In this document: piece by piece, positions 1 to 64,000 of the stretch | Layout of the letters: every line of letters begins with the position of its first letter | How positions within the stretch are numbered: position 1 is the first letter of the stretch | Source of the DNA: Candidatus Bathyarchaeota archaeon | GTDB taxonomy: Archaea; Thermoproteota; Bathyarchaeia; TCS64 | Direction: 5' to 3' | NCBI GenBank assembly: GCA_963769425.1 | Contig: CAVYLP010000006.1 | Location: forward strand, 576,001 to 640,000 | Length of the DNA: 64,000 bases | Notes under the pieces: generated by a model | Seen by the model: only the letters and a program-made list of their open reading frames with translations | What the model was told of the DNA's origin: nothing | The model's database searches: none | Translations under genes and position numbers: made by a program

Positions 1-1
1 G

Positions 2-322
2 ATGGCGCTCGGACTCGAGGAGGGAAGGGAGAAGCTCGAGGACCTGCCCAAGCTCCAGTCCACAATCGCGGACGGTTACTCCCTGAGCAACGAGTTTATG
101 CGCCGTCTCGAGAAGGAGTGGGGGCTGAAGAAGCCCCTCCCCTCGACTCTCTGCAGGGACATTCAACTGGCCCTCTACGGCCGCAGCTGGAACCTCGCCG
201 ACACAGCGCAGAGGACGGACTTCATCAACTCCGGCGGCCACGGTGACAACGGGTGCCTCAAGGTCTGCGGGATAGCCGCCGAGGTCGCAGCCGAGATGAT
301 TCTGAAGAAGCGCGAGGGCTAG
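2..322 (+). CDS. C-terminal part of a C-GCAxxG-C-C-type putative redox-active protein (5' truncated by window)
   Basis: ORF open at window edge; 'LCRDIQ..LYGRSWNL...GGH...CLKVCGIAA' resembles the C-terminal half of this family. Confidence 0.6.
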   Translation: MALGLEEGREKLEDLPKLQSTIADGYSLSNEFMRRLEKEWGLKKPLPSTLCRDIQLALYGRSWNLADTAQRTDFINSGGHGDNGCLKVCGIAAEVAAEMILKKREG

Positions 323-337
323 CCTCTCATTTAGCTA

Positions 338-390
338 ATTTTGCCTTTTTTCAGGCAAAATAAGGCAAAACTAATGAACAGGTTTATATG
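338..390 (+). promoter_or_regulatory. Inverted repeat ATTTTGCCT-N6-AGGCAAAAT plus TATA box (TTTATA 383-388) upstream of hppA
   Basis: Perfect 9-bp inverted repeat 338-361, extra AGGCAAAA half-site 363-370, TATA-like hexamer; could be an operator or the upstream gene's terminator. Confidence 0.45.
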
Positions 391-485
391 GCGCTCAACG
401 CCGCGTGAACCTAGACCAATAGGAGAACGGCACTGATACTCGTAAGCCGCATCCAAAGGATCTATATTCTATTGAGGAAAACATA

Positions 486-2462
486 TTGGACCCACTCTCC
501 ATACCACTGATCACCGTCGCCCTGACCGGATTATTAATTGTCTACGTCGCTCTACCCATCTTCCGCCGGAGGATACAGTCGGATAAGATCAGGGGCATAT
601 CCGAGAAGATCGAGGTCGGGACAGCGACTTACCTAAACCGCCAGCTCAGGGTCATAGCCCCGTTTGTGCCGATCCTAGGAGTCGGTATCTACTACCTCTT
701 AGGTTGGCGCGCGACAGTCAGCTTCCTAGTTGGAGCGGTACTCAGCCAGCTCTCAGCCTATGCCGTTATGAGGATCGTCGTGAAGGTGCATGGCCGCGTA
801 GCGGAGGACGCGAAGACATCAGGGCTCGCCGCCTTCCGCACAGCAATCCTCGGAGGCAGCGTGATGGGACTCAGCGTCCCCGCCCTCAGCCTACTTGGAT
901 TGACGCTACTCTTCCTCGTCTTCGGTAATCCCGAGGATCTCGTCGGCTTCAGCTTCGGGGCGAGCTTAACTGCTCTATTCGCCCAGATTGGGGGAGGCAT
1001 CTACACCAAGGGCGCGGACATCGGCGCCGACCTCGTGGGCAAGGTCGAGCTCGGCCTACCCGAGGACGACCCCCGCAACCCCGCTGTAATAGCGGACCTC
1101 GTTGGGGACAACGTCGGGGACTGCACAGGCCGCGGAGCGGACCTCTTCGAGAGCTTCAGCGGCGACGTGGTCACGGGGATGATACTGGGCGCGGCTTTCA
1201 TCCCACGCTACGGCCCGGGTGCACTCATCTACCCCCTACTCCTCCAGTGCGTAGGCAACCTCGCCAGCCTTGTCGGTATAGCCCTCGTAAAGCAACTCAA
1301 GCAAAAGCCCGAGACCGCCATAAGGACCGGTTTGATCGTGACCGCGGTCCTCAGCATCATCGGGGCCTACTTCCTCACCGTCGCCCTCATCGGGGAGGTT
1401 AAGATATTCTACGCGGCCCTCAGCGGGATAGCCGCCGTCATCGCCAGTATGTGGACGGCTCAGTACTTCACAGGCTTCGAGGGGAAACCCGTCAAGGCGA
1501 TAGCGGAGGCTAGCAACCGCGGCGCGGGCCTCAACATAATCACCGGTATGGCATATGGTCTGAGGAGCCCGATAGTTCCGGTTGTCGCAGTCGTCGCGGC
1601 GGCAGCCTTCAGCTACCTCATAAACGGGAACATACTCTTCGCGATCGCCATCGCCAACATAGGCACCGACCTCATGGTCGGCTACATAATGTCGACGGAC
1701 GCCTTCGGCCCCATCGTGGACAATGCGGACGGCGTCTCGGAGATGGCCCACAACGAAGGCGCAAGCGAAAACCTAGCTCACCTCGACGCCGTGGGAAACA
1801 GCATGAAGGCGTACACGAAGGCCCTCAGCATGACTACGGGCACACTCACCGCCTTCGCCATACTGATCACCTACTTCCAGATCGCTAACATCCAGAGCCT
1901 GAGCCTCGTAAATCCCTACAACCTCGCCGCCCTCTTCATCGGGGTGACCCTGAGCTTCCTGATATCCAGCCTGCTCATCGGGTCGACGGCGAAGACGGCC
2001 CTCGCGATGGTGGACGAGATCAGGGGACAGTGCGCGGCCAACCCCGACATCATGAAGGGTGAGGCGGAGCCCGACTACGCGCGCTGCATCGACATCAGCA
2101 CAAAGTTCGCCCTCAGGGAGATGATCGTCCCCGCACTGCTGGCAATCGTACCGCCGATAGCCGTGGCGCTGATATTCGGCGCGGAGACCCTCGTCGCACT
2201 ACTGCTCGGCATAACGGTGAGCGCCGTTTCACTCGCCGTCTTCTTCAACAACACCGGCGCCGCCTGGGACAACGCGAAGAAGCTGATCGAGAGGATCCCC
2301 TCGATGAAGGGCACCGAGGCCCACAAGGCGGCGGTGGTCGGGGACACCGTCGGTGACCCAATGAAGGACGTTGCTGGGCCTAGCCTCATCATCTACATGA
2401 AGCTCGTGGGCATGACGGCGCTGCTACTCCTGCCGCTACTCGTCGCGCGGGCGGCGGGGTAA
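486..2462 (+). CDS. hppA: Membrane-bound proton-translocating pyrophosphatase, probably K+-independent
   Basis: Motifs GGIYTKGADIGADLVGK, EDDPRNPAVIADLVGDNVGD, DAFGPIVDNADG, GAAWDNAKK, GDTVGDPMKD; Lys in GNSMKA marks the K+-independent type. Confidence 0.95.
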   Translation: MDPLSIPLITVALTGLLIVYVALPIFRRRIQSDKIRGISEKIEVGTATYLNRQLRVIAPFVPILGVGIYYLLGWRATVSFLVGAVLSQLSAYAVMRIVVKVHGRVAEDAKTSGLAAFRTAILGGSVMGLSVPALSLLGLTLLFLVFGNPEDLVGFSFGASLTALFAQIGGGIYTKGADIGADLVGKVELGLPEDDPRNPAVIADLVGDNVGDCTGRGADLFESFSGDVVTGMILGAAFIPRYGPGALIYPLLLQCVGNLASLVGIALVKQLKQKPETAIRTGLIVTAVLSIIGAYFLTVALIGEVKIFYAALSGIAAVIASMWTAQYFTGFEGKPVKAIAEASNRGAGLNIITGMAYGLRSPIVPVVAVVAAAAFSYLINGNILFAIAIANIGTDLMVGYIMSTDAFGPIVDNADGVSEMAHNEGASENLAHLDAVGNSMKAYTKALSMTTGTLTAFAILITYFQIANIQSLSLVNPYNLAALFIGVTLSFLISSLLIGSTAKTALAMVDEIRGQCAANPDIMKGEAEPDYARCIDISTKFALREMIVPALLAIVPPIAVALIFGAETLVALLLGITVSAVSLAVFFNNTGAAWDNAKKLIERIPSMKGTEAHKAAVVGDTVGDPMKDVAGPSLIIYMKLVGMTALLLLPLLVARAAG

Positions 2463-2498
2463 GAGATTAATACAAGCCCCCAACATTTCTGGATGCAC

Positions 2499-2574
2499 GC
2501 GGTTGTAGTCTAGCCTGGTAGGATACCTGCCTGCCACGCAGGAAACCCGGGTCCGAATCCCGGCGACCGCACCA
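2499..2574 (+). tRNA. tRNA-Gly(GCC)
   Basis: Cloverleaf: acceptor GCGGTTG/CGACCGC, anticodon stem CCTGC/GCAGG with loop CT-GCC-AC, T-arm CCGGG-TCCGAAT-CCCGG, encoded CCA. Confidence 0.95.
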
Positions 2575-2580
2575 AACATT

Positions 2581-3225
2581 CTAACCAGCTTTCTCGGCGA
2601 TTAGAATCCACGCTATATGATAATGGGTTCTTGCTCCGGGGTGGGGCTCCTCGTAATCGTGCTCGTAGAGCTCCTTGATGTTGAGGGCGGAGAAGTCGCG
2701 GCGCAGTTCATCCTCCGTTGAGAGGTGGATGTATTTGCCGTCGACCCAGGTGTTCTCCTCGCCCTGAACGGGGGTGCCGACGCCGTAGTGCTCCTTATCG
2801 TTGACGGAGATGGCGTTCATGTAGAGTACGCCGTCCGGACCGAGTAGGCGGGCCACGTGCTCCGCGAGGTCTCGGCGCCCCTCGGGGGGTAAAAGGTGGT
2901 AGAGGTTTGAGACGAGGACGGCGTCGAAGTAGCTGTGCAGGTCGCGGAAGTCCATGAGCCTGAACTCGGCTTTCGTCGCCTGCGCCTTCAAGGCGTTCTC
3001 CTTCGCCATCTCTATGGCCTTCTCCGAGATGTCGATGCCCAGGACCCTGAAGCCGAGGCTCTTTGCGACGTATATGGAGTCGCGGCCGTAGCCGCAGCCG
3101 ATGTCTAGGACGCGTAGCGGCCTGCCCTTGTGGCGTATGAGCCGCTTGGAAGCCTCTAGGGCGAGTTCACTGGGCCTCTCTCCCCATATCTGCCTGTATT
3201 TGTTGTATTCGGCGTCCCAGGACAA
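2581..3225 (-). CDS. Class I SAM-dependent methyltransferase
   Basis: VLDIGCGYGRD motif I and GIDIS motif II; probable TTG start at 3225 downstream of a TTTAAT box (the longer ORF overlaps mgtA). Confidence 0.85.
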   Translation of the reverse strand: MSWDAEYNKYRQIWGERPSELALEASKRLIRHKGRPLRVLDIGCGYGRDSIYVAKSLGFRVLGIDISEKAIEMAKENALKAQATKAEFRLMDFRDLHSYFDAVLVSNLYHLLPPEGRRDLAEHVARLLGPDGVLYMNAISVNDKEHYGVGTPVQGEENTWVDGKYIHLSTEDELRRDFSALNIKELYEHDYEEPHPGARTHYHIAWILIAEKAG

Positions 3226-3266
3226 TCGTCGTCGCCCAACCGAAACGGGTACACGGATTAAAGCGT

Positions 3267-5810
3267 TTACCCACTCTCCAGGAGGTGCGTGTACCTCCGG
3301 TAGAAGAGGAGCTTGACGCCCTCGACCATGGCGAGGTAGGCGGCGACGAGGCCAGCGAGGAGGATGTAGAAGCTCGGCGGGGGCGGTATGAAGCCGAATA
3401 GAGCGCCGACTGGCGTGTACGGGAGCACATAGGCGGACGCCAGTATGGCGAGGCATGCTGCCACTAAGTACTTGCTTGGCCTGCTCCTCCAGAAGGGGAC
3501 GACCTGCGTCCTGATGACGAAGACAACGAGGGTCTGCGTCGTGAGGGACTCGAGGAACCAGCCCGTCTGGAAGAGGCCCTGAGAGGCAGAGAAGACCCAT
3601 AGCATCACGAAGAAGGTGAGGAAGTCGAATAGGCTGCTTATGGGACCGAACCAGACCATGAAGCGGCGTATGAATCGGATGTTCATCTTCTTCGGCTTCT
3701 CGACGTAGGACTCGTCGACGTGGTCGGCGGTGATGGTGGTCTGACTGAGGTCGTAGAGGAGGTTGTTGAGGAGTATCTGGGTGGGCAGCATGGGGAGGAA
3801 GGGAAGAAATAGGGAAGCGCCGGCGACGCTGAACATGTTGCCGAAGTTGCTGCTAGTCCCCATCATTATGTACTTCATCGTGTTGCCGAAGGTGCGCCGC
3901 CCCTCGATGACACCGTCCTGGAGGACCTTGAGGTCCTTCTCCAGCAGGATTATGTCCGCGCTCTCCTTTGCGACGTCGACTGCGTTGTCGACGCTGATGC
4001 CTACATCTGCTCGTTTGAGGCTGGGGGCATCATTTATGCCGTCGCCGAGGAAGCCGACGACGTGACCGTTCCTGCGGAGGGCTCCCATGATCCGGTCCTT
4101 CTGGCTCGGGTTTACTCTCGCGAAGACGTTGGCGTCCTCGACGACGCGCTGGATGGCGTCGTCCCCCATTAGGGCGAGGTCGCTGCCGAGGACCACCCGC
4201 TTAACCTTGAATCCGAGCTGCTCGCAGGTGTGGAGGGTGACCAGCTCGTTGTCCCCAGTGAGTATCTTGAGTTCGACGCCGACACGGTTTAGGAGGTTGA
4301 GGCTCTCCATCGCGGTCTGCTTCGGGGGGTCGAGGAAGGCGACGAAGCCGAGGAAGACCATGTCACTCTCGTCGGCAATGGAGTAAGTTGGCTTCTCGTC
4401 CCTTAGCTTACGGTATGCGACGCCGAGGACCCTGAAGCCCTGCGCGCTTAACTCCCGGTGCCGGGAGATTATCCTCTCCTTAACCTTCTCGGTGAGGTCG
4501 GAGGCCCCGTCAGCAATGTCAGCGTGGGCGCAGACACTCAGCACCTCCTCCGGTGCCCCCTTAGTAAGTAGGAGCCTTCCCCCGTTCTTCGAGGCGACTA
4601 TCGAGACGCGGCGCCTCACGAAGTCGAAGGGTATCTCGTCGACCTTCTCATATTCGGTTATTGGCATGTTCTTGAAGGCCAGAATGGCCTCGTCGAGGGG
4701 GCTACGGAGCCCCGTCTGGTAGTAGCTGTTGAGGTAGCCGTACTCAAGGACCCTGTCGTCGTCTTTGCCATCAATGTCGACGTGGAGGACTAGGGTGATC
4801 TTGTTCTCGGTGAGTGTGCCCGTCTTGTCGGTGCAGAGGATGTCCATGCTGCCGAAGTTCTGTATGGAGCTTAGGCGCTTGACGAGGACGCCGTGCCTGC
4901 TCATAGCGAGGGCGCCCTTGCTGAGGTTAACGGAGATTATCATAGGGAGCAGCTCTGGGGTGAGGCCGACGGCGAGGGCGACGCTGAAGAGGAGGGACTC
5001 AAGGACGCCCCGGCGGAATAGGGCGTTTACGAAGAAGACGAAGATGACGAGGACGAAGGTCACCTGCATTATCAGGTAGCCGAAGCGGCGGAGGCCCCGC
5101 TCCATCTCCGTCTCCTCGCCCCGGGCGGCGAGGCTCTTCGCGATCTTCCCGTACTCCGTGGAGCCGCCTGTCCTGCCAACGACGGCGGTCGCTGTCCCGC
5201 TGACGACGCTGCTTCCCGTGAAGGCGATGTTCGTCCAGTCGGTGAGGGATGCCCCCGCCTCGGCGAGTGGGGCGGGGCCCTTCTCGACTGGAAAGGACTC
5301 ACCGGTGAGGGCGGACTGGTTAAGGAAGAAGTCCTTCGCGGTGAGCAGGCGTGAGTCGGCGGGGATCATGTCTCCAGCGCTGAAGTATAGGATGTCACCG
5401 GGGACGACCTCGGTGAATTTTATCTCCTTCTTCACCCCGTCTCTTATGGCGGTGCAAGTGGAGACGAGTTTGGAGCGGAGTAGCTCCGCGGCTTGGTGGG
5501 CCTTGGACTGCTGGTAGAAGTCGAGGGAGGCGCTCGCGATTATTATGGTGAATATTATGGCGGAGTCTATGACCTCGCCGAAGTAGAGGGAGACGGCGCC
5601 GGCGAAGATCAGGAGGAGTATGAGGGGGCTGCGGAACTGGAGGAGGAACTCGACGGCGGTGGCGCGTCTCTTACGGGCCGCTACCTCGTTCGCGCCGTAT
5701 GCCTCAAGGCGCCTCTCAACCTCGGCCGTTGTGAGCCCCTGCTCGGTCGAGCCGAGTCTCTTGAGCACGTCGGCCTGGGGTAGGGTCAGGAGGTCGGCCA
5801 CTGAGACCAT
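3267..5810 (-). CDS. mgtA: Magnesium-translocating P-type ATPase (P3B)
   Basis: DKTGTLT phosphorylation site, TGES, GLTPELLP, GDGINDAP, and SSNFGNMFS / QILLNNLLYD typical of MgtA. Confidence 0.93.
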   Translation of the reverse strand: MVSVADLLTLPQADVLKRLGSTEQGLTTAEVERRLEAYGANEVAARKRRATAVEFLLQFRSPLILLLIFAGAVSLYFGEVIDSAIIFTIIIASASLDFYQQSKAHQAAELLRSKLVSTCTAIRDGVKKEIKFTEVVPGDILYFSAGDMIPADSRLLTAKDFFLNQSALTGESFPVEKGPAPLAEAGASLTDWTNIAFTGSSVVSGTATAVVGRTGGSTEYGKIAKSLAARGEETEMERGLRRFGYLIMQVTFVLVIFVFFVNALFRRGVLESLLFSVALAVGLTPELLPMIISVNLSKGALAMSRHGVLVKRLSSIQNFGSMDILCTDKTGTLTENKITLVLHVDIDGKDDDRVLEYGYLNSYYQTGLRSPLDEAILAFKNMPITEYEKVDEIPFDFVRRRVSIVASKNGGRLLLTKGAPEEVLSVCAHADIADGASDLTEKVKERIISRHRELSAQGFRVLGVAYRKLRDEKPTYSIADESDMVFLGFVAFLDPPKQTAMESLNLLNRVGVELKILTGDNELVTLHTCEQLGFKVKRVVLGSDLALMGDDAIQRVVEDANVFARVNPSQKDRIMGALRRNGHVVGFLGDGINDAPSLKRADVGISVDNAVDVAKESADIILLEKDLKVLQDGVIEGRRTFGNTMKYIMMGTSSNFGNMFSVAGASLFLPFLPMLPTQILLNNLLYDLSQTTITADHVDESYVEKPKKMNIRFIRRFMVWFGPISSLFDFLTFFVMLWVFSASQGLFQTGWFLESLTTQTLVVFVIRTQVVPFWRSRPSKYLVAACLAILASAYVLPYTPVGALFGFIPPPPSFYILLAGLVAAYLAMVEGVKLLFYRRYTHLLESG

Positions 5811-5963
5811 TTCGGTCTCTCCCGGTCTGCGGGATTCGGAGGGTTTTCTAGTGGCCGTAGTGTCTCCCCGTTAACTGTTGGGAGACGGGGATTTCCCGCT
5901 TATATGATGTGCTGATCAGGTATCTTATCCCTCGAACGCGTGGCGCGGTCTCTTTATGAGTTT

Positions 5964-6227
5964 TTACCTATAATCGTCAAGGTCTTCATCTTTTTCCGAT
6001 TCCTCTTCTTCCTCGTCCTCTTCCTCTTCCGTCACCGTCTCAACCGCCTCATGCTCCTTCTCGCGTTCCTCCTCGTGCTCGGCATCACGATTCTCCTCGT
6101 CCTTCTCCGAGCAGTTTATGCACAGCTTCTCCTCGGGTGAGCCGTCGTCTTCGCAGAACTTTACACCACATTTACCGCATAGGTACAGCTTCTCAACGTT
6201 TTCCCCGCAGATCCCGCATTCTGGCAT
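5964..6227 (-). CDS. Small Cys-rich zinc-finger protein with acidic tail
   Basis: CxxC-x9-CxxC-x4-C-x10-CxxC followed by an E/D-rich tail. Confidence 0.7.
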   Translation of the reverse strand: MPECGICGENVEKLYLCGKCGVKFCEDDGSPEEKLCINCSEKDEENRDAEHEEEREKEHEAVETVTEEEEDEEEEESEKDEDLDDYR

Positions 6228-6366
6228 GTATTAGTTGCTGGGATTCCTTCACTTTAACCATCCCAAATGGGGGCGTCTGATCGCCATCCGCCCTTATGGT
6301 TTTCGGCTCAGCTCGCAGGTTGCCAGCAGGTTATATGTCCCGGTGCAACGTAGGTTATTGATTTTC

Positions 6367-7701
6367 TTGAGCGTGGCTTGGACCGCCGCCTTGGAGGCCC
6401 TCAGCTGGGTCGAGCTTCAGGGTATGAACGAGGACGCCGCCCTGAGGAAGACGCTGAAGCAGCTCAGGGTCGAAGACAGGCGGGTCGCGGGGGAGGCAGG
6501 TGAACTCCTCTACGCCGTGTCGGCAAGGAGGAACGCACTCGACTGCCTCATCAACCAGGCCCTCGAGCCGGATGACGTCGACGGCCTCGACGTTGGTCTG
6601 AGGAGCTTCCTCAGGCTCTACGCCTATATGGTGCACTATGGCGGCGGCCCGGGCGCCGAGGCCTACAGGTTCGCAGAGCATATCAGAGGGGTCCTCGGCA
6701 GGAAGGCGTTCAAGGCCGTGGAGGAGGCTATCGATCTCATCCCCCACCAGAGGATACCTTGGGGGAGCCTGAGCCGCGTGGAGGCGTTGGCCTACGAGAA
6801 CTTCCTGCCGACCTGGTTCGTGGAGTATGTCTGCGCCACGTTCGACGAGGGGATCGCGGCCGACCTATTGTCCCCCGTTGAGACGCCGAAGTATGTTCGG
6901 GTCAACACCCTTCGGGGGGGCGAGTCGCCGATACCCGGGTTGGAGGCACTGGGCTTCAGGTTCGAGGCCGTGCAGGGTATTCGCCATGCCTACCGAGTTC
7001 TCGGGGGCTCGGCGGGGCTAACCGACACCGCCCCCTACAGGGAGGGGGGCTTCATCCTGCAGGATAAGGCGAGCATGCTCGTGGGGGAGGTCGCGGCGCC
7101 GGGTCCTGGGGACGTCGTTCTGGATGTCTGCGCCGCGCCGGGGGTGAAGACGAGCCACCTCGCCCAGCTCATGGGCAACCGGGGGAGGATCATATCGGTG
7201 GACGTCAACGAGGGGAGGCTCGCATCCTGGGAGCGGCTGATGGAGAGGATGGGAGTGAGCATAGCGGAGCCGGTGCTCGGGGACGCGTCGAGGGCCGACG
7301 GGCTCCCGGATGTGGTCGCCGACCTGGTCCTGCTGGACCCCCCGTGCTCGGGGACGGGCACATTCAACGGCATCCCATCGACGAAGTGGAGGGTGACGCG
7401 CGCCTCCATCGACGAGTACGCGGCCCTGCAGGGGAGGCTCATAGAGAACGCGGCGACGCACGTGAAGCCGGGTGGGGCGCTCGTCTACAGCACCTGCAGC
7501 GTCTCGGTGGAGGAGAACGAGGGGGTCGTGGGAGGGTTCCTAGGGAAGCACCCCGAGTTCAGGCTTGTGGAGGCGGCACCGAGGCTCGGGGCACCGGGGC
7601 TGCGCGGCCTCGTTGAGGCCCAGAGGCTCTACCCGAAGACGCATGGGTGCGAGGGCTTCTTCATAGCGAGGCTGGTGGCGGATGCCCCGGGTCTACGGTG
7701 A
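6367..7701 (+). CDS. RsmB/NOL1/NOP2 family RNA m5C methyltransferase with N-terminal NusB-like domain
   Basis: YVRVNTL, LQDKAS, DVCAAPGVKT, LLDPPCSGTG, YSTCS..EENE motifs; probable TTG start at 6367. Confidence 0.9.
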   Translation: MSVAWTAALEALSWVELQGMNEDAALRKTLKQLRVEDRRVAGEAGELLYAVSARRNALDCLINQALEPDDVDGLDVGLRSFLRLYAYMVHYGGGPGAEAYRFAEHIRGVLGRKAFKAVEEAIDLIPHQRIPWGSLSRVEALAYENFLPTWFVEYVCATFDEGIAADLLSPVETPKYVRVNTLRGGESPIPGLEALGFRFEAVQGIRHAYRVLGGSAGLTDTAPYREGGFILQDKASMLVGEVAAPGPGDVVLDVCAAPGVKTSHLAQLMGNRGRIISVDVNEGRLASWERLMERMGVSIAEPVLGDASRADGLPDVVADLVLLDPPCSGTGTFNGIPSTKWRVTRASIDEYAALQGRLIENAATHVKPGGALVYSTCSVSVEENEGVVGGFLGKHPEFRLVEAAPRLGAPGLRGLVEAQRLYPKTHGCEGFFIARLVADAPGLR

Positions 7702-10147
7702 CCGGTGGGGCTCCCCGTTCACCTTGACGCCGTTGAGGTTGCCGTGGATCACCTCGACGCCGTGTGTGAGGTTTCCCTTCTCGTCTCTCTTCTGGGTGTA
7801 GGTGCCCCAGGCGGTTCCGGTGCTCCAGAAGCAGCGGAAGTCGTCAACGTTGATCTGGGGGGTGAAGCTGATCCTCTTCTCAGCCATGTCGCACTGGTAG
7901 CCGCTGAGGGCGAGGATTAGTCCCCAGCTGGACATGCTGCGGGCGTAGTGGTGGCCGCACTCGAACTCGTCCCAGGGGTTGCGACGGACGCCGTCGTGGC
8001 GGTCCCTCACGGCTTTGACGATGGCTAGGCCCTCGTCGAGGAGGCCCTCCCAGATTAGGTGGGCGGCGACCTGGTACTCTATCCCCGTCCACACCTCGTG
8101 GCTGTAGGGGAAGGGTATTCTGGGCCTCCCACCGTTGGGCCAGGTGCATAGTAGGAGCCCCGCCTCGTCGTTGAGGGCGTAGGTTCGCTGGCAGTTATCG
8201 TGGTGGGTGAAGTCGGTGAGGAGGTTGTGGGCATAGACGGCGCCGATGGCCTTCTTCACCCTCCTCGGGGGGAGGAGGTAACCGAGGCCGGCGAGGTGGG
8301 CGTTGAGCTGCCCGAGGAGCTGATCGGCGAGGCAGCCGACGCCGTGCTGGTACTTGTAAGCATTAACATCAGGAAGGCGCTGCTCGTAGTACTCGCCATT
8401 CCATAGCGTCCTGTCGAGGCGCCTGCCACCCTTGCCGTAGAGCCGGCTGTAGCGGTCCGCCGTCTCGTAGTCGCCGGCGGCCTCAGCCATCTTGGTTGCT
8501 GCCCTGAGGGCTGCGAGGTAGATGACGCCGGTGAGGGGGTTGGGGCCGTAGAACTGGATGTCGTAGGTGTTGTGCTGGCGCCCGTCGGTGACGCCGTCCT
8601 CGTCGGGGTCCCATGTCCTGATGGAATAGTCCATCGAGAGTTTTACATGGGGCCAGAGGCCGGTCATCCACGCCGTGTCCCCTGATAGCTTCCACTCGCG
8701 GTAGACGCGTGTTATGCTGCCTAGTTGGCCGTCGCTGGCGGGGTCGGCGGTGTCGGAGTTTATGGTGCCGGGGAAGGCGTTCCTGACGCGGAAGTTCATC
8801 TCCCCGTCCGGGTGGGTCTCGCTTCGGAACTCGGTCTCCCGCATGGATCGCTCGAGCGGTGGGGAAGAGGTAGGCGAGCGTCTGCTCGTAGTTCCAGACG
8901 TGTGTGCAGCTGCCGCTACAGCAGCCGGCGTCGTCGAAGCAGCCCTCGTATGCGAGGAACGTGCCGTCTTCGAGCCAGAAGCAGGTGTTGCTGCGGAGGG
9001 CGGTGATGTTCGCGGAGGCGGCGTCTAGGACGTGGGCGGGGAGGGTGCTGCCGAATAGGGCGTCGTGGAAGGCGCGGGTCATGCCGTCGAGGTGGTCCCA
9101 CGTGTCGACCATGTAGCGGGCGACCTCCCAAGCGTCGTCGAAGCGGACCGCGTAGCGGTTCCTGACGATACCCTGCTCGCAGTCGCCCCCGCAGGCGCAG
9201 AGGCGCTGGTCCCAGTGGCGGACCCTGTTGGGGAAGTGCCACGAGAGTATGAAGCGGAACCGCTTCTCCTCGCCGGGGTCGATCTCCTCGGTTGCGCCGA
9301 TGCTGGCGATGTCGGTTTTGCCCTCCTCGCTGGGCTCCGCGTAGCCGTGTGGGGTGAGGCGCCCGTCCTGCAGGTCGTCCCAGTACTCTCGAAGGGCGTC
9401 CCACCAGCCGCTGCGGAGCCACTGGGGCTTTGCTGTGGTGCGCTTGTTGGTGGTTGCGAGGGCGAGGCTGCCGTGGAGGATGTCGTCGTCTGGGTGTTTC
9501 CGTGACCAGAGGTAGACGCCGGTTAGGCCGTTATCGCTCCGCAGCTCGTTGACGTTGCCCCCGAATCCACCCGTCTTCAGGGCGCCGAACTGATCGACGC
9601 CGGTGAAGCCCACGGCGTTCGTGAGGCTTCCGACGACCGTGGCCTCGATGGGGACAGTTCCAGTGTTCTTGACGGTGTAGGTGAGGATGGTGGCGGGGAG
9701 GCCGGAGTCGTCTGGCTCGTGCGGGATGAGGGGGGTGTACGCCTCAAGCGTCACCTTGATGGGCAGTTCCTCGTCCCAGAGGTCGACCCAGAGGAATGGG
9801 TACTCGCCGCGCATCTCGCTGTGGGCGAAGCGTGGCAGCCCCGCGGTTGTGCTGGGGTGGAAGCCGTGGCTCTCTGCATATGGCGGCTGGAGGCGCGACT
9901 CCAAGACTCGGGTATCGACCCTGCTCCCCTGTCTTACGGCGACGCTGAAGAAGCCGTAGGGCATCCTCTGCCCCTTCGCGGACCTATTGAATATCTCCCA
10001 GTCGCGGAGCTCGCCGCGCGCCCCGATGCTGACGTTGCCTGTGCCTATGCCGCCGAGGAGAAACGCCGCCTGCGTCGCCTCGGGGCCGTAGCTGTGCTGG
10101 GGGCCGGTCGCCCTCAGCTTCTTCCTTGGGTAGGATAGCCTCGCCAT
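7693..10147 (-). CDS. GH116 non-lysosomal glucosylceramidase-like beta-glycosidase (single frameshift near 8860)
   Basis: LGGIGTG N-terminus, CTHVWNY, QHNTYD, EVWTGIEY, ECGHHYARSMSSW; ORFs 8483-10147 and 7693-8844 join if one C is removed from the CCCC run in LFP. Confidence 0.88.
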
Positions 10148-10194
10148 CGGATCACTGGTGAGACTTCCGCCGAAGGTTTAGAAAACATTTGTTG

Positions 10195-10608
10195 TTAGAG
10201 GGTCACTATATCAGCAACTCTTTCAACGGGGCATCCAGTTTTGATGGCTGCTTTCCTCATGGCCTCATCCTCCGTGACTAAGGTCAACCCATCGCGGATA
10301 GCTATGTAGAGGTAGGAGGCGTCATAGAAGCTGAGTCCTTGGCTGAGAACGACCTCTGTAACGTACTCAGCCTCGCCGGGTTCGAGATGCGCGATAGCCA
10401 TGAGCCCTAGCACTTTTCCCGCCTCCCTCACGCGGGTTGTCGCCTCCCCCGGGTTTTTTAACCCGCGTTGGCCTCGCGTCTTCCAGACCACGTTTCCGAC
10501 CTCGAAGAGGGTCAGATCGGTTCGAGTCTCATCTTTAAGCAGGTCCGCTCCTCCCTGCCTCTCGGTTGAGAGGATCTCGACAATGGAACTCGCGTCGAAG
10601 AGGCGCAT
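10195..10608 (-). CDS. vapC: PIN-domain VapC toxin
   Basis: LFDAS..., E in FEVGNVVWK, LSFYDASYL, LVTED acidic PIN residues. Confidence 0.9.
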   Translation of the reverse strand: MRLFDASSIVEILSTERQGGADLLKDETRTDLTLFEVGNVVWKTRGQRGLKNPGEATTRVREAGKVLGLMAIAHLEPGEAEYVTEVVLSQGLSFYDASYLYIAIRDGLTLVTEDEAMRKAAIKTGCPVERVADIVTL

Positions 10609-10609
10609 C

Positions 10610-10831
10610 TCAGCGCTTCTCCCGGTCCGCGTGTATCCACTCGAGGATCTTCTCCTTGGGGAACTGGCTGAAGTATTCCCCGAGGCTGTCGGCGGCCTCC
10701 CTGGCCTCCTCTAGTTCGCGTTTCTTAATTTCCTCATCCAGAGCCTTTCGGGAGACATTAGCCGCCTCTATCCCGTACTTCTTGATCTTCTCCTTCATCT
10801 CCTCGGGGATGCGGATGGTGATTGTTGCCAT
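10610..10831 (-). CDS. vapB: VapB-type antitoxin (ribbon-helix-helix)
   Basis: MATITIRIPEEMKEKIKK RHH-like N-terminus, directly upstream of the PIN gene. Confidence 0.8.
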   Translation of the reverse strand: MATITIRIPEEMKEKIKKYGIEAANVSRKALDEEIKKRELEEAREAADSLGEYFSQFPKEKILEWIHADREKR

Positions 10832-10841
10832 GTACACCAAT

Positions 10842-10864
10842 TGTATTACATAAAATGTAACACA
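10842..10864. promoter_or_regulatory. Probable vapBC auto-repression operator
   Basis: Inverted repeat TGTATTACAT-AAA-ATGTAACACA (1 mismatch) immediately upstream of the antitoxin start. Confidence 0.6.
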
Positions 10865-10918
10865 TTAACCTGTCGTTTCTCCCGATGATTTAAGCTAGCC
10901 GGAGGTTAATCATTAACC

Positions 10919-11860
10919 ATGGTCAAGCCTGATTGGGCTGGGGTCTTCCCCGCCCTCTGCACCGTGACGGACGCGAAGGGCGACCTCGACGTGGCGGGTA
11001 TGCGCGCGCAGGTCGAGGCGAACATCGAGTGGGGTGCGGATGGGGTCTGCCCCGGGATAATCGCGGGGGAGTTCTTCAAGTTCAGCGAGGAGGAGCGTAT
11101 GGACATCCTCGACGCGACGGTTGAGGCGGCTGACGGGCGGGTGCCCGTGCTCTTCGGGGTGAGCCATAGCGGCACCGAGCTGGCGATACGCCTCGCGAAG
11201 CACGCGGAGGACAGGGGGGCCGACGGGGTCATAGCCATGGTCCCCTACTTCAGTCACACGCCGAGCAGGGCTATCGTGAAGAACCACATAGGCGCCATCT
11301 GCGCCGCCACCAGCCTACCCATAATGCTCCAGGACGCGGAGGATGCGACGGGGATACACATCTGCCCCACCACATACCTCGACCTCGCCGACGAGCACAG
11401 CAACCTCGCAAGCATAAAACTGGAGGGGCCGGGGACTCTCGACAAGCTCCGGGACATAAACCACCTAATGCCTGGGCGAGTCAGCGTCTTCGGGGGGATG
11501 GCGGCGAAGCTCATCCTTAAGGAGACGGAGCTGGGGGCCGACGGCACTATCCCTAGCGGGTGCCTCACCGACCTGATCAAGCAGATCTGGACACCGGCGA
11601 AGAAGGGCAACTGGAAGAGGGCGGAGCAGGTGTACGCTAGGTACAAGCCGTGGGTCGACCTCTTCCACGGTAGCCCCGGCGCCACCGCCGAGATAGAGAA
11701 GGAGACCCTCAAGAGCCGCGGCGTCATCCTGACGGCGACGAGCAGGAGCCCGAAGGTTCCCCTAAGCGAGGAGGGGAGCAAGCGCCTCTTGGAGATATTC
11801 GGGGAGCTGAAGATGCCGAGGGCGAGCCCTAGGGTCGAAGCGTGCTTGAGCGGGGATTAA
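10919..11860 (+). CDS. Dihydrodipicolinate synthase (DapA)-family aldolase/dehydratase
   Basis: GVFPAL.T, G.AGEF, GRVPV..GV, Schiff-base Lys in SIKLEG. Confidence 0.85.
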   Translation: MVKPDWAGVFPALCTVTDAKGDLDVAGMRAQVEANIEWGADGVCPGIIAGEFFKFSEEERMDILDATVEAADGRVPVLFGVSHSGTELAIRLAKHAEDRGADGVIAMVPYFSHTPSRAIVKNHIGAICAATSLPIMLQDAEDATGIHICPTTYLDLADEHSNLASIKLEGPGTLDKLRDINHLMPGRVSVFGGMAAKLILKETELGADGTIPSGCLTDLIKQIWTPAKKGNWKRAEQVYARYKPWVDLFHGSPGATAEIEKETLKSRGVILTATSRSPKVPLSEEGSKRLLEIFGELKMPRASPRVEACLSGD

Positions 11861-11955
11861 CTCCAAGAGAGTTATTAAAATTATCCCATTTGGATAACAA
11901 ATATTATTAACATTTTCCAAATCATTAATAAATTAGGCCGCTTAATCACATAAAC

Positions 11956-12888
11956 ATGAGAACCAAGGCAGTCGTGGCTTTAGCGGCGATTGTCATCGTC
12001 GTCGCAGCGATATCCGCGTACGCACTGCTTCAGTCGAACCACCCGCAACCCCAGAGCAAGGGCCTCATCGTTCTGGCCACGTTCTACCCTCTATACGGCT
12101 TCGCTTCCAACGTGGCGGGGAACAAGGCGAACGTCTCAATTCTAGTCCCGGAGACAGTCGACGTGCACGCCTTCGAGCCGACCCCTTCGGACATCAAGAA
12201 GGCGGCTTCAGCGGACGTTATCATCTATAATGGGGCTGGTCTGGAGCCCTGGATGCCAAGCCTTCTAACCGCTGTGAATAAACCCAACCTCAAAGCAGTT
12301 GACACAAGCGTAGGAATAGATCTTCTCCCGGTCGCTGCCGAGTTCCAGAGGCAAGGGAGGAGCATAGACCCCCATATCTGGCTCGACCCCACCCAGGCTA
12401 AGAAGCAGGTGGAGACCATAGCACAGGCCCTCATGCAGGCAGACCCAGGGAACGCCGCCTACTACAGGTCCAACGCTGATGCATATGAGGCAAAGCTCGA
12501 CGCCCTCGACGCTCAGATAGCGGGGGAGGTCAAGACGACGAAGACGAGAGTCTTCGTCACCTTCCACGAAGCGTTCGCCTACTTCGCGAGGCGATACAAC
12601 GTGACCCAGATCCCGATACAGGGGCCTTTCCAGGAGGAGCCCACGCCCAGCGACATACAGAATGTCGTATCCATCATCAAGCAGTACAAGCTGCGCTATG
12701 TCGGCTATGAGTCCCTCGAGAATCCCGCGATCCCACAGGCAATTAGCACCCAGACGAACGCCACGCTCATCCTCATGGACCCCATAGAGGGCTTGACCCT
12801 AGCTGACAAGTCAGCTGGGGAAGATTACATAGCACTTATGCTGAACGATGCCCAAAATATCGCGATGGCCCTCAACAATGTCGGATAA
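11956..12888 (+). CDS. znuA: Zn/Mn ABC transporter substrate-binding protein
   Basis: N-terminal anchor; DVHAFEPTPSD, DPHIWLDP, FHEAFAYF metal-binding motifs. Confidence 0.9.
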   Translation: MRTKAVVALAAIVIVVAAISAYALLQSNHPQPQSKGLIVLATFYPLYGFASNVAGNKANVSILVPETVDVHAFEPTPSDIKKAASADVIIYNGAGLEPWMPSLLTAVNKPNLKAVDTSVGIDLLPVAAEFQRQGRSIDPHIWLDPTQAKKQVETIAQALMQADPGNAAYYRSNADAYEAKLDALDAQIAGEVKTTKTRVFVTFHEAFAYFARRYNVTQIPIQGPFQEEPTPSDIQNVVSIIKQYKLRYVGYESLENPAIPQAISTQTNATLILMDPIEGLTLADKSAGEDYIALMLNDAQNIAMALNNVG

Positions 12889-13676
12889 GAACACAGTCGC
12901 CAAATTCGTCGATCTGAGCGTCACCTATAGTGGAAACGTCGACGCGCTCAGCCATGTCTCCCTCGACGTCTATGAGGGCGACTTCATGGGGGTCATAGGA
13001 CCGAACGGCGCTGGGAAGACGACGCTGCTGAACGCGCTACTTGGATTGACTTCCCCCAACCAAGGCTCTGTGAGCCTCTTTGGAAGACCAGTCTCACCGG
13101 CGGGACTACGGCGGGTAGGCTACGTCCCCCAGAAAGCTGCAACGGCCGAGGCAAACTCACCCTTCACAGTATACGAGACAGTCCTGATGGGGCGCGCCCC
13201 GCGCGCTGGACCGCTCCACAGACTCGGGCATAAGGACCACGACAAGGCCGAGGAGGTCCTCAAGCTACTCGGGATACACGACTTGATGAAGAGGAAGATG
13301 GGGCAGCTATCCGGTGGACAGTCTCAGAGGGTTCTACTAGCCAAGGCCCTTGTGGGCGATCCCGATCTGATGATCCTCGACGAGCCCACGAGTGGCGTCG
13401 ACTCCCCTTCGAGAATCGAGATTTATAGGATACTCTCAGAGCTGAACAGTGAGAAGGGGATCACGATGATGCTCTCCACCCACGACATTGGTGTAGTGAA
13501 GAGGCTTACAAACAGGGCAGCCTTCCTTCACGGCTCCCTGACTCTTCCAGGGCCCTACATCCGAACTCAGTGACCAGGTCCTCTCGAAGATGTATGACTA
13601 CCCGATCGAGGTCACGGAGGATGGGCGCGTCTGCGACTACCCGCTGGAGCACCTGACACAGCATGACCACGCTTAG
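12878..13676 (+). CDS. znuC: Zn/Mn ABC transporter ATP-binding protein (frameshift near 13540)
   Basis: GPNGAGKTT, LSGGQ, LDEPT; a shifted frame continues 'GPTSELSDQVLSKMYDYP...HDHA*' to 13676. Confidence 0.85.
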
Positions 13677-14526
13677 CAGCCTCCTGAGCCTGCTGGCTGA
13701 GCCCTTCATACAGAGAGCGTTCCTAGTTGGCATCATAATAGCGGTGGCGAGCAGCATCCTCGGCGTCTTCATCGTTCTGAAGAAGATCTCACTCATCGGG
13801 GACGGCCTCGCCCACACGGCCTTCGGGGGCCTCGCCCTCGGCTACTATCTCGACGTGGTGCCACTATGGGCGGCGGCGGTCGTCGTTGTCCTCGGCGCCA
13901 TCGGGATAACGAAGACTACGCGGTCCAAGAGAATCTCGGGGGACGCCGCGGTTGCGGTGATCCTCCAGCTTGGGCTCGCCTCAGGTATAGTGCTGCTGAG
14001 CCTCGCCCGTGGCTTCGGGGTGAACATAGACAGCCTCCTCTTCGGGAGTATACTCCTAGTCGACTCCACCCAGATACTCGTGGCGGTGGTCGTCCTCGCC
14101 CTCATCCTCGGCGTCGTCGTCGCCTTCTACAAGGAGATGCAGTACGCGACCTTCGACGAGGCACAGGCACGGGCCGCTGGGATAAACACGGGCCTCTTCG
14201 ACTACCTCATCAGCGTCCTCGCGGGGATAGTCGTCATAGCCTCGATACCCATAGTTGGCGTGCTGCTCATCTCCGCGATGATCGTGCTACCCGCGCTGAT
14301 GAGCCTGCAGGTCAGCGGCTCTTTCAGGCACACCCTCCTACTCTCCCCAGTTTTCGGCACCGTCAGCGTAGTCGCTGGCATGTTCCTCTCCATAGTCCTC
14401 GACACTGCCTCGGGCGCCACTATCGTCCTTACGGCGATCCTCGGGCTGATCCTTATACTCGGCTTCAAGAAGATCGGCTCCGCGACGAGGCAAAGCGCAC
14501 TGAGCCCAGGCATCCAACGGGGCTAG
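13663..14526 (+). CDS. znuB: Zn/Mn ABC transporter permease
   Basis: SLIGDGLAHTAFGG, LFGSIL, FDEAQARAAG, VGVLLISAMIVLP. Confidence 0.9.
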   Translation: MTTLSSLLSLLAEPFIQRAFLVGIIIAVASSILGVFIVLKKISLIGDGLAHTAFGGLALGYYLDVVPLWAAAVVVVLGAIGITKTTRSKRISGDAAVAVILQLGLASGIVLLSLARGFGVNIDSLLFGSILLVDSTQILVAVVVLALILGVVVAFYKEMQYATFDEAQARAAGINTGLFDYLISVLAGIVVIASIPIVGVLLISAMIVLPALMSLQVSGSFRHTLLLSPVFGTVSVVAGMFLSIVLDTASGATIVLTAILGLILILGFKKIGSATRQSALSPGIQRG

Positions 14527-14558
14527 AGCTTATCCACACCCATGCGGACACAACATCC

Positions 14559-15784
14559 ATGGACAAGCTAGGCATCGCCTACATAGGCACCGGCTTCATC
14601 GCCCGCTTCATGGCGCAGAGCATGACCGCCGTCAGAGGCGCCGACGTAAGCGCCGTCTACAACCCCCACGAGAACGGCGCCAAGAAACTCGCCGCATACA
14701 TCCAGTCACTCGGTTTACCAAAACCCAAAACATACACAGACCTACACGCCACCCTACAGGACAAATCCGTCAACGCCGCCTGGATCATGAACCCAAACTA
14801 CACCCGCCTAGAAACCACAAGAACCATCGCAGAAGAAGCAACACAGGGACGAGGCAACCTAGCTGCAGTCGCCTGCGAGAAACCACTCGGAAGAACTGCA
14901 GACGAGGCAGAGGAGATGCTCAAAGCAATCCAACGAACCGGCCTACTACACGGCTACCTTGAAAACCAGGTCTACTCCCCAAGCATCGTCAGGGGACGCG
15001 ACGCCGCGTGGAGATACGGCGCCAGAACCGCAGGAAGACCCTACCTAGCCAGAGCAGCCGAGGAGCACGGGGGCCCACACATGGCCTGGTTCTGGGACCC
15101 AAGAAGAAGTGGCGGAGGCGTCCTACTCGACATGGCCTGCCACAGCATAGAGGCGTCACGATACCTACTCACCGACCCCGACAAACCAAAGACGAGCCTC
15201 AAACCCAAGACCATACAGTGCACCACCCAGAGTCTCAAGTGGACGAGGAACCCGCCCTCACCCAGCTCAGGAAGCAGCACAACGTCGACTACTCCAAGAC
15301 CCCCGCCGAGGACTACGCCGCCGTCAACATCGCCTACGAGGACGACTACGAACCCGCCCTCTCCGAGACACGCGTAAGCTGGTGCTACACTGGCCCCGGC
15401 CTCCGCCTAAGCATGGAGCTCCTCGGCCCAGAATACTCCGTCACCATGAACAGCCTCCAGCAGGAACTCAACGTCTTCCTCAGCAGAAACATCAAATCCG
15501 AACAGTCCGAGGACTTCGTCGAGAAGCAGGCCGCGGAGCAGGGACTCATGCCCATCGTCCCTGACGAGGCAGCCTCCTACGGCTACATCGCAGAGTGCAG
15601 ACACATGGTCGACAGCTTTAGAGCCGGAGCCATGCCCACCGAGGACTGGACCGACGGCCTACTCGTCACCCAGCTCATGATGCACGCCTACAAGTCCGCA
15701 GACGAGGGCAGAACCATCAAGTTCAGCCCCGAGTCCGTCCGTGGCTACACCCCAAAGGTAGCCACCGGGGAGTGGCACCCCTAA
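14559..15784 (+). CDS. Gfo/Idh/MocA family oxidoreductase (frameshift near 15250)
   Basis: IGTGFIA, CEKPLG, SGGGVLLDMACH; ORFs ending 15377 and 15784 join across one indel. Confidence 0.85.
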
Positions 15785-15850
15785 AAATAATCCATCTCAA
15801 CAATCGATTAACCCTATAAATCTGCCACGCGCTGGGTCTTCGGTGCATTC

Positions 15851-16018
15851 TTGGTTTCAGTGATCCACCTTCGCCAGCTCGAAGCAGCCAAAAAACTCGG
15901 GAAACGCAAGCACTGGTCAGATGAGGATGAGGCGAAGGCTGAGGAGGAGACCCGTGAGCTCACTGAGGAGGAGCGCCTCCAAAGGGTCAGGGTCTACGAC
16001 GCGGGCGACGTCCTCTAG
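15851..16018 (+). CDS. Small charged hypothetical protein (55 aa, MVSVIHLRQLEAAKKLG...DAGDVL)
   Basis: Read manually; TATAAA about 30 nt upstream, genome-typical codon use, stop overlaps the convergent gene's stop. Confidence 0.5.
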   Translation: MVSVIHLRQLEAAKKLGKRKHWSDEDEAKAEEETRELTEEERLQRVRVYDAGDVL

Positions 16019-17346
16019 GCACCCATCCTGCTAATCACGGCCCTCTCAAGCTCCCAACGCTGCCTCTCCCTCAACTCGTATTTCACCCTCATCGCTGGCT
16101 TGTTCAGCTTCAAGTACCTGCGCAGGTCGGTGGGGGTGCCGAGCAACACGAGGTCGCAGGGCGTCGCGTTGATGGTTTCCTCGAGCTCCTTCATCTGGTG
16201 AGGGCTATAGCCGACGGCTGGAAGGACCTTCTGGAGGTGGGGATACTGCTCGTAGACGTGCTTGATTGTGCCCGTCGCGTATGGGCGGGGGTCGACGATG
16301 GTGGCCTCAAGCTCGCGGGCCTTGATGGTCGCCGCGCCGTAGCCCATGCCGCCGTGGGTGACAGTTGGCCCATCCTCTACCACAAGCACGCTTTTCCCGA
16401 GGAGCCTCGACTCGTCATCCGCCGTTATCACCATGTCCGTCTCCACTATCTGCGCCTTGGGGTTCACTGACTGGATGTTCTTCCTGACCTGCTCCACGCT
16501 CCCCGGCGGCGCCGTGTTCACCTTGCTGATCACCGCGATGTCCGCCATGCGGACATTCACCTCGCCAGGGTAGTAGGTCAGCTCGTTCCCCGCCCTGTGA
16601 GGGTCTACGACGCAGATGTGTATCTTCGGCCAGTAGAAGGGGTAATCGTTGTTGCCTCCGTCCCAGACGATGAAGTCCGCCTCCTCCTCGGCACGCCTGA
16701 TTATGTCGAGGTAGTCGACGCCCGCGTAGACGACTGCGCCGCGCTCGATGTGGGGCTCGTAGTCCTCCCTCTCCTCGATCGTGCAGTCCTGCGCGTCGAG
16801 GTCCTCAAGAGTGGCGAATCTCTGCACGCGCTGCTTGACGAGGTCGCCATAGGGCATCGGGTGGCGAATCACCACGACCTTTAGCCCCCTCCGCTTGAGT
16901 AGGTCGACAAGCCACCTGCTCGTCGGGCTCTTGCCGCTCCCCGTCCTGCTGGCGCAGACGCTGATCACAGGCTTCTTCGACCTGATCATAGTCTCCTTGG
17001 GGCCGAGGAGTGTGAAGCTCGCCCCCGCCGCCATTGCGCGGCTCCCCTCGTTCATAAGGTACTGGTGGCTCACGTCGCTGTAGCTGAAGAAGACCTCCTC
17101 CACGTTAAGGTCCTGGATGAGCTGCTCCAGCTGGGACTCGGGGTGGATCGGTATCCCGTCCGGGTAACGCTTCCCCGCGAGCTCGTGCGGATAGGTCCGC
17201 TTCTCTATCCCCGCCGTCGTGTCTAGGTCCGATATCTGGGCAGCGGTGAAGGCTACAACCTCATACTCCGGGTTGTCCCGGAAAAAGACGTTGAAGTTGT
17301 GGAAGTCGCGGCCCGCGGCGCCCATGATTATGGCTTTTTTGATCAT
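16015..17346 (-). CDS. COG2403 P-loop protein (cyclic 2,3-diphosphoglycerate synthase-like / arginine synthetase-like)
   Basis: MGAAGRDFHNFN, RTGSGKS, RHPMPYG, EEREDYEPH, WDGGNND, EDGPTVTHGGM. Confidence 0.85.
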   Translation of the reverse strand: MIKKAIIMGAAGRDFHNFNVFFRDNPEYEVVAFTAAQISDLDTTAGIEKRTYPHELAGKRYPDGIPIHPESQLEQLIQDLNVEEVFFSYSDVSHQYLMNEGSRAMAAGASFTLLGPKETMIRSKKPVISVCASRTGSGKSPTSRWLVDLLKRRGLKVVVIRHPMPYGDLVKQRVQRFATLEDLDAQDCTIEEREDYEPHIERGAVVYAGVDYLDIIRRAEEEADFIVWDGGNNDYPFYWPKIHICVVDPHRAGNELTYYPGEVNVRMADIAVISKVNTAPPGSVEQVRKNIQSVNPKAQIVETDMVITADDESRLLGKSVLVVEDGPTVTHGGMGYGAATIKARELEATIVDPRPYATGTIKHVYEQYPHLQKVLPAVGYSPHQMKELEETINATPCDLVLLGTPTDLRRYLKLNKPAMRVKYELRERQRWELERAVISRMGA

Positions 17347-17402
17347 AACATTTGATCGAATGTTTGGGCTGAATATAAACTGGGCTAGCGAACCCGATCA
17401 GA

Positions 17403-17807
17403 TCAGTGTGAGGACGTGAATTCTAGCTCGTTCAGGAGGGCCTTCACTCTGAGGAGTATGTCGTCCCTAATCACCCTAACCTCCTCTATGGGCTTCCCGT
17501 GAGGGTCCTCTATCTCCCACTCCCTCATCTCGCCCCCGGCTACGGGGCAGACGTCTGGGCCACAGCCCATTGTGATGGCTAAATCGGCCTCTTTAGCCAT
17601 CTCGCTGGTGAGTTTCTTCGGCTTATTGCCACTGATATCTATCCCGATTTCCTTCATGGCCTGTACGACGAGGGGGTTAATTTGAGTGGCTGGTTGGCTT
17701 CCAGCGCTTATAGCGTGGTGGCGGCCACTGGAAAGGCTGTTGAATATGCCCTCGGCCATCTGGCTCCTCCCCGCGTTGTGGACGCAGATGAACAGAACAG
17801 TAACCAT
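17403..17807 (-). CDS. arsC: Arsenate reductase (LMW-PTP fold)
   Basis: CVHNAGRSQMAE P-loop, ITMGC..VCP, W.IEDP. Confidence 0.9.
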   Translation of the reverse strand: MVTVLFICVHNAGRSQMAEGIFNSLSSGRHHAISAGSQPATQINPLVVQAMKEIGIDISGNKPKKLTSEMAKEADLAITMGCGPDVCPVAGGEMREWEIEDPHGKPIEEVRVIRDDILLRVKALLNELEFTSSH

Positions 17808-17893
17808 GGTTAACGTGTGAGTTTGGGTTATCCCTGAATTTAAGGGAGGGCGCAGAGCGTCAGTTTTTCAACCCCCGCACCGATACCTGATTG

Positions 17894-18755
17894 ATGGAGA
17901 GGCTCACGAAGGTCCAATTCACGAACCTAGAGAAGATACTCTATCCCGCGGTGGGGGTGAGAAAGCTCGATGTCGTGAAGTATTACATCAAGGTGGCGCC
18001 CCGAATGTTGCCCTTCCTTGAGGGGAGAGCACTCGTTGTCACCAGGTACCCAGACGGGGTGGAGGACGGAGGGTTTCTATGGGAAGGATGCCCCGCAGGG
18101 GACGCCCGACTGGGTGAAGCTCCACCACACCTACTCCGAGGCCGCAGGGAGGGAACTCGACTACATTGTCTGCGACAACCTCGACACGCTAGTCTGGCTC
18201 GCAAATCTAGCTGCCCTTGAGCTGCACATCCCACTCGCGAGGATTGATAAGCCGGATAACCCAGACATTGTCCTCTTCGACCTTGACCCGCAGCCCCCCG
18301 CGGGGATGGCTGAGGCTGGTAGAGTCGCCCGATTGATCAGGGAGAAACTCAAGGCAAGAGGGCTCACAGCTTGGGTGAAAACGTCGGGAAAGAGGGGGCT
18401 GCACATTGTAGCACCGACGAATCGGAAGGAGACTTTCGATGAGACTCGAGCTTATGCCCATAAGGTCGGAATTGAGCTCGCTAAGGAGACGGGAATAGTC
18501 TCTTCCGAGAAAGCACAGAAGAGGTCAGGTACGGTCTACATAGATTATCCCCAGAACGGACACGGGAGAACGATGGCGTGCCCCTACAGCCTCAGGGCGA
18601 CTCCGACAGCGACAGTCTCATCCCCCATTACCTGGGAAGAGCTTGACGGACTAGACCCGAATAAATACATGATTGGTAACGTACCAGACAAAGCGGACGC
18701 CTGGAAGAGTTTCTGGAAATCCCAAAAGAGCGTGAAATCTAAGGAGAAGACCTAG
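17894..18755 (+). CDS. NHEJ primase-polymerase (stand-alone LigD Pol domain; frameshift near 18065)
   Basis: TNLEKILYP, RYPDGV, FDLDP, KTSGKRGLH, YIDYPQN.HGRT..CPYSLR. Confidence 0.88.
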
Positions 18756-19039
18756 CTCGCGGAACCCTTAAAATCTTTTGGAAAGAAGCCTTGCTGAAGC
18801 TCAGATCCTGCGCTGCTCCAAAATAGTCTCCTGTCAGCGAGTTTTAGACCGATGATGCAGGTTCTCTTCATTTGTGTCTTAGTCAGCTTCCCCAACGCCT
18901 TTTCTCACCGTCTAAAAATGTGCTCGTAACCGTGATAGTTATTCCATTGCTTTTTTCCACATGATTTTGATCAGGTTCGATTGCAGATTGTGTAAGTGTT
19001 AAGAATCCGAAGTGTGAAGATTCAATTCGAGAATTCAGT

Positions 19040-19255
19040 TTGAGCGACTTTACTATAATCGATGTGGGCTCCTTTGCGATCGTAATATTCGTCATTCTGA
19101 TTGTATCGCACTTCGTGTGGAGAAAGTACCTGAGTAAACTAGATTCGAGGTATCAGACCATTATAGATATAATTGCCATCATTTTATCCGGGTTAGTGAT
19201 ACTATCGATGGCCAATCTATGGCTCTTCCAACAGCTATCTTGGCTGGGACTGTGA
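19040..19255 (+). CDS. Small two-TM membrane protein in an AT-rich insert
   Basis: 71-aa ORF with two hydrophobic segments; local composition is much lower in GC than the flanks. Confidence 0.5.
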   Translation: MSDFTIIDVGSFAIVIFVILIVSHFVWRKYLSKLDSRYQTIIDIIAIILSGLVILSMANLWLFQQLSWLGL

Positions 19256-19300
19256 AAGAGTTAAGGCTGTGGGTTCCGAGGTTCAAACAGGGATTTAAGC

Positions 19301-20096
19301 TTGAGCGACGAGGAACAGGCTCCGCCTGGACGTAGTTTTTGGAGCGGTACCATTAGTATCGGGCTCGTCAATGTGCCCGTCAAGCTCTACACGATGATCC
19401 GTGACCAGAGCTACAGCTTCCACTTCCTCAGGAAGAAGGATGGATGCCCCCTTAGGTATCAGAGGGTCTGCACTTATGACAACGAGGTGGTGGAGTGGGC
19501 GGATGTATCCCGCGGATACGAGGTACAGAAGGGGGAGTTCGTCACATTCACGAAGGAGGAACTCGACGCGATCCGCCCAGAATCGGACCGCAGGATCAAG
19601 ATCGATAAATTCGTCCAAGTCCTCGGCGTCGACCCACTCTATTTCCAGAGCAGCTACATACTCGGCCCCGATAAGAGCGGGGACGCTTACGGGCTCCTCT
19701 ACTCGGCTCTCGAGAAGAAGGGGATGGCTGGCGTCGGCCGCTACACGATGAGGACGAAGGAGTACCCCGTCCTCATACACGCCTATAGAGGTGCCCTCAT
19801 ACTCACGACTCTCCGCTACCCCAATGAGGTCATAGACCCCAATGCCAGTAAAGGACCTTAAGGAGCTGAAGGAGCCGAGCAAGAAGGAGCTCGAACTCGC
19901 CTTACAAGATACTCGAAAACCTCACCGGCGAGTTCGACATCACCGAGTACAAGGACACATACGCGAGAACGTGGAGAAACTCATCAAGAAGAAGCTAAAG
20001 GGAGAGACCATCAAGGTGGAGAAACCGGAGAAGAAGGAGGAGGTCAAGGAGCTGATGGTCGCTCTTGAGGAGACTCTCGCGCAGATGAAGAAGTGA
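19301..20096 (+). CDS. ku: Ku DNA end-binding protein (about three indels between 19845 and 19965)
   Basis: RSFWSGTISIGLVNVPVKLY, RGYEV.KG.FV, P.YF.SSY; reframing restores 'ILENLTGEFDITEYKDTYRE' and 'ELMVALEETL'. Confidence 0.9.
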
Positions 20097-21485
20097 TGAA
20101 GTACCAGCCGATGCTCGCGGAGCCGGCGGACACCCCCTTCAGCGGCGCGGGGTGGCTCTTCGAGGTAAAGTGGGACGGCATACGCGCCATCGCCCACGTC
20201 GAGGAAGGGCTGCAGATACTCAGCAGGAACGACAACGACATCACGAGGAAGTTCCCCGAGCTCGCCGAGCTGTCGGGGCTCGCCTCGGGCGTGGTCCTCG
20301 ACGGTGAGATAGTCGTTATGAAGGGGGGGACGCCCCGACTTCCAGGCCGTCGCGAAGCGTGTGCAGACGTCGAAACCCGGGGATATAGAACGCAAAGCCC
20401 GCGAGACCCCCTGCACCTATGTTGTCTTCGACATCCTCGAGAGGGGAGGGGGGCCTCTGATCTCGAAACCGCTGAGCGAGAGGAAGGCAATCCTTAGGGA
20501 GTCGCTCAAGGACGGGGAGCATGTCGTCGTCTCCAGCTACGTCGTTGGTCAGGGGGAGGCTTACTACGAGGCTGCCGTGGCGAAGGGGCTGGAAGGCATC
20601 GTGGCGAAGCAACTCGATAGCCCCTACCGCCCCGGGGAGAGGAGCCGCGAGTGGCTTAAGGTAAAGAGGGTGAAGTCGGCGGACTGCGTCGTCATCGGCT
20701 ACACGAGGGGAATCGGGAACAGGGCGAATACCTTCGGGGCACTCCTACTTGGACTCTACGACGGTGACGTGCTCACTTTTGTGGGCAGGGTCGGTACAGG
20801 ATTCACCGATAAGTCGCTGAAGGAGCTTCTCGCCGCCTTCCGCCCCTACGAGACGACGGAGAAGCAGGTCGATGCACCTGACATCCCCACCGGCTCCACC
20901 TGGCTTAAGCCCAGCGTCGTCGCTGAGGTTGGCTACCAGAACCTTACCGAAGATAACCGCCTTCGCGCCCCTCGCTTCCTCAGATTGAGAACCGATAAAA
21001 CCCCCCGAGACTGTACAATATCACAGGTGAGGCCACTGACTCTCAAAGAGTATAACACGAAGAGGAACTTCTCGAAGAGCCCTGAACCCGTCGGCGAGGG
21101 AGCGAAGCCTAAGGGAAACAGCTACGTGGTGCAGGAGCACCATGCGAGCCACCTTCACTGGGACCTGAGGCTGGAGAGGGACGGTGTGCTGAAGAGCTGG
21201 GCTGTACCGAAGGGACCCCCCGAGAAGGTTGGGGACAAGCGGCTCGCGGTGGCCGTGGAGGACCACCCGCTCGACTACGGCGGATTCGAGGGCACCATCC
21301 CCGAGGGGGAGTACGGCGCCGGCACCGTCAAGATATGGGATAGAGGCACATACGAGGCGAAGGAGTGGGGGGAGGAGAAGATAGAGTTCAACATCCACGG
21401 CGAGCGGCTCAGCGGCCCCTACGAGCTCGTCCGCTTTAGGAAGGCGGGGGACAAGAACTGGCTCCTTTTCAAGAAGAAGGAGTAG
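20093..21485 (+). CDS. ligD: NHEJ ATP-dependent DNA ligase fused to a C-terminal 3'-phosphoesterase domain (frameshift near 20335)
   Basis: EVKWDGIR, LDGEIV, YVVFDIL, EGIVAK, WLKVK ligase motifs; then QEHHASHLHWDLRLE, KSWAVPKGP, EDHPLDY PE motifs. Confidence 0.9.
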
Positions 21486-21499
21486 CCTACCTCGGCACC

Positions 21500-22243
21500 A
21501 TGGGGTGGAGCTACAAGTTCTGGGTCGGCAAGCTCTACCCCGAGGGCACGAAGCCCACCGCTTACCTCACCGAGTACGCCAAAGCCATGAACTCGGTCGA
21601 GATCGACGCCACATTCTACAGGATACCGAGCGTCCCCACCGTCGAGGCTTGGAGGGACGCTGTCCCCGACGGTTTCAGATTCGCCGCCAAGTTCCCGCAG
21701 ACGGTTACACACGTCCCCGGCCTCGCATACGACGAGGATAGGCTCGAGGTCTTCCTCCACCATATTGAGGCCTTCGGGGAGAAGCTGGGCCCCCTGCTCC
21801 TCCAGTTCCCGCCCTTCCTCAAGCCAGCCTACACGGTCCTCGACGACCTGTTGGAGAAGCTCCCAAGGAGAAGGCTCGTCGCCGCTGAGTTCAGGAACAG
21901 GCACTGGTTCACCGAGGAGACCTACAGGCTGCTCAGGGACCACGGCGTCGCCCTCGCCTCGACGAATAGAGAGGGGTCGCCCGAGGTTGAGACCGCCGAC
22001 TTCGCCTACATCCGCCTCGAGGGGGACAGGAAAGCCGTGGTCGCAGAGAGGGGCGAGGTGCAGGTGGACAGGGGCGCAGAGACTGTTGAGTGGGCGGGGA
22101 AGGTGAAGAGGCAACTCGAGTCGGGCCGTGACATCTACGCCTACTTCAGCAAATACTACTCGGGCTATCCCCCGGCCGACGTCGAGGCGATGAGAAGGCT
22201 TCTCCCTAGAGTCCCCACCAATACGGGTACTCGATCCTCATAG
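21500..22243 (+). CDS. DUF72 (YecE-like) protein; true start may lie a few codons upstream
   Basis: G.MGWSY, VEIDATFY, F.AKFP, LLQFPP, EFRN..W, YIRL.G. Confidence 0.88.
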   Translation: MGWSYKFWVGKLYPEGTKPTAYLTEYAKAMNSVEIDATFYRIPSVPTVEAWRDAVPDGFRFAAKFPQTVTHVPGLAYDEDRLEVFLHHIEAFGEKLGPLLLQFPPFLKPAYTVLDDLLEKLPRRRLVAAEFRNRHWFTEETYRLLRDHGVALASTNREGSPEVETADFAYIRLEGDRKAVVAERGEVQVDRGAETVEWAGKVKRQLESGRDIYAYFSKYYSGYPPADVEAMRRLLPRVPTNTGTRSS

Positions 22244-22928
22244 ACCTGCCCCTGAACCAGACCGCCATCTCCTCCTCGAGGGGCTGGAGGATGAAGCCGT
22301 CCAGGAACCTTATCCCGTCGAGCGGAATGGGGAGGCCGAACCAGTGGAAGAGTGTCGCCCCGACCCAGGTGTCATGCGTGACATAGAGGTCGATGTTGTC
22401 GGGGGCGGCGTTCTCCAGCCGGAGTATAGCGTACTCGCCCACCATCCTCGCGAACTCACTCGAGGGGCGGAAGACGTCCTGGGGAGCCAGCCCCGCGAGC
22501 CATCGGTTCATCATCTCCGCAACGGCCACGTCCTCGTCCCCGCACCGTTTGAATACCGTGTCTATGTAGTCGTCCATCGCTTGGGGATCGTAGGAGGTGC
22601 GGAATGGGAACACACCCGCAATATCAGCCTTGGACCCTCCCCTCCTTATGCCCTCGACTATCGACTCCGCCGACTCCTTCGCCCGATCCAAAACGGTGTG
22701 GTAGACGCGGTAGCCTCTCCCCGCGGGCAGGCCCTCGCCGAACTCGATCGCCGCCTCTCTCCCGAACGAGGTGCTCAGGAGGGCGTTGCTGTTGGGACCC
22801 GACATCCCGGGGCGCTCCGTGTGCCTGATGTGGATCATCGCCGGCTTCCCCGGCTCGAGTTCCGTGGCGCTCTTTAGAATGTTCAGGGGTAGCTTGCCCC
22901 AGTCGACGGATGATAATACGCGGCCCAC
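22206..22928 (-). CDS. Histidine phosphatase superfamily protein
   Basis: IRHTER and YVTHD motifs. Confidence 0.7.
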   Translation of the reverse strand: MGRVLSSVDWGKLPLNILKSATELEPGKPAMIHIRHTERPGMSGPNSNALLSTSFGREAAIEFGEGLPAGRGYRVYHTVLDRAKESAESIVEGIRRGGSKADIAGVFPFRTSYDPQAMDDYIDTVFKRCGDEDVAVAEMMNRWLAGLAPQDVFRPSSEFARMVGEYAILRLENAAPDNIDLYVTHDTWVGATLFHWFGLPIPLDGIRFLDGFILQPLEEEMAVWFRGRSMRIEYPYWWGL

Positions 22929-22979
22929 GAGGGTAGAAGGGCTATGAGGTTTAATTAAACCAGCGAATGAGGGGGCGTT

Positions 22980-23957
22980 CTATTCGTAGAAGTCGGGCTT
23001 CGGGGCCCACGCCGGGTAGTCGACCTTCTTCAGTAAAGGCTTGTTCTTCGGCCACATAGGCTTCTGGAGGTATGTGTAGCACTCGTTCCTGCTCTGCTGG
23101 AGGGTGTTGTGGAGCTTCGTCGTCTTCCGGTACTCGCGTAGCTCGCCGACGTCGATGACCGCGCCAATGGTCATCTGGCGCCCCTTCGCTGCAACTGCTA
23201 TCGGCCTCCCCATGAAGTCGACTATCATGCTGTTCCCGTACTTCGCCTCGTTCGCGTTGACACCGTAGACCATGTTCTCGATGCTGCGCATCTTGTTCAC
23301 AGTCGTGTACCAGTCGTATGGGTCGAACATGAGCTCCTGCGGGTAAGGCGGGAAGACGGTGGGCTTGAGGATGACCTCAGCGCCGTTGAAGGCGAGCTGC
23401 CGCGCCACCTCGGGGAAGAACTGGTCGTAACAGACCATGCAGGCGAGGTTGCCTAACTCCGTCTTCGCCACGGGGAAGAGGGGCGCCTTGTAGTCGTCGA
23501 GGACGTCGTGGGGGCTCGTGGTGAGCTCGAGGGGAATCCACGGGTTGATCTTACGATACTTCAGAATGATTTTGCCCTTCGGGTTCATGATGAAGGCGGT
23601 GTTGAAGTAGTAGTCGGGGAACTCGGGGTCGCGCTCGTGCAGGCTGGCGGAGACGTAGGTGTTCCACTTCTTCGCCATTCCCGCGATGGCGTCGGTCTCG
23701 GGCCCGGGCATCTCGATCGCTGAGGTGACTCGCATCTTCTGGTCCTGCTTCGGGTCCGCCTCGTCGTACTCGTGGCGGAGTATGTTCTCGGGGAAGACGG
23801 TGAGCTTGACGGGGATGGTCTCCTCCCACGTCTCTAGGCTCTGGAAGCTGGCGAGGACCCTTGTGAGGTTGACCTTCCTGCGTTCGGCGAAGTCTGGTAT
23901 CTCGTCTGGATTTATCCTCATGTACTGGACTATGGCGGCGGTGTACCTGTCTACCAT
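22980..23957 (-). CDS. Nitrilase/carbon-nitrogen hydrolase family protein
   Basis: E-K-C triad in FPEN, YRKINP, VCYDQFFPE. Confidence 0.88.
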   Translation of the reverse strand: MVDRYTAAIVQYMRINPDEIPDFAERRKVNLTRVLASFQSLETWEETIPVKLTVFPENILRHEYDEADPKQDQKMRVTSAIEMPGPETDAIAGMAKKWNTYVSASLHERDPEFPDYYFNTAFIMNPKGKIILKYRKINPWIPLELTTSPHDVLDDYKAPLFPVAKTELGNLACMVCYDQFFPEVARQLAFNGAEVILKPTVFPPYPQELMFDPYDWYTTVNKMRSIENMVYGVNANEAKYGNSMIVDFMGRPIAVAAKGRQMTIGAVIDVGELREYRKTTKLHNTLQQSRNECYTYLQKPMWPKNKPLLKKVDYPAWAPKPDFYE

Positions 23958-24057
23958 ACATGCAACCTTCGATGCTCACCACGCCGCGGGGGCCCATTAT
24001 TAATTTAATGACATAGATGACGTGAAAAACAGCTGCATTGTCTCAAATGGGGCACAG

Positions 24058-24636
24058 CTACGACTTGACCATCTTGAAGCCCATGCCCGTGCCCTTCCCC
24101 TGCTCAAAGGCGAGGTGGATGAGCAGTGCCGTCATAGGCTCGAGGAAACGCGCGTTCCTTATCGGCCCGCAGTCGAGGGGCTCGAAGCCTATGTCCGACG
24201 CCAGCTTCGCAACGATCTCCTTCGCCCCCGCGTCGTCGCCTGCTAAGAAGGCGGTGAGCTTCTCGCGCCCCACCGAGCCGGTCGTCATGTTGACGGCGAA
24301 GACCGTATTGAAGGCCTTCACGACCCTCGCCCTCGGGAGGAGATTCTGAGTCTCCTCGCCCGCGGAAGACGTGAAGCCGACGGCGAGCCCGCTCTGGGAG
24401 AGCGGGTTCATGACGTCTATGAGAGGCTTCCCGTCAGCGGCCGAGCCGATCGCCACCGCGGCGTTCTTGGCCTCGCCGTAGGGAACCGCGAGGATAATGA
24501 CCTCGCCCCATGAGGCCGCCGCGTTGACGGGCTCCTTCGGGTCCCTGTGCCCGAACTTGACCTCGTGGCCCGCCTTGGTGAGCCCCTTCGCGAGTGCGTT
24601 CCCGACGTGCCCCTTACCGATGATGGCTATCTTCAT
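24058..24636 (-). CDS. NADPH-dependent F420 reductase / pyrroline-5-carboxylate reductase-like oxidoreductase
   Basis: MKIAIIGKGHVG, ILAVPY, ID.MNP, VVKAFNTV; ATG at 24636. Confidence 0.85.
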   Translation of the reverse strand: MKIAIIGKGHVGNALAKGLTKAGHEVKFGHRDPKEPVNAAASWGEVIILAVPYGEAKNAAVAIGSAADGKPLIDVMNPLSQSGLAVGFTSSAGEETQNLLPRARVVKAFNTVFAVNMTTGSVGREKLTAFLAGDDAGAKEIVAKLASDIGFEPLDCGPIRNARFLEPMTALLIHLAFEQGKGTGMGFKMVKS

Positions 24637-24729
24637 GTTTGACCGATGGAAAGATTCGGTGATAAACGTTACCTGATGAGGCGTCGAAAGTTTCATCCAG
24701 CCCGCCGGGCGCTTATGCCCCGATGAGGT

Positions 24730-25929
24730 TTGACGAGGCCTAAGCTGAAGAGGGACGACCAGCAGTGGATGCTGGACTGGATAGTCAAGACGACTGGGCG
24801 TGTGCAGAACCTCGCGAACGACGAGAGGGACCTCCCACCCGAGGTCAAGTCGTACCGTATGATCCCGCGCGTCCTCTACAAGGAGGCGCGCCACTTTGAG
24901 ACGATCGCGAAGGCGGCCGAGGCGGCTGGCCACACCGATACGGCGCGCCAACTCTACCGCCGTGCAAGCCAGGTCTACCACGAGGCGCAGCACAGCATCT
25001 TCGAGGACGACAACAAGGAGAAGATCTTCCTCCACGGGAAACACATCGAGTGCTACGACAAGGTCGCCGGCTACGCGGACAACCCGATCGAGAAGGTTGA
25101 GATACAGTGGGAGGGCGTCCAGATACAGGGCCGCTTCCACCTACTCAGGGACAGGCGCAAGGCACCCACTGTCCTCTTCCTCCCCGGGATGGACATGACG
25201 AAGGAGGCGTTCCCCAACCCCCTCGCCAACCCGTTCCTCCGACGTGGCATGAACGTGCTCTCCATCGACGGCCCAGGCCAGGGTATCAGCAACATCCGCA
25301 AGATCAGGGTCAATGACGACAACTACGAGAGAGCGGCGATGGCGGCCATCGACTGGCTCGTGGCGAGGCCCGAGGTGGACCCGGAGCAGATAGTCATCGT
25401 TGGCATCAGCTTCGGTTGCCACTGGGGCATTCGAACAGCAGCCATCGATAAACGAGTCAGGGCCCTAGCAACCACCTACGCCGTCGTTGGCCCAAAGAAG
25501 GCAATCTTCGGCGAGGCATCCCCACGATTCAAGCAGATGTTCATGTACATGGCGGGGCTCAGCGACGAGGACGAGTTCGATGCAATGGCGGAGAGGATGG
25601 ACACCACCGGCTACGCAGAGAGGATCATGTGCCCCACATTACTCACTATGGGGGAGTACGACCCACTCTGCCACCTCGAGTACGCCGTCGACTTCTTCGA
25701 CGAGCTAACCTGCCCTAAGGAAATGTGGGTGCTCGAGAACGAGTTCCACCGCATAAGCCTCCGCGAGGGCATCGGAGGCATAGAGATCTACCCATACATA
25801 GCCGACTGGCTACGCGACGAGTTGGACGGAAAACATCCGAAGGACCTCAACAAGACTGTGTTGGTGAAGCAGAAGAGCGGCGCGGGCCCCTATGAGGCTC
25901 CCACCGACTCATTGAACCTCCCCCGCTAG
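24730..25929 (+). CDS. Alpha/beta hydrolase (FrsA / 2,6-dihydroxypseudooxynicotine hydrolase-like)
   Basis: PGMDMTKE, IDGPGQG, nucleophile GISFG, GEYDP, His near the C-terminus. Confidence 0.8.
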   Translation: MTRPKLKRDDQQWMLDWIVKTTGRVQNLANDERDLPPEVKSYRMIPRVLYKEARHFETIAKAAEAAGHTDTARQLYRRASQVYHEAQHSIFEDDNKEKIFLHGKHIECYDKVAGYADNPIEKVEIQWEGVQIQGRFHLLRDRRKAPTVLFLPGMDMTKEAFPNPLANPFLRRGMNVLSIDGPGQGISNIRKIRVNDDNYERAAMAAIDWLVARPEVDPEQIVIVGISFGCHWGIRTAAIDKRVRALATTYAVVGPKKAIFGEASPRFKQMFMYMAGLSDEDEFDAMAERMDTTGYAERIMCPTLLTMGEYDPLCHLEYAVDFFDELTCPKEMWVLENEFHRISLREGIGGIEIYPYIADWLRDELDGKHPKDLNKTVLVKQKSGAGPYEAPTDSLNLPR

Positions 25930-26573
25930 GCCTTCACTCGGTAGAGCTTGGCTCGTGCGACGCTTCCAACTTCTTCAAGCATACCCATCTTGGCTAGGCA
26001 GTAGACAACCCTTCTGGCGAGTGTAATCCTTAACCCTATGGCTTTGCTGAGTTGGCGCGCCGTGAATGCTCCATGCATATCCGGTATCAGCTTCAGGTAG
26101 TCCTCCGGCCTCTCGAAGACCATGCTGCTGACCACCTTGACGAGGTGCCTTTCAGTTACAGTGTAGCGTGTCCTCTTTCGCCCTCTCCATCTAACGGCCT
26201 GCGACTCCTCCGAGTGGACTAGCAGCACCTCAAGCGAAAAATTAGGGTCCAGAGGCATCGTGGGGCAGTAGACCAGCTCGTTGAAGACGTCCTCGACACG
26301 CCCAACCCGAGGCGAGACACGACGCTGCCTCCTCCCATCGACCTCCCTAATGACCCACCTCCTCTCAGGGACAGGGTGCACGAGCCTGACACGATACCCC
26401 TTCAGCAGCTTCGCCAACTTCGCCCTAATCTGAGGAAAATTCCCAGTCTGAATCTCTATCAAAAGGTCGCCACGAATAAGGTCCGCCCTGTACCCCCATA
26501 CAGTCCCCTCAACAAGATCCCCAGGCCTCCAAAGCCACTCCTTCAACTCAGCGTGGAGGCCCCTCTCTGGCAT
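25926..26573 (-). CDS. Putative PD-(D/E)XK nuclease-fold protein with C-terminal HTH
   Basis: E..LH..LK, ADL....LIEIQT; C-terminal FTARQLSKAIG...VYCL.KMG winged-helix pattern. Confidence 0.6.
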   Translation of the reverse strand: MPERGLHAELKEWLWRPGDLVEGTVWGYRADLIRGDLLIEIQTGNFPQIRAKLAKLLKGYRVRLVHPVPERRWVIREVDGRRQRRVSPRVGRVEDVFNELVYCPTMPLDPNFSLEVLLVHSEESQAVRWRGRKRTRYTVTERHLVKVVSSMVFERPEDYLKLIPDMHGAFTARQLSKAIGLRITLARRVVYCLAKMGMLEEVGSVARAKLYRVKA

Positions 26574-27030
26574 AGCTACATCACAAGCTCAAGCGCAATA
26601 TAACTAATACCGAGAATCGTTTAGGGAAAACTAGTAATTAATGAGTCTTTTATCGTTTAAAACGCACCAAATCAGAGGAAATGAGAAATACGGATTTTTT
26701 TACAGTTGGGAACAAACCAACCACGAAACCCTCCCCCCGAGGAGATCGAGGGATAACGCTTTCAGACGACGCCAAGCGAACACACCCGCAGCAGGCCAAA
26801 GCACAGACACGTAAACACCATCTTCACCCGGACACGAGGAGACTCGTCACAAGCACACCCCACCGCGGAACACCCTTCAACCGGACGCCTCCTCGACCCG
26901 ATCCGCTTATTCCGAAGCCGATGACTCACCCAAGCGGGTGGCCGCGGACCCATACCTCATAGTCGCGTCCCACCACGAGGCCCCACGCCGTGTACTCCTT
27001 ATCCCTGTACAAACCAGGTTCACTTTACCT

Positions 27031-27400
27031 CGCAATTAGTGACTACAATGCGCAACGGCACCATTACAACACGCAACAACCACCGTATACAGTGAAGAAT
27101 CCTGTAACGGCCACCACTTACATGCGCAACTGCTACTGTTACAAGCGCAACAGCCACCGTATACAAGGGACAGCTCCGTAACAGCCACCACTTATAAGAG
27201 AGACAGAAATAGACAGAATAAGACAGAAATAGACGGCAATAGACAAAAATAGACTAATTAAAGACAATAAAGACAGGCGTCTAAGCGTTTTTATTGACCT
27301 GAATCGGTAAAGGGGCTTGGAAACGGCTCGGATGGTTAAAGTCTCTTGAGGAAAAACGGTATAAGTTGCAGCGGTTGCATTGTAAGTAGCCACCGTTGCG
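27031..27400. repeat. Array of ~20-bp YGYAAC-N7/8-(T)TACA repeats (7 direct, 2 inverted), including a 74-bp tandem duplication
   Basis: Copies at 27031, 27051, 27072, 27103, 27125, 27146, 27177 and inverted at 27360-27379 and 27381-27400; 27049-27122 resembles 27123-27196. Confidence 0.85.
27201..27276. repeat. Eight ~10-bp tandem repeats AGAC(A/G)NNAAT
   Basis: AGAC starts at 27201, 27211, 27221, 27231, 27241, 27251, 27262, 27271. Confidence 0.9.
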
Positions 27401-27625
27401 CGGGGTTTGGATGGTCTTGGAAGGGTTATTTGTCATAAACATGGAAAAGCTCCATTACGTCACTCACCTTCCTCGACTCTGAAAATCAGATATGAATTGG
27501 AAATCAATCTTGTTATTGTATTTTTACAAGTACCGCCACAAGTATGAAAAAGTTATTACAAGTATAAAGGCGCTAAATATTATAGTAGCATCCTGGGGTG
27601 AATAAAAGAAAAGTAGTAGATTGGG

Positions 27626-28615
27626 CTACTTTTCGAGCCCGCTCATCTTCCTAATCTGCCTGCCGACCTTCTCGATCTCGAGACCGTCGACCTCGTCCAT
27701 GAGTGCCTTGAAGTGCTTTGAGCCGTCCTTGTACTCGGCCATCCACTCCTTCGCGAACTTGCCGCTCTGGACATCCTTGAGCACCTTCCTCATGTTCTCC
27801 TCGACGCGGTCGTCTACGATGACAGGGCCGACTGTGAGGCCACCCCACTTCGCCGTGTCACTCACGGCGCGGTACATCCCACCGATGCCCGCCTTGTAGA
27901 TCAGGTCGACGATGAGCTTCAGCTCGTTGCAGACCTCGAAGTAGGCAAGCTCAGGAGGATAACCCGCGTCGACGAGGACCTTGAAGCCCCTCCGGATCAG
28001 CTGATCTGCGCCACCGCAGAGGACCGCTTGCTCGCCGAATAGGTCCTCCTCAGTCTCGTCCTTGAACGTGCTCTCGAGAACCCCAGCCTTACCGCTGCCC
28101 AGCGACTTGGCGAGGGCGAGCGCCGTCTGAAGCGCCTTCCCCGAGGCGTCCTGGTGGACGCTGACGAGGGCCGGGACACCGAAGCCCGCCTCGTACTGGC
28201 GGCGAAGCTCAGCGCCTGGGCTCTTCGGGGCGACCATTATCACATCGACGTCCTTCGGCGGCTTGATGGCGCCGTAGAGGATGTTAAATCCGTGTGCGAA
28301 CTGGAGTGTCTTCCCCTTCTTCATCGCGAGGGCGACCTCCTCCTTCCACACTGTGGGCTGAGCCATGTCGGGGACGAGCATGAGGACTATGTCCCCCTGC
28401 TGCGCGGCCTCGAGTACCGTCGTCACCTTGACGCCGTCTGCTTGGGCCTGCTTCCAGCTCTTGCCCCCGGGGCGGAGGCCAACGACGACGTTGACCCCGC
28501 TGTCCTTCATGTTGAGGGCCTGCGCCCTCCCCTGACTACCGTAGCCTATGACGGCCACCGTCTTGCCCTTCAGAACCTTGTCGTCTATGTCCTTATCGTG
28601 GTATACCTTCACCAT
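27626..28615 (-). CDS. ilvC: Ketol-acid reductoisomerase
   Basis: GYGSQG, FAHGFNI, MVAPKSPG, ETEEDLFGEQAVLCGG, AYFE. Confidence 0.97.
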   Translation of the reverse strand: MVKVYHDKDIDDKVLKGKTVAVIGYGSQGRAQALNMKDSGVNVVVGLRPGGKSWKQAQADGVKVTTVLEAAQQGDIVLMLVPDMAQPTVWKEEVALAMKKGKTLQFAHGFNILYGAIKPPKDVDVIMVAPKSPGAELRRQYEAGFGVPALVSVHQDASGKALQTALALAKSLGSGKAGVLESTFKDETEEDLFGEQAVLCGGADQLIRRGFKVLVDAGYPPELAYFEVCNELKLIVDLIYKAGIGGMYRAVSDTAKWGGLTVGPVIVDDRVEENMRKVLKDVQSGKFAKEWMAEYKDGSKHFKALMDEVDGLEIEKVGRQIRKMSGLEK

Positions 28616-28619
28616 AGTG

Positions 28620-29126
28620 TCACTTCTCCAGCTTTAGCCGCCCCTTCTCGACGGCCGTGACGCCCGTCCTAGAGACCTCCTCGACCCCTATGGGCTTAAC
28701 GGCCTCGAGGAACGCGTCTATCTCCTCAGACTCACCCGTGACCTCGGCTATAAGGTTGTCCGGCTCGATATTCAGGATGAGGCCGTGGTAGTCGTTCACC
28801 AGCTTGAGGGCCTCCTCCCTCGCCATCGGGTCGGTTGTTGTGAGCTTCACCAGCGCCAGCTCCCTGTTGACTGTGCGTAGCGGGTCGAGGCGCTTCACCT
28901 CGATCACGTCCACCATCTTGTCGAGCTGCTCGACCACCTGGTTGACTCCGCGGGCGTCCGCCTGCACGACGATGGTTATGCGGACCGTGTCGTCGTCGAG
29001 CACCGTCCCAGCCGTGATGCTGTGTATGTTGAAGTTCTTCCGACGGAACATGTTGCTTATGTTGAACAATACACCCGGCCTGTTCTCGACGAGGAACGCG
29101 ACAACGTGCATCTCACTCATGGTCAT
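28620..29126 (-). CDS. ilvN: Acetolactate synthase regulatory subunit (copy 1)
   Basis: LVENRPGVL, NIHSIT, QLDKMVDVIEV, RELALVK, RTGVTA. Confidence 0.92.
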   Translation of the reverse strand: MTMSEMHVVAFLVENRPGVLFNISNMFRRKNFNIHSITAGTVLDDDTVRITIVVQADARGVNQVVEQLDKMVDVIEVKRLDPLRTVNRELALVKLTTTDPMAREEALKLVNDYHGLILNIEPDNLIAEVTGESEEIDAFLEAVKPIGVEEVSRTGVTAVEKGRLKLEK

Positions 29127-30814
29127 GCCTCCAGGAGCGCGTCCTTCAGCCCCGCGCCCGGCGGGACTATCGGGTACACGTTCTCCTCCGGGTCAATCGG
29201 GACATCGATGACGGTCGAGACATCGCTCTTGATGGCGCGCCTGACGGCTGCTTGGAAGGATTCGAGGGTGTCGACTCTAACCCCCTCAGCGCCGTACGCC
29301 TCGGCGAGCTTCACCATGTCGGGGTTCCCCTTGAGCTTCACCGCGGAGTAGCGGTGGTCGAAGAAGAGGCGCTGCCACTGTGCGACCATGCCGAGCATGT
29401 GATTGTTCAACACTACCACCACGACCGGAAGCTCCTCCTCTACGCTCGTCGCCATACTGTTCTCCGTCATGCCGAAGCTACCGTCCCCCGCTATATCGAC
29501 GACGGGTACGTCTGGCCTCGCGGCTTTAACGCCAATAGCGGCTGGGAAGCCCCAGCCCATCGTGCCGAGGCCTCCACTAGTGAAGAATGTCCTCGGGTCG
29601 TAGGCGTCGTAATGCAGAGCGGCCCACATCTGACACTGCCCAACCTCAGTTGTGACAATCGCCTCCCGCGGGAGAGTGCTTCGAAGCGCCTTGATAACGT
29701 CTGGTGCCCTTAGGTAACCCTCATTGTGCCCATTACCGTTCGGGTTAACCTGACAACGGAACTCAGCCACCTTCTTGCTCCACTGAGAGCCCACCTCCCC
29801 GCCCGCGCGGAGCTTACTCACGTTATAGAGGAGGCCGCGGAGGCCGAGGGCGGCGTCCCCGACGACGCGGGTCACGGTTTCGACGTTTTTGTCTATCTCG
29901 CTCCTGTCGATGTCGAGGTGGATGATCTTCGCATTTGGCGCGAAGCTCTTCACAGCGCCCGTCGTCCTGTCACTTAGGCGCGCCCCAACGATGAGTAGTA
30001 CATCCGCCTCGGGGACGAGGTTGTTCGCCGCCTGTGTTCCGTGCATCCCGCATAAGCCGAGGCTGAGCGGGTGGTCTGCAGGGAAGGAGCCCTTGCCCAT
30101 GAGTGTGGTCGCCGTAGGCGCCATGAGATACTCGCTGAGGGCGACGAGCTCGCGTGTCGCGCCAGAGTTAATCACACCGCCACCAGCGACCACGACGGGT
30201 CTCTGCGCCTTCGCGAGGAGCGTCGCAGCCCACTCAACCTCGCGTGGATCTGGCTGATAGTTAGGGTGGTACCCCCTGAGCTTAACGGTCTCCGGGAAGC
30301 TGATGTCCTCCACGTCGGTCGTGACATCCTTGGGGAGATCCACGAGGACGGCTCCCCTCCTCCCCGACGAGGCGATCTGGAAAGCGGCCTTAACCGCCCT
30401 CGGTATCTCCGATGCCTTCCTCACCTGCATGTTATACTTAGTCACGGAGGCGCTACACCCGATGATGTCGACTTCCTGGAAAGCATCAGTACCGATCGTG
30501 GCGCGTGTAACCTGTCCAGTGAAGGCGACGACGGCGCTGGAGTCGATGTGAGCTGTAGCCACACCGGTGACGAGGTTCGTTGCCCCCGGGCCCGAGGTCG
30601 CGAGACATACACCGACGCCGCCTGTGGCCCTTGCGTAGCCATCAGCCATGTGCGCAGCCCCCTGCTCATGCCGGGCCAGAATGAACCTGAAGTCACCATT
30701 TAGTATCTCGTCGCAGAGCGGGATGACGACACCGCCAGGGAGCCCGAAGACGTGCTTGACGCCCTCCATCTCGAGGGACTTGACGAATGCCTTAGTACCA
30801 GCCATCTCAACCAA
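29123..30814 (-). CDS. ilvB: Acetolactate synthase large subunit (copy 1)
   Basis: RHEQGAAHMADGYAR, TSGPGATN, TSGGLGTMG, GDGSF, LGMVAQWQ; TTG start at 30814 inferred from GGAGG plus 9 nt and alignment to copy 2. Confidence 0.95.
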   Translation of the reverse strand: MVEMAGTKAFVKSLEMEGVKHVFGLPGGVVIPLCDEILNGDFRFILARHEQGAAHMADGYARATGGVGVCLATSGPGATNLVTGVATAHIDSSAVVAFTGQVTRATIGTDAFQEVDIIGCSASVTKYNMQVRKASEIPRAVKAAFQIASSGRRGAVLVDLPKDVTTDVEDISFPETVKLRGYHPNYQPDPREVEWAATLLAKAQRPVVVAGGGVINSGATRELVALSEYLMAPTATTLMGKGSFPADHPLSLGLCGMHGTQAANNLVPEADVLLIVGARLSDRTTGAVKSFAPNAKIIHLDIDRSEIDKNVETVTRVVGDAALGLRGLLYNVSKLRAGGEVGSQWSKKVAEFRCQVNPNGNGHNEGYLRAPDVIKALRSTLPREAIVTTEVGQCQMWAALHYDAYDPRTFFTSGGLGTMGWGFPAAIGVKAARPDVPVVDIAGDGSFGMTENSMATSVEEELPVVVVVLNNHMLGMVAQWQRLFFDHRYSAVKLKGNPDMVKLAEAYGAEGVRVDTLESFQAAVRRAIKSDVSTVIDVPIDPEENVYPIVPPGAGLKDALLEA

Positions 30815-30912
30815 ACGCGGACGCCTCCAAAGAGTTGAATCGTGGACCAAGCAACGATGCTAAGTCCTTTGAGGAACTCACTATAAACTGACTAGACTTA
30901 ACTGGGGCAGAG

Positions 30913-30936
30913 CTACCGAATAAAGCGATACCCCAT
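30913..30936 (-). CDS. Leader mini-ORF 2 of ilvB copy 1 (MGYRFIR*)
   Basis: ATG directly follows the TAG of mini-ORF 1; GGAGG 9 nt upstream; positional homolog at 52784. Confidence 0.55.
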   Translation of the reverse strand: MGYRFIR

Positions 30937-30981
30937 CTACGCCACCCTCCACTCGGCGGCCATGATAAAGCGATACCCCAT
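30937..30981 (-). CDS. Leader mini-ORF 1 of ilvB copy 1 (MGYRFIMAAEWRVA*)
   Basis: GGAG 9 nt upstream; 14 codons, same length and N-terminus as the homolog at 52739. Confidence 0.55.
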   Translation of the reverse strand: MGYRFIMAAEWRVA

Positions 30982-31025
30982 GACACCAATCTCCAAACGG
31001 TATGTAGCCTGAAGAGTGATAGCAT

Positions 31026-31040
31026 CGAATAAAAGGTTTG
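31026..31040 (-). promoter_or_regulatory. BRE/TATA promoter of ilvB copy 1 (CAAACCTTTTATTCG)
   Basis: Near-identical to 52679-52694; both lie exactly 44 nt from the mini-ORF 1 ATG. Confidence 0.7.
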
Positions 31041-31125
31041 TGAAAGTAATTATAATACACACAATCAGCTCCCCACTACACTTAACACCCCAGAACGCCC
31101 GATAACAAACATAGAGGCGGAATAG

Positions 31126-32346
31126 ATGAGTAAGCTGACCTACCTAGAATGTTCGAAGTGCGGTGAACACTATGACGCCGATCAGGTCCAGACTGTCTGC
31201 AGGAAATGCGGCAAACCCCTCTTCGCGAGGTACGACCTCGAAGCCGCGAAGGAGACGATGACGAAGCGGGAGCTCGTCGGGAGGGTCTCCTCGATGTGGA
31301 GGTACAGGGAGATACTCCCCGTGAGGAAGAGCGAGAACGTGGTCACCCTAGGGGAGGGATGGACACCGCTCACGCCTACGTCGCGCCTCGGTGAGACTCT
31401 TGGCCTTTCCAACCTACTCGTCAAGGACGAGGGTATTATCCCCACAGGAAGCTTCAAGGCGAGGGGGCTATCGGCTGCCATCAGTAAGGCGAAGGAGCTC
31501 GGAATTAAGCGAGTCGCGCTCCCCTCCGCTGGAAACGCCGCTGGCGCAATGGCCGCCTACGGAGCGCGTGCTGGCCTCGAGGTCTATGTTTTCATGCCTG
31601 AGGATGCACCAAAGGTCAACGCCGTTGAGTCAGATGTCGTCGGCGCCAAAGTCGTCTACGTCAAGGGCCTCATAAGTGACGCGGGGAAGCTAGTCAAGGA
31701 TGGAATCCCTGAGATGGGTTGGTTCAGCGTCGCCACCCTCGGGGAGCCCTACAGGGTCGAGGGGAAGAAGACGATGGGCCTCGAGGTCGCGGAGCAGCTT
31801 GATTGGAAACTTCCAGACGTAATCATCTACCCCACCGGCGGGGGTACCGGTATAATCGGGATGTGGAAGGTCTTCGAGGAGTTGGAGGAGATGGGCTGGA
31901 TCGGGAGCGAACGTCCCCGAATGGTAAGCGTCCAAGCCGAGGGGTGCAGTCCCATAGTCAAGGCCTACAGGGAGGGGAAGGAGGAGAGTGAATTCTTCGA
32001 GAACGCCCAAACCGTCGCAGCGGGGCTCCGCGTCCCGAAGGCCCTCGGCGACTACCTCATCCTAAGAGCCGTGAGAGAGAGCAAGGGTACGGCAATCGCC
32101 GTCACAGACGACGAGTTGATCAACGACGTCCGCCTGATAAGCCGCCTTGAGGGCATCTTCGCCTGCCCCGAAGGCGCTGCAACCATCTCCGCTCTGAGGA
32201 AGATGGTTGAAGCGGGGGAGGTCGACCGTGATGAGCAAGTCGTTCTATTCAATACTGGTTCCGGGCTCAAGTACACCGACCTCTTCACGGTCAACGCGCC
32301 GGTCGCCGATCCCAAGAAGCCCTTCGATTACAAGAGCCTCAAGTAG
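31126..32346 (+). CDS. thrC: Threonine synthase
   Basis: N-terminal Zn ribbon, LGEGWTPL, PTGSFKARG PLP Lys, SAGNAA, EGKKT, YPTGGG. Confidence 0.9.
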   Translation: MSKLTYLECSKCGEHYDADQVQTVCRKCGKPLFARYDLEAAKETMTKRELVGRVSSMWRYREILPVRKSENVVTLGEGWTPLTPTSRLGETLGLSNLLVKDEGIIPTGSFKARGLSAAISKAKELGIKRVALPSAGNAAGAMAAYGARAGLEVYVFMPEDAPKVNAVESDVVGAKVVYVKGLISDAGKLVKDGIPEMGWFSVATLGEPYRVEGKKTMGLEVAEQLDWKLPDVIIYPTGGGTGIIGMWKVFEELEEMGWIGSERPRMVSVQAEGCSPIVKAYREGKEESEFFENAQTVAAGLRVPKALGDYLILRAVRESKGTAIAVTDDELINDVRLISRLEGIFACPEGAATISALRKMVEAGEVDRDEQVVLFNTGSGLKYTDLFTVNAPVADPKKPFDYKSLK

Positions 32347-32389
32347 CAAAACTTATCCCGATCAAGTAACACCCCTGACGCGATTCGCG

Positions 32390-33295
32390 ATGGCGTCAGC
32401 CTCGGCATTCGCCCCCGGACACCTAACGGGCCTATTCCAGATATGCGACCAGCCCAGCGACCCTTTGAAGAAGGGATCGAGGGGTTCCGGCGTGAGCCTC
32501 GACCTCGGAGTCCACACGAAGGTGACGACCGAGCCAGCGAAGGAAACGACTTGGTCAATCAAGATCAATGGAAAGACTACAGGCGAGGCCTTCGTCTCCG
32601 AGAACGTTCTGACGAAGTTCTCGAAGCTCATCAAGCCGCAGTTCATAACAGTCGAGCATGTGGTTGAGACTCCGATCGTCGCCGGCTTCGGTAGCAGTGG
32701 AGGGGGAGCACTCAGCCTAGCACTGGCTCTGAACGAGGCGGCTGGGACCGGGTTGACGAGGATCGAGGCTTCCCAGATAGCCCACGTCACGGAGATAGAG
32801 TGCAGGACGGGCCTCGGTAGTGTCTTCGCGTCGGAGCGCGGCGGCTTCGGGATACTCACAAAGCCCGGTGCCCCAGGCGTCGGCGAGGCTATCTCCTACC
32901 CGGACGCCGGGAGGCTCCGCGCTGTCTATGTCTACTTCGGCCCCATCCCCACAAAGGAGGCCCTCGCCAACCCCGGCCTCCGGGCCAAGATAAACGAGAT
33001 GGGCGGCAGGTTCGTCGACGAACTCACGAGAGACCCCACCCCGACGCGTTTCATGAGGTCGAGCCGCCAGTTCACTGAGCACGTAGGCCTCGTAACCCCG
33101 AAGCTGAGGAACCTATTCGACAAGATGGACATGGCGGGTTACACCTTCACGATGGCAATGTTCGGTGAGGTGGCGTTCAGCGTCATGAAGAGGGCGAGGG
33201 CCGAGGAGGCGGCGACGTTCATCGAGTCCTCCTTCCCTGGCTACGAGGCTGTCGTCGTCGGAATCGACGACAAGGGCGCAAGTATAACGTCTTGA
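32390..33295 (+). CDS. Pantoate kinase (GHMP family)
   Basis: AFAPGHLTGLF, GSRGSG, GFGSSGGGAL, AH.TEI...TGLG, MAMFGE. Confidence 0.85.
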   Translation: MASASAFAPGHLTGLFQICDQPSDPLKKGSRGSGVSLDLGVHTKVTTEPAKETTWSIKINGKTTGEAFVSENVLTKFSKLIKPQFITVEHVVETPIVAGFGSSGGGALSLALALNEAAGTGLTRIEASQIAHVTEIECRTGLGSVFASERGGFGILTKPGAPGVGEAISYPDAGRLRAVYVYFGPIPTKEALANPGLRAKINEMGGRFVDELTRDPTPTRFMRSSRQFTEHVGLVTPKLRNLFDKMDMAGYTFTMAMFGEVAFSVMKRARAEEAATFIESSFPGYEAVVVGIDDKGASITS

Positions 33296-33317
33296 AGCTC
33301 TGAGAAAAATAGACGTT

Positions 33318-33596
33318 TTACAGGTGAGGTTCTTCGTTTGGGAGCTGTACAGGTATGAGATGCTCCGTAACGTAGTGCGTCATCTGTGGGGGGCGTGGTA
33401 CCTTCGCTGTCATCTCCATGAAGTGGTCGTAGCTGCGGGCGTCAAATAGCCAGCAGTAGTTCCACTTCTGGTTCATCGAACCGTGGATCCCCATGTACTG
33501 GACGCCGGTCTCCTCGCACGCCTTCTGCATACGCTTATCGTGCTCCTTCAGCTCCTTCCTGCTCCCGGCCCAGTCGAAGTAGAGGAGAATCTTCAT
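33318..33596 (-). CDS. Small hypothetical protein (dimeric alpha-beta-barrel-like)
   Basis: 92-aa ORF with typical codon use; TATA upstream on the minus strand. Confidence 0.65.
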   Translation of the reverse strand: MKILLYFDWAGSRKELKEHDKRMQKACEETGVQYMGIHGSMNQKWNYCWLFDARSYDHFMEMTAKVPRPPQMTHYVTEHLIPVQLPNEEPHL

Positions 33597-33726
33597 GATG
33601 TTCTCCCGTAAGCGTTTGCCATTACTCTTATATTGTTATCGTTTATCGGCGCTCAAGGGGCCCCGAGGTCATCATCAAAACGATTATTACCAGCCGGGGG
33701 ACCCTTCAATTCTCGAAGTGAAGATT

Positions 33727-34890
33727 ATGTATAACGCAGATGTTCTAAACTCGGCTACTATCGAGGGAATGCTCGCGGCGCCAGGCATAAAGTGGCACCG
33801 CGACCCCCCGGACGTCATCGGCATGTGGCTCGCCGACCCCGACTTCCCAACTGCACCCATGATTAAAAAGGCGCTAATCAACGCCGTGCAGGACGAGGAC
33901 CTGCTCTACAACACCGACGACAAGGCAAGGCAGGCAATGTCTGACAGGGTCAATAGGAAGAACGGCTTCAAGACTACCAAGGACGACATCTACGTCACGC
34001 AGGGGGTCATCCCCGCGATGTGGCTCGCCATACAGAACAGCGGGGCAAAGCTAGGGGACGAGATCGTCGTCACCGACCCCATGTACTACCCATTCTTCAC
34101 CGCCGTCGAGGCCTGCCAGATGAAGCCCACCTACTGGAAGCTTGACGAGGAGGACGGCTACAAGTTCCACATCGAGCGCCTCAAGCAGCTGGTGAATAAG
34201 AAGACCAAGCTCATCTTCGTCTGCAACCCCCACAACCCGAGTGGGCGCGTGATGACGAAGGAGGAACTCAAGGCAATTGCGGACATCGCAGTCGACAACA
34301 AGATCAACGTAATGGTCGACGAGCTCTGGGACGACATAGTCTTCGACGGTCACAAGCACGTCAGCCTTGCCACTCTGAGCCCTGAGGTCGCCGACCTCAC
34401 AGTCACAAGCTGGGGCATAAGCAAGACGTGGGGCCTCCCCGGCCTCCAGTGCGGATACCTCACAGCGACGCCCAAGACGATGGAGGGGCTCAAGAAGCAC
34501 GCGAAGGGTGTGCTACGTGGGTCCTCGACCCTCAGCCTCGACGCCGCGGTCGCCGCCCTCGACAGACACGGAGAGTACTGGATCAAGGACATCATCGCGC
34601 ACCTCACGAAGATCAGGGGCATCGCCGACAAGAGGTTCAAGGAGATGGGCTGCGCTGTACCCGAGCTACAGGGCACCTACCTCATGTTCCCCAAGTTCAA
34701 CGTGAAGATGACCCACAAGGAGCTCGAGAAGCTCATGCAGGAGACGGCGAAGGTCGGCCTCGGAACGGGCACCGAGTTTGGCCCAGAGGGTGAGATGCAC
34801 ATGAGGATGACCATCGCGACGAGCGAGTCCATCCTCGGCGAGGCTCTCGACAGGATCGAGAAGGCCGTAAAATCCGTTAAGAAGAAGTAG
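33727..34890 (+). CDS. PLP-dependent MalY/PatB-type aminotransferase or C-S lyase
   Basis: MWLADPDF, CNPHNPSGRV, DELW.D, SKTWGLPG; T-tract terminator after the stop. Confidence 0.88.
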   Translation: MYNADVLNSATIEGMLAAPGIKWHRDPPDVIGMWLADPDFPTAPMIKKALINAVQDEDLLYNTDDKARQAMSDRVNRKNGFKTTKDDIYVTQGVIPAMWLAIQNSGAKLGDEIVVTDPMYYPFFTAVEACQMKPTYWKLDEEDGYKFHIERLKQLVNKKTKLIFVCNPHNPSGRVMTKEELKAIADIAVDNKINVMVDELWDDIVFDGHKHVSLATLSPEVADLTVTSWGISKTWGLPGLQCGYLTATPKTMEGLKKHAKGVLRGSSTLSLDAAVAALDRHGEYWIKDIIAHLTKIRGIADKRFKEMGCAVPELQGTYLMFPKFNVKMTHKELEKLMQETAKVGLGTGTEFGPEGEMHMRMTIATSESILGEALDRIEKAVKSVKKK

Positions 34891-34981
34891 AGCCGAAGAC
34901 CTGCTCTTTTTTTACTTTATAAACCCAAGTCATAACTGGGTTAAGTATTTCTAGAAAGTCGTAACGAGAAAACGGTTAGGG

Positions 34982-35314
34982 TTAGTTCTTCCCCGTGGCG
35001 TTCACTAGGCCCCTTAACTTTCTGCCCGACTTAGTGATGCCTCGGTCGGCCCTGCCCCTCTGGCCCTTGGAGGTCTGCTTCGGCGCTGGGACTTTGATCT
35101 CGTTCTCCTTGGCCGATGCAACGTACTCCTTGAGGATCTCGACGTTCTCCTCGTGGCTCGACTTCCTCCGGACGTCCACCGGGATGCCGAGAATCCTTGC
35201 CTCACCGGCGTTCAGGCCAACCGCCTGTATCTCGGCGAGGCTGAAGCCGCGACCCTCCCTGACGGTCTCGGTGCGGAATACCATTGGTGATATAATGTGA
35301 GATATTGAGGTCAC
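34982..35314 (-). CDS. rpl13e: 50S ribosomal protein L13e
   Basis: [15 protein letters not shown]...A..LGIPVD.RRKS.HEENV. Confidence 0.88.
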
Positions 35315-35730
35315 CTGTAGCTCTTCTGCTTGCGCCTGCGTGCGCTTGGTCCACCGAACTTCTTTGGCTCCTTCCTGCGTGCGTCTCCGCTAAGCATGGT
35401 GCGGTCGTGCTCCAGAAATGTGCTCCTGAGCCTCTTGCTCTTCGTGTACTTAACGAGCCCTAGGGCTAAGCCCATGCGCGCCGCTTCAGCTTGGCCTAGT
35501 GGGCCGCCACCTGATACATCGATGTTTATGTCGACCTTGGTGGCGACGTCGCCTGAGATGAGGACGGGTTCCATGATCATCTCGCGTGCCATTAGAGGCT
35601 CGTGGTACTGCACTGGGACGTTGTTGATCCTGACCCTACCCTTGCCCTCCTCGACGGTCACGCGTGCCTTGGCGGTCTTGCGTTTACCGGTAGTGAGGGT
35701 CGGCTTCTTCTTCGCTACGGGTGCTGACAT
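35311..35730 (-). CDS. rps9: 30S ribosomal protein S9
   Basis: [36 protein letters not shown]. Confidence 0.97.
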
Positions 35731-35731
35731 T

Positions 35732-36169
35732 TTACTCTACTCCCATCTTGTTCCAGCCGATACTCTCGGCCAGTTCGCCGACGGTTACGAACCTGTGGTT
35801 GAGGTTCTCGCTGTGGCAATCGGGCATCTTCTCCTTCTCCGCCTTCTCAAACTCATCGGGGACGCCGATGTGGACGTGGAGCCTCTTGTATGCGGCCTCG
35901 CCCTTTGGTATTCTATAGGGGAGCATCCCACGTACGGTCCTTCGGACGAGCTCGTGGGGTCTCCTGTGGTGGACCGGACCCTTGCCGAATCCGCCAACGT
36001 GTATAAACTCCTTCCACTGCTCGACCAACTTGACCTTGTTGCCGGATATGACGACGTTCTGCGCGTTAACTAGCACTATAGTTTCGCCGGCTAGAAGCCT
36101 CTTGGCGACGACGCTGGCCATTCTGCCAAGAATGAGGCCGTCGGCGTCTATGACTGTCCTTGTGCTCAT
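35732..36169 (-). CDS. rpl13: 50S ribosomal protein L13
   Basis: IDADGLILGRMASVVAK, RRTVRGMLP. Confidence 0.96.
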   Translation of the reverse strand: MSTRTVIDADGLILGRMASVVAKRLLAGETIVLVNAQNVVISGNKVKLVEQWKEFIHVGGFGKGPVHHRRPHELVRRTVRGMLPYRIPKGEAAYKRLHVHIGVPDEFEKAEKEKMPDCHSENLNHRFVTVGELAESIGWNKMGVE

Positions 36170-36307
36170 CGCTGATTCAACCTATTTCATCGGCTCGAAG
36201 TGCCTGATGCACCCAGCCTACATCACGTCTATAATTATAAAGGTTTTCCAAAGGCTGATGCTCGCGTCGGGGCGTGATGGTCGCGGTTAGGTGGGACAGA
36301 AACTCGG

Positions 36308-36556
36308 CTAGGTTGACCAAGTGTAGTTACTGAACTCTATTGAGTCTATTATCGTGGCGCCAAAGTCCTCGTCCCTGCACTCCTGGCTATACATGACGAA
36401 GCCGTCGAAGGCGAATATGTGGTTTTTCCCGCGCCTGTATATGACCCGGGGCTTGGCTATGTCGACGAGCTTTAGGAACTCCTCCATGCTGAATTTCAGC
36501 CTATAACTGCTGGCTGGGCTCTCTGATGCTACCATTTCGGCTTCCACGCCTTTCAC
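36308..36556 (-). CDS. Small hypothetical protein
   Basis: 82-aa ORF; resembles the C-terminal domain of the 43205-44545 product. Confidence 0.65.
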   Translation of the reverse strand: MKGVEAEMVASESPASSYRLKFSMEEFLKLVDIAKPRVIYRRGKNHIFAFDGFVMYSQECRDEDFGATIIDSIEFSNYTWST

Positions 36557-36611
36557 TTGAATCCCAATTGGCTTTCTGGGGTTTATGGTTTGGTGTCGTA
36601 GGCGCGCGAAT

Positions 36612-36720
36612 AACCGCTGAGTGAACGGGATATGATAGACTCTAGTAGATTGGGACGTTCACAGATGAACGCGATCCAACCCGGTGAAGGCAATCCCCCA
36701 CCTTAATTCACTCCGCGGTA
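36612..36720 (-). ncRNA. Candidate ~110-nt multi-stem non-coding RNA (family unknown)
   Basis: Terminal helix ACCGC.GAGUGAA/UUCACUC.GCGGU enclosing two G-U-rich hairpins; TTAAAT box about 20 nt upstream. Confidence 0.5.
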
Positions 36721-36765
36721 GACGGGCGTGGCTCGAATTTAAGCGTTAGAGGCCGAGGGCGGGGG

Positions 36766-37098
36766 TCACACTTCTAAGAATTCCTTTAGGGCGACGGCTT
36801 GATTATGCTCCGTGTCCTTCGCGCCGTATAGCAGGGTAACTGTACCCTTTCTATCCAGGGCGCGGAGGTCGGCCAGCACCGCCTCTTTCCCCTTCAGCTC
36901 CTCCCGGTACCGCTTCTTAAACTCCGCCCACTTCTCGGGCTCATGGCCGAACCACTTCCTCAGCTCGTTGCTTGGAGCGACATCTTTTAGCCAGTCATCT
37001 ATCCTCGCCGATTCTCGGCTTACGCCGCGTGGCCAGAGGCGGTCAACGAGCACCCGCCTCCCGTCTGAGGAGGAGGCCTCCTCGTAGATTCTCTTCAC
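36766..37098 (-). CDS. DUF488 (YeaO-like) protein
   Basis: KRIYE...DG.RVLVDRLWPRGV, APSNELRKWFGH, HNQAVAL. Confidence 0.92.
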   Translation of the reverse strand: MKRIYEEASSSDGRRVLVDRLWPRGVSRESARIDDWLKDVAPSNELRKWFGHEPEKWAEFKKRYREELKGKEAVLADLRALDRKGTVTLLYGAKDTEHNQAVALKEFLEV

Positions 37099-37155
37099 CT
37101 TGAACGTCGTTGGTCGGTTAATTGTTGCGGGAAAATTGTATATTAACAGAGGAGG

Positions 37156-38190
37156 CTAGGGGATGAACTCGACCTTGCAGCCGACGCGGCTCTTAGCGGT
37201 CTCGAAGGCCTCATCCGCTTTCTCGAGGGGGAGCCTGTGGGTGATCAGCTCCCTAACCTTGACGGCTCCGCTCTTGGCGAGGCTTATGGACTGGTCGAAG
37301 TTCTCGGGCTTCGCGTCGTAAGCCCCGCTCAAGGTCACCTCCCTGCGAACGACCTGGGTCATGGGGACCTCGACGGGGCGGCTGAAGATGCCTATTATTG
37401 TGACCTGGCCCCGCTTCTTCACTATCTGTGTGGCCTGCGCCACGGCTGGTGGCGCCCCGGTGGCAACGAAGGCTATGTCCGCGCCGCGTCCACCAGTCCT
37501 CTCCATCACGAGCTTCAACAGATCTTCCTTCTCAACGTTTACCGTCTCAAGCCCGAGCCCGCTGGCTATCTTAAAGCGCTCCGTGTCTACGTTGACGCCG
37601 GTCAATATCACTTCGGCGCCAGCGAGGTGGAAGAGCTGGGCGCTGAAGATGCCTATGGGGCCGCAGCCGTGGACGACGGCGAGGTCTCCGAGCCTGATGG
37701 TTGTGCAGTCCTTGACGAAGTGGAGGGCGTTGCTGAGTGGCTCGATGAGGGCGCCCTCCTCGAAGCTCAGCTCCCCGGGGAGGCGGTGGAGGAGCCGGTA
37801 GGGGACGGCGACGTACTCCGCCATGCCACCGTCGACGTGTATCCCAAAGAGGGTAGAGGCATCGCAGAGGTTCTCGTGCCCAGAGCGGCAGTAGACGCAG
37901 ATCCCACACGCCTTCACGGACTCGGCGATGACGCGGTCCCCGACGGCATAGCCCTTAACCTGCGGGCCGGTCTCCGCTATCCTCCCCGAGAACTCGTGGC
38001 CCATCACGACGGGGAGCCTCATCTTCGAGTAGGCGGGGGTGTAGTCGTAGATGCCGAGGTCGCTGCCGCAGATCGCTGCGGCCTTCACCTCTATTAGCAC
38101 CTCGTCCGCGGCTATCTTGGGCTTTGGGACCTCGGCGAACTCGACGCCGGGTTCCGGCTTTCGCTTGACGACTGCTCTCATGGATGGCAC
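37156..38190 (-). CDS. Zn-dependent medium-chain dehydrogenase (threonine/sorbitol dehydrogenase-like)
   Basis: ICGSD, GHEFSG, CG.C.YC.....NLC, GCGPIG. Confidence 0.9.
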   Translation of the reverse strand: MPSMRAVVKRKPEPGVEFAEVPKPKIAADEVLIEVKAAAICGSDLGIYDYTPAYSKMRLPVVMGHEFSGRIAETGPQVKGYAVGDRVIAESVKACGICVYCRSGHENLCDASTLFGIHVDGGMAEYVAVPYRLLHRLPGELSFEEGALIEPLSNALHFVKDCTTIRLGDLAVVHGCGPIGIFSAQLFHLAGAEVILTGVNVDTERFKIASGLGLETVNVEKEDLLKLVMERTGGRGADIAFVATGAPPAVAQATQIVKKRGQVTIIGIFSRPVEVPMTQVVRREVTLSGAYDAKPENFDQSISLAKSGAVKVRELITHRLPLEKADEAFETAKSRVGCKVEFIP

Positions 38191-38272
38191 CTTTACAGTG
38201 CTATGGTCGCCGGTCCCGGATTAAACGCTTCCCCGGCGGGCAATGCTCTAATTCACCCCCGGGTATCTCTCC

Positions 38273-39535
38273 ATGAAGCCTATGAGGTACGACGAGAGGC
38301 GGGTCCTCGACGCTATCGACGTCGACGGCCTTGTGGATTACCTGTGTGAGTTGATCTCCTTCCCCAGCGTGGGTGGTCAGGAATCTCCCGCGCAGAAGAA
38401 CATCGCGGCGAAGATGAGGGCTCTCGGCCTCGGCGTCGAGACTTGGGATGTCGACTTCGAGAAGATCAGGGGACACCCCGCCTTCAGCATGCCTATTGAG
38501 CGCAATGAGGGCATCGGCGTCGTCGGAAGCTACGGCGAGGGCAAGGGTAGGAGCCTGATGGTCAACGGGCACATAGACGTTGTCTCCCCCGGTGATGAGT
38601 CGAAGTGGAGGTACCCGCCGTGGAAGGGCACCGTTGCTGATGGCCGCGTTTACGGGCGGGGCTCCACCGACATGAAGGGGGGCGTAGTCGCCGCCCTCTA
38701 CGCCATCAAGGCCATCGTAGACTCCGGTACCCCCCTCAAGGGGAAGGTTATGCTCGAGACAGTCATCGGGGAGGAGGACGGTGGCGTCGGGGCCCTCGAC
38801 GCGATCCTCAGGGGCTACAGGGCAGACGCCGCGATAGTCCCCGAGCCGAGCGAGCTGAGCGCTGTCCCCGCCCACGCAGGCGTCATGGCATTCAGGGTCA
38901 CCGTCCAGGGGAAGGCCGCCCACGCGAGCCTGCGCACAGACGGCGTTAGTGCCATCGACAAGTTCCTCCCCCTCTACGAGGCCCTGAAGAGTCTCGAGGC
39001 GGAGAGGAACGCCCGCATAAAGGACCCCCTCTACGCGGGCTACGACATACCCTCCCCGCTCAGCATCGGAAAGATTGTGGGCGGGGAGTGGCCGGGTACC
39101 GTCCCCGAGAACCTCTACTTCGAGGGGCGCATAGGCGTCCACACCGACGAGACCTGCGACAAGGTGAAGAGGCAGTTAGAAGCCGCAGTCAAGAAAGCGG
39201 CGGACGCTGACCCGTGGCTCAAGGCGCACCAGCCCCGAGTCGACTGGAACGGTTACCGATTCGACCCAGCGAAGATACCCGCAGACCACCCGATTATGGA
39301 GACGGTTAAGACCGCGTACAGTGATGTCGCAGGCCACACGCCGAAGGTCGAGGGAAAGACCTACAGCAGCGACATGCGCCTGCTCGTCAACCTCGGCTCC
39401 ACCCCGACAATGATCTTCGGCCCGGGGGAACTGCGGGAGGCCCACTCAGCCAACGAGTCGGTCAACGTCGAGAATCTCAAAGTGGCGGCTAAGACCTATG
39501 CACTAGCCATTCTCCGCTGGTGCAACCAGCAGTAA
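38273..39535 (+). CDS. M20 ArgE/DapE-family deacylase
   Basis: NGHIDVV, GRGSTDMKGG, GEEDGG, PEP, AHSANE. Confidence 0.9.
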   Translation: MKPMRYDERRVLDAIDVDGLVDYLCELISFPSVGGQESPAQKNIAAKMRALGLGVETWDVDFEKIRGHPAFSMPIERNEGIGVVGSYGEGKGRSLMVNGHIDVVSPGDESKWRYPPWKGTVADGRVYGRGSTDMKGGVVAALYAIKAIVDSGTPLKGKVMLETVIGEEDGGVGALDAILRGYRADAAIVPEPSELSAVPAHAGVMAFRVTVQGKAAHASLRTDGVSAIDKFLPLYEALKSLEAERNARIKDPLYAGYDIPSPLSIGKIVGGEWPGTVPENLYFEGRIGVHTDETCDKVKRQLEAAVKKAADADPWLKAHQPRVDWNGYRFDPAKIPADHPIMETVKTAYSDVAGHTPKVEGKTYSSDMRLLVNLGSTPTMIFGPGELREAHSANESVNVENLKVAAKTYALAILRWCNQQ

Positions 39536-39589
39536 CCGGGTCTAATTTTTTAGGGCGGGTCACGAAGGTGAGCTTAAGGCGAGATCGAT

Positions 39590-40093
39590 TTGGATGAATA
39601 CTATCGGATACCCGCGTACCCCGACCACTTCTCAGGCACGTCTGTGCTGGCGCGGATGCTGGATGGACTTGGGTTCAGGTTCTACTGGGCGACGGAGGGG
39701 CTCAGGGCGGAGGACTATGCCTTCCGCCCGGCAAAGGACACGATGAGCATCGGGGAGCTCGTCGTCCACGTCTGGTCCTTGGTCAACTGGGTGAGCAGCT
39801 CAGCGCTGAAGAAGAGTTACGCGGAGCCGAAGGACGCCCAGGCCGCGAGGGGGGAGGCCCTTAAAGTGATCCACGACCTCAGGGAGACGATGCTCGCGAT
39901 GAGCGACGAGGAGCTGGGGAAGCTTCGCATCCGCAATAAGCCCTTCTGGAACATCGTGAACGGGCCATTCTCCGACGCCCTGACCCACACGGGGCAGATA
40001 AACAGTTTCAGGAGACTCGCCGGCAACCCAGTCGCGGAGGCTAACGTCTTTCTCGGCGAGCCACCTAAGGCAGATAAAACGGAGAAAGCTTAA
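39590..40093 (+). CDS. DinB-superfamily protein
   Basis: MSIGELVVH ... DALTHTGQI His pattern. Confidence 0.7.
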   Translation: MDEYYRIPAYPDHFSGTSVLARMLDGLGFRFYWATEGLRAEDYAFRPAKDTMSIGELVVHVWSLVNWVSSSALKKSYAEPKDAQAARGEALKVIHDLRETMLAMSDEELGKLRIRNKPFWNIVNGPFSDALTHTGQINSFRRLAGNPVAEANVFLGEPPKADKTEKA

Positions 40094-40101
40094 CCCCTCC
40101 C

Positions 40102-41952
40102 TCACTGAGTGGTGCTCGTCTTGTTTTTCTTTAGCAGCGTTGCGACGAGGGCATTGAGGATGTTCCCCGACTCCTTGCCGCCACCGGTGACGAGGACCTC
40201 TGGGGTTATCACTATCTTACCGTTGGCAATCTCCTCGAAGAGCTTAAGGGCGGCGATGTTCTGTTGCCCTAGTACCTCGGTCTGTGCCTTGTACGCCGCG
40301 GCGAGGCCCTCACCTACCTGCTCGTTCTCGTAGGCCGTGCCGTCCGCCTTCGTCTTCGTGGCGTCGCGTATGCCCTCGGCCTCGCGGCGAGCCGCCTCAG
40401 CCCGGTCAGCAGCTATCTCGATGCTGAGCTTCGCGGAGATGACGTTCTCTTGCTGGTTGGCGCGTGCCGTCTTCTCGGCGACGGCGATGCGCTGCTCCTG
40501 GGCGAGTGCCTCCTGCTCGTACTGCTTCTGCTGCTGGACGGCGATCTCCTTCTTCGTCTGCGTCTCAAGCAGCTGCGTATCCACGTTGATGTAGGCGATG
40601 AGCAACCCCTGGACCTCTACGTGGTACTTGCTGAACTCCTCCCTCGCCTTCTCGAGCGCCTGTAGCTGTAGCTCGGTGCGGCTGTGGACGAACTCCATCG
40701 CCGCCTTCTTACCGGCCTCGTTTCTGAAGCTGCTGTCGATGAGGGGGTGTGCGACCTGCTCGATTAGGTTGCTGACGGTGCCGAAGCGGGCGATGACGAA
40801 TGGGGCGTTTGGTGGCGGGATGCGTATGATGAGCCTAACATCTACGTCGAGCTGGAAGCCATCCTTCGAGGTGACCCTAAGCTGGCTGAACTTGAAGAAC
40901 TCCGCTATCTTCGCACTCTGCCCGTTGTCCTGCTTCTGACCGATTATCTTGGTCTCGGATGGCCCAGAGGACGAGGCCCAATCGATTGTGATGGCGCTCG
41001 TTGGCACCAATTCGGCCTTGTAGGCGATCAGGTTGAGGTTATATGTGCCCGGGGCTACGGGGTCCCTGAATATTCCACGCTGGTTCTTATCGGTGATCAG
41101 CAGGGATTCGACGGCCTCATGTATGGGCTGGTTGAGATCCGGGGTTGTTGATATCGTAGGCGCAACGGGGGAGGTCGCGAGCTCCTTACCTACGCTGGAG
41201 ATCACGACGGCGACGTAGCCTGGCGGGACGACGGCGACTGAGTAGAGCGTGACTGCGAAGAGCCTCTTGTTGATATAGTACTCACCCGGCTGGAGGGTTT
41301 CAAGCTGGGGCCCCCTGTATCCGCCGTAGGCGATGAATGCCTGTCCATCCTGGAAGTGCTTGTGATCGCCGTTAGGCTCAGGCGCGACTATGTAGCCTGA
41401 GGGCAAGGGGGTACCGTCCATTGCTACGACAACTCCGACCATCTCCTTTGGAACCTCTATCGCTGGGGAATGCTCGACCCTGAAGACCGCCGTGTTAATG
41501 CGGTATGTGCCCGGGACGAGTATGGCGACCTGTGGCCCCTTCATGCCTCCATTCTTGAGGAATGCACTCGCGTCCTGGAAAGAGTTGCACTCGACGTCGT
41601 CACCGAGGAGCCTGCCCTTCGTGAGTGGCTTGCCGTCTATCGACTCGACGATGCCTATGCTCCCCTGTGGTATTTGGGTGACCTTGCTCTTGGATATCTT
41701 CCAGACCACGGGGAAGCGCCAGTAGAGGCCGGGCATCAGCGTGTCGGCCTGTATGCCGATCTCCCCCTCGGAGGCTATGATCTTGCCCTGGGGAAGCTTC
41801 TTGCCAGACAGCTTCTTCGTCAGTATGCCGACCTCGTCCGCTCTAACGAGCGCGAAGCCGGGTAGGACGAGTATAAGCAATAGCACCAATAGGACTATTG
41901 CTAACGTGAGTGTCACGGCTAGTGAAGCGCCTGTCAGATCGAATGCTGCCAT
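40102..41952 (-). CDS. SPFH/band-7 (flotillin-like) protein with repeated N-terminal modules
   Basis: N-terminal TM, repeated G.Q..L.PG.Y.IN units, SKDGF.L.VDV SPFH core, Ala/Glu-rich coiled coil. Confidence 0.85.
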   Translation of the reverse strand: MAAFDLTGASLAVTLTLAIVLLVLLLILVLPGFALVRADEVGILTKKLSGKKLPQGKIIASEGEIGIQADTLMPGLYWRFPVVWKISKSKVTQIPQGSIGIVESIDGKPLTKGRLLGDDVECNSFQDASAFLKNGGMKGPQVAILVPGTYRINTAVFRVEHSPAIEVPKEMVGVVVAMDGTPLPSGYIVAPEPNGDHKHFQDGQAFIAYGGYRGPQLETLQPGEYYINKRLFAVTLYSVAVVPPGYVAVVISSVGKELATSPVAPTISTTPDLNQPIHEAVESLLITDKNQRGIFRDPVAPGTYNLNLIAYKAELVPTSAITIDWASSSGPSETKIIGQKQDNGQSAKIAEFFKFSQLRVTSKDGFQLDVDVRLIIRIPPPNAPFVIARFGTVSNLIEQVAHPLIDSSFRNEAGKKAAMEFVHSRTELQLQALEKAREEFSKYHVEVQGLLIAYINVDTQLLETQTKKEIAVQQQKQYEQEALAQEQRIAVAEKTARANQQENVISAKLSIEIAADRAEAARREAEGIRDATKTKADGTAYENEQVGEGLAAAYKAQTEVLGQQNIAALKLFEEIANGKIVITPEVLVTGGGKESGNILNALVATLLKKNKTSTTQ

Positions 41953-42086
41953 TTCTTCATTCCCTCCTTCTCGGATCCTACTTGGGCTTCCTCTGGTAAA
42001 AGAACATTCATCATAGACTATATATTATCAATAAGTCGACATTTTCTGATTCAGTTTAAATTCTCGCCCCCGTTTTCCAGTGAGGG

Positions 42087-43208
42087 ATGGTGTTGCGCCT
42101 CGGTTTCGTGGTAAACCCCGTTGCGGGGATGGGTGGGCGTGTTGGTCTGAAGGGTAGCGATGGGGCTGAGACGCTGAGGAGGGCTAAGGAGTTGGGCGCG
42201 ACGGAGTCCTCACCCGCTAGAGCGGCCGAGGCGCTCAAGCATCTTGCCTCTCTGAGGGGAGAGCTTGAGATCCTCACCTACCCTGGGGAGATGGGGGAGG
42301 ACGAGGCCCGTTCCGTAGGCTTCGAGCCGAAGGTCTTGGGAAAGATTAAGGCGGGTGAGACGACCTCAGCCGACACGAGGGCGGCGTCATGCGAGATGGC
42401 CGGCTTCGGCGTTGACTTAATCCTGTTCGCCGGGGGTGACGGGACGGCCCGAGACATTTTCGAGGTCATCGACGGGCGAGTGCCCGCCCTCGGCATCCCG
42501 ACGGGTGTAAAGATACACTCCGGCGTCTTCGCTGTCTCCCCTGCAGCCGCCGGCGAACTCGCCGCCAAGTATCTCAGGGGGGAGATCAGATCGGTCCAAG
42601 AATCTGAGGTCATGGACATCGACGAGGAGGCATTCCGCGAGAACCGGCTCAGCGCCCGCCTCTACGGGTACCTCCGCGTCCCCCAGGAGGAGTCCTACAT
42701 GCAGGGCAGCAAGGAAGCGAGCCCCGTCCAAGAGGACGAGAACCTCAAGGCGATCGCCGCGGACCTCGCCGACGAGATGGAACCAGAGACCCTCTACGTC
42801 CTCGGGCCGGGCTCGACGATAAGCAGCGTGGTGGAGCACCTCGGGCTGAGGAAGACGCTCCTCGGCGTCGACGTGATCCAGGGTGGAAAGATTGTGGCCT
42901 CGGACGTAAACGAGGACCAGCTGCTGAAGATCGTCACCGGGAAGAAAGCGAAGATCATCGTGACCGTAATCGGGGGGCAGGGCTTCGTCTTCGGTCGGGG
43001 AAACCAGCAGATCAGCCCCAGGGTCATCCGCATAGTTGGAAAAGAGAACATAATCATAGCCGCGACCCCGGCGAAGCTGGCGACTCTACACGGGAAGCCC
43101 CTCCTCGTCGATACAGGAGACGCTGCACTTGACACCGAGTTGACAGGTTACACACGCGTCATCACTGATTATGGGAGGCGCGTGGTCTACAGGATCAAGG
43201 GAGGTTAG
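42087..43208 (+). CDS. ATP-NAD kinase family protein (AcoX-like)
   Basis: NPVAGMGG.VGLKGSDG, GGDGTARD, GIPTGVKIHS, GGQGFVFGRGNQQ. Confidence 0.88.
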   Translation: MVLRLGFVVNPVAGMGGRVGLKGSDGAETLRRAKELGATESSPARAAEALKHLASLRGELEILTYPGEMGEDEARSVGFEPKVLGKIKAGETTSADTRAASCEMAGFGVDLILFAGGDGTARDIFEVIDGRVPALGIPTGVKIHSGVFAVSPAAAGELAAKYLRGEIRSVQESEVMDIDEEAFRENRLSARLYGYLRVPQEESYMQGSKEASPVQEDENLKAIAADLADEMEPETLYVLGPGSTISSVVEHLGLRKTLLGVDVIQGGKIVASDVNEDQLLKIVTGKKAKIIVTVIGGQGFVFGRGNQQISPRVIRIVGKENIIIAATPAKLATLHGKPLLVDTGDAALDTELTGYTRVITDYGRRVVYRIKGG

Positions 43209-44545
43209 TGCCCGTAGTTCTCGGGACTCGGATCGTAGACGTAACCGACGGATCCCAAGATTAGGTACAGTGAGCCTTCATGCCTGTAGACGACTGTTGC
43301 CCTGTTACTCTTTATTGTGCTGGCGAAGTCCTCGAGGTGCTGGACCTCGACTAGGCTCGCCGGCGGGTATACCACCGAGAACTGTTTGCTCTCAGGGAGG
43401 TTCGGCGTCGCCGTGTCAGGGTATATGACTGCACCCGCCCTCCCTACCCTGTTCGCCACGTTGATCCACCCGGCTGTCTCGTTCTCCAGGGCATTCCTCC
43501 GGGATGTATCCATCAATATGAATAGACCGACGAGAATCAACACGAGGGTGAGTAAACCGAATAACCTTCTCCTCCCCAGCCGCGATAACGCGGTTTTAGC
43601 TTCAATAAACAACTCCTTCAACTCGATGATCCCGCGTGGGATCAGCAACATCGTGAAGTAGATTATAGTGAGGGGTATCAGCCCCGTGAACTCCGCCATA
43701 TAACTGCCGAAGTTCAGTTGCAGCCACAGGGTCCCGATAATCATGGATAGACCCACTATAAACCCGGCGACGGCGGCCAGGGCGAGGGAGTAGAAGCCTC
43801 CGAGGACCCCCGCGGCCATAACGGGTGCAATCCAGTTTGCCTCGTTCCCGGCGAAGCTGTGCCAGAAGGGCGGGAAGAGCGACCCCGCGACGCTCGCAAC
43901 GCCTCCTGAGAAGACCCAGAAGAGTAGCTTCAGTCTCCACGGGTCGACCCCCTGGACCATGGTGAGCTCAGGGTTCTCCCCAGAGGCGACGAGCCTCACA
44001 CCTAGGGTGGTCCTCCTCCAGAGATACGACAGGAGGAGGAAGATGACGATGCAGATCAGGGGGATCATGTAGCTGTAACCCTGGAGGTCGAATAGGACGA
44101 AGTCGTAGTCCCTGACGCTGTGGAAGATGGAGTAGTCTAGACCTGTGGCCGCGTCGATATTCGCACCAACGATGAAGAGGAGGGAGCTCGCTAGCAACTG
44201 TACGCCGATCGTCGAGAGTACCCTAGGCACCTCGCCGTCCCCGCGCCGCTCCATCACCCTCATCACGCCCCAGTACTCCGCGCCACCGACCACGCAGCCA
44301 ACGACGAAGGAGAACACGGGTGAGAGGTAGAGGTTCAGGCCGAGCAGCGCTACGGTCGATCCCGTCACAACGATACCGATCCCAACATAGAGCACGATCG
44401 AGAAATCAGGTATCCCCGACGCCCTGTGCCTAATCGTCAATGCCACCCCAAGCAGCGAAATCAGCGCAGCAAAGCACAGGGCAACTATGTAGAGGCTATA
44501 ATCCAAACCAATCTTAACTTCCCCCTGAAGGATATAAAATAACAT
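43205..44545 (-). CDS. Orphan LivH-type branched-chain amino acid ABC permease with extra C-terminal domain
   Basis: G..L......IPDFS, RTTLG.RL.A..ENPEL....GV, A.VLGG; followed by a TM segment and a soluble tail. Confidence 0.75.
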   Translation of the reverse strand: MLFYILQGEVKIGLDYSLYIVALCFAALISLLGVALTIRHRASGIPDFSIVLYVGIGIVVTGSTVALLGLNLYLSPVFSFVVGCVVGGAEYWGVMRVMERRGDGEVPRVLSTIGVQLLASSLLFIVGANIDAATGLDYSIFHSVRDYDFVLFDLQGYSYMIPLICIVIFLLLSYLWRRTTLGVRLVASGENPELTMVQGVDPWRLKLLFWVFSGGVASVAGSLFPPFWHSFAGNEANWIAPVMAAGVLGGFYSLALAAVAGFIVGLSMIIGTLWLQLNFGSYMAEFTGLIPLTIIYFTMLLIPRGIIELKELFIEAKTALSRLGRRRLFGLLTLVLILVGLFILMDTSRRNALENETAGWINVANRVGRAGAVIYPDTATPNLPESKQFSVVYPPASLVEVQHLEDFASTIKSNRATVVYRHEGSLYLILGSVGYVYDPSPENYGH

Positions 44546-44603
44546 CCGGACCCACTGATCCGGCTAAAAAAAAATTTTCGTTATCTATGGTAACGGAAGT
44601 TGG

Positions 44604-45410
44604 CTACTTGGGGCTGTAGGGGCCTAGGAACTCCTCCTGCAGGATGTTCCCCCCGTCGATGACTATCTCGGAGCCGGTGAGGTAGCTCGACTCGTCGCTG
44701 GCGAGGAAGAGGACGAGGTTGCCCACGTCCTCCGGGCTCCCCTGCCTGCACATGGGTATCTTCCGCCCGAACTCCCTCATCGCCACCTCTGCGTCTGCGC
44801 CACCCGTGCTCCCCCTTATCCCGAAGGCGCTAGGGCTGTACACATACCCGGGGAGGATGCAGTTCACGTTGATCATGTACTGCGCCGTCTCGAGGGCGAG
44901 AGCCTTCGTGAACCCAATCACAGCAGCCTTCGATGAGCCGTAGGCCGTCTGCCCACCCGCGGGCGTCCCAACCATCGGCCCCGTCACGCTACTCATGCTA
45001 ACAATCTTCCCGTAGCGCCTCTCCATCATCCCGGGCAGCACCGCCTTCGCGCAGCGGAACATCCCGAAGACGTTTATCTCGAAGAGACGGTGGAGGAACT
45101 CCTCATCCATCTCCACGAGCTTGCGCCGGGGATAGATGCCGGCGTTGTTGACGAGGATATCGACGCGCCCGTGATCCTTGACCATCTTGGCGAAGGCCTG
45201 ATCGACGTCCGCCGCCTTAGTCACGTCCATCCGGTAGGCGTTGGCCTTTCCGCCTGTCGCTCGAATGGTCTCCGCCGTCGCCTCGACTGACTCCTGAAGG
45301 TCCGCTAGGCACACAGTTGCCCCATGAGCTGCTAGGACTCTCGCTATCCCAGCCCCGATCCCTTGGGCAGAGCCCGTTACGACCGCAACCTTTCCCTCAA
45401 GCCTACTCAC
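44604..45410 (-). CDS. Short-chain dehydrogenase/reductase (UcpA/FabG-like)
   Basis: TGSAQGIG, NNAG, YGSSK; GTG start overlaps the gcvPB stop. Confidence 0.9.
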   Translation of the reverse strand: MSRLEGKVAVVTGSAQGIGAGIARVLAAHGATVCLADLQESVEATAETIRATGGKANAYRMDVTKAADVDQAFAKMVKDHGRVDILVNNAGIYPRRKLVEMDEEFLHRLFEINVFGMFRCAKAVLPGMMERRYGKIVSMSSVTGPMVGTPAGGQTAYGSSKAAVIGFTKALALETAQYMINVNCILPGYVYSPSAFGIRGSTGGADAEVAMREFGRKIPMCRQGSPEDVGNLVLFLASDESSYLTGSEIVIDGGNILQEEFLGPYSPK

Positions 45411-46948
45411 TTCATCTTCCTCCTGTAAGCCCTCCAGCTCATCGCCCACCTCTCTGGGTCATCGAACGGCGCTCCGTTGACGGCGTGTATCGACGAGTTG
45501 TGCGGCGCCTTCTTCAGAATCTCCGGGTCCTCGTACGCCTCCTCGCAGACCCTCTTCAGCACGGCGATCCAGTAGTCGATGTCCGCCTTGCTGTAGGTCT
45601 CGCATGGCTCCGGCGTAAAGGGCTCCGCCACGATCCACGGGTGGTGACTCGTGAAGTAGCTCTGGACGCCGTAGTCGACGACCCGCTTATTCACCTCGTT
45701 GACGCCGCAGCCCGTATCAGCCTTCAGCTTCTCCAAGCTCCACCGGACCTGATCGAGGCGCCTTCCCCCGTAGGGCTTGGTGACACCGGGGACCTCCTTC
45801 ATCCTCTCGCTCAGGTACTGGTTGTTGAGCATGCTGATCTCCGCGGCCTCCCTGATTCCGTCTGCCCCCATTGCGGCGGCCCACGCGTAGGCGCGGACAA
45901 CCACCTGTAGGTTGCCGAGGAAGTCCCTCACCCGCCCGATGCTGTGCGGGCGGTCGTAGTCGAGGTGGTACTTCTCCCCCCTCTTCACGATGACTGGGAT
46001 GGGAAGGTACTTCGCCAGCTCCTCCGTGACGCCGACGGCTCCCGACCCGGGGCCGCTGCTACCGTGGGGGCTACCGAACGTCTTGTGGAGGTTGAAGAAG
46101 CTCATATCGAACCCCGCATCTCTGGCGCGAGTGACCCCCATGACACCATTGAGGTTCGCCTGATCGTAGGCGCATAGCCCACCCGCCTCGTGCACAATCC
46201 TCGTCCACTCGTCTATGTTCGGGTTGAAGATGCCCGTGTCCTCCGGGTTCGTCACGAAGATGCCCGCCGTGTGCTTCGATACCGCCGCCTTGAGCGCCTC
46301 GACGCTTGGGTAGCCCGTCTCGTCGTCGGGGTAGAGGGTAACCACCTTGAAGCCCGCCGTCGCGGGGCACGCCGCATCGCAGGGATGACTGAAGATGGTC
46401 GTGATTACCTCGTCGCGCTGCGCGAGCTCACCCTGCTCCTCGTGGTACTTGCGAATGATGACGGCGTTGTTGAAAGCGCCCGCCGACCCGCCCGGGGGCT
46501 GGAAGGTGAAGGCGTCCATTCCGCTAATCTCGCGGAGGTAGATGTCCCCGAAGCGCCACGCGACCTCGAGGAGGCCCTGAATCGTCTCCTCGGGCTGGTC
46601 GGGGTGGATGCCCGCCACCATCCCCGCCAACTCCTCGTTGACCTTGGGGCTGTACTTCATCGTGCAGGTCCCGACGCCGAGGTCTATCTCCATCTCCATG
46701 CCGAGGGTCATCTGGCTCAGTCGCAGCCAGTGGCGCAGGGCCTGGGGCTGGCTGATCTCGGGGAGACCGGGAGGCGTCTTGCGCCTCATGCCCTTTGGTA
46801 TGAGGGCGTCAGCCTTACCGACCGCTTTCTGAATCTCCTGCTCAACGAGGGGTAGGATAACGCCTCGCTCACCCTTCGCGCCAAGCTCGTGTATGAGCAG
46901 CTCGCTCCACACTGGGGCGTGATACGGGCGCACCTTGACATCGGTCAT
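45407..46948 (-). CDS. gcvPB: Glycine cleavage P-protein-like subunit 2
   Basis: G.CTMKYSPK, TFQP.GG..G, TNPEDTGIF, DQANLNG, NLHKTF..PHG PLP Lys. Confidence 0.9.
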   Translation of the reverse strand: MTDVKVRPYHAPVWSELLIHELGAKGERGVILPLVEQEIQKAVGKADALIPKGMRRKTPPGLPEISQPQALRHWLRLSQMTLGMEMEIDLGVGTCTMKYSPKVNEELAGMVAGIHPDQPEETIQGLLEVAWRFGDIYLREISGMDAFTFQPPGGSAGAFNNAVIIRKYHEEQGELAQRDEVITTIFSHPCDAACPATAGFKVVTLYPDDETGYPSVEALKAAVSKHTAGIFVTNPEDTGIFNPNIDEWTRIVHEAGGLCAYDQANLNGVMGVTRARDAGFDMSFFNLHKTFGSPHGSSGPGSGAVGVTEELAKYLPIPVIVKRGEKYHLDYDRPHSIGRVRDFLGNLQVVVRAYAWAAAMGADGIREAAEISMLNNQYLSERMKEVPGVTKPYGGRRLDQVRWSLEKLKADTGCGVNEVNKRVVDYGVQSYFTSHHPWIVAEPFTPEPCETYSKADIDYWIAVLKRVCEEAYEDPEILKKAPHNSSIHAVNGAPFDDPERWAMSWRAYRRKMK

Positions 46949-48345
46949 CGCAGGATCGCCTCCAGCTCCCCGGCGAACGTATCTATGTCCGCCTTGCCGT
47001 GGACCTCGGTGACGCATGTGAGGGCGGACTGGCCCAACTCAGGGAACTCCCCCGAGATGTCCTTGCCCCCGAAGATACCCTTCTTAAGAAGCGCCTTGTT
47101 GACCTGCGCCACCTTCTTCCCCGTGGCGTCGAGGCATAGAGGGAACTCGGTGAAGAACCCGGGGAACCTAACCTCGACACCCTCGATCTCCGACAACTTC
47201 CCCGCGGCGTAGTGGCTCTTCTGCAGTATGGCCTCACCCACGTCCCTCATCCCCTGGGGGCCGAGGAGACTCATGTAGACGGCCGCGATTACGCCGTGGA
47301 GGGCTGTCGTTGTGCCGACCCAGTCCTTCGCCTTCTCGCGAGCCATGTAGCTCGTCCGCTCGTACGCGGCCTGGCCGAAGCCGCGCTCCCCCTCCTCAAT
47401 GGTGTCGGTTACGCTGATTAGGCGCAGCGGGTACTCGGCGACGTACCTCTCCTCATCCCTGCTCGCTATGAAGCCGGCGAGACCGCCGCCCGCCGTCATG
47501 TGTACGCCGAGGGGCTGCACCTCGCCGCAGACGATATCAGCGCCGTAGTCGCTCGGCGGCGAGAGGACGCCGAGGCTGATGGGGTCGACCCCCACGACGA
47601 CCTCCGCGCCCGCCTCATGCGCCATCGCAGCTATCTTCTCCCCTTGATCCTCGATTGCGCCGAGGTAGCCGGGGTTCTCGAAGTAGACGCAGGCAATTGC
47701 ATCACTGATCTTCCTCTTTAGGTCCTTGAGGTCGAGTGTCCCCGTCTTCTTGTCGTAGGCTACCTTCGTGATCTTCAACGCCCCGGGCATCTCTGTCGGG
47801 TTACCGAAGTTGGCCATCACTGCCAATCGTGCCGGGCTCATGCCCGCCGGGACGAGTATCTCCCTCCTCCCCGTGAGGCGGGAAGCCATCCTCACCGCGT
47901 TGCCCGCGGCGCTCCCCCAGTCATAGGTGGGGATGCCGCTAACCTCCATGCCGACGAGCTCACAGATGAGGCTCTGGAACTCCCAGTTCGCCTGGAACCT
48001 GCCGAGGTCGCTGTAGTATCCGCCGGCGTAGGCGGTTAGGAACTCGCCGCGGCGCGCTATCTCATCGCAGACCTGCGGTATGAAGTGGTTCCAGCAGCCA
48101 CCGCCGAGGAAGCTGAGGGTATCCTCGGTGGACCTATCCTCATTGAGGATATCCGAGACGTGCCTCTTGAGGTCCTGCTCGGCGGGGAGGGCCTCGGGGA
48201 GATTCATACGCCTCTTCAGGAGGAGCCTCTCGGGGATCATCTCCGCGTAGAGCTGGTCCGTGCTCTCGGCGCCGACTGCTCTGAGCATCTCCGCCCTGGC
48301 CTCGGGGACGGAGTTGGGTATGTATGGGTGCGGCTTCTTCGCCAT
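46945..48345 (-). CDS. gcvPA: Glycine cleavage P-protein-like subunit 1
   Basis: HPYIPN, FLGGG.WNHFIP, EFLTAY, GADIVCGEVQPLG, REKA. Confidence 0.9.
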   Translation of the reverse strand: MAKKPHPYIPNSVPEARAEMLRAVGAESTDQLYAEMIPERLLLKRRMNLPEALPAEQDLKRHVSDILNEDRSTEDTLSFLGGGCWNHFIPQVCDEIARRGEFLTAYAGGYYSDLGRFQANWEFQSLICELVGMEVSGIPTYDWGSAAGNAVRMASRLTGRREILVPAGMSPARLAVMANFGNPTEMPGALKITKVAYDKKTGTLDLKDLKRKISDAIACVYFENPGYLGAIEDQGEKIAAMAHEAGAEVVVGVDPISLGVLSPPSDYGADIVCGEVQPLGVHMTAGGGLAGFIASRDEERYVAEYPLRLISVTDTIEEGERGFGQAAYERTSYMAREKAKDWVGTTTALHGVIAAVYMSLLGPQGMRDVGEAILQKSHYAAGKLSEIEGVEVRFPGFFTEFPLCLDATGKKVAQVNKALLKKGIFGGKDISGEFPELGQSALTCVTEVHGKADIDTFAGELEAILR

Positions 48346-48423
48346 GGTCGATCTGGTTCTATGGGAGCCCATATGGGCTATATCCCTGACGGCTCATCGC
48401 ACGCAGAATCAGGGTTACCGCAT

Positions 48424-48558
48424 CTACTTCGCCAGGCTGACGACGGCCTCTAGGAGGCGCGCCTCGGCGCAAACGAGCTCAACCTCGCTCCTCTCCTCAT
48501 CTTCCCCGGATTCATCCTCTTCAACTCGGTGGACTCGGTAAACGTCGGTGCTACACAT
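48424..48558 (-). CDS. Small acidic hypothetical protein (44 aa, MCSTDVYRVHRVEEDES...)
   Basis: Read manually; TTAAAT box about 30 nt upstream on the minus strand. Confidence 0.4.
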   Translation of the reverse strand: MCSTDVYRVHRVEEDESGEDEERSEVELVCAEARLLEAVVSLAK

Positions 48559-48670
48559 AGCAGATCGCGATCCGACCCTCGCCCCGTGGATTTAAGGAGA
48601 TTAGGAGCGGTGAAAGATACTGGAAATCACTTCGGTTACCTCTAAATACGGGCAGCAACCCCATGCCTGC

Positions 48671-49603
48671 ATGGAATTTAGTCTGTACATCAGGCCGGCG
48701 GACACATACCCGGCCATGCTTGAACTGTCGCGGTACGCCGAGGGGCTCGGCCTTTTCGGCGTCTTCGTGAACGACCACATTGAAGGGCTGAGCGGGGACA
48801 GGAAGGAGCCTTACCTCGAGTCCTTCACCGCGCTGGCGGGGATAGGTGTCGAGACGAAGAAGATCAGGGTCGGGCATATAACCCTCTTCAACAGCATGAG
48901 GAACCCAGCCCTCCTCGCGAAGATGATCACCACCCTCGACGTCATGACTGGTGGGCGCTACGAGACCATTCTCGGTGCAGGTTGGAACGAGCCCGAGTAC
49001 CTCGGCTACGACCTCATGGGGGGTGGAGCGGGTATACCGGAGGCCGGTGAACGGGTCACCCGCCTCAAGGAGGCCGCTCAGATCCTTAGGGGCATGTTCG
49101 ACAACGAGGTCTTCAGCTTCGAGGGCAAGTACTGGAAGCTCAAGGAGGCCGTGAACGTGCCGGCCCCCGTGCAGAAGCCTATGAGGCTCAGCATCGGCGC
49201 GAGGCAGCCGAGGATGATCAGCATCGCCGCAAAGTACGCCGACGGCATGAACGGTAGCGGCAACATGAACGCGATCAAGGGCTACCTGAAGATCCTTGAG
49301 CCGGAGCTCGAGAAGAATGGGCGCAAGATGAGGGACTTCTATCTCCACGGCTTCACCACCATAACGCCCACTAAGACGAAGGCGGAGACAGACGAGCTAC
49401 TGAAGAAGATCGCGAAGGATAAGCCCGTAAAGGAGGTGGCAGACGACGTGTTCGTCGGGACCCCCGACATGCTCGTCGAGAAGTTACGCGCCTGCAGCGA
49501 CTTGGGACTCAAGATGATGATCGTGATCCCGAGGAGCAGTAAGCTCGGTGAGATAAAGGAGACCTGCACCGTCCTCAGGGACGAGGTCTTCCGCCGACTC
49601 TAG
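48671..49603 (+). CDS. LLM-class (F420/flavin-dependent) oxidoreductase
   Basis: V.DH, RNPALLAKM.TTLD..TGGR...LGAGW..PE, YADG.N. Confidence 0.9.
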   Translation: MEFSLYIRPADTYPAMLELSRYAEGLGLFGVFVNDHIEGLSGDRKEPYLESFTALAGIGVETKKIRVGHITLFNSMRNPALLAKMITTLDVMTGGRYETILGAGWNEPEYLGYDLMGGGAGIPEAGERVTRLKEAAQILRGMFDNEVFSFEGKYWKLKEAVNVPAPVQKPMRLSIGARQPRMISIAAKYADGMNGSGNMNAIKGYLKILEPELEKNGRKMRDFYLHGFTTITPTKTKAETDELLKKIAKDKPVKEVADDVFVGTPDMLVEKLRACSDLGLKMMIVIPRSSKLGEIKETCTVLRDEVFRRL

Positions 49604-49672
49604 CCTGCATCGGGTAAATGATTCTAACTTGGCAGAAGAAGGATTGTGCCCGATGTGTGCCGGAGGGCACCT

Positions 49673-50629
49673 TTACCTTCCGCCCGCTGGGATTGCGTTA
49701 AAATCCATGGGGGGTAGGTCGAAGGGCTTCACTCTCATGGCGTCCTCCAGCCCCTTGACCCTGTTCCTCAGGGTGACCTCAGTGGTGCCCGCCGCCTCGG
49801 CGACCTCCTTCTGCGTCCTCTTGTCCCTGTTCTTGACGCAGCTTAGGTAGAGCGCGGCCGCCGCGAGTCCCCTCGGGTCCTTCCCGGAGAGCTCCTGCCT
49901 CGCCTTCGCCTCCCTGAGTATCTCGACGGCGACCTGCTCGGTCACTCTCTTCAGGTTGAGCTTCGAGGCGATCCCGGGGACGAATTTTTCAGATTCGTTC
50001 AGGGGCATCTTCATCCCAAGGTCCTTGATGAGTAATCTGTAGGTCCTCGCGACGTCGCCCACGTCGCGGCGGCTCTCGGTGGCGATTGTTTTGAGGGGCC
50101 TGGGTATGCCCTGCATGCGGCACGTCGCGTAGATACAGGCGGCGACGAATGAGTCGATGCTCCTGCCCCTGATCATGTCCCTGTTTAGGGCCTTCCTGTA
50201 TAGGGTCGCGGCGTGGTTCTTCGCGTTCTCGGGGAGGTGGATAGCCGTGGATAGCCTGCTTAGCTCAGCCATGGCGATGCTCAGGTTACGGGCCTGCGTG
50301 TCGTTGACCTTAGACCTGTTGTCGTACTTCTTCAGGCGGTACATCTTGTCGATAGCCTTCATGTTCAGGGGCTTGCCGGTGCCGTCCCTGAGGCAGTTGA
50401 AGCTCGTCGACATACCCTGATCCCAGAGGGAGGGTGTGAGGGCGTGGCCAGCCCTTGACCTGCCGATTTCGGAGAACTCGAAGGCCCTCCACTCGGCACC
50501 CGAGTCGACGATGGAGTTTATTACGAGTCCGCACTCTCCGCAGACCTCTTCGCCGGCTTCCTGATCCCTAATAATGTGGGTTCCCTGACACTTCGGGCAA
50601 ACGTGACTATACTCTTCTTCCATTTTCAT
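49673..50629 (-). CDS. tfb: Transcription initiation factor IIB (TFB paralog)
   Basis: CPKC...VCGECG Zn ribbon, EWRAF, IRGRSI, GKDPRGLAAAALY, TEVTLRNR. Confidence 0.95.
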   Translation of the reverse strand: MKMEEEYSHVCPKCQGTHIIRDQEAGEEVCGECGLVINSIVDSGAEWRAFEFSEIGRSRAGHALTPSLWDQGMSTSFNCLRDGTGKPLNMKAIDKMYRLKKYDNRSKVNDTQARNLSIAMAELSRLSTAIHLPENAKNHAATLYRKALNRDMIRGRSIDSFVAACIYATCRMQGIPRPLKTIATESRRDVGDVARTYRLLIKDLGMKMPLNESEKFVPGIASKLNLKRVTEQVAVEILREAKARQELSGKDPRGLAAAALYLSCVKNRDKRTQKEVAEAAGTTEVTLRNRVKGLEDAMRVKPFDLPPMDFNAIPAGGR

Positions 50630-50646
50630 TCACTCTCTCCATGGTT

Positions 50647-50913
50647 TCAAACGTAGTCCTGAAGAAGCTCGGACGGGGCCTCCGACTCCAATGGGCCGTC
50701 ATCTACTTGCGAACCTGTTCGAGGCATAAGGGTGACGAACACCGAGCCGCCCTTGTCGAGGTGGAGGAAGAACTCCTCGAAGTCGATTTCACGGGTCTCC
50801 CTAACCTCGACTTCGTCCTCGTTCTCACCTAAATAGTAGACGAGGAACTGTGAGCCCTTCCACACGACCGTCGGCCACAGGCTATTCTTGCTCTTCATTA
50901 TGAGCCTCTTCAT
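50647..50913 (-). CDS. Small hypothetical protein co-oriented with tfb
   Basis: 88-aa ORF ending 17 nt upstream of tfb. Confidence 0.65.
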   Translation of the reverse strand: MKRLIMKSKNSLWPTVVWKGSQFLVYYLGENEDEVEVRETREIDFEEFFLHLDKGGSVFVTLMPRTGSQVDDGPLESEAPSELLQDYV

Positions 50914-51037
50914 GACACGCGCCTGAATCTAAGCTCCAACGTGGAAGGGATAACATTGGGTCAGTAACAATAGAACGTGCTAGGTGATTGTAACAAGTGA
51001 ACGAACAATTTAAATTATTGTCGTTTGAGCTAAATCC

Positions 51038-52672
51038 ATGGCAACCGAGAGGCTCGCCGCCAAGCTTAGGGGCTTCGGGCTCGAGAAGGATGAGGCGGAG
51101 ATCTACGTCTTCATCTCCGCATCGGGCCCTACCCCCGCCAGGGTCGTGGCGAGGAGGTTCAACCTCAACCGCATGAAGGCCTACAGGAGCCTCAAGGCGC
51201 TGGAGGAGAAGGAGTTCGTCCAGCGCGTCATGGGTAGGCCGGTGAAGTTCGTCGCCGCCCCCCTTAGGGTCGTCATCGACCGCCAGATGGGTAGCCTCCA
51301 CCAGACGATCTCTGACCTCGAAGCGAACCAAGACGCCTTCATCCGGGAGTGGGAGAACCTCGCGAGCGGCTCGGAGCAGCGCCCGGAGGAGCCGAGGTTC
51401 CGCATCTTCCAGGGGAGGCAGCAGGTCTTCGAGTTACTACTGGAGATGTACGACAGGGCGCATGATACAGTCAGGCTAGTCACGACGACGAGTGACCTCG
51501 CCCGCCTCAGCCTCTGGGGGCTCGACGACAAGCTGAAGGCGCTGAACAGGCAGGGGAAGAAGATCAGGGTCCTCACTCAGATCGACTCGGAGAACTGGAA
51601 GGAGGTCGAGCCTTACAGTGGTTTCGCGGAGACCCGACATATTACCCTTCAGACACCGATCAGGTTCGCCATCATAGATGGTGGTGAGGCCCTGACAACC
51701 GTCGCCATGGACGACTCTATGAGCATGACGACGAGCGCCGACACTGGCCTCTGGACGGACGCGCCGAGCTACGTGGCGGCCCTCGGGATATTCTTCGATG
51801 CCCTTTGGAGCCTCGCACCTGACGCGGAGTCGGTTATAGAGTCACTGAAGACGGGGGAGCCGACCCCCGAGATCAGGACGTACACGACCCAGGAGGAGTA
51901 TGTCTCCATCTTCAGGGGCATGATCGCCAAAGCCACTAGGACGGTAGACATCATTGCTAGGAACGCGACGATGCTCCCGGTGCCGCTCTCGGGGCTCGAG
52001 GAGGTGGCGGGTAGGGGTGTAAACGTGAGGCTGCTCACCCGAACGGATGAGGAGACCCTACCAGAGGTGAGCAGGATCGCCGATACGCCAATAGTCGTAT
52101 CGGAGAACGCCGCCGTCACCGACCTCGTCTTCCTCGCCGTCGACGGGAAGGAGGTTCTCCTTAATGTGCCCCACGCCGAGTCGCAGAAGCGTACCATCTG
52201 GTCCAACATGCCCGCCTACGTGGGCACAATGCTGCTCGTCTTCAAGGACTACTGGGAGCTAGGTAAGCCTCTGCAGGAGAGGCTGCGCCTCGCTGCCCAG
52301 CGGCGGAGGGCGGAGCTTCTATCCAAGAAGATCCGTGAGGGATTCGAGGGTGCGGGCTGGGCGGCGGAGACTCCCGGCGTCGTCGCCGGCACATCTTCCA
52401 AGAGCTACACCTTCGACGTCCTCGCAAGGGACCCCGCCAACACGGACAGCCGCCTCTGCATCGATGTGGTCGTGAACGAGCCCGTCTATAACAAGATAAT
52501 CGAGAGGAGCAACGTCGTCCCCGACCTGGCTGCCTCAAGATACGTCATCGCCTCCATGATGCCCTTCAAGACGGAGGAGCTGAGGCTCGCCGAACTGTAC
52601 CGCATCAGGATTATCCACTCGGACACGGAGGAGGGGCTCGTCTCCTCCCTCGTCAAGCTGGTGCAGAGATAG
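51038..52672 (+). CDS. TrmB-family regulator (wHTH, two effector domains, C-terminal restriction-endonuclease-like domain)
   Basis: FGL...EAEIY...Y.SL..L.EK.FV....RP.KF; duplicated 'IID..E.L' domains; G.S.KSYTFDVLA C-terminal motif. Confidence 0.8.
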   Translation: MATERLAAKLRGFGLEKDEAEIYVFISASGPTPARVVARRFNLNRMKAYRSLKALEEKEFVQRVMGRPVKFVAAPLRVVIDRQMGSLHQTISDLEANQDAFIREWENLASGSEQRPEEPRFRIFQGRQQVFELLLEMYDRAHDTVRLVTTTSDLARLSLWGLDDKLKALNRQGKKIRVLTQIDSENWKEVEPYSGFAETRHITLQTPIRFAIIDGGEALTTVAMDDSMSMTTSADTGLWTDAPSYVAALGIFFDALWSLAPDAESVIESLKTGEPTPEIRTYTTQEEYVSIFRGMIAKATRTVDIIARNATMLPVPLSGLEEVAGRGVNVRLLTRTDEETLPEVSRIADTPIVVSENAAVTDLVFLAVDGKEVLLNVPHAESQKRTIWSNMPAYVGTMLLVFKDYWELGKPLQERLRLAAQRRRAELLSKKIREGFEGAGWAAETPGVVAGTSSKSYTFDVLARDPANTDSRLCIDVVVNEPVYNKIIERSNVVPDLAASRYVIASMMPFKTEELRLAELYRIRIIHSDTEEGLVSSLVKLVQR

Positions 52673-52678
52673 AGCCTA

Positions 52679-52694
52679 CAAACCTTTTTATTCG
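52679..52694 (+). promoter_or_regulatory. BRE/TATA promoter of ilvB copy 2 (CAAACCTTTTTATTCG)
   Basis: Matches the copy-1 promoter; 44 nt to the mini-ORF 1 ATG. Confidence 0.7.
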
Positions 52695-52738
52695 CATCAC
52701 TGTTTGGATAGCTTACATCCCAACTGGGAGGATGGAAC

Positions 52739-52783
52739 ATGGGGTATTGCTTTGTCGAGCCCCCGACCACGGGGGAGAGTTGA
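52739..52783 (+). CDS. Leader mini-ORF 1 of ilvB copy 2 (MGYCFVEPPTTGES*)
   Basis: GGAGG 7 nt upstream; 14 codons; stop abuts the next ATG. Confidence 0.55.
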   Translation: MGYCFVEPPTTGES

Positions 52784-52810
52784 ATGGGGAATCGCATTCT
52801 TAGTCCCTAG
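52784..52810 (+). CDS. Leader mini-ORF 2 of ilvB copy 2 (MGNRILSP*)
   Basis: TGA-ATG junction; GGAG upstream; homolog of 30913-30936. Confidence 0.55.
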   Translation: MGNRILSP

Positions 52811-52873
52811 ATTCCCGTCCGAGACCGAGTTATGGATTGAAGATCCAAGGAACACTTCTGGAGGATTCCATGC

Positions 52874-54559
52874 ATGCCTGAGATGACCGGCGCCGAGGCA
52901 TACGTCAAAGCGCTTGAGAAGGAGGGCGTCGAGTATATCTTCGGGATAACCGGCGCCGCGATCATACCGATCTGCGATGAGTTGCTGAAGTCGAAGATGC
53001 GCTACGTCGGGGGTGTCCACGAGCAGGGCTCGACCCACATGGCTGACGGCTACGCGCGCGTCTCTGGGAGGCCCGGAGTCGTGCAGGTGACGAGCGGCCC
53101 GGGTGCCACGAATATAGTGACCGGACTCGCCACGGCGCAGCTCGACTCGTCGCCCGTCGTCGCACTCACTGGGCAGGTCCCACTCAGTATGGTGGGCACC
53201 GACGCCTTCCAGGAGGTCGACATCATAGGCATCACTGCGTCCGTCACCAAGCACAACATACAGGTCATGGAGGCGGCGGAGATACCGCACGCCATCAAGT
53301 CGGCCTTCTACATCTCATCTACCGGTAGAAAGGGCGCGGTCCTCGTCGACATACCGAAGGACACACAGACCGACAAGGCCGAGATGACCTTCCCCGACAG
53401 CGTTGAGTTCAGAGGCTACCACCCGAACACTGAGCCAAATCCCCAGGAGATGCACTGGGCCGCGACGCTCCTCACAAAGGCGCGGAGACCCGTAATAATC
53501 GCCGGCGGGGGGGCCGTGGCATCCGGAGCCACTGCTGAGCTCGTCGAGCTAGCCGAGATGCTGCAGGCGCCCGTCGCCCACAGCCTAATGGGCAAGGGCG
53601 CGATTCCGAGCAACCACCCGCTCTGCCTCGGCCTGTGCGGCATGCACGGCCGCGTCGAGGCGAACTACATCGTCCCCGAGGCCGATGTCCTCCTAGTGGT
53701 CGGGGCTCGCTTCAGCGACCGCACAACCGGCTCCCTCAGCGGCTTCGCTCCTAACGCGAGGATAATCCACATCGACGTGGACAGGAGCGAGATAGACAAG
53801 AACGTCGACAGCATCACCCGAATAGTCGGTGATGCGAAGCTCGCCATCCGCGGTATAAGGGAGAAGATTGCCCAGCAGAGGGCTACAGGTCCGACCGACG
53901 CCGCTCTCGTGAAGCGCATAGCCGAGCTCAGGGCGCAGACCAACACGCTGTATACTGACGCTCCACTCTCGGGCCCACAAGTAATAAGGGCCATCAGGAG
54001 GGCGATGCCTCCCGAGAGCATCGTTGTCACAGACGTCGGGCAACACCAGATGTGGGCTGCGCAGCACTATGACGTCCGCGGCCCCGGCGAGTTCTTCACG
54101 AGCGGGGGACTGGGCACGATGGGCTGGGGCACGCCGGCAGCGATAGGGGCGAAGGCAGCGAGGCCAGACCTCCCAGTGCTTAACATCTCGGGAGATGGCA
54201 GCTTCGCCATGACGGAGAACAACCTGGCGCTCGCCGTAGACGAGGGATTCCCGATAACCGTCGTTATTCTGAACAACGGAGTCCTCGGCATGGTCGCTCA
54301 GTGGCAGCGCCTCTTCTATGACCGCAGGTACAGCACCATTAAGAGGCCGAAACACCCGGACTTCGCCAAACTCGCGGAAACCTACGGGGCGACCGGCGTG
54401 AAAGCCGAGTCAATAAAGGACATCGAGACCGCAATAAAACGGAGCATAAAGGAGAAGCATACCACTGTCATCGACGTACCGATCGACCCCGAGGAGAACG
54501 TTTACCCTATGATCCCGCCGGGCATGGGTCTCAAGGACATCCTCTTGGGAGGCGCATGA
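52874..54559 (+). CDS. ilvB: Acetolactate synthase large subunit (copy 2)
   Basis: HEQGSTHMADGYAR, TSGPGATN, TSGGLGTMG, GDGSF, LGMVAQWQ. Confidence 0.95.
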   Translation: MPEMTGAEAYVKALEKEGVEYIFGITGAAIIPICDELLKSKMRYVGGVHEQGSTHMADGYARVSGRPGVVQVTSGPGATNIVTGLATAQLDSSPVVALTGQVPLSMVGTDAFQEVDIIGITASVTKHNIQVMEAAEIPHAIKSAFYISSTGRKGAVLVDIPKDTQTDKAEMTFPDSVEFRGYHPNTEPNPQEMHWAATLLTKARRPVIIAGGGAVASGATAELVELAEMLQAPVAHSLMGKGAIPSNHPLCLGLCGMHGRVEANYIVPEADVLLVVGARFSDRTTGSLSGFAPNARIIHIDVDRSEIDKNVDSITRIVGDAKLAIRGIREKIAQQRATGPTDAALVKRIAELRAQTNTLYTDAPLSGPQVIRAIRRAMPPESIVVTDVGQHQMWAAQHYDVRGPGEFFTSGGLGTMGWGTPAAIGAKAARPDLPVLNISGDGSFAMTENNLALAVDEGFPITVVILNNGVLGMVAQWQRLFYDRRYSTIKRPKHPDFAKLAETYGATGVKAESIKDIETAIKRSIKEKHTTVIDVPIDPEENVYPMIPPGMGLKDILLGGA

Positions 54560-54560
54560 T

Positions 54561-55055
54561 ATGCCACTGCACACAGTTAGCTTCCTCGTCGAGAACAAGC
54601 CCGGGGTCCTATTCAAGGTCGCCAACCTCTTCAGGCGCCGAGGCTACAACATACAGAGCCTCACCGTCGGCCCCGTCGAGGGGAGCCCACTCAGTAGGAT
54701 GACCGTCGTCGTCGACGCCGAGAGCCGCATCCTCAACCAGATAGTCGAGCAACTCGACAAGATGGTTGACGTCGTCAAGGTGAAGCGCCTTGACCCCATC
54801 AGGACTCTGAGTAGGGAGCTGCTCCTGATTAAGCTGAAGACTTCTGACCCGATAGCGAGGATCGAGGCGGTGAACACTGTGAACGCCTACCACGGCCTCA
54901 TACTCGACGTCGAGCCCGACATCCTCATTGCGGAGGTCACGGGTCCCACCGACGAAATCGACGGGTTCCTGAAGAGGATCGCCCCTATCGGCATCGAGGA
55001 GATGAGCAGAACGGGAGCGGCCGCGATCGAGAGGGGCAACGTCAAGCTCGCATAA
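54561..55055 (+). CDS. ilvN: Acetolactate synthase regulatory subunit (copy 2)
   Basis: LVENKPGVL, NIQSLTVG, QLDKMVDVVKV, RELLLIK. Confidence 0.92.
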   Translation: MPLHTVSFLVENKPGVLFKVANLFRRRGYNIQSLTVGPVEGSPLSRMTVVVDAESRILNQIVEQLDKMVDVVKVKRLDPIRTLSRELLLIKLKTSDPIARIEAVNTVNAYHGLILDVEPDILIAEVTGPTDEIDGFLKRIAPIGIEEMSRTGAAAIERGNVKLA

Positions 55056-55146
55056 GCTCCGAATGCTCAATTTCAAGTCGTTTTAATGGATCATTTGTCG
55101 CCTTAATCGTCAGTTCTTAATACAGGCGCTGCAATACTCACCCCCC

Positions 55147-56190
55147 ATGTGCCAGCTTGTCGGGTACATCGGCGACAGGCCGATCGCCCCATTCATACTC
55201 ACGGCCCTAGAACTGCAGGAGGCCTACTTCGGCGCGCACGCCACGGGTATGGGCGTAGTCGACCCGAAGGGGAAGATCCAGATCCAGAAGGCGACGGGTC
55301 CAGTCGCCTCCGTGAAGAAGTCGACCAGCATCACGAAGCTCAAGGGGAACGTCGGCATCGGTCACAGCAGGTACAGCCTCATCGCGCGTGAGGACCCTCG
55401 CTGCGATATAGACTCGATGTGCCACCCATTCACCAACGACGCCGGCGACATCGCGATGATGCACAACGGCGACATCGCCAACTTCAAGGAGCACTGGGAC
55501 CTCCTCAAGCCCAACCACAAGTTCAAGGGCTACAACCCCGCCGTCGACTGGATAACCGACAGCGAAGTCGCCGTCCATATGATCGACGAGGAGGTCAAGA
55601 AAGGCGCCGGGTTCGACGAAGCGCTACGCACCGTAATGCCTAAACTCACGGGTCAAGTCCTCTTATGCCTCATATGTGAGAAGGAACCCGACGCCATCTG
55701 GATCGCCAACAGGTGGCAGCCCTGCTACCTTGGCGTCGGAAAGGACGAGGCGATGTGGGTCAGCAGTAAGGTCGGCCTCGAACCCGTCAAGGACGAGCTG
55801 AAGAAGATCTACTCGCCGCCGAAGAACAGCCTCATCAAACTCACCAGGGGCAAGGCGGACGTTCAGATCCTCGACCCAAACTACAAGGTCGCCGACCTGA
55901 AGCTGAACAAGAAGATACTCAAGGAGGGGATACTGAGCATCCTTGGCGTCTCGGACCTCGACTTCCACCGCCTCTGGTACTCACTCGACAAGACCCACTG
56001 GGCAAAGGCATACGGAGTCGACCAGGGTGAGTGGAAGACCCTGCGCCGAGATTACGGCGTCAGCATCGTCAACCCCCTTATAGAGACCCTAGATGAGTTG
56101 ATCGAGGCGGGGAAGGTCGAGAGGAGCATCGACTACCGCCGCGAGGGGTGTACCGCAAAGACGCCGCGGTTCCTCTTCAGCCTAGTTTAA
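55147..56190 (+). CDS. Class II (Ntn) glutamine amidotransferase-domain protein with extra C-terminal domain
   Basis: MCQLVG N-terminal Cys, IGHSRY, HPF, HNGDIAN, TDSEV. Confidence 0.8.
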   Translation: MCQLVGYIGDRPIAPFILTALELQEAYFGAHATGMGVVDPKGKIQIQKATGPVASVKKSTSITKLKGNVGIGHSRYSLIAREDPRCDIDSMCHPFTNDAGDIAMMHNGDIANFKEHWDLLKPNHKFKGYNPAVDWITDSEVAVHMIDEEVKKGAGFDEALRTVMPKLTGQVLLCLICEKEPDAIWIANRWQPCYLGVGKDEAMWVSSKVGLEPVKDELKKIYSPPKNSLIKLTRGKADVQILDPNYKVADLKLNKKILKEGILSILGVSDLDFHRLWYSLDKTHWAKAYGVDQGEWKTLRRDYGVSIVNPLIETLDELIEAGKVERSIDYRREGCTAKTPRFLFSLV

Positions 56191-56197
56191 ATTCTTT

Positions 56198-56237
56198 TTA
56201 GGCTAGCCTAACATTTATATTTTAGGCACGCCCTAAA
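56198..56237. promoter_or_regulatory. Two DtxR-type operator palindromes flanking the TATA box of dtxR-feoB
   Basis: Perfect TTAGGCTAGCCTAA (56198-56211), TTTATAT (56214-56220), TTTAGG-N5-CCTAAA (56221-56237). Confidence 0.8.
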
Positions 56238-56252
56238 TTCCCTCGATAAGCC

Positions 56253-57011
56253 GTGAGCGAGAGCGTCGAGGAGTACCTAGAGGCGATCTACGCCTACAAC
56301 GAGAAGGGAGAGCTTGCGAAAAACCAGGACCTGTCCGAGAGGCTGCGAGTCTCTCCGCCCAGCGTCACAGAGATGACGAAGAAGCTCGCCGAGGAGGGCC
56401 TCGTCACATATGAGCCCTACAAGGGGGTCATGCTTACCGGCAAGGGGATGGCGAAAGCCCAGAGGGTCGTCCGCAAGCACAGGCTACTCGAACGCTTCCT
56501 CCGCGACACACTCGGCATGGGATTGGAGAAAGTGCATGATGAGGCGTGCAGGATGGAGCACTCGATTGGCGAAGAGACCGCCGCTGCCCTCTGCGACTCA
56601 CTCAAGAGCCCAAAGACTTGCCCCGACGATGGAAAACCCATCCCCGCCTGCACCTTAGAGGCGGGTGATTGCTCTCAATGCAAGACTGTAAGGGAGACGG
56701 GGGGAGTTTACAAGCTCCTTACGCAACTCAGCCACCTCAGGCCGGGGGAAGCCGGTGTAGTCGCCTTCGTCCGAGAGACGGGCCACGCATCCCAGAGGAT
56801 AATGGACATGGGGCTATGCCCCGGAACACGTGTACGCGTCGTCAACGCAGCCCCCTTCCATGGCCCGGTGGAGGTCTCCGTCAGGAGCACCAGCCTCGCG
56901 ATCGGCAGGGAGCTAGCCGAGAAGATCTACGTGGAGGTCGAGAATGGTGAGGCGCCAATCCCCCACCCCCACGGCCCGCACCACATCGCCGATAAAGTGA
57001 GTAGCCAATGA
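56253..57011 (+). CDS. DtxR/MntR-family metal-dependent repressor with FeoA domain
   Basis: EEYLEAIY, VSPPSVTEM, RKHRLLERFL, EAC.MEH, CPD.GKPIP; C-terminal MGL.PG FeoA domain. Confidence 0.92.
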   Translation: MSESVEEYLEAIYAYNEKGELAKNQDLSERLRVSPPSVTEMTKKLAEEGLVTYEPYKGVMLTGKGMAKAQRVVRKHRLLERFLRDTLGMGLEKVHDEACRMEHSIGEETAAALCDSLKSPKTCPDDGKPIPACTLEAGDCSQCKTVRETGGVYKLLTQLSHLRPGEAGVVAFVRETGHASQRIMDMGLCPGTRVRVVNAAPFHGPVEVSVRSTSLAIGRELAEKIYVEVENGEAPIPHPHGPHHIADKVSSQ

Positions 57012-58980
57012 GCCGAAACGGCGACGAAGAGACCCCGATTAACCGACGACTCACCGTCGCCCTCGCCGGCAACGCGAACGTCGGCAAGAGCGTCATATTC
57101 AACCAGCTAACGGGCCTCCACCAGCACGTCGGTAACTGGCCGGGGAAGACGGTGAAGCGCGCCGAGGGGACCCTCGTTTACGGCGGCTACACCATCGACA
57201 TCGTCGATCTCCCCGGAATATACAGCCTCAGCACCTTCAGCCTCGAGGAGAGGGTGAGCAGGGAGTACATCGCCGTCGAGCACCCCGACGCGCTGATTAA
57301 CGTCGTGGACGCCTCCGCCCTCGAAAGGAACCTCTTCTTCACTGCGCAGCTCCTCGAGCTCGAGCCCCACCTTATTGTGGCTCTGAATCAGATGGACATC
57401 GCCGAGAAGAGGGGAATCCAAGTCGACACTCAGCGACTCTCGGAGCGCCTAGGCGTCCCCGTCGTCCCGACGACGGCGATAAAGAACGAGGGACTCCAGG
57501 AGTTGATGGCCGAGGCGATCAGGATCCATGAAGAGCACTCCGAGACGCCCCACCCCCTAACATTCGGCTCAGAGATAGAGAAGGCGATCCGAGGGCTCAT
57601 CGCCGACCTAGACGGGGTGGAGACCCCGTACCCCCACCGTTGGATCGCGACGAAGCTCCTCGAGGGGGATGAGGAGATCGAGGGCCTCGCTTACGGTGGG
57701 AAACCGGCCCTCAGGGAGCGAGTCGCCGAGGCGCGGAGGGGGATCGAGGAGATACACGGGCACGACGCGGCCAGTGTGATTGCCTCCGAACGCTATGCGC
57801 TGGCGAGTGAGATAGCGGCGGGGGCCTCGTCTCAGGTCGAGCCCCGAAGGGGTCTGTGGAGGGGCGTTCAGGAGGCAACCAGCCACCCGCTCCTCGGTTA
57901 CGCCATAATGATTCTTGTAGTCGTCGGGATGTTCTACTCGATTTTCACCTTCGGGGGCGTCGCTTCAGGGCTACTCGGCGTAGGCTTTGATGCGCTGAAG
58001 TTTATCTACATCAGCGCCGTGGGTCGCGGGCCCATCCAAGACTTTGTCTGGAACGGGGTTATTGAGGGAGTTGTAGCAGGAACGTCCATCGCCCTCCCCT
58101 ACATAGTGCCCTTCTTCCTCGTGCTCAGCCTCCTTGAGGACTCCGGCTACCTGGCCCGGGTTGCGTTCCTCATGGACTCGCTCATGCATAAGATCGGGTT
58201 ACATGGGAAAGGCTTCATCCCGATGATGCTGGGCTTCGGCTGCAACGTACCCGCCTGCCTCGGCTGCTCGATCATGGAGACTGAGAGGGAGAGGCTGATA
58301 TGCGCCTTCGTCTCCAGCCTCGTGCCCTGCGCAGCGAGGAGCATCGTCATAATGGGGTTGGTCGCGACGTACCTCGGCTTCGGCTGGGCCGTCGCCCTCT
58401 ACGCCATCGACTTCGCACTCATCTTCGTCCTCGGCAGGATAGCCTTCAAGGTGCTCCCGGGGGAGCCCGTAGGCCTCATAATGGAGATGCCGAGTTACAA
58501 GTGGCCCACGGCCAAGGTGACGACGCAGCGCACATGGTTCAGGCTCAAGGACTTCGTATACGAGGCGTTCCCGATCATGGTGGCAATGGTAGGGGGAACG
58601 TCGTTATTTATGTCGCCAACGCGGTCGGACTACTCAGCCTCGTCCAGTCGGCGCTGAGCCCTGTGACGGTCCTCTGGCTCGGCCTACCCGCGGCGACGGG
58701 TATAGTCCTCATCTTCGGCGTGCTAAGGAAGGAGCTCACCCTCATCCTACTCGCCTCGATAATGGGGACGACTAACTTCGCCCTCATCCTCACCCCAACT
58801 CAGATGTTCGTCTTCGCCTTCGTCGTTATGATCTACATCCCCTGTATAGCGACTATCGCGGTGCTCGCAAAGGAGTTCGGGGGGAGGACCGCGGCCCTGA
58901 TAAGCCTCGTCGAGGTCGCCCTCGCGGTCGGCCTCGGCGGCGTGCTCTACAGAGTTCTGCTTCTGCTCGGGTTCGGCTAG
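57008..58980 (+). CDS. feoB: Ferrous iron transporter FeoB (frameshift near 58590)
   Basis: [42 protein letters not shown]; C-terminus RKE...YIPCIAT lies in the frame ending 58980. Confidence 0.92.
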
Positions 58981-59639
58981 ATTGTGCCGTACTTGGCGTA
59001 GACCGTGCTGAGGGTCGAACCGGCGAGGAGCTCCTTCCGGGTCTTCTTCTCGCTGCTCGCTCTCTTTAGAGCGCGCTCGATGGCCTCCTCGATCGCCGTG
59101 TCGGGGACGACTGTGACGCCGTCGATGTCGCCGACAATGAGGTCCCCCTCCTCGACGTTGACTCCGCCGCATCTGATTCTGCACCCGTAACCGATGGCGA
59201 CGACCCGCCCCTTGCTGCTTATCGGGCGGACGCCAGCGGCGAAGACTGGGAACTTCATCTCTTCGATCTGCCTGATGTCCCTGGCGAGGCCGTCGATGAC
59301 GGCGCCCGAGGCACCTCTGCACTGGGCAGCGGTAGAGAGAAGCTCACCCCAGAGTGCTGCCGATGTGGAGCCGTTGGAGGCGACTACCATGAGGTCGTCC
59401 TTCTTCAGGGCGTCTATGCCCTCGAGCTGGAGCTTGAATGTGTCTTGCTCGGGCTCGTGGATGTCCACCATGAGCATCGTGTGCGCTGTACCTACGACGA
59501 CGGCGCCGGGGTATGTGGGGCGTATGCCCTGAGTCATGCACTGGCTCCTTATTCCCATCCCGTCGAGGACGTCGCTGAGGAGGCTTGAGTTGAGCTTCTC
59601 CCTGACTATCTGCAGGTCGACCTTGTCCTTTTTCACCAA
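58977..59639 (-). CDS. RraA-like / HMG aldolase family protein
   Basis: LSDVLD, VGTAHT, ALWGELL, IDG.ARD, GDLIVGD.DG. Confidence 0.85.
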   Translation of the reverse strand: MVKKDKVDLQIVREKLNSSLLSDVLDGMGIRSQCMTQGIRPTYPGAVVVGTAHTMLMVDIHEPEQDTFKLQLEGIDALKKDDLMVVASNGSTSAALWGELLSTAAQCRGASGAVIDGLARDIRQIEEMKFPVFAAGVRPISSKGRVVAIGYGCRIRCGGVNVEEGDLIVGDIDGVTVVPDTAIEEAIERALKRASSEKKTRKELLAGSTLSTVYAKYGTI

Positions 59640-59755
59640 ATCAATCGAATATAGAAGCCCAAGGCCAGCCTTTAACATCTTAGGCCCGACAACAAACCCT
59701 TTAAGGTCAAAAAATTCTGTAAGGGGAGTAACCCCCGTCCTTGAGGGTTGTACCG

Positions 59756-60676
59756 ATGGAAGTTACCTTAACATGGTGGTTGATGTTCCACGCCGCGATA
59801 GCGGTCATGCTCCTGATCGACCTCTTCACAAGTAAGGGGAAGGGGAAACTCACCCTCAAGCGTGACATACTCTTCAGCATAATCTGGATCGGCATCGGCC
59901 TCGCCTTCGGCGCGATCATCTTCTTAGAGTTCGGTTCCGAGGAGGGGCTGAAGTACATCACGGCATACGTGACGGAGAAGGCACTCAGCATAGACAACCT
60001 CTTCGTCTTCATAGTCATCTTCACCTACTTCGCCGTACCCTTCGAGAGGCAGCACAAGACCCTGTTCTACGGTATCATCGGCGCCATACTCTTCAGGGGC
60101 GTATTCATCTACGTCGGCGTCGAGCTTATCGAGAGGTTCCACTTCGTCGTCTACATCTTCGGGGCCGTCCTCCTCTACTCGGCTTACAAGCTCCTCAAGG
60201 GGAAGATCGGGGAGTCCAACCCAGCTGAGAACCCCATAGTGAAGTTCGTGAGGAGGTTCCTACCGGTCTGCGAGGACTACGACGGTGACAAGTTCTTCTC
60301 GAAGGTCAACGGGGCGTTGATGTGCACCCCCCTCATCGTGGTTCTCCTCGTCATTGAGACGACGGACATTCTGTTTGCACTCGATTCGGTTCCGGCAGTC
60401 CTGACTATAACGGGCGAGTTCTTCACAGCGTACACGAGCAACATCATGGCGATCCTCGGCCTACGCGCCCTCTACTTCGTCGTCGCCCACGCCATGGGTG
60501 AGCTCAAGTACCTCGACAAGGGCCTCGCCATCGTCCTCGCCTACCTTGGCGTGAAGACCTTCGCGGGCTTCTTCGGGTTCGAGGTCCCGACGCTCTGGAA
60601 CATGGCGATAATACTCGGCACGATCGCCCTCTTCATAGTCCTGTCCCTCGTCTACAAGGACAAGAAGGGAAATAAG
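59756..60676 (+). CDS. TerC/Alx-family metal homeostasis membrane protein (true stop probably near 60675; ORF runs on through a tRNA)
   Basis: EKALSIDNLFVF, GIIGAI.FRG, IETTDI.FALDSVPA, SNI.AILGLRALYF. Confidence 0.88.
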
Positions 60677-60747
60677 GCAGGCAGCAGCGGCCGCCTAGAC
60701 GATTATTATCTAATACCGTTTCTTATGACTGAGCTGGAAAAGTATTA

Positions 60748-60824
60748 TGGCGGGTTCGGAGGGATTCGGACCCTCGGCCAACGGCTTAAGAGGCCGCCGC
60801 TCTACCTTGCTGAGCTACGAACCC
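60748..60824 (-). tRNA. tRNA-Lys(CTT)
   Basis: GGGTTCG/CGAACCC acceptor, GCTC/GAGC D-stem, GCGGC-CT CTT AA-GCCGT anticodon arm, GAGGG-TCCGAAT-CCCTC T-arm, encoded CCA. Confidence 0.95.
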
Positions 60825-60896
60825 GGTCGCCAACACTCATGCAAGCGTCTAAATTTAAACGTTTCAGCCCGGGTGGGCTGTTAAAAGGTGGAAGGG

Positions 60897-61244
60897 TCAC
60901 TTGATCAGCTTGACCTTTGAGGGCTCGACGCCTTCGGCGACTAGCTGCGAGAGGGTCTTCGCCTCACCGCCCGCGGCCTTGATCTTCTCCTTGGCCTCGT
61001 CGCTGAAGGAGAAGGCTGCGACGGTTACGGGGTGCTCGAGTGCACCGGATGAGAGGACCTTGCCGGGTACGGCGGCTATCTCACCCTCCTTGGTGAGCCT
61101 GTTTATTCTGCTCAGGTTTACGTCTACCCTGATCCTCTTCGGCTTGTCGAGCTCCTCGGCGAGGGCGCCCCAGATAGGCTGACCCGTCTTCTTCTTCGCC
61201 GTTTTTAGCTCCCTTATGGTCTTCTCAAGTTCACTGTTCATCAT
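60897..61244 (-). CDS. rpl18e: 50S ribosomal protein L18e
   Basis: IW..LAEEL.KP.R...VNLSRINR, VPGKVLSSG, VAAFSFS. Confidence 0.95.
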   Translation of the reverse strand: MMNSELEKTIRELKTAKKKTGQPIWGALAEELDKPKRIRVDVNLSRINRLTKEGEIAAVPGKVLSSGALEHPVTVAAFSFSDEAKEKIKAAGGEAKTLSQLVAEGVEPSKVKLIK

Positions 61245-62181
61245 ATGTTGGTTCACTTCCTGGTCCTGCTCCTCCGCCTCCGCCTTCCTCACCCTCTTCC
61301 TCCTCCTCGAACTCGCCGGAGCCGATGCTGTAGAGGCGGCGGCCCACTTCTGTGGGTGCCTCGAAGTCCTCGATCTCCTCGTGGAGCTCGCCCGCGTCTA
61401 CCTTGCGTTTGAGTTCCTCGAGCTTCGCGTTGAGGATCTTCACTGCCTCGGTTACTATCTTCTCCGGTGGGAGTGCGCCTGTGGATTCGACCGTGAAGAC
61501 GAACTCGTCCATCTTCATGTGGTCCTTGAGGGTTCCTTCCTTTAGGAGGCTGGTGCATGTTGGGCTGCGGTTAAAGGCTTGGATGTCCACGACCTTGATT
61601 GCGTCCTTCCTTGATAGCACGACGCCCCTCGGCGCCTCTTCGAGGCACTTGGCCGCGGTCGCGGCGTCGGTCTTGAACTCTGCGACGTTGTGGTAGATCG
61701 CCATCGCGACTGGGCTCCATTTAGTGTGGAAGCGCCCCTTCCCGAGCTGGGCGTACGCCTCGAGGCTTATCGACTGACCCGCGGCCAGCTTCGCCAAGGG
61801 GATGTATGGGCTCACCGGGGTCACGGCGGGGTCTACGGGTTGTAGGTCGCCCGAGTAGACGGTCTTCTTCTCGTCCTCCGCCTTTACGCTGAGGCTGAGG
61901 GTCACGCGACACTTGGGGCAGCCGAGGTCGGCCTTGCAGTCGCACTCCGACGGCAGCCTGTAGTGCTCTAGGTCGGTCTTGAGTGGCACGAGCCCAATGC
62001 GATGGGCGAGCACCTCGTCTGGTACGACGCTGGTGTTGTCGTAGTAGAAGATGTCCTCTATGGCCATGGTTGGGACTTCGCTGATCATGGTCCTGCGCAG
62101 TGCGTTGGCGAAGGCGCTGTCTATGCCGTCCGCTATGAAGCGGATTGTGTCCTCGTTTACGCTTAGCACCGTTACCTTCAT
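61231..62181 (-). CDS. rpoD: Archaeal RNA polymerase subunit Rpo3 (D)
   Basis: FANALRR.MISEVPTMAI, NTSV..DEVLAHRIGLVPL, G.G..H.KWSP, F.VESTGAL. Confidence 0.95.
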   Translation of the reverse strand: MKVTVLSVNEDTIRFIADGIDSAFANALRRTMISEVPTMAIEDIFYYDNTSVVPDEVLAHRIGLVPLKTDLEHYRLPSECDCKADLGCPKCRVTLSLSVKAEDEKKTVYSGDLQPVDPAVTPVSPYIPLAKLAAGQSISLEAYAQLGKGRFHTKWSPVAMAIYHNVAEFKTDAATAAKCLEEAPRGVVLSRKDAIKVVDIQAFNRSPTCTSLLKEGTLKDHMKMDEFVFTVESTGALPPEKIVTEAVKILNAKLEELKRKVDAGELHEEIEDFEAPTEVGRRLYSIGSGEFEEEEEGEEGGGGGAGPGSEPTYDEQ

Positions 62182-62196
62182 TGCAGCACCACCAGC

Positions 62197-62661
62197 TTAC
62201 GGCCTTCTGCCTCTCCTTCCTCCGGGCTTTCTCGTGCCATCGTGGGGGACGGGGGTGACCTCTTCGATGCGACCGATCCTGAACCCGCTTCGGGCGAGGA
62301 TACGGATCGCGGCTTGCGCGCCTGGGCCGGGGGTCTTGGACCCGCTGCCTCCGGGTGCGCGTACCTTGATGTGTATGCCTGTGATGCCCTTGTCGCGGCC
62401 CCAGTCGGCTATCTGCTGTGCGGCCTTCATCGCGGCGTAGGGGCTCGGCTTGAGCCTGTCTGCCTTGACGAACATGCCACCGGTGGCGAAGCCGAAGGTC
62501 TCGGCGCCGGTGAGGTCCGTCATGTGGATGATCGTGTTGTTGAAGCTGCTGAACACGTGGACTATCGCCCACTTATCACCAGCTGGCGGAGGCGTCGTGA
62601 CCGGCGTCGGCGCTGGTGTTGCGTCTGGGCTCGGCGTCGGTGGCGTGGTTTCGTTACTCAA
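62197..62661 (-). CDS. rps11: 30S ribosomal protein S11
   Basis: [42 protein letters not shown]. Confidence 0.97.
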
Positions 62662-63205
62662 CCTTGTTTCCTCCAGCGATTTCGTTCACCATCATCTCCC
62701 TGCGGAGCGGGTGATCCTTGTTGCTGTACGGGCTCACGTCTGTGAAGTCGATGGTTTTCTCGTCGTCAATCAGGACGTGGTAGCCGGGGACCCTGACCTC
62801 CTTCCCGGAGATGCTGATGTGGCCGTGTGCGATGAGCTGTCTCGCCTGCCAGAGGCTCTTGACCATTCCTTTCCTGAAGATGAAGGTCTGGAGCCTGCGC
62901 TCCATGAGGTCCTCGATGCTCAGGGTAAGGATGTCGTCGAGCGTGCCGTTTTCCTGGACGAGCCCCATCTTGTGGAGCTTGCCGATCATCTCCTTCTCCT
63001 GTTTTTCGCGCTCCGTCGCCGTCTGGGCGAGTAGGCCACGGGCCCTGCGGCGTAGGGTACTGAGCTTGGTCCTCGCGCGCCAGAGCTCGCGCTTGTTGCG
63101 TAGCCCGTATGCGCCGAGGAGCTTCAGCTCCTCCATGAACATCTCCGTGTCGTATGGGACACGAGGAGTCGTGTATGATTTATGCTGCTTCTTTGGATCT
63201 CCCAT
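62654..63205 (-). CDS. rps4: 30S ribosomal protein S4
   Basis: [33 protein letters not shown]. Confidence 0.97.
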
Positions 63206-63209
63206 GCTC

Positions 63210-63689
63210 CTACTCCTCCTTCTTCGCCGCGGCCGGCTGCTGCAGCTGCTTCTTGGTGACGCCTACGCTGCGGCCCTTCCTCGCCGTGGTCTTCGTGTGC
63301 TGTCCACGGACCTTGATGCCGCGTGCGTGGCGTTCTCCCTTCCAGCTCCGGGTTTCCCTCATGAGCTCGAGTTCGTCCTTGGTCCTGATGTCCAAGTCGG
63401 AGGCGAGCAGGTGGTGGTCACCACCCGTTATGGGATCCTTCCTATGATTGAGCATCCACTTGGGCAACCCCACCTTTACGGGGTCTTCAAGTGCTTCCTC
63501 CAGACGCTTTACCTCCGCGTCGGAGAGGCTCCCCAACCTGTGGGTCGGATCTACGCCTACCGCCTTGGTCAAGGATAAGGCCATGCGTATGCCCATCCCC
63601 TTGATGTCGGAGACGGCGTACGGGACCGCCTTCGTACCGTCGAGGTTCGTCCCGTGCAGCCTTACTATATAGTTGAATTCCCTTGACAC
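63210..63689 (-). CDS. rps13: 30S ribosomal protein S13
   Basis: IVRL.GT.LDG.K, IKG.G, P.WMLN.RKD, SWKG.RH..G.KVRGQ.TKTT.RKG. Confidence 0.97.
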   Translation of the reverse strand: MSREFNYIVRLHGTNLDGTKAVPYAVSDIKGMGIRMALSLTKAVGVDPTHRLGSLSDAEVKRLEEALEDPVKVGLPKWMLNHRKDPITGGDHHLLASDLDIRTKDELELMRETRSWKGERHARGIKVRGQHTKTTARKGRSVGVTKKQLQQPAAAKKEE

Positions 63690-63833
63690 TGCGGAAATCT
63701 CCCGACAGTTTGTAACTGTTGAACATAAAAACGTTGCCTAAAATTGTCTCTTTATACTTAAGGGCGTGACCTGCTACCCAGGCGTGTGATCGAGGTGGCG
63801 TTAGGGGACAAAAATGGATGGCTGCGATGATGT

Positions 63834-64000
63834 TTAGACGCCTGAGACGTTTCGGTGAACCGTGACTGAACCGTTGCTCGTCTCGACATTCACGGAAATC
63901 TTGGTTTGAGCGGAGTCGTATCCAACTGTTTGGCCCGCTTTGGACGTTCTCGTGTCCTTTGAGTAGGTGAAGTTGGGTATGCTGAAGGTCACGTCGCCGT
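63834..64000 (-). CDS. 3' end of a DUF4097/adhesin-like beta-repeat protein (truncated by window)
   Basis: Manual translation GDVTFSIPNFTYSKDTRTSKAGQTVGYDSAQTKISVNVETSNGSVTVHRNVSGV*; the 'V.TSNG.V.V' ending is typical. Confidence 0.55.
   Translation of the reverse strand, partial: GDVTFSIPNFTYSKDTRTSKAGQTVGYDSAQTKISVNVETSNGSVTVHRNVSGV

Follow-up and report, generated by a model that had tools for sequence, protein, structure and literature searches.

A conserved mini-ORF cassette in the leaders of branched-chain amino acid genes of Bathyarchaeia: a candidate amino-acid-sensing +1 frameshift switch

The minus strand of the window (the whole stretch of 64,000 nt analysed here) carries, one after the other, ilvB copy 1 for the large subunit of acetolactate synthase (29123-30814), ilvN (28620-29126) and ilvC (27626-28615). 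All three products score above curated NCBIfam cut-offs (IlvB, TIGR00118, 719 bits for a cut-off of 538; IlvN, NF008864, 155 bits for 119; IlvC, NF004017, 491 bits for 336), and ilvB-ilvN-ilvC is therefore a biosynthetic acetolactate synthase operon. Two possible start codons of ilvB copy 1, TTG 30814 and ATG 30805, share one reading frame. The TTG, located nine nt after a GGAGG Shine-Dalgarno (SD) motif (30828-30824), is most likely the start, since a relative (L106) retains the upstream start codon while its downstream ATG is changed to ATA. The place of this SD is kept among the relatives, at 20-25 nt before the downstream ATG (46 leaders).

The leader of ilvB copy 1, on the same strand, begins with a promoter-like box of the BRE/TATA type (CAAACCTTTTATTCG, 31026-31040), which probably acts as the promoter and lies 44 nt before the first ATG. 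An SD-like GGAG (30990-30993, with a 9-nt gap to the ATG) then precedes mini-ORF 1 (30937-30981; ATG GGG TAT CGC TTT ATC ... TAG, encoding MGYRFIMAAEWRVA), whose TAG directly adjoins the ATG of mini-ORF 2 (30913-30936; ATG GGG TAT CGC TTT ATT CGG TAG, encoding MGYRFIR). Between the two repeated motifs is a spacer hairpin (30941-30960; GCCGCC 30960-30955 with GGTGGC 30946-30941), and the SD of mini-ORF 2 (GGAGG, 30950-30946) lies within its loop and 3′ arm. The box, the 44-nt spacing and the two SD-led mini-ORFs were all found where an earlier note on this DNA had placed them, and the mini-ORFs do share their first 17 nt exactly, both having Ile at codon 6. Each mini-ORF constitutes the zero frame of what will be named hereafter a cassette. 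That is, cassette 1 consists of the ATG (30981-30979), an SD-like GGGGT (30979-30975), a putative slippery codon TTT (30969-30967) and a putative sensor codon ATC (Ile, 30966-30964); in cassette 2 the last two elements are TTT (30924-30922) and ATT (Ile, 30921-30919). The +1 reading frame of the leader (30807-30980, within an ORF spanning 30807-31025) comprises 57 sense codons from cassette 1 and 42 from cassette 2, and ends with a TGA (30809-30807) inside TTGGTTGAGATG, i.e. on the ilvB start.

When the 17-mer was searched for with up to 3 mismatches, four matches were obtained in the window, two in the leader of copy 1 and two at 52739 and 52784, the latter being 45 nt apart as in copy 1. In 100 shuffles the mean was 0.06 matches and four were never reached. 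The second pair precedes ilvB copy 2 on the plus strand (52874-54559; TIGR00118, 698.5 bits for a cut-off of 538), which is followed by ilvN (54561-55055). This paralogous operon is built alike, as had been pointed out before: the same promoter-like box (52679-52694) is found at the same 44-nt distance from cassette 1 (52739-52783; 14 codons, MGYCFVEPPTTGES), and a stop-ATG junction, here TGA-ATG, leads to cassette 2 (52784-52810; MGNRILSP). Cassette 1 of copy 2 has TTT (52751-52753) followed by GTC (Val, 52754-52756) and a spacer hairpin (CCCCCG 52760-52765 with CGGGGG 52770-52775), and cassette 2 has ATT (52796-52798) followed by CTT (52799-52801). Codon 6 of the second mini-ORF is therefore Leu, the Ile there being codon 5. 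The +1 frame (52740-52886) contains 48 sense codons, and its TGA (52884-52886) overlaps an ATG at 52883 (ATGA), 10 nt past the likely start ATG 52874. A TrmB-like gene is located upstream of ilvB copy 2.

The cassette motif can be written as ATG-GRGG-NAU-NGY-NUU-codon 6. Of 401 genomes belonging to the class Bathyarchaeia, 162 contained the exact pattern ATGGGGTATNGYTTT, whereas the reversed pattern matched once in all; this count, like the others given here, overstates independence because the genomes are related. An 18-mer with RTY gave no match in 131 genomes from other classes of the phylum. A G-rich run is present at positions -13 to -9 of all cassettes, the 16S rRNA of this genome ending in ...GGATCACCTCCT, and an AT-rich peak occurs at -53 to -47 of 98 first cassettes. 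In 28 of the 30 ilvB leaders with two cassettes, the stop codon directly adjoins the second ATG. SD, start codon and mini-ORFs are thus conserved in the class, the outcome that the earlier note had made its check; loss of the ATG, SD or frame with retention of the motif, by which it was to be refuted, is limited to isolated decayed copies (an ACG in the second cassette of L110 and a closed +1 frame in the first cassette of L098), the family being intact. The existence of decayed cassettes (L098, L110 and L141) nonetheless counts against the frameshift reading given below. The comparison indicates that the cassette is a conserved family of Bathyarchaeia rather than a product of chance. Assembly errors, pseudogenes or chance ORFs could be suspected, given that the genomes are MAGs and that valS of genome G000 is interrupted (open frame of 537 aa for 810-850 aa in relatives). 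Such an artefact has a negligible probability in our opinion: the same arrangement recurs in well over 100 genomes and many records, the reversed pattern is practically absent and, as a weak additional point, contigs from RNA libraries of relatives have no indel in the cassettes.

The identity of codon 6 goes with that of the gene downstream, in line with the regulatory role previously proposed for it. It encodes Val (GTY) at 22 of 22 valS loci, Ile (ATY) for a LeuA/CimA-family synthase (32 of 32) and in all four ilvA cassettes, Trp (TGG) for trpE (14 of 14), and Val, Ile or Leu for ilvB (103 of 103; 34 Val, 59 Ile and 10 Leu), codons for all three amino acids being carried by tandem ilvB cassettes. 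Apart from the TGG of trpE, its third base is always a pyrimidine. Cassettes in which the second base of codon 6 is other than T occur in just 7 of the 401 genomes. Among 37 motif-like matches elsewhere, codon 6 was spread over 15 residues. This match with the pathway, evident from comparison, supports the view that codon 6 acts as a specifier codon, and its decoding would become slow and rate-limiting under starvation. Each mini-ORF also has what a leader peptide requires, i.e. an SD, a start codon and a codon for the regulated amino acid, a single one per ORF. Compared with classical leader peptides, a cassette with one sensor codon would be a low-gain sensor, which counts against the frameshift reading developed below.

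The relationship between the cassette and the +1 frame takes two forms. In all 33 loci where a synthase or trpE gene is joined to the cassette, the protein is encoded in the cassette's +1 frame, and the products are full-length as judged by NCBIfam. Ahead of the cassette, as far back as the preceding stop, the +1 frame contains no ATG, GTG or TTG in 26 of these 33 loci, and in 25 of the 33 there is none before the catalytic DTTLRDGEQ motif; at 4 of the 14 trpE loci a TGA overlaps an ATG in the +1 frame. Comparison thus reveals fusions that for the most part have no start codon of their own. The second form is that of the ilvB, valS and ilvA leaders, where 37-68 open codons of the +1 frame lead up to a stop placed on the gene's start codon. 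Between the last cassette and the ilvB start this frame is open in 44 of 44 leaders (the other frames in none and one, respectively), for an expectation of 0.20 from shuffling. The stop is found 1 nt ahead of the ATG (-4) in 40 leaders, forms ATGA in two, and is at -5 and -13 in one each; in valS it overlaps the start (NTGA) at 13 of 22 loci and falls inside the first 11 codons at all 22. In two close clades, leader lengths vary by gaps of 3 or 6 nt only (23 gap runs), and substitutions are evenly spread over the three codon positions. Both the frame and its stop site have therefore been kept. In either form the downstream product or event would appear to depend on a frame that can be entered only from the zero-frame start codon. 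That the +1 frame is open up to a start codon, or is the gene itself, points to +1 ribosomal frameshifting as the output of the cassette. After a shift at cassette 1, however, the ribosome would have to translate an Ile codon (ATC) and further Ile, Val and Leu codons of the +1 frame, where such codons are not clearly depleted, and this counts against the reading.

These observations bear on whether the 17-nt repeat could be a site recognised by a regulatory protein or RNA, either in the DNA as an operator or in the transcript, with incidental ORF features. A direct repeat with fixed spacing just downstream of a promoter, conserved at the nucleotide level including synonymous positions, would fit such a site, as would the TrmB-like gene upstream of copy 2. 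We consider this highly improbable, as it would not account for spacings and leader lengths that preserve the reading frame, a stop adjoining the next ATG in nearly all two-cassette leaders, an SD at the right distance, a motif with which +1-frame coding regions begin, or a codon 6 changing with the gene, nor is there a match to an Rfam family.

The nucleotides around codon 5 may specify where a shift would take place. All 146 cassettes have TT at positions 14-15, which makes codon 5 an NUU throughout. Its first base varies with codon 6: the 133 cassettes having A or G as the first base of codon 6 all use TTT, which is found in only 6 of the 23 cassettes whose codon 6 begins with C or T, the remaining 17 using ATT, GTT or CTT. 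In the latter group of 23, slipping by +1 from TTT would bring tRNA-Phe onto another of its cognate codons. Comparison thus shows the choice of codon 5 to be tied to codon 6 (a Fisher p calculated for this association is not a true probability, the genomes being related), and the P-site codon would in all cases be an NUU whose tRNA can re-pair one base downstream. The SD-like GRGGU is separated from the slippery codon by 5 nt. Two of the motif codons are rare in this genome (TTT 4.8 and TTC 30.6 per thousand; TAT 7.0 and TAC 26.6), and a G at position 10, which would create an ATG in the +1 frame, was seen in 2 of 146 cassettes.

From these comparisons, we propose that each mini-ORF is an amino-acid-sensing cassette for programmed +1 frameshifting, a reading to which we assign a probability of roughly 0.65. 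In the case of ilvB copy 1, ribosomes would begin at the cassette ATG, which no other start codon precedes in the mRNA, and after five codons would hold a weakly paired NUU, here UUU, in the P site, the SD-like GRGGU 5 nt upstream being able to pair with the 16S 3′ end, and a sensor codon for Ile (AUC in cassette 1, AUU in cassette 2) in the A site. If tRNA-Ile is well charged, codon 6 would be decoded and translation would terminate at the nearby zero-frame stop; after the stop of mini-ORF 1 the ribosome would restart at the adjoining ATG of mini-ORF 2 and be tested a second time. If charged tRNA-Ile is scarce, the waiting ribosome would slip by one base (UUU to UUA), read the +1 frame across the leader and terminate at TGA 30809-30807 on the ilvB start, and reinitiation or opening of that site would allow ilvB-ilvN-ilvC to be translated. 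The shift itself, its increase on starvation and the switching-on of ilvB by termination at its start codon are what we infer from this arrangement. Tandem cassettes would operate as an OR gate, for Ile and Ile in copy 1, for Val and Leu in copy 2, and for Val and Ile, Val and Leu, or Val, Leu and Ile in relatives. In relatives that have the synthase (Ile codon) or trpE (Trp codon) fused to the cassette, the protein would be made only after a shift.

An alternative would be recoding at a fixed rate at the beginning of the cassette, in which one base is skipped between ATG and GGN to give a product starting M-G-I-A-L, codon 6 being idle or acting otherwise. The variable motif positions 7, 10, 13 and 16 are indeed third positions of the +1 frame, and the variants found with trpE and in genome G037 look conservative in that frame (G-I/V-A/V/I-F/L), remaining hydrophobic while the zero-frame residues change radically, so that a shift immediately after initiation is conceivable. 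It is nevertheless quite unlikely: the strict match between zero-frame codon 6 and the pathway would be unexplained, A or G at position 16 being synonymous in the +1 frame, as would the dependence of codon 5 on codon 6 and the stop-ATG relay between tandem cassettes. Moreover, a zero-frame stall at codon 6 would cover the ATG and cut expression on starvation, which is the wrong direction.

The earlier note had instead put forward a translational attenuator of the stalling type, with no frameshift, in which a ribosome halted at codon 6 would alter the fold of the leader and thereby expose the ilvB SD, and with it the start. In its favour, codon 6 agrees with the pathway, cassette 1 is followed by a hairpin, and the pairings suggested for this switch, TGGGGTA with TGCCCCA and CCTCAAAGG with TCTTTGGAGG, are present, the latter with one bulge and involving the ilvB SD; the GGGG...CCCC pairing around cassette 2 is seen again in the form of a conserved ACCCC box. 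A conserved switch, by contrast, is unsupported by comparison. RNAalifold on 30 leaders returned neither a consensus structure nor covariation, folding energies were ordinary (mean z -0.35, below -2 in 3 of 46 leaders), and pairing of the ilvB SD (mean probability 0.64) was not above chance; a conserved structure masking the ilvB SD or start was looked for in the leaders and not found. The spacer hairpin of copy 1 has a folding energy of -12.4 kcal/mol (z -2.06), and a stem of differing sequence occupies the same place in 28 leaders. Stalling without a frameshift would also leave unexplained the start-codon-less +1 fusions of synthase and trpE, the +1 frames open in 44 of 44 leaders, the restriction of indels to 3-nt units, and the tie between codon 5 and codon 6, and we therefore regard it as unlikely. 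The stop-on-start geometry suggests termination-reinitiation rather than unmasking of a start. That ilvB carries its own well-spaced SD and start codon, with no masking structure found, counts against the +1 frameshift proposal, and its dependence on upstream ribosomes may be partial.

Two further classes of leader were rejected. Leader-peptide transcription attenuation would call for terminator and antiterminator hairpins, and no terminator-like site was detected in 30700-31150, nor a consensus structure. Likewise, no T-box riboswitch or other Rfam family was recognised by covariance models (no match in 30760-31130 with E-values up to 1, and two tRNAs only at the gathering threshold over the whole window), and no conserved structure was seen.

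The proposed +1 shift has its nearest layout in bacterial prfB. According to the review of Atkins et al. (2016), the RF2 mRNA has a short zero frame with the functional product in the +1 frame. The cassette would likewise comprise a short zero frame preceding a functional +1 product and a weakly paired P-site codon able to re-pair one base on; the fused synthase and trpE of the relatives match this layout exactly. The SD-like element upstream is 3 nt from the slippery codon in prfB and 5 nt in the cassette, a difference that counts against the frameshift reading. In addition, prfB uses a stop codon read by its own product, whereas the cassette would sense a sense codon read by an aminoacyl-tRNA and exchangeable between Ile, Val, Leu, Trp and perhaps His; its shift site is just five codons from the start, its host is archaeal, and in ilvB, valS and ilvA the +1 frame encodes nothing and would only deliver the ribosome to the next start codon. 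For that type of output the closest analogue is the ketolide-induced ermC leader ORF, in which shifted ribosomes pass the leader stop and thereby allow downstream initiation. There, however, the inducer is a ribosome-bound drug instead of aminoacyl-tRNA supply and there is no specifier codon, whereas in the cassette leaders no masking structure was found and the new frame is open exactly to the start codon.

In bacterial attenuation, the ilv, trp and his leaders and pheST have a short ORF whose codons name the amino acid monitored by way of its charged tRNA, ilv genes are under multivalent control by Ile, Val and Leu, and a tRNA synthetase gene belongs to the regulon. The cassette resembles these systems in all three respects, yet it has one regulatory codon per ORF rather than runs, obtains multivalency from tandem ORFs, and lacks terminator and antiterminator hairpins, its proposed output being a change of frame and not transcription termination. 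T-boxes share with it a single exchangeable specifier codon and a regulon mixing aminoacyl-tRNA synthetase and biosynthetic genes, but they bind uncharged tRNA directly in a structured untranslated leader, whereas the cassette codon lies in a translated ORF. In antizyme, frameshifting both senses the signal of a metabolic feedback loop and carries out the response, and UUU is a natural +1 shift codon in a Mesorhizobium symbiosis-island activator; these respond to other signals (polyamines for antizyme), with a stop codon or other A-site context and no modular codon.

More generally, the cassettes may represent a modular specifier-codon frameshift switch of Bathyarchaeia, a view that the sequence comparisons favour on balance. 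It would consist of a start codon, an SD-like anchor, a slippery NUU and an exchangeable sense codon, through which the ribosome would sense the charging of a single tRNA species and answer by a change of frame. Three wirings could be distinguished: direct fusion (LeuA/CimA-family synthase, trpE), relay to the next start codon (ilvB, valS, ilvA), and a tandem OR gate for Val, Leu and Ile, with possibly a two-step series gate in hisS. No precedent for an amino-acid-sensing frameshift leader was found in the literature searched, and neither leader-peptide attenuation nor T-boxes have an archaeal equivalent known to us. If our proposal is correct, control of this kind would be new to archaea, as their counterpart of those two systems, and hungry-codon frameshifting would for the first time be seen in a natural regulatory role, one short portable cassette joining the questions of archaeal cis amino-acid sensing and of hungry-codon frameshifting. 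A 2021 review (PMC8211752) lists only one programmed frameshift shown in Archaea, a -1 event in fucA1, and a 2016 review (PMC5009743) regards it as unclear what hungry-codon frameshifting does in nature. The cassette would also make a compact natural part for tRNA-charging sensors.

Gene callers would be unable to start the cassette-bearing synthase and trpE genes correctly, so these may be truncated or called pseudogenes, and Bathyarchaeia, which are uncultured, may be mis-scored as auxotrophs for Ile or Trp. The distribution of the cassette within single genomes also fits the proposed pathway control. Genome G000 has the cassette only before ilvB-1, ilvB-2, an ilvA-like dehydratase gene and valS; it has no cassette-bearing synthase, the cassette sitting on ilvA instead. 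In genome G037, one synthase paralogue has a variant cassette in the +1 frame and the other an ordinary ATG.

The earlier note had described a tandem mini-ORF leader ahead of ilvB copy 1 (ilvB-1), and this leader is indeed present on the minus strand at 30981-30913. A BRE/TATA-like box (31040-31026, minus strand) lies 44 nt before the first mini-ORF, ATG GGG TAT CGC TTT ATC ... TAG (30981-30937, minus strand; peptide MGYRFIMAAEWRVA*), which has GGAG upstream, and the ATG of the second mini-ORF, ATG GGG TAT CGC TTT ATT CGG TAG (30936-30913, minus strand), directly abuts the stop of the first. The parallel that had been drawn with the paralogous operon also holds, that is, the leader of ilvB-2 (plus strand, ~52.7 kb) has the same box, 44-nt spacing and junction. 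A 17-nt repeat occurs four times in the window, as two copies per ilvB paralogue that are 45 nt apart in both, against a shuffle mean of 0.06. The operons behind the two leaders are ilvB-ilvN-ilvC (copy 1) and ilvB-ilvN (copy 2). The SD-led motif ATG-GRGG-NAU-NGY-NUU that opens such mini-ORFs, together with codon 6, is here called the cassette. The window's own genome (G000) has only four cassette loci, i.e. the two ilvB leaders, an ilvA-like threonine dehydratase and valS, and a generalised, frame-filtered pattern returned those four loci and no others. A match reading MGYRFNG* at C6:282245 of this genome was taken as chance, since it is flanked by ribosomal and initiation-factor genes and is on the wrong strand.

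Several neighbouring genes deserve mention. A threonine synthase gene (31126-32346, plus strand; NF006050, 628 bits) is divergent from the ilvB-1 leader, with which it shares a 320-nt intergenic region containing a second AT-rich box, tattataatta, at ~31056-31046. A 544-aa protein (51038-52672, plus strand), whose coding region stops 7 nt short of the promoter-like box of ilvB-2, has only weak N-terminal TrmB-like HTH matches (E ~5e-5) and may regulate transcription of that operon. The gene after ilvB-2 and ilvN (55147-56190, plus strand) is not ilvC, but resembles class-II glutamine amidotransferases (weak GlmS and PurF N-terminal matches). Elsewhere in the genome, the open frame of valS (locus L002, 1548-3534; C1:387047...) has 537 aa versus 810-850 aa in 19 relatives. 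It is interrupted ~1 kb in. The match to the family extends only to residue 324, and a second ORF (2560-3534), which overlaps the first, carries on in a different frame; the break reflects either a frameshift or an assembly error.

Across Bathyarchaeia, the exact 15-mer, in which two positions were left free, was found in 162 of the 401 genomes of the class and in 69 of the 70 genomes of the window's family, mostly in several copies each; these and all other counts come from sequence comparison of related MAGs and are not independent. A reversed-pattern control gave one match in total, and an 18-mer version gave none in 131 genomes from other classes of the phylum. The motif precedes ilvB at 44 of 46 Bathyarchaeia-type loci versus none of 32 loci labelled Nitrososphaeria. 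Variant cassettes exist, such as ATG RGG NAT AGY NTT in trpE and a form with TGT TAT replacing TAT TGY in genome G037, so that the real spread must be wider than that of the exact pattern. Decayed cassettes occur at three loci (L098, L110 and L141). Candidates at L007/L066 (codon 6 ACC), L064 (TGG), L067, L035 and L036/37 were dropped for want of a fitting geometry or gene. Two contigs titled Patescibacteria group bacterium (L130) and Candidatus Desulfaltia sp. (L151) carry a Bathyarchaeia-type ilvB (66-70% identity), L130 also with a complete two-cassette leader; both are probably mis-binned.

Codon 6 was left free in the search patterns. It is GTC or GTT (Val) before valS (22/22), ATC or ATT (Ile) in the LeuA/CimA-family synthase (32/32), Ile in all four ilvA cassettes (two loci) and TGG (Trp) in trpE (14/14). 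The 103 cassettes before ilvB have 59 Ile, 34 Val and 10 Leu codons at this position, in the tandem combinations Val+Ile, Val+Leu, Ile+Ile and Val+Leu+Ile. The earlier idea that codon 6 acts as a sensor is supported. Elsewhere, 37 motif-like matches showed 15 different residues at codon 6, and cassettes whose codon 6 lacks the middle T were found in only 7 of the 401 genomes. Codon 6 matches the amino acid of the downstream pathway, and the pathway logic is tight: whichever enzyme is the Ile-specific entry step has the Ile cassette. Genome G037 (C2; loci L203 and L204) encodes two LeuA/CimA-family paralogues, one with the variant cassette ATGGGGTGTTATTTTATTTAG and the gene in its +1 frame, the other with an ordinary ATG nine codons before the DTTLRDGEQ motif, which points to the paralogue with the cassette as the citramalate enzyme of the Ile pathway. 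In G000, the sole LeuA homologue has an ordinary start and the cassette sits on ilvA instead. All 22 dehydratases found in an ilvA survey were without a cassette; these were all more distant paralogues (53-68% identity), and the ilvA case therefore rests on two loci, those of G000 and L027.

The second regularity concerns the reading frame. At all 33 fused loci, synthase or trpE lies in the +1 frame of the cassette, while the zero frame stops after 6-23 codons. At 26 of the 33, the gene's frame contains no ATG, GTG or TTG from the upstream stop down to the cassette, and at 25 of the 33 none occurs before the catalytic DTTLRDGEQ motif. Four trpE loci have a TGA overlapping the ATG in the +1 frame. 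The fused products are full length (NF002085, 634 bits; TrpE-arch, 509 bits against a cut-off of 512).

All 44 ilvB leaders have a +1 frame that runs without a stop codon between the last cassette and the start region; the other two frames are open in 0/44 and 1/44, and shuffled leaders in 20% of cases. The +1 stop lies one base before a conserved ATG in 40 of the 44 (ATGA in two, and positions -5 and -13 in one each); in these 40 it falls inside [A/T]TG-NNT-GAG-ATG, which places it on the likely true ilvB start. For valS, all 22 leaders have their +1 stop no later than codon 11, and in 13 of them it overlaps the start codon (NTGA); in the ilvA leader the stop/start region reads TTGGCTGA. In one ilvB leader (L075; G021 C1:498056-498160), three tandem cassettes 45 nt apart, with Val (GTC), Leu (CTC) and Ile (ATT), are in register with a single 80-codon +1 frame that ends TGAgATG. 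Within two close clades of leaders, all 23 alignment gaps are of 3 or 6 nt, and substitutions fall equally on all three codon positions. The +1 frame is conserved and its peptide is not, as would be expected if all that counts is that ribosomes pass through. A check of the +1 leader ORF for depletion of Ile and Val codons was neutral, the composition being like that of untranslated sequence. A search of RNA-library runs gave small shares only (0.05-0.13). Contigs of relatives from such libraries (~88% alike) bridge 30702-31063 and 30591-31063, with no indel listed in the cassettes and leader indels that sum to 3 nt; as contigs they need not represent transcripts, they extend upstream of the promoter, are uninformative on transcript start and rare slippage, and carry no meaning for uncovered parts, and they show only that relatives keep indel-free cassettes.

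Within the cassette, positions 1-9, 11, 13-15 and 17 hardly vary. Two codons of the motif, TTT and TAT, are rare in G000, which places the constraint on the nucleotides. The GRGGU at positions 3-7, 5 nt before codon 5, complements the 16S 3′ end. A tRNA lead was dropped: tRNA-Gly(CCC) was not found by ARAGORN, yet GGG is a common codon. Codon 5 is UUU in all 133 cassettes that have A or G as the first base of codon 6; of the 23 cassettes in which that base is C or U, only 6 have UUU and the other 17 have AUU, GUU or CUU. With C or U there, a +1 slip from UUU would put tRNA-Phe on its own cognate codon. A G at position 10, which would create an ATG in the +1 frame, is present in 2 of 146 cassettes. 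The main alternative is a shift directly after initiation, consistent with variable positions that look synonymous in the +1 frame; such an early shift would explain neither codon 6 nor the codon-5 rule. Taken together, the codon-5 rule, NUU, the rarity of G at position 10 and the codon-6 rule lead us to infer a +1 shift with codon 5 in the P site and codon 6 waiting in the A site. This corresponds to the hungry-codon situation that PMC5009743 describes for E. coli.

In 28 of 30 leaders, the ATG of the next cassette follows directly on the zero-frame stop, and unshifted ribosomes would be passed on to the next sensor codon. Shifted ribosomes would read through that sensor in the +1 frame, which works because the cassette spacing is always a multiple of three. 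Tandem cassettes could then work as an OR gate that responds to any of the amino acids synthesised via ilvB; one codon per sensor implies a modest gain. Between two cassettes, a G+C stem of 5-7 bp begins ~7 nt downstream of the first base of codon 6 and has the SD of the next cassette in its 3′ part. The position of the stem is kept while its sequence changes (GCCGCC/GGUGGC in ilvB-1; CCCCCG/CGGGGG, UCCCUC/GAGGGG and CCGUCC/GGAUGG). A hairpin is present in 28 of 28 spacers, although its z-score against dinucleotide shuffles averages only -1.4 (7 of 28 below -2), and its arms shift register in the spacer alignment.

The fold switch that the earlier note had proposed for freeing the ilvB SD was not supported: RNAalifold gave 0 consensus pairs in 30 leaders, and per-sequence folding revealed neither unusual stability nor special pairing of the ilvB SD. 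No terminator was detected at the ilvB-1 leader and no known RNA family matched in Rfam. An arriving shifted ribosome could raise ilvB translation by reinitiation at the overlapping start or by local unfolding, and the gene's own SD may give basal expression. The fused form would work like prfB, except that the sensor is a sense codon, and the leader form resembles the ketolide-induced frameshifting in the ermC leader. Leader-peptide attenuation and T-box specifier codons follow the same logic, but the cassette is not a member of these families, since their defining structures are absent. No description of such a mechanism was found in the literature searched, its scope leaving aside subscription journals and supplementary files, which may hold precedent; a review of archaeal recoding gives only one -1 event as demonstrated in Archaea (PMC8211752).

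A related cassette with AUU-CAC (His) was observed ~200 nt before hisS in genus g5 (G021 and G212; loci L205 and L206). Its 13-codon +1 ORF ends in a second NGY-GUU-CAU unit, after which the next frame is open for 63-65 codons and, in L205, ends TGA-A-GTG on the hisS start. This suggests that the leader may involve two successive His-dependent shifts. In G000, hisS (C3, ~230392) has a normal ATG. The window contains an orphan copy homologous to the g5 cassette (36701-36643, minus strand), which is not next to hisS. It reads GTG GGG GAT TGC CTT CAC (VGDCLH..., with His at codon 6); its +1 ORF of 13 codons is conserved (WGIAFT....VH.*), and the downstream +2 frame ends ~45 nt before a 75-aa ORF without assigned function.

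Follow-up and report, generated by a model that had tools for sequence, protein, structure and literature searches.

We find that two real mini-ORFs lie between an archaeal-type TATA element and the ilvB2-ilvN2 genes in the window, i.e., the whole 64,000-nt stretch of DNA that we analyzed. Judged by their sequence, these mini-ORFs are two copies of a conserved cassette, AUG-GGG-NRU-HRY-HUU followed by a putative sensor codon. The leader that they form is probably a pair of amino-acid-sensing +1 programmed-frameshift cassettes, similar in kind to prfB, and triggered by a hungry sensor codon. We also consider it rather likely that a portable 18-nt cassette, AUG-GGG-NRU-HRY-NUU plus a hungry sense codon, serves as a general sensor of aminoacyl-tRNA supply in Bathyarchaeia.

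Layout of the leader and the cassette family

A sequence-only reading of this DNA had described a tandem mini-ORF leader upstream of the second ilvB copy. All the sequence features that it listed are present, and the mini-ORFs that it proposed, with SD-like sequence upstream, are borne out. The elements of the leader, and the two genes that follow it, are:

52679 to 52694, plus strand: candidate promoter element, BRE/TATA-like, CAAACCTTTTTATTCG (CAAACC TTTTTATT CG), identified by reading the sequence
52726 to 52731, plus strand: Shine-Dalgarno-like GGGAGG for the first cassette AUG, with a 7-nt spacer, invariant in 9/9 orthologues
52739 to 52756, plus strand: sensor cassette 1, ATG GGG TAT TGC TTT plus putative sensor codon GTC (Val)
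52739 to 52783, plus strand: frame-0 mini-ORF 1, MGYCFVEPPTTGES and stop, its TGA abutting the second AUG
52760 to 52775, plus strand: predicted GC hairpin CCCCCG-ACCA-CGGGGG in mini-ORF 1
52784 to 52801, plus strand: sensor cassette 2, ATG GGG AAT CGC ATT plus putative sensor codon CTT (Leu; codon 5 is Ile), kept in orthologues
52784 to 52810, plus strand: frame-0 mini-ORF 2, MGNRILSP and stop, joined to mini-ORF 1 at a TGA-ATG junction
52740 to 52886, plus strand: +1-frame ORF, WGIALSSPRPRGRVEWGIAFLVPRFPSETELWIEDPRNTSGGFHACLR and stop, spanning both cassettes, with its TGA at 52884-52886
52833 to 52847, plus strand: small hairpin TGGAT-tgaag-ATCCA inside the +1 ORF (TGGAT 52833-37, ATCCA 52843-47)
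52860 to 52864, plus strand: GGAGG Shine-Dalgarno of ilvB2, conserved in the alignment
52874 to 54559, plus strand: ilvB2, acetolactate synthase large subunit (TIGR00118, 698.5 bits)
54561 to 55055, plus strand: ilvN2, acetolactate synthase small subunit (NF008864, 172.5 bits)

The candidate promoter element, 44 nt from the first mini-ORF ATG, is kept in 9/9 orthologous ilvB2 leaders, and similar T-rich boxes are found 45-60 nt 5' of the cassette in other leaders. The GGGAGG at 52726-52731 is predicted to form a duplex of -11.6 kcal/mol with the 3' end of this genome's 16S rRNA. Metatranscriptome contigs from relatives span the leader into ilvB2 (52738-53176 and 52806-52956), with DNA contamination being possible; where contigs end, at 52738 and 52767, the repeated motif has probably broken the assembly, and no transcript start can be read from them. 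A TrmB-like regulator gene is located just 5' of the leader, at 51038-52672.

The first copy of this arrangement lies on the opposite strand of the window:

30922 to 30981, minus strand: tandem cassettes MGYRFIMAAEWRVA and MGYRFIR, each followed by a stop, with putative sensor codons ATC and ATT, 5' of ilvB1-ilvN-ilvC
30807 to 30980, minus strand: +1-frame ORF, its TGA (30809-30807) one base before the ilvB1 ATG at 30805

The motif ATGGGGWATYGCWTT matches four times in the 64-kb window, where 0.02 matches are expected and 0/100 shuffles reach four, and our genome-wide search with up to one mismatch returned seven matches against none for the reversed control. In this genome the cassette precedes ilvB1-ilvN-ilvC, ilvB2-ilvN2, ilvA (threonine ammonia-lyase) and valS, and we observe the motif in 17/17 genomes of the genus and 24/24 of the family. 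The motif is present in orthologous leaders and commoner than chance would give, which supports the reading of the ilvB copy 2 leader as a conserved cis-regulatory one. The likeness between the two copies was earlier ascribed to selection rather than recent duplication, and this view holds, since the cassette is kept across the archaeal class. Sites that we set aside were an Asn cassette (MGYRFNG and stop, at G000:C6:282245) with no gene downstream on the plus strand, a His-like site at window position 36701 (minus strand) that is not close to hisS, and chance motif matches within ordinary coding sequences (loci L111, L112, L114-L116, L120, L121 and L254-L258).

Codon 6 (codons 5-6 in the second mini-ORF) had been singled out as an informative branched-chain codon, and codon 6 in 60 regions fetched from relatives supports this. 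Each mini-ORF has one sensor codon, and we observe that this codon is matched to the downstream gene. For example, codon 6 is Val in 12/12 valS leaders and Ile in 10/10 isopropylmalate/citramalate-family synthase genes; ilvA leaders have Ile plus Ile (5/5), and ilvB leaders have Val+Ile, Val+(Ile)Leu, Val+Leu+Ile or Ile(+Ile). In addition, trpE has Trp (UGG), and the hisS leader has His. A search with ATGGGGNATNGYNTTNNY gave 137 matches in 41 genomes (three with the reversed control), and codon 6 is ATY, GTY or CTY in 130 of them. The Trp version of the cassette (sensor UGG) is present in 87 of 401 genomes of the class. Successive cassettes are 45 or 42 nt apart, in all cases a multiple of three.

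The +1 frame and the proposed slip

The sequence-only reading had added, as a caveat, that another frame might be the functional one, and this frame turns out to be the central point. In the ilvB2 leader it is open from 52740 to the TGA that overlaps ATG 52883, an alternative in-frame start of ilvB2 (ATGA, 52883-52886). It has no ATG or GTG start of its own, the sole candidate start is a TTG at -35 from the cassette ATG, and the nearest +1 stop 5' of the cassette is at -158. Our analysis of 41 ilvA, ilvB and valS leaders demonstrated the same frame architecture, in that past the last cassette the first +1 stop lies no more than 17 nt from a main-frame start in 41/41, and within 5 nt of it in 34/41 (offsets of +4 in 19, -1, i.e., ATGA-type, in 10, -5 in five, and others in seven). 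The upstream ORF stop therefore overlaps or adjoins the downstream start, as in termination-reinitiation. Frames 0 and +2 of these leaders stop 17-98 nt past the last cassette, and in shuffled leaders the +1 frame stays open with a probability of about 0.2 per leader. Many leaders have the +1 frame closed upstream at -2, -5 or -8, with no start codon.

In other Bathyarchaeia there are loci where the +1 frame is the coding frame of the gene itself. A scan of 185,579 species for synthase fusions, where the query allowed a variable gap of 38-58 nt to RDGEQ, yielded 78 unique loci, and in all 78 the base before TGGGG gives a start codon (ATG in 72, GTG in six), frame 0 stops after 6-16 codons, the +1 frame has no stop, and RDGEQ is in the +1 frame despite the variable gap. 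Ca. Bathyarchaeum tardum is among the organisms with the synthase cassette. In nine of ten family-level synthase examples the coding frame has no ATG, GTG or TTG ahead of DTTLRDGEQ, and TrpE (TIGR01820) is likewise fused in +1 with no start codon in 14/14 loci examined. A short frame-0 ORF with a start-less +1 continuation, the arrangement of prfB, is therefore found in 41/41 leaders, 78/78 synthase loci and 14/14 trpE loci. Frameshifting rather than classical attenuation is favoured by a +1 frame that runs open up to the main start, that lacks a start codon, and in which the fused synthase and trpE genes are encoded.

The slip itself, its starvation trigger and the way in which +1 translation switches on ilvB2 are what we infer from evidence that is comparative throughout, as follows. 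Guided by the SD at 52726-52731, a ribosome would initiate at the cassette AUG, read frame 0 (M-G-Y-C-F) and test the supply of Val at GUC in cassette 1 and of Leu at CUU, after AUU for Ile, in cassette 2. With the sensor tRNA charged and plentiful, the frame would be kept, and the ribosome would stop after 14 codons, restart at the adjoining second AUG, pass the second test in cassette 2 and stop after eight codons, leaving about 75 nt of leader untranslated. With the sensor tRNA scarce, the ribosome would wait with NUU in its P site while the A site stays empty, and the peptidyl-tRNA may re-pair one base forward (UUU to UUG in cassette 1, AUU to UUC in cassette 2). This slip would be aided by an SD-like GGGG(U)AUC, with 6 nt between the end of its G run and the NUU codon downstream, and in cassette 1 perhaps also by the downstream GC hairpin. 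The shifted ribosome would read the +1 ORF through the leader and end on the UGA overlapping the ilvB2 AUG (AUGA), where termination may permit re-initiation on ilvB2, or ribosome cover of the nascent RNA may persist. Two cassettes in tandem would then act as an OR gate for Val, Ile and Leu. In the fused genes, a slip would yield the enzyme directly, i.e., a citramalate/isopropylmalate-type synthase (Ile) or TrpE (Trp), and for ilvB, ilvA or valS it would bring the ribosome to the gene's start by way of an upstream ORF.

The composition of the cassette is consistent with such a slip site. Position 13 is U in 191/191 cassettes whose sensor codon starts with a purine, although the query fixed TTT for 78 of these 191, and it is C in 14, A in 16, U in two and G in one of those whose sensor starts with a pyrimidine. 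With this covariation of positions 13 and 16, two of three pairs would re-form after a slip with either sensor class, and the P-site tRNA could re-pair in +1 (NUU then N), part of these data being biased by the query. GGGG and the NUU codon are always 6 nt apart. For cassette nucleotides 2-12, pairing with the last 18 nt of the 16S rRNA of this genome is predicted at -7 to -12 kcal/mol (real SDs, -11); part of the rRNA segment modelled for GGGG(U)AUC lies in helix 45, and the 6-nt spacing is unlike that of prfB. In the A site the cassette presents a sense codon (GUC, AUY, CUY or UGG), unlike the prfB class, where RF2 reads UGA.

Several observations count against the model. The +1 frame is conserved as though reading in it began at codon 2, and a slip at codon 5/6 leaves this pattern unaccounted for; the good SD that ilvB2 itself has is masked by no convincing structure; tRNA-Phe on UUA or UUG after the slip would meet a purine-purine wobble clash; the GC hairpin is not general; and in the hisS leader the +1 frame closes early, after 13 codons.

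RNA structure and rival explanations

The complementarities reported earlier exist, GGGAATC (52787-52793) with GATTCCC (52810-52816), and TGGAT with ATCCA in the small hairpin. The compensated stems read into them, and a switch between mutually exclusive stems or an anti-SD, did not hold up, as whole-leader folds are no stabler than shuffles (z = 0.96 for the ilvB2 leader and -0.01 for copy 1) and the RNAalifold consensus is weak. For the 3' half of nine orthologous leaders this consensus comes to only -5.7 kcal/mol, its covariation term is unfavourable at +0.73, and both sides change in only one of 13 pairs. In the hairpin at 52833-52847, one pair changes on both sides and two of the nine sequences break the hairpin; the GATTCCC partner is intact in 6/9 orthologues, and cannot covary because its own partner is the invariant motif. 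Of the leader stems, only the GC hairpin in mini-ORF 1 (52760-52775) is well supported by prediction. Its start is 6 nt past the sensor codon's first base, the 3' arm is also SD-like for the second AUG, and a hairpin is predicted in 37/38 mini-ORFs of this type with differing stem sequences. Since it is missing from terminal cassettes and fused genes, it is not a general stimulator. A scan by the bacterial-type rule found no hairpin-plus-T-run terminator, and Rfam gave no match at the gathering threshold in the window except two tRNAs, and none at E <= 1 in 52650-52900. A T-box or other Rfam cis-regulator was rejected on the lack of a covariance-model match, and a T-box-like tRNA contact by reasoning, with UGGG mismatched to the A73 discriminator that such a contact would expect and the specifier only 10 nt away.

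These structural results bear on classical leader-peptide control, where a ribosome stalled at the branched-chain codon refolds the RNA (antiterminator or anti-SD) and the +1 frame is irrelevant. The short ORFs with SD-like sequence and codons for the regulating amino acid, as an attenuator has, the conserved hairpin 3' of the sensor codon with its SD-like 3' arm, and a small hairpin at 52833-52847 kept in most orthologues would all suit it. Exclusive terminator and antiterminator hairpins, however, were found neither by fold stability nor by covariation nor by the terminator scan; there is a single sensor codon per ORF; and the +1 frame open to the main start in 41/41 leaders, and synthase and trpE genes with no start in their own frame, would go unexplained, which makes this explanation quite improbable. 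We give similarly little credence to an independent start of the +1 ORF at a non-canonical codon, e.g., AUH at positions 8-10, with the frame-0 AUG as a decoy. Those positions are AUC, AUU or AUA, near-cognate starts, in most cassettes, and the +1 residues are conserved, but GUU and GUC variants also occur there, the upstream SD is 14-16 nt away and GGGG only 1 nt away, the strong AUG 7 nt upstream would capture ribosomes, and neither the sensor codon nor the position 13/16 covariation would have a role. Very improbable, in our view, is that the 15-nt motif is an RNA or DNA binding site for a regulatory protein or uncharged tRNA, with the frames incidental. Strong nucleotide-level conservation, repeated copies at fixed spacing and the TrmB-like gene just upstream speak for it; against it are a spacing that is always a multiple of three, the start codon before TGGGG in every synthase locus, the conserved frame-0 stops and open +1 frame, the UGGG mismatch to A73, the lack of an Rfam match, and the location of the motif inside coding sequence in the fused genes.

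Entry into the +1 frame at codon 2 deserves more weight, although we consider it unlikely. Here tRNA-Gly would slip from GGG to GGN, GGGN would be read as four bases, or RNA polymerase would drop one G. The sensor would then, just as doubtfully, drive a -1 return at U-UUR into frame 0, with early termination when the cognate tRNA is abundant. The cassette varies at positions 7, 10 and 13, which are third codon positions when read in +1, and the +1 residues remain G-[IV]-[AVTI]-[LF] across the class, while frame-0 residues 3 and 4 vary radically (Y/N/D/H/C; R/C/S/Y/H/N); all four bases occur at position 7 (T 175, A 32, G 14, C 3); and the position 13/16 covariation fits -1 re-pairing equally well. 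A search with aragorn found only ordinary Gly(GCC) and Gly(UCC) tRNAs in this genome, which is 91% complete, so GGG would be read by wobble; a quadruplet-reading tRNA-Gly was rejected on this result. Codon-2 entry, however, requires two recoding events, turns tandem cassettes into an AND gate (all amino acids short) that is less sensible for ilvB, and leaves the fixed 6-nt spacing from GGGG to NUU unexplained. Four Gs make a short run for polymerase slippage, and no deletion is seen there in the RNA contigs covering 52738-52883, though contigs hide rare variants. Finally, position 10 is never G, which avoidance of a +1 AUG or GUG would also explain.

Comparison with known systems

The +1 slip at a hungry sensor codon, if true, would give hungry-codon frameshifting its first regulatory role in nature and archaeal cellular genes their first programmed +1 frameshift. 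Our literature searches found no description of the cassette or of an amino-acid-sensing frameshift. To our knowledge, archaea do not use bacterial-type leader-peptide attenuators or T-boxes, and we know of little on how they sense amino-acid supply at the level of the operon. The cassette would supply this missing regulatory principle as an archaeal counterpart to bacterial attenuation and T-boxes, in constructs testable by sensor-codon swaps. It would also allow correction of the annotation of seemingly start-less genes in hundreds of Bathyarchaeia genomes, and may offer a compact part for synthetic amino-acid sensors. Only one programmed frameshift, a -1 case, is reported for archaea in passages of a 2021 review of archaeal recoding (PMC8211752), and passages of a 2016 recoding review (PMC5009743) state that hungry-codon frameshifting has no known functional trans-frame product.

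A close parallel is prfB, whose slip site is CUU-UGA, with an SD-like run 3 nt from the slip codon. In both systems frame 0 is a short ORF and the product, or the continuation, lies in +1, and the Trp cassette has CUU-UGG in place of CUU-UGA. In the cassette, however, the slow codon is a sense codon that would read out aminoacyl-tRNA supply, as opposed to a stop codon read by RF2; the G run is 6 nt, not 3 nt, from the slip codon; the cassette is at the very start of the ORF, is archaeal, and is modular across genes and amino acids; and in the 64-kb window the +1 reading belongs to an upstream ORF, to which the gene would be coupled, rather than to the gene itself. In prfB an internal SD-like G run 5' of the slip is a stimulator, as described in the portion of the recoding review that we cite (PMC5009743), and the GGGG run of the cassette is a candidate for this role. 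The same portion of that review (PMC5009743) describes ermC, where a frameshift in the leader carries ribosomes into the spacer and switches on the downstream gene. The inducer of this bacterial system is a drug on the ribosome (ketolide), and activation unfolds a known SD-sequestering structure, whereas we found none in the ilvB2 leader.

Bacterial ilv, trp, his and phe attenuation also matches leader codons to the pathway end product, with multivalent control of ilvB, but uses runs of codons where the cassette has one and has a terminator/antiterminator alternative where the read-out here would be the reading frame. Frameshifting in pheL appears incidental, according to the relevant part of the same review (PMC5009743). 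Antizyme likewise uses a metabolite-responsive +1 frameshift as a homeostatic sensor, but it is a single eukaryotic gene family in which polyamines are sensed at a stop codon that has a pseudoknot on its 3' side, and its shift gives negative feedback on synthesis rather than induction of biosynthetic genes. T-boxes, which are bacterial, likewise form a regulon of synthetase and biosynthesis genes, each with a specifier codon for its own amino acid; here, with no T-box structure or Rfam match, the codon would be read by a translating ribosome and not through tRNA-RNA binding.

Cassettes in the ilvB2 leader and the source genome

Reading the sequence directly, we found all the features that the sequence-only reading had described in the leader of ilvB2-ilvN2, where two mini-ORFs open with a cassette, AUG-GGG-NRU-HRY-HUU, followed by a sensor codon (codon 6, frame 0).

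Features of the window (strand in brackets)
52679-52694 (+): TATA-like element CAAACCTTTTTATTCG, read in the sequence
52726-52731 (+): GGGAGG, read in the sequence
52739-52783 (+): ORF1, MGYCFVEPPTTGES then stop, read in the sequence
52784-52810 (+): ORF2, MGNRILSP then stop, joined to ORF1 by a TGA-ATG junction
52740 to the TGA at 52884-52886 (+): ORF in the +1 frame, overlapping the ilvB2 ATG at 52883
52860-52864 (+): SD of ilvB2 itself
ilvB2 leader (+): two copies of ATGGGGWATYGCWTT, window motif search
30981 and 30936 (-): copies of ATGGGGWATYGCWTT upstream of ilvB1-ilvN-ilvC, window motif search

The motif ATGGGGWATYGCWTT thus listed occurs four times in the window, against 0.02 expected by chance. 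The products of ilvB2 and ilvN2 are the large (TIGR00118, 698.5 bits) and small (NF008864, 172.5 bits) subunits of acetolactate synthase. The window has two ilvB-ilvN pairs (27626-30805, minus strand; 52874-55055, plus strand), separated by 22 kb, with ilvC following copy 1 only; the sensor codons are Ile and Ile in copy 1 and Val and (Ile)Leu in copy 2, a difference suggesting that the isozymes have separate roles. The gene upstream of ilvB2 (51038-52672, plus strand) stops 7 nt short of its promoter element; the 544-aa product has a weak TrmB-like HTH at its N-terminus (E 5e-5).

The genome-wide motif search that the sequence-only reading had proposed returned 7 copies (<=1 mismatch; reversed control, 0), and cassettes are present as a tandem pair upstream of the threonine ammonia-lyase gene and singly upstream of valS. 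A degenerate coding pattern, MGY[RC]F, occurs 7 times in the genome, and 7/7 are mini-ORFs of 6-14 codons. One of these seven, MGYRFNG then stop (source genome, G000:C6:282245, outside the window), is an orphan built from the synonymous codons ATGGGGTACCGCTTCAAC; the genes on either side are on the minus strand, and none was found downstream on the plus strand. The only isopropylmalate/citramalate-synthase homologue of this genome (G000:C3:100934-101712, minus strand) has an ordinary ATG start, and no cassette was found on it; here the Ile-sensing cassette is carried by ilvA instead, and which Ile-specific entry enzyme bears the sensor appears to vary by lineage.

Conservation and the match of sensor codon to gene

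The motif was found in 36 of 41 related genomes (genus 17/17, family 24/24, second family of the order 6/6), with reversed-control matches at 0-2 per genome; 60 regions from relatives were fetched and oriented. The looser pattern ATGGGGNATNGYNTTNNY gave 137 matches in the 41 genomes versus 3 control matches, and 130 of the 137 have ATY, GTY or CTY at codon 6. Two loci, L254 (G404:C1:2442912) and L255 (G401:C1:723309), encode a small hydrophobic protein of about 58 aa in which a cassette-like DNA word specifies K-W-G-[IV]-A-F; this appears to be normal coding DNA of a kind that gives rise to false hits in motif searches, and we rejected both loci as real cassettes.

Codon 6 (frame 0) by downstream gene; counts are not independent, as orthologous leaders share descent
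valS: Val (GTC/GTT), 12/12; a 13th, truncated locus is concordant
Isopropylmalate/citramalate-synthase family (TIGR02090): Ile, 10/10
ilvA: Ile and Ile, 5/5
ilvB, multiple cassettes: Val+Ile; Val+(Ile)Leu; Val+Leu+Ile (triple cassette, L037); Ile+Ile (ilvB1 of the genus)
ilvB, single cassette: Ile, Val or Ile-Leu

A gene specific to one pathway has the codon for its own product, and ilvB, the shared enzyme, has several; among orthologous leaders the sensor codon is retained while adjacent codons vary. In addition, complete genomes of other Bathyarchaeia contain a Trp variant, ATGGGGAATCGCCTT followed by TGG, whose pattern RTGGGGNRTHRYHTTTGG is present in 87 of 401 genomes of the class versus about 11 reversed-control matches (counted by hand). 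With a Trp codon before trpE, the codon-gene match reaches an unrelated pathway.

Further variants were observed. Two genomes of a single genus carry a His-type form, ATGGGGGATCG[CT]ATT plus CAC (MGDRIH...), some 200 nt ahead of hisS (L040/L271, G021:C1:1216635-1216652, minus strand; L272, G212:C20:16109-16126). In this form +1 is open for 13 codons (WGIAFTRGGCVHT then stop), so that its output, if it is a His sensor, would differ from that of other leaders. At L113 (G025:C35:5383-5400), ATGGGGGATCGCCTT plus TGC stands behind a TATA-like box, and the open +1 frame encodes a 75-aa winged-helix-like protein (…TQGEIAEETNLSRRTIKHALRILREEGFLEERR…), which could be a regulatory protein produced through such a frameshift with Cys as the sensor, or could instead be translated from an internal GTG or ATG. 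In valS leaders a block, GCGGACA(A/C)(G/C)…, is conserved across genera within the +1 upstream ORF (L007, about 1570-1600; L083, L087, L091, L094, L096, L117, L118, L039, L048 and L052); it reads (G/S/P)-A-D-(K/T)-(V/I) in +1, takes the form GCGGACAAGGTTTTAAGGCTCC in the genus, and may be a second signal there.

The +1 frame in leaders and fused genes

The other frame that the sequence-only reading raised as a caveat is present: +1 reads WGIAL through every cassette. In all 41 ilvA, ilvB and valS leaders, +1 meets its first stop past the last cassette only at -20 to +1 nt relative to the main protein's conserved N-terminus, with frames 0 and +2 stopping 17-98 nt past that cassette; shuffled spacers keep +1 open with P ~0.2 each. 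Cassettes are spaced 45 or 42 nt apart, and therefore one +1 frame is common to all of them. Its stop lies <=17 nt from a main-frame start codon (41/41), as stop-N-ATG in 19 leaders, an ATGA-type overlap in 10, TTGGCTGA in 5 and other arrangements in 7.

The synthase genes are themselves encoded in the cassette's +1 frame, which in 9 of 10 is without ATG, GTG or TTG before the catalytic DTTLRDGEQ. The loose pattern TGGGG-N40-70-MGNGAYGGNGARCA has matches in 188 of 401 Bathyarchaeia genomes, and among the matches listed the cassette lies immediately 5′ of a synthase gene in about 130 of about 150 (counted by eye). A specific pattern, scanned over 185,579 species, gave at least 120 stretches; the 80 matches listed are labelled almost all Bathyarchaeota or Bathyarchaeia. 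Ca. Bathyarchaeum tardum and Ca. Bathycorpusculum are among the synthase-cassette matches listed, as are one Krumholzibacteriaceae and one Nitrososphaerota, possibly mis-binned. At 78 unique synthase loci, for which the query fixed positions 8-18 and so biased variation there, the base before TGGGG makes ATG (72) or GTG (6), frame 0 ends after 6-16 codons (78/78), and +1 contains RDGEQ (78/78; gap left free in the query, 38-58 nt) and no stop. Likewise, at all 14 trpE-type loci examined, frame 0 ends after 16-24 codons and +1 is anthranilate synthase component I (TIGR01820, 281 bits), with no +1 start codon upstream or within at least the first 46 codons.

Possible slip site, proposed mechanism and known systems

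The best-supported reading of these sequences is a +1 frameshift at a hungry codon, with the shifted frame reaching the main start or being the gene itself. Translation in +1 might turn on ilvB2 despite its own SD, either because ribosomes terminate and reinitiate where stop and start overlap, or because a ribosome shields the nascent RNA and keeps it from being terminated early; FttA, a termination factor of archaea, acts on untranslated RNA.

Three observations point to a slip at codon 5|6: the sensor codon lies in the frame 0 reading; GGGG and the NUU codon are separated by 6 nt in every case; and position 13 covaries with position 16, a purine at 16 going with U at 13 in 191/191 (TTT was fixed by the query in 78 of these, other searches permitting A or any base) and a pyrimidine with C (14), A (16), U (2) or G (1). 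On a +1 slip the P-site tRNA would re-form 2 of 3 base pairs with either position-16 class. Entry of the ribosome into +1 at GGGG (codon 2) would instead fit the variation pattern, in which positions 7, 10 and 13 vary, real leaders never have G at position 10, and +1 is kept as G-[IV]-[AVTI]-[LF] with frame 0 radically altered. It would also fit the tRNA set, since only tRNA-Gly(UCC) and (GCC) and no (CCC) were found (aragorn; genome 91% complete), so that the invariant GGG would be read by wobble. The two sets of constraints conflict. The absence of G from position 10 is partly explained by the +1 AUG or GUG that it would produce, and the variation may be explained in part by A8-U9-H10 lengthening the pairing with the rRNA tail.

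Further alternatives to the frameshift are ribosome stalling of the classical kind coupled to an RNA switch, +1 initiation at a non-canonical codon, and an operator bound by a protein or tRNA. Of 38 ORF1-type mini-ORFs, 37 have a predicted GC hairpin that begins 6 nt past the sensor codon's first base, with differing stems (CCCCCG/CGGGGG, GCCGCC/GGTGGC, TCCCAG/CTGGGA); the hairpin is absent from terminal cassettes and fused genes. Of the stem switch proposed from sequence, the complementary words are all present in the leader, but the leader beyond the GC hairpin is without detectable structure; it has no match to Rfam families and no hairpin-plus-T-run site was found. In many leaders a stop at -2, -5 or -8 closes +1 ahead of the first cassette, and these contain no canonical +1 start codon upstream of that cassette. 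Parts of the window occur in 24 public runs, 6 of them RNA libraries with small shares; contigs from two RNA libraries (relatives ~90% identical) span the leader and ilvB2, may include DNA and carry no transcript-end information.

Our literature search on archaeal attenuation, hungry-codon frameshifting, Bathyarchaeia and anthranilate synthase frameshifting found no description of the cassette. A 2016 review knew of no natural hungry-codon frameshift with a functional product (PMC5009743), and a 2021 review counted one archaeal programmed frameshift, a -1 (PMC8211752). A pairing of -7 to -12 kcal/mol is predicted between cassette nt 2-12 and the last 18 nt of 16S rRNA, although the modelled rRNA lies partly in helix 45; this predicted pairing resembles the internal SD of prfB (PMC5009743).
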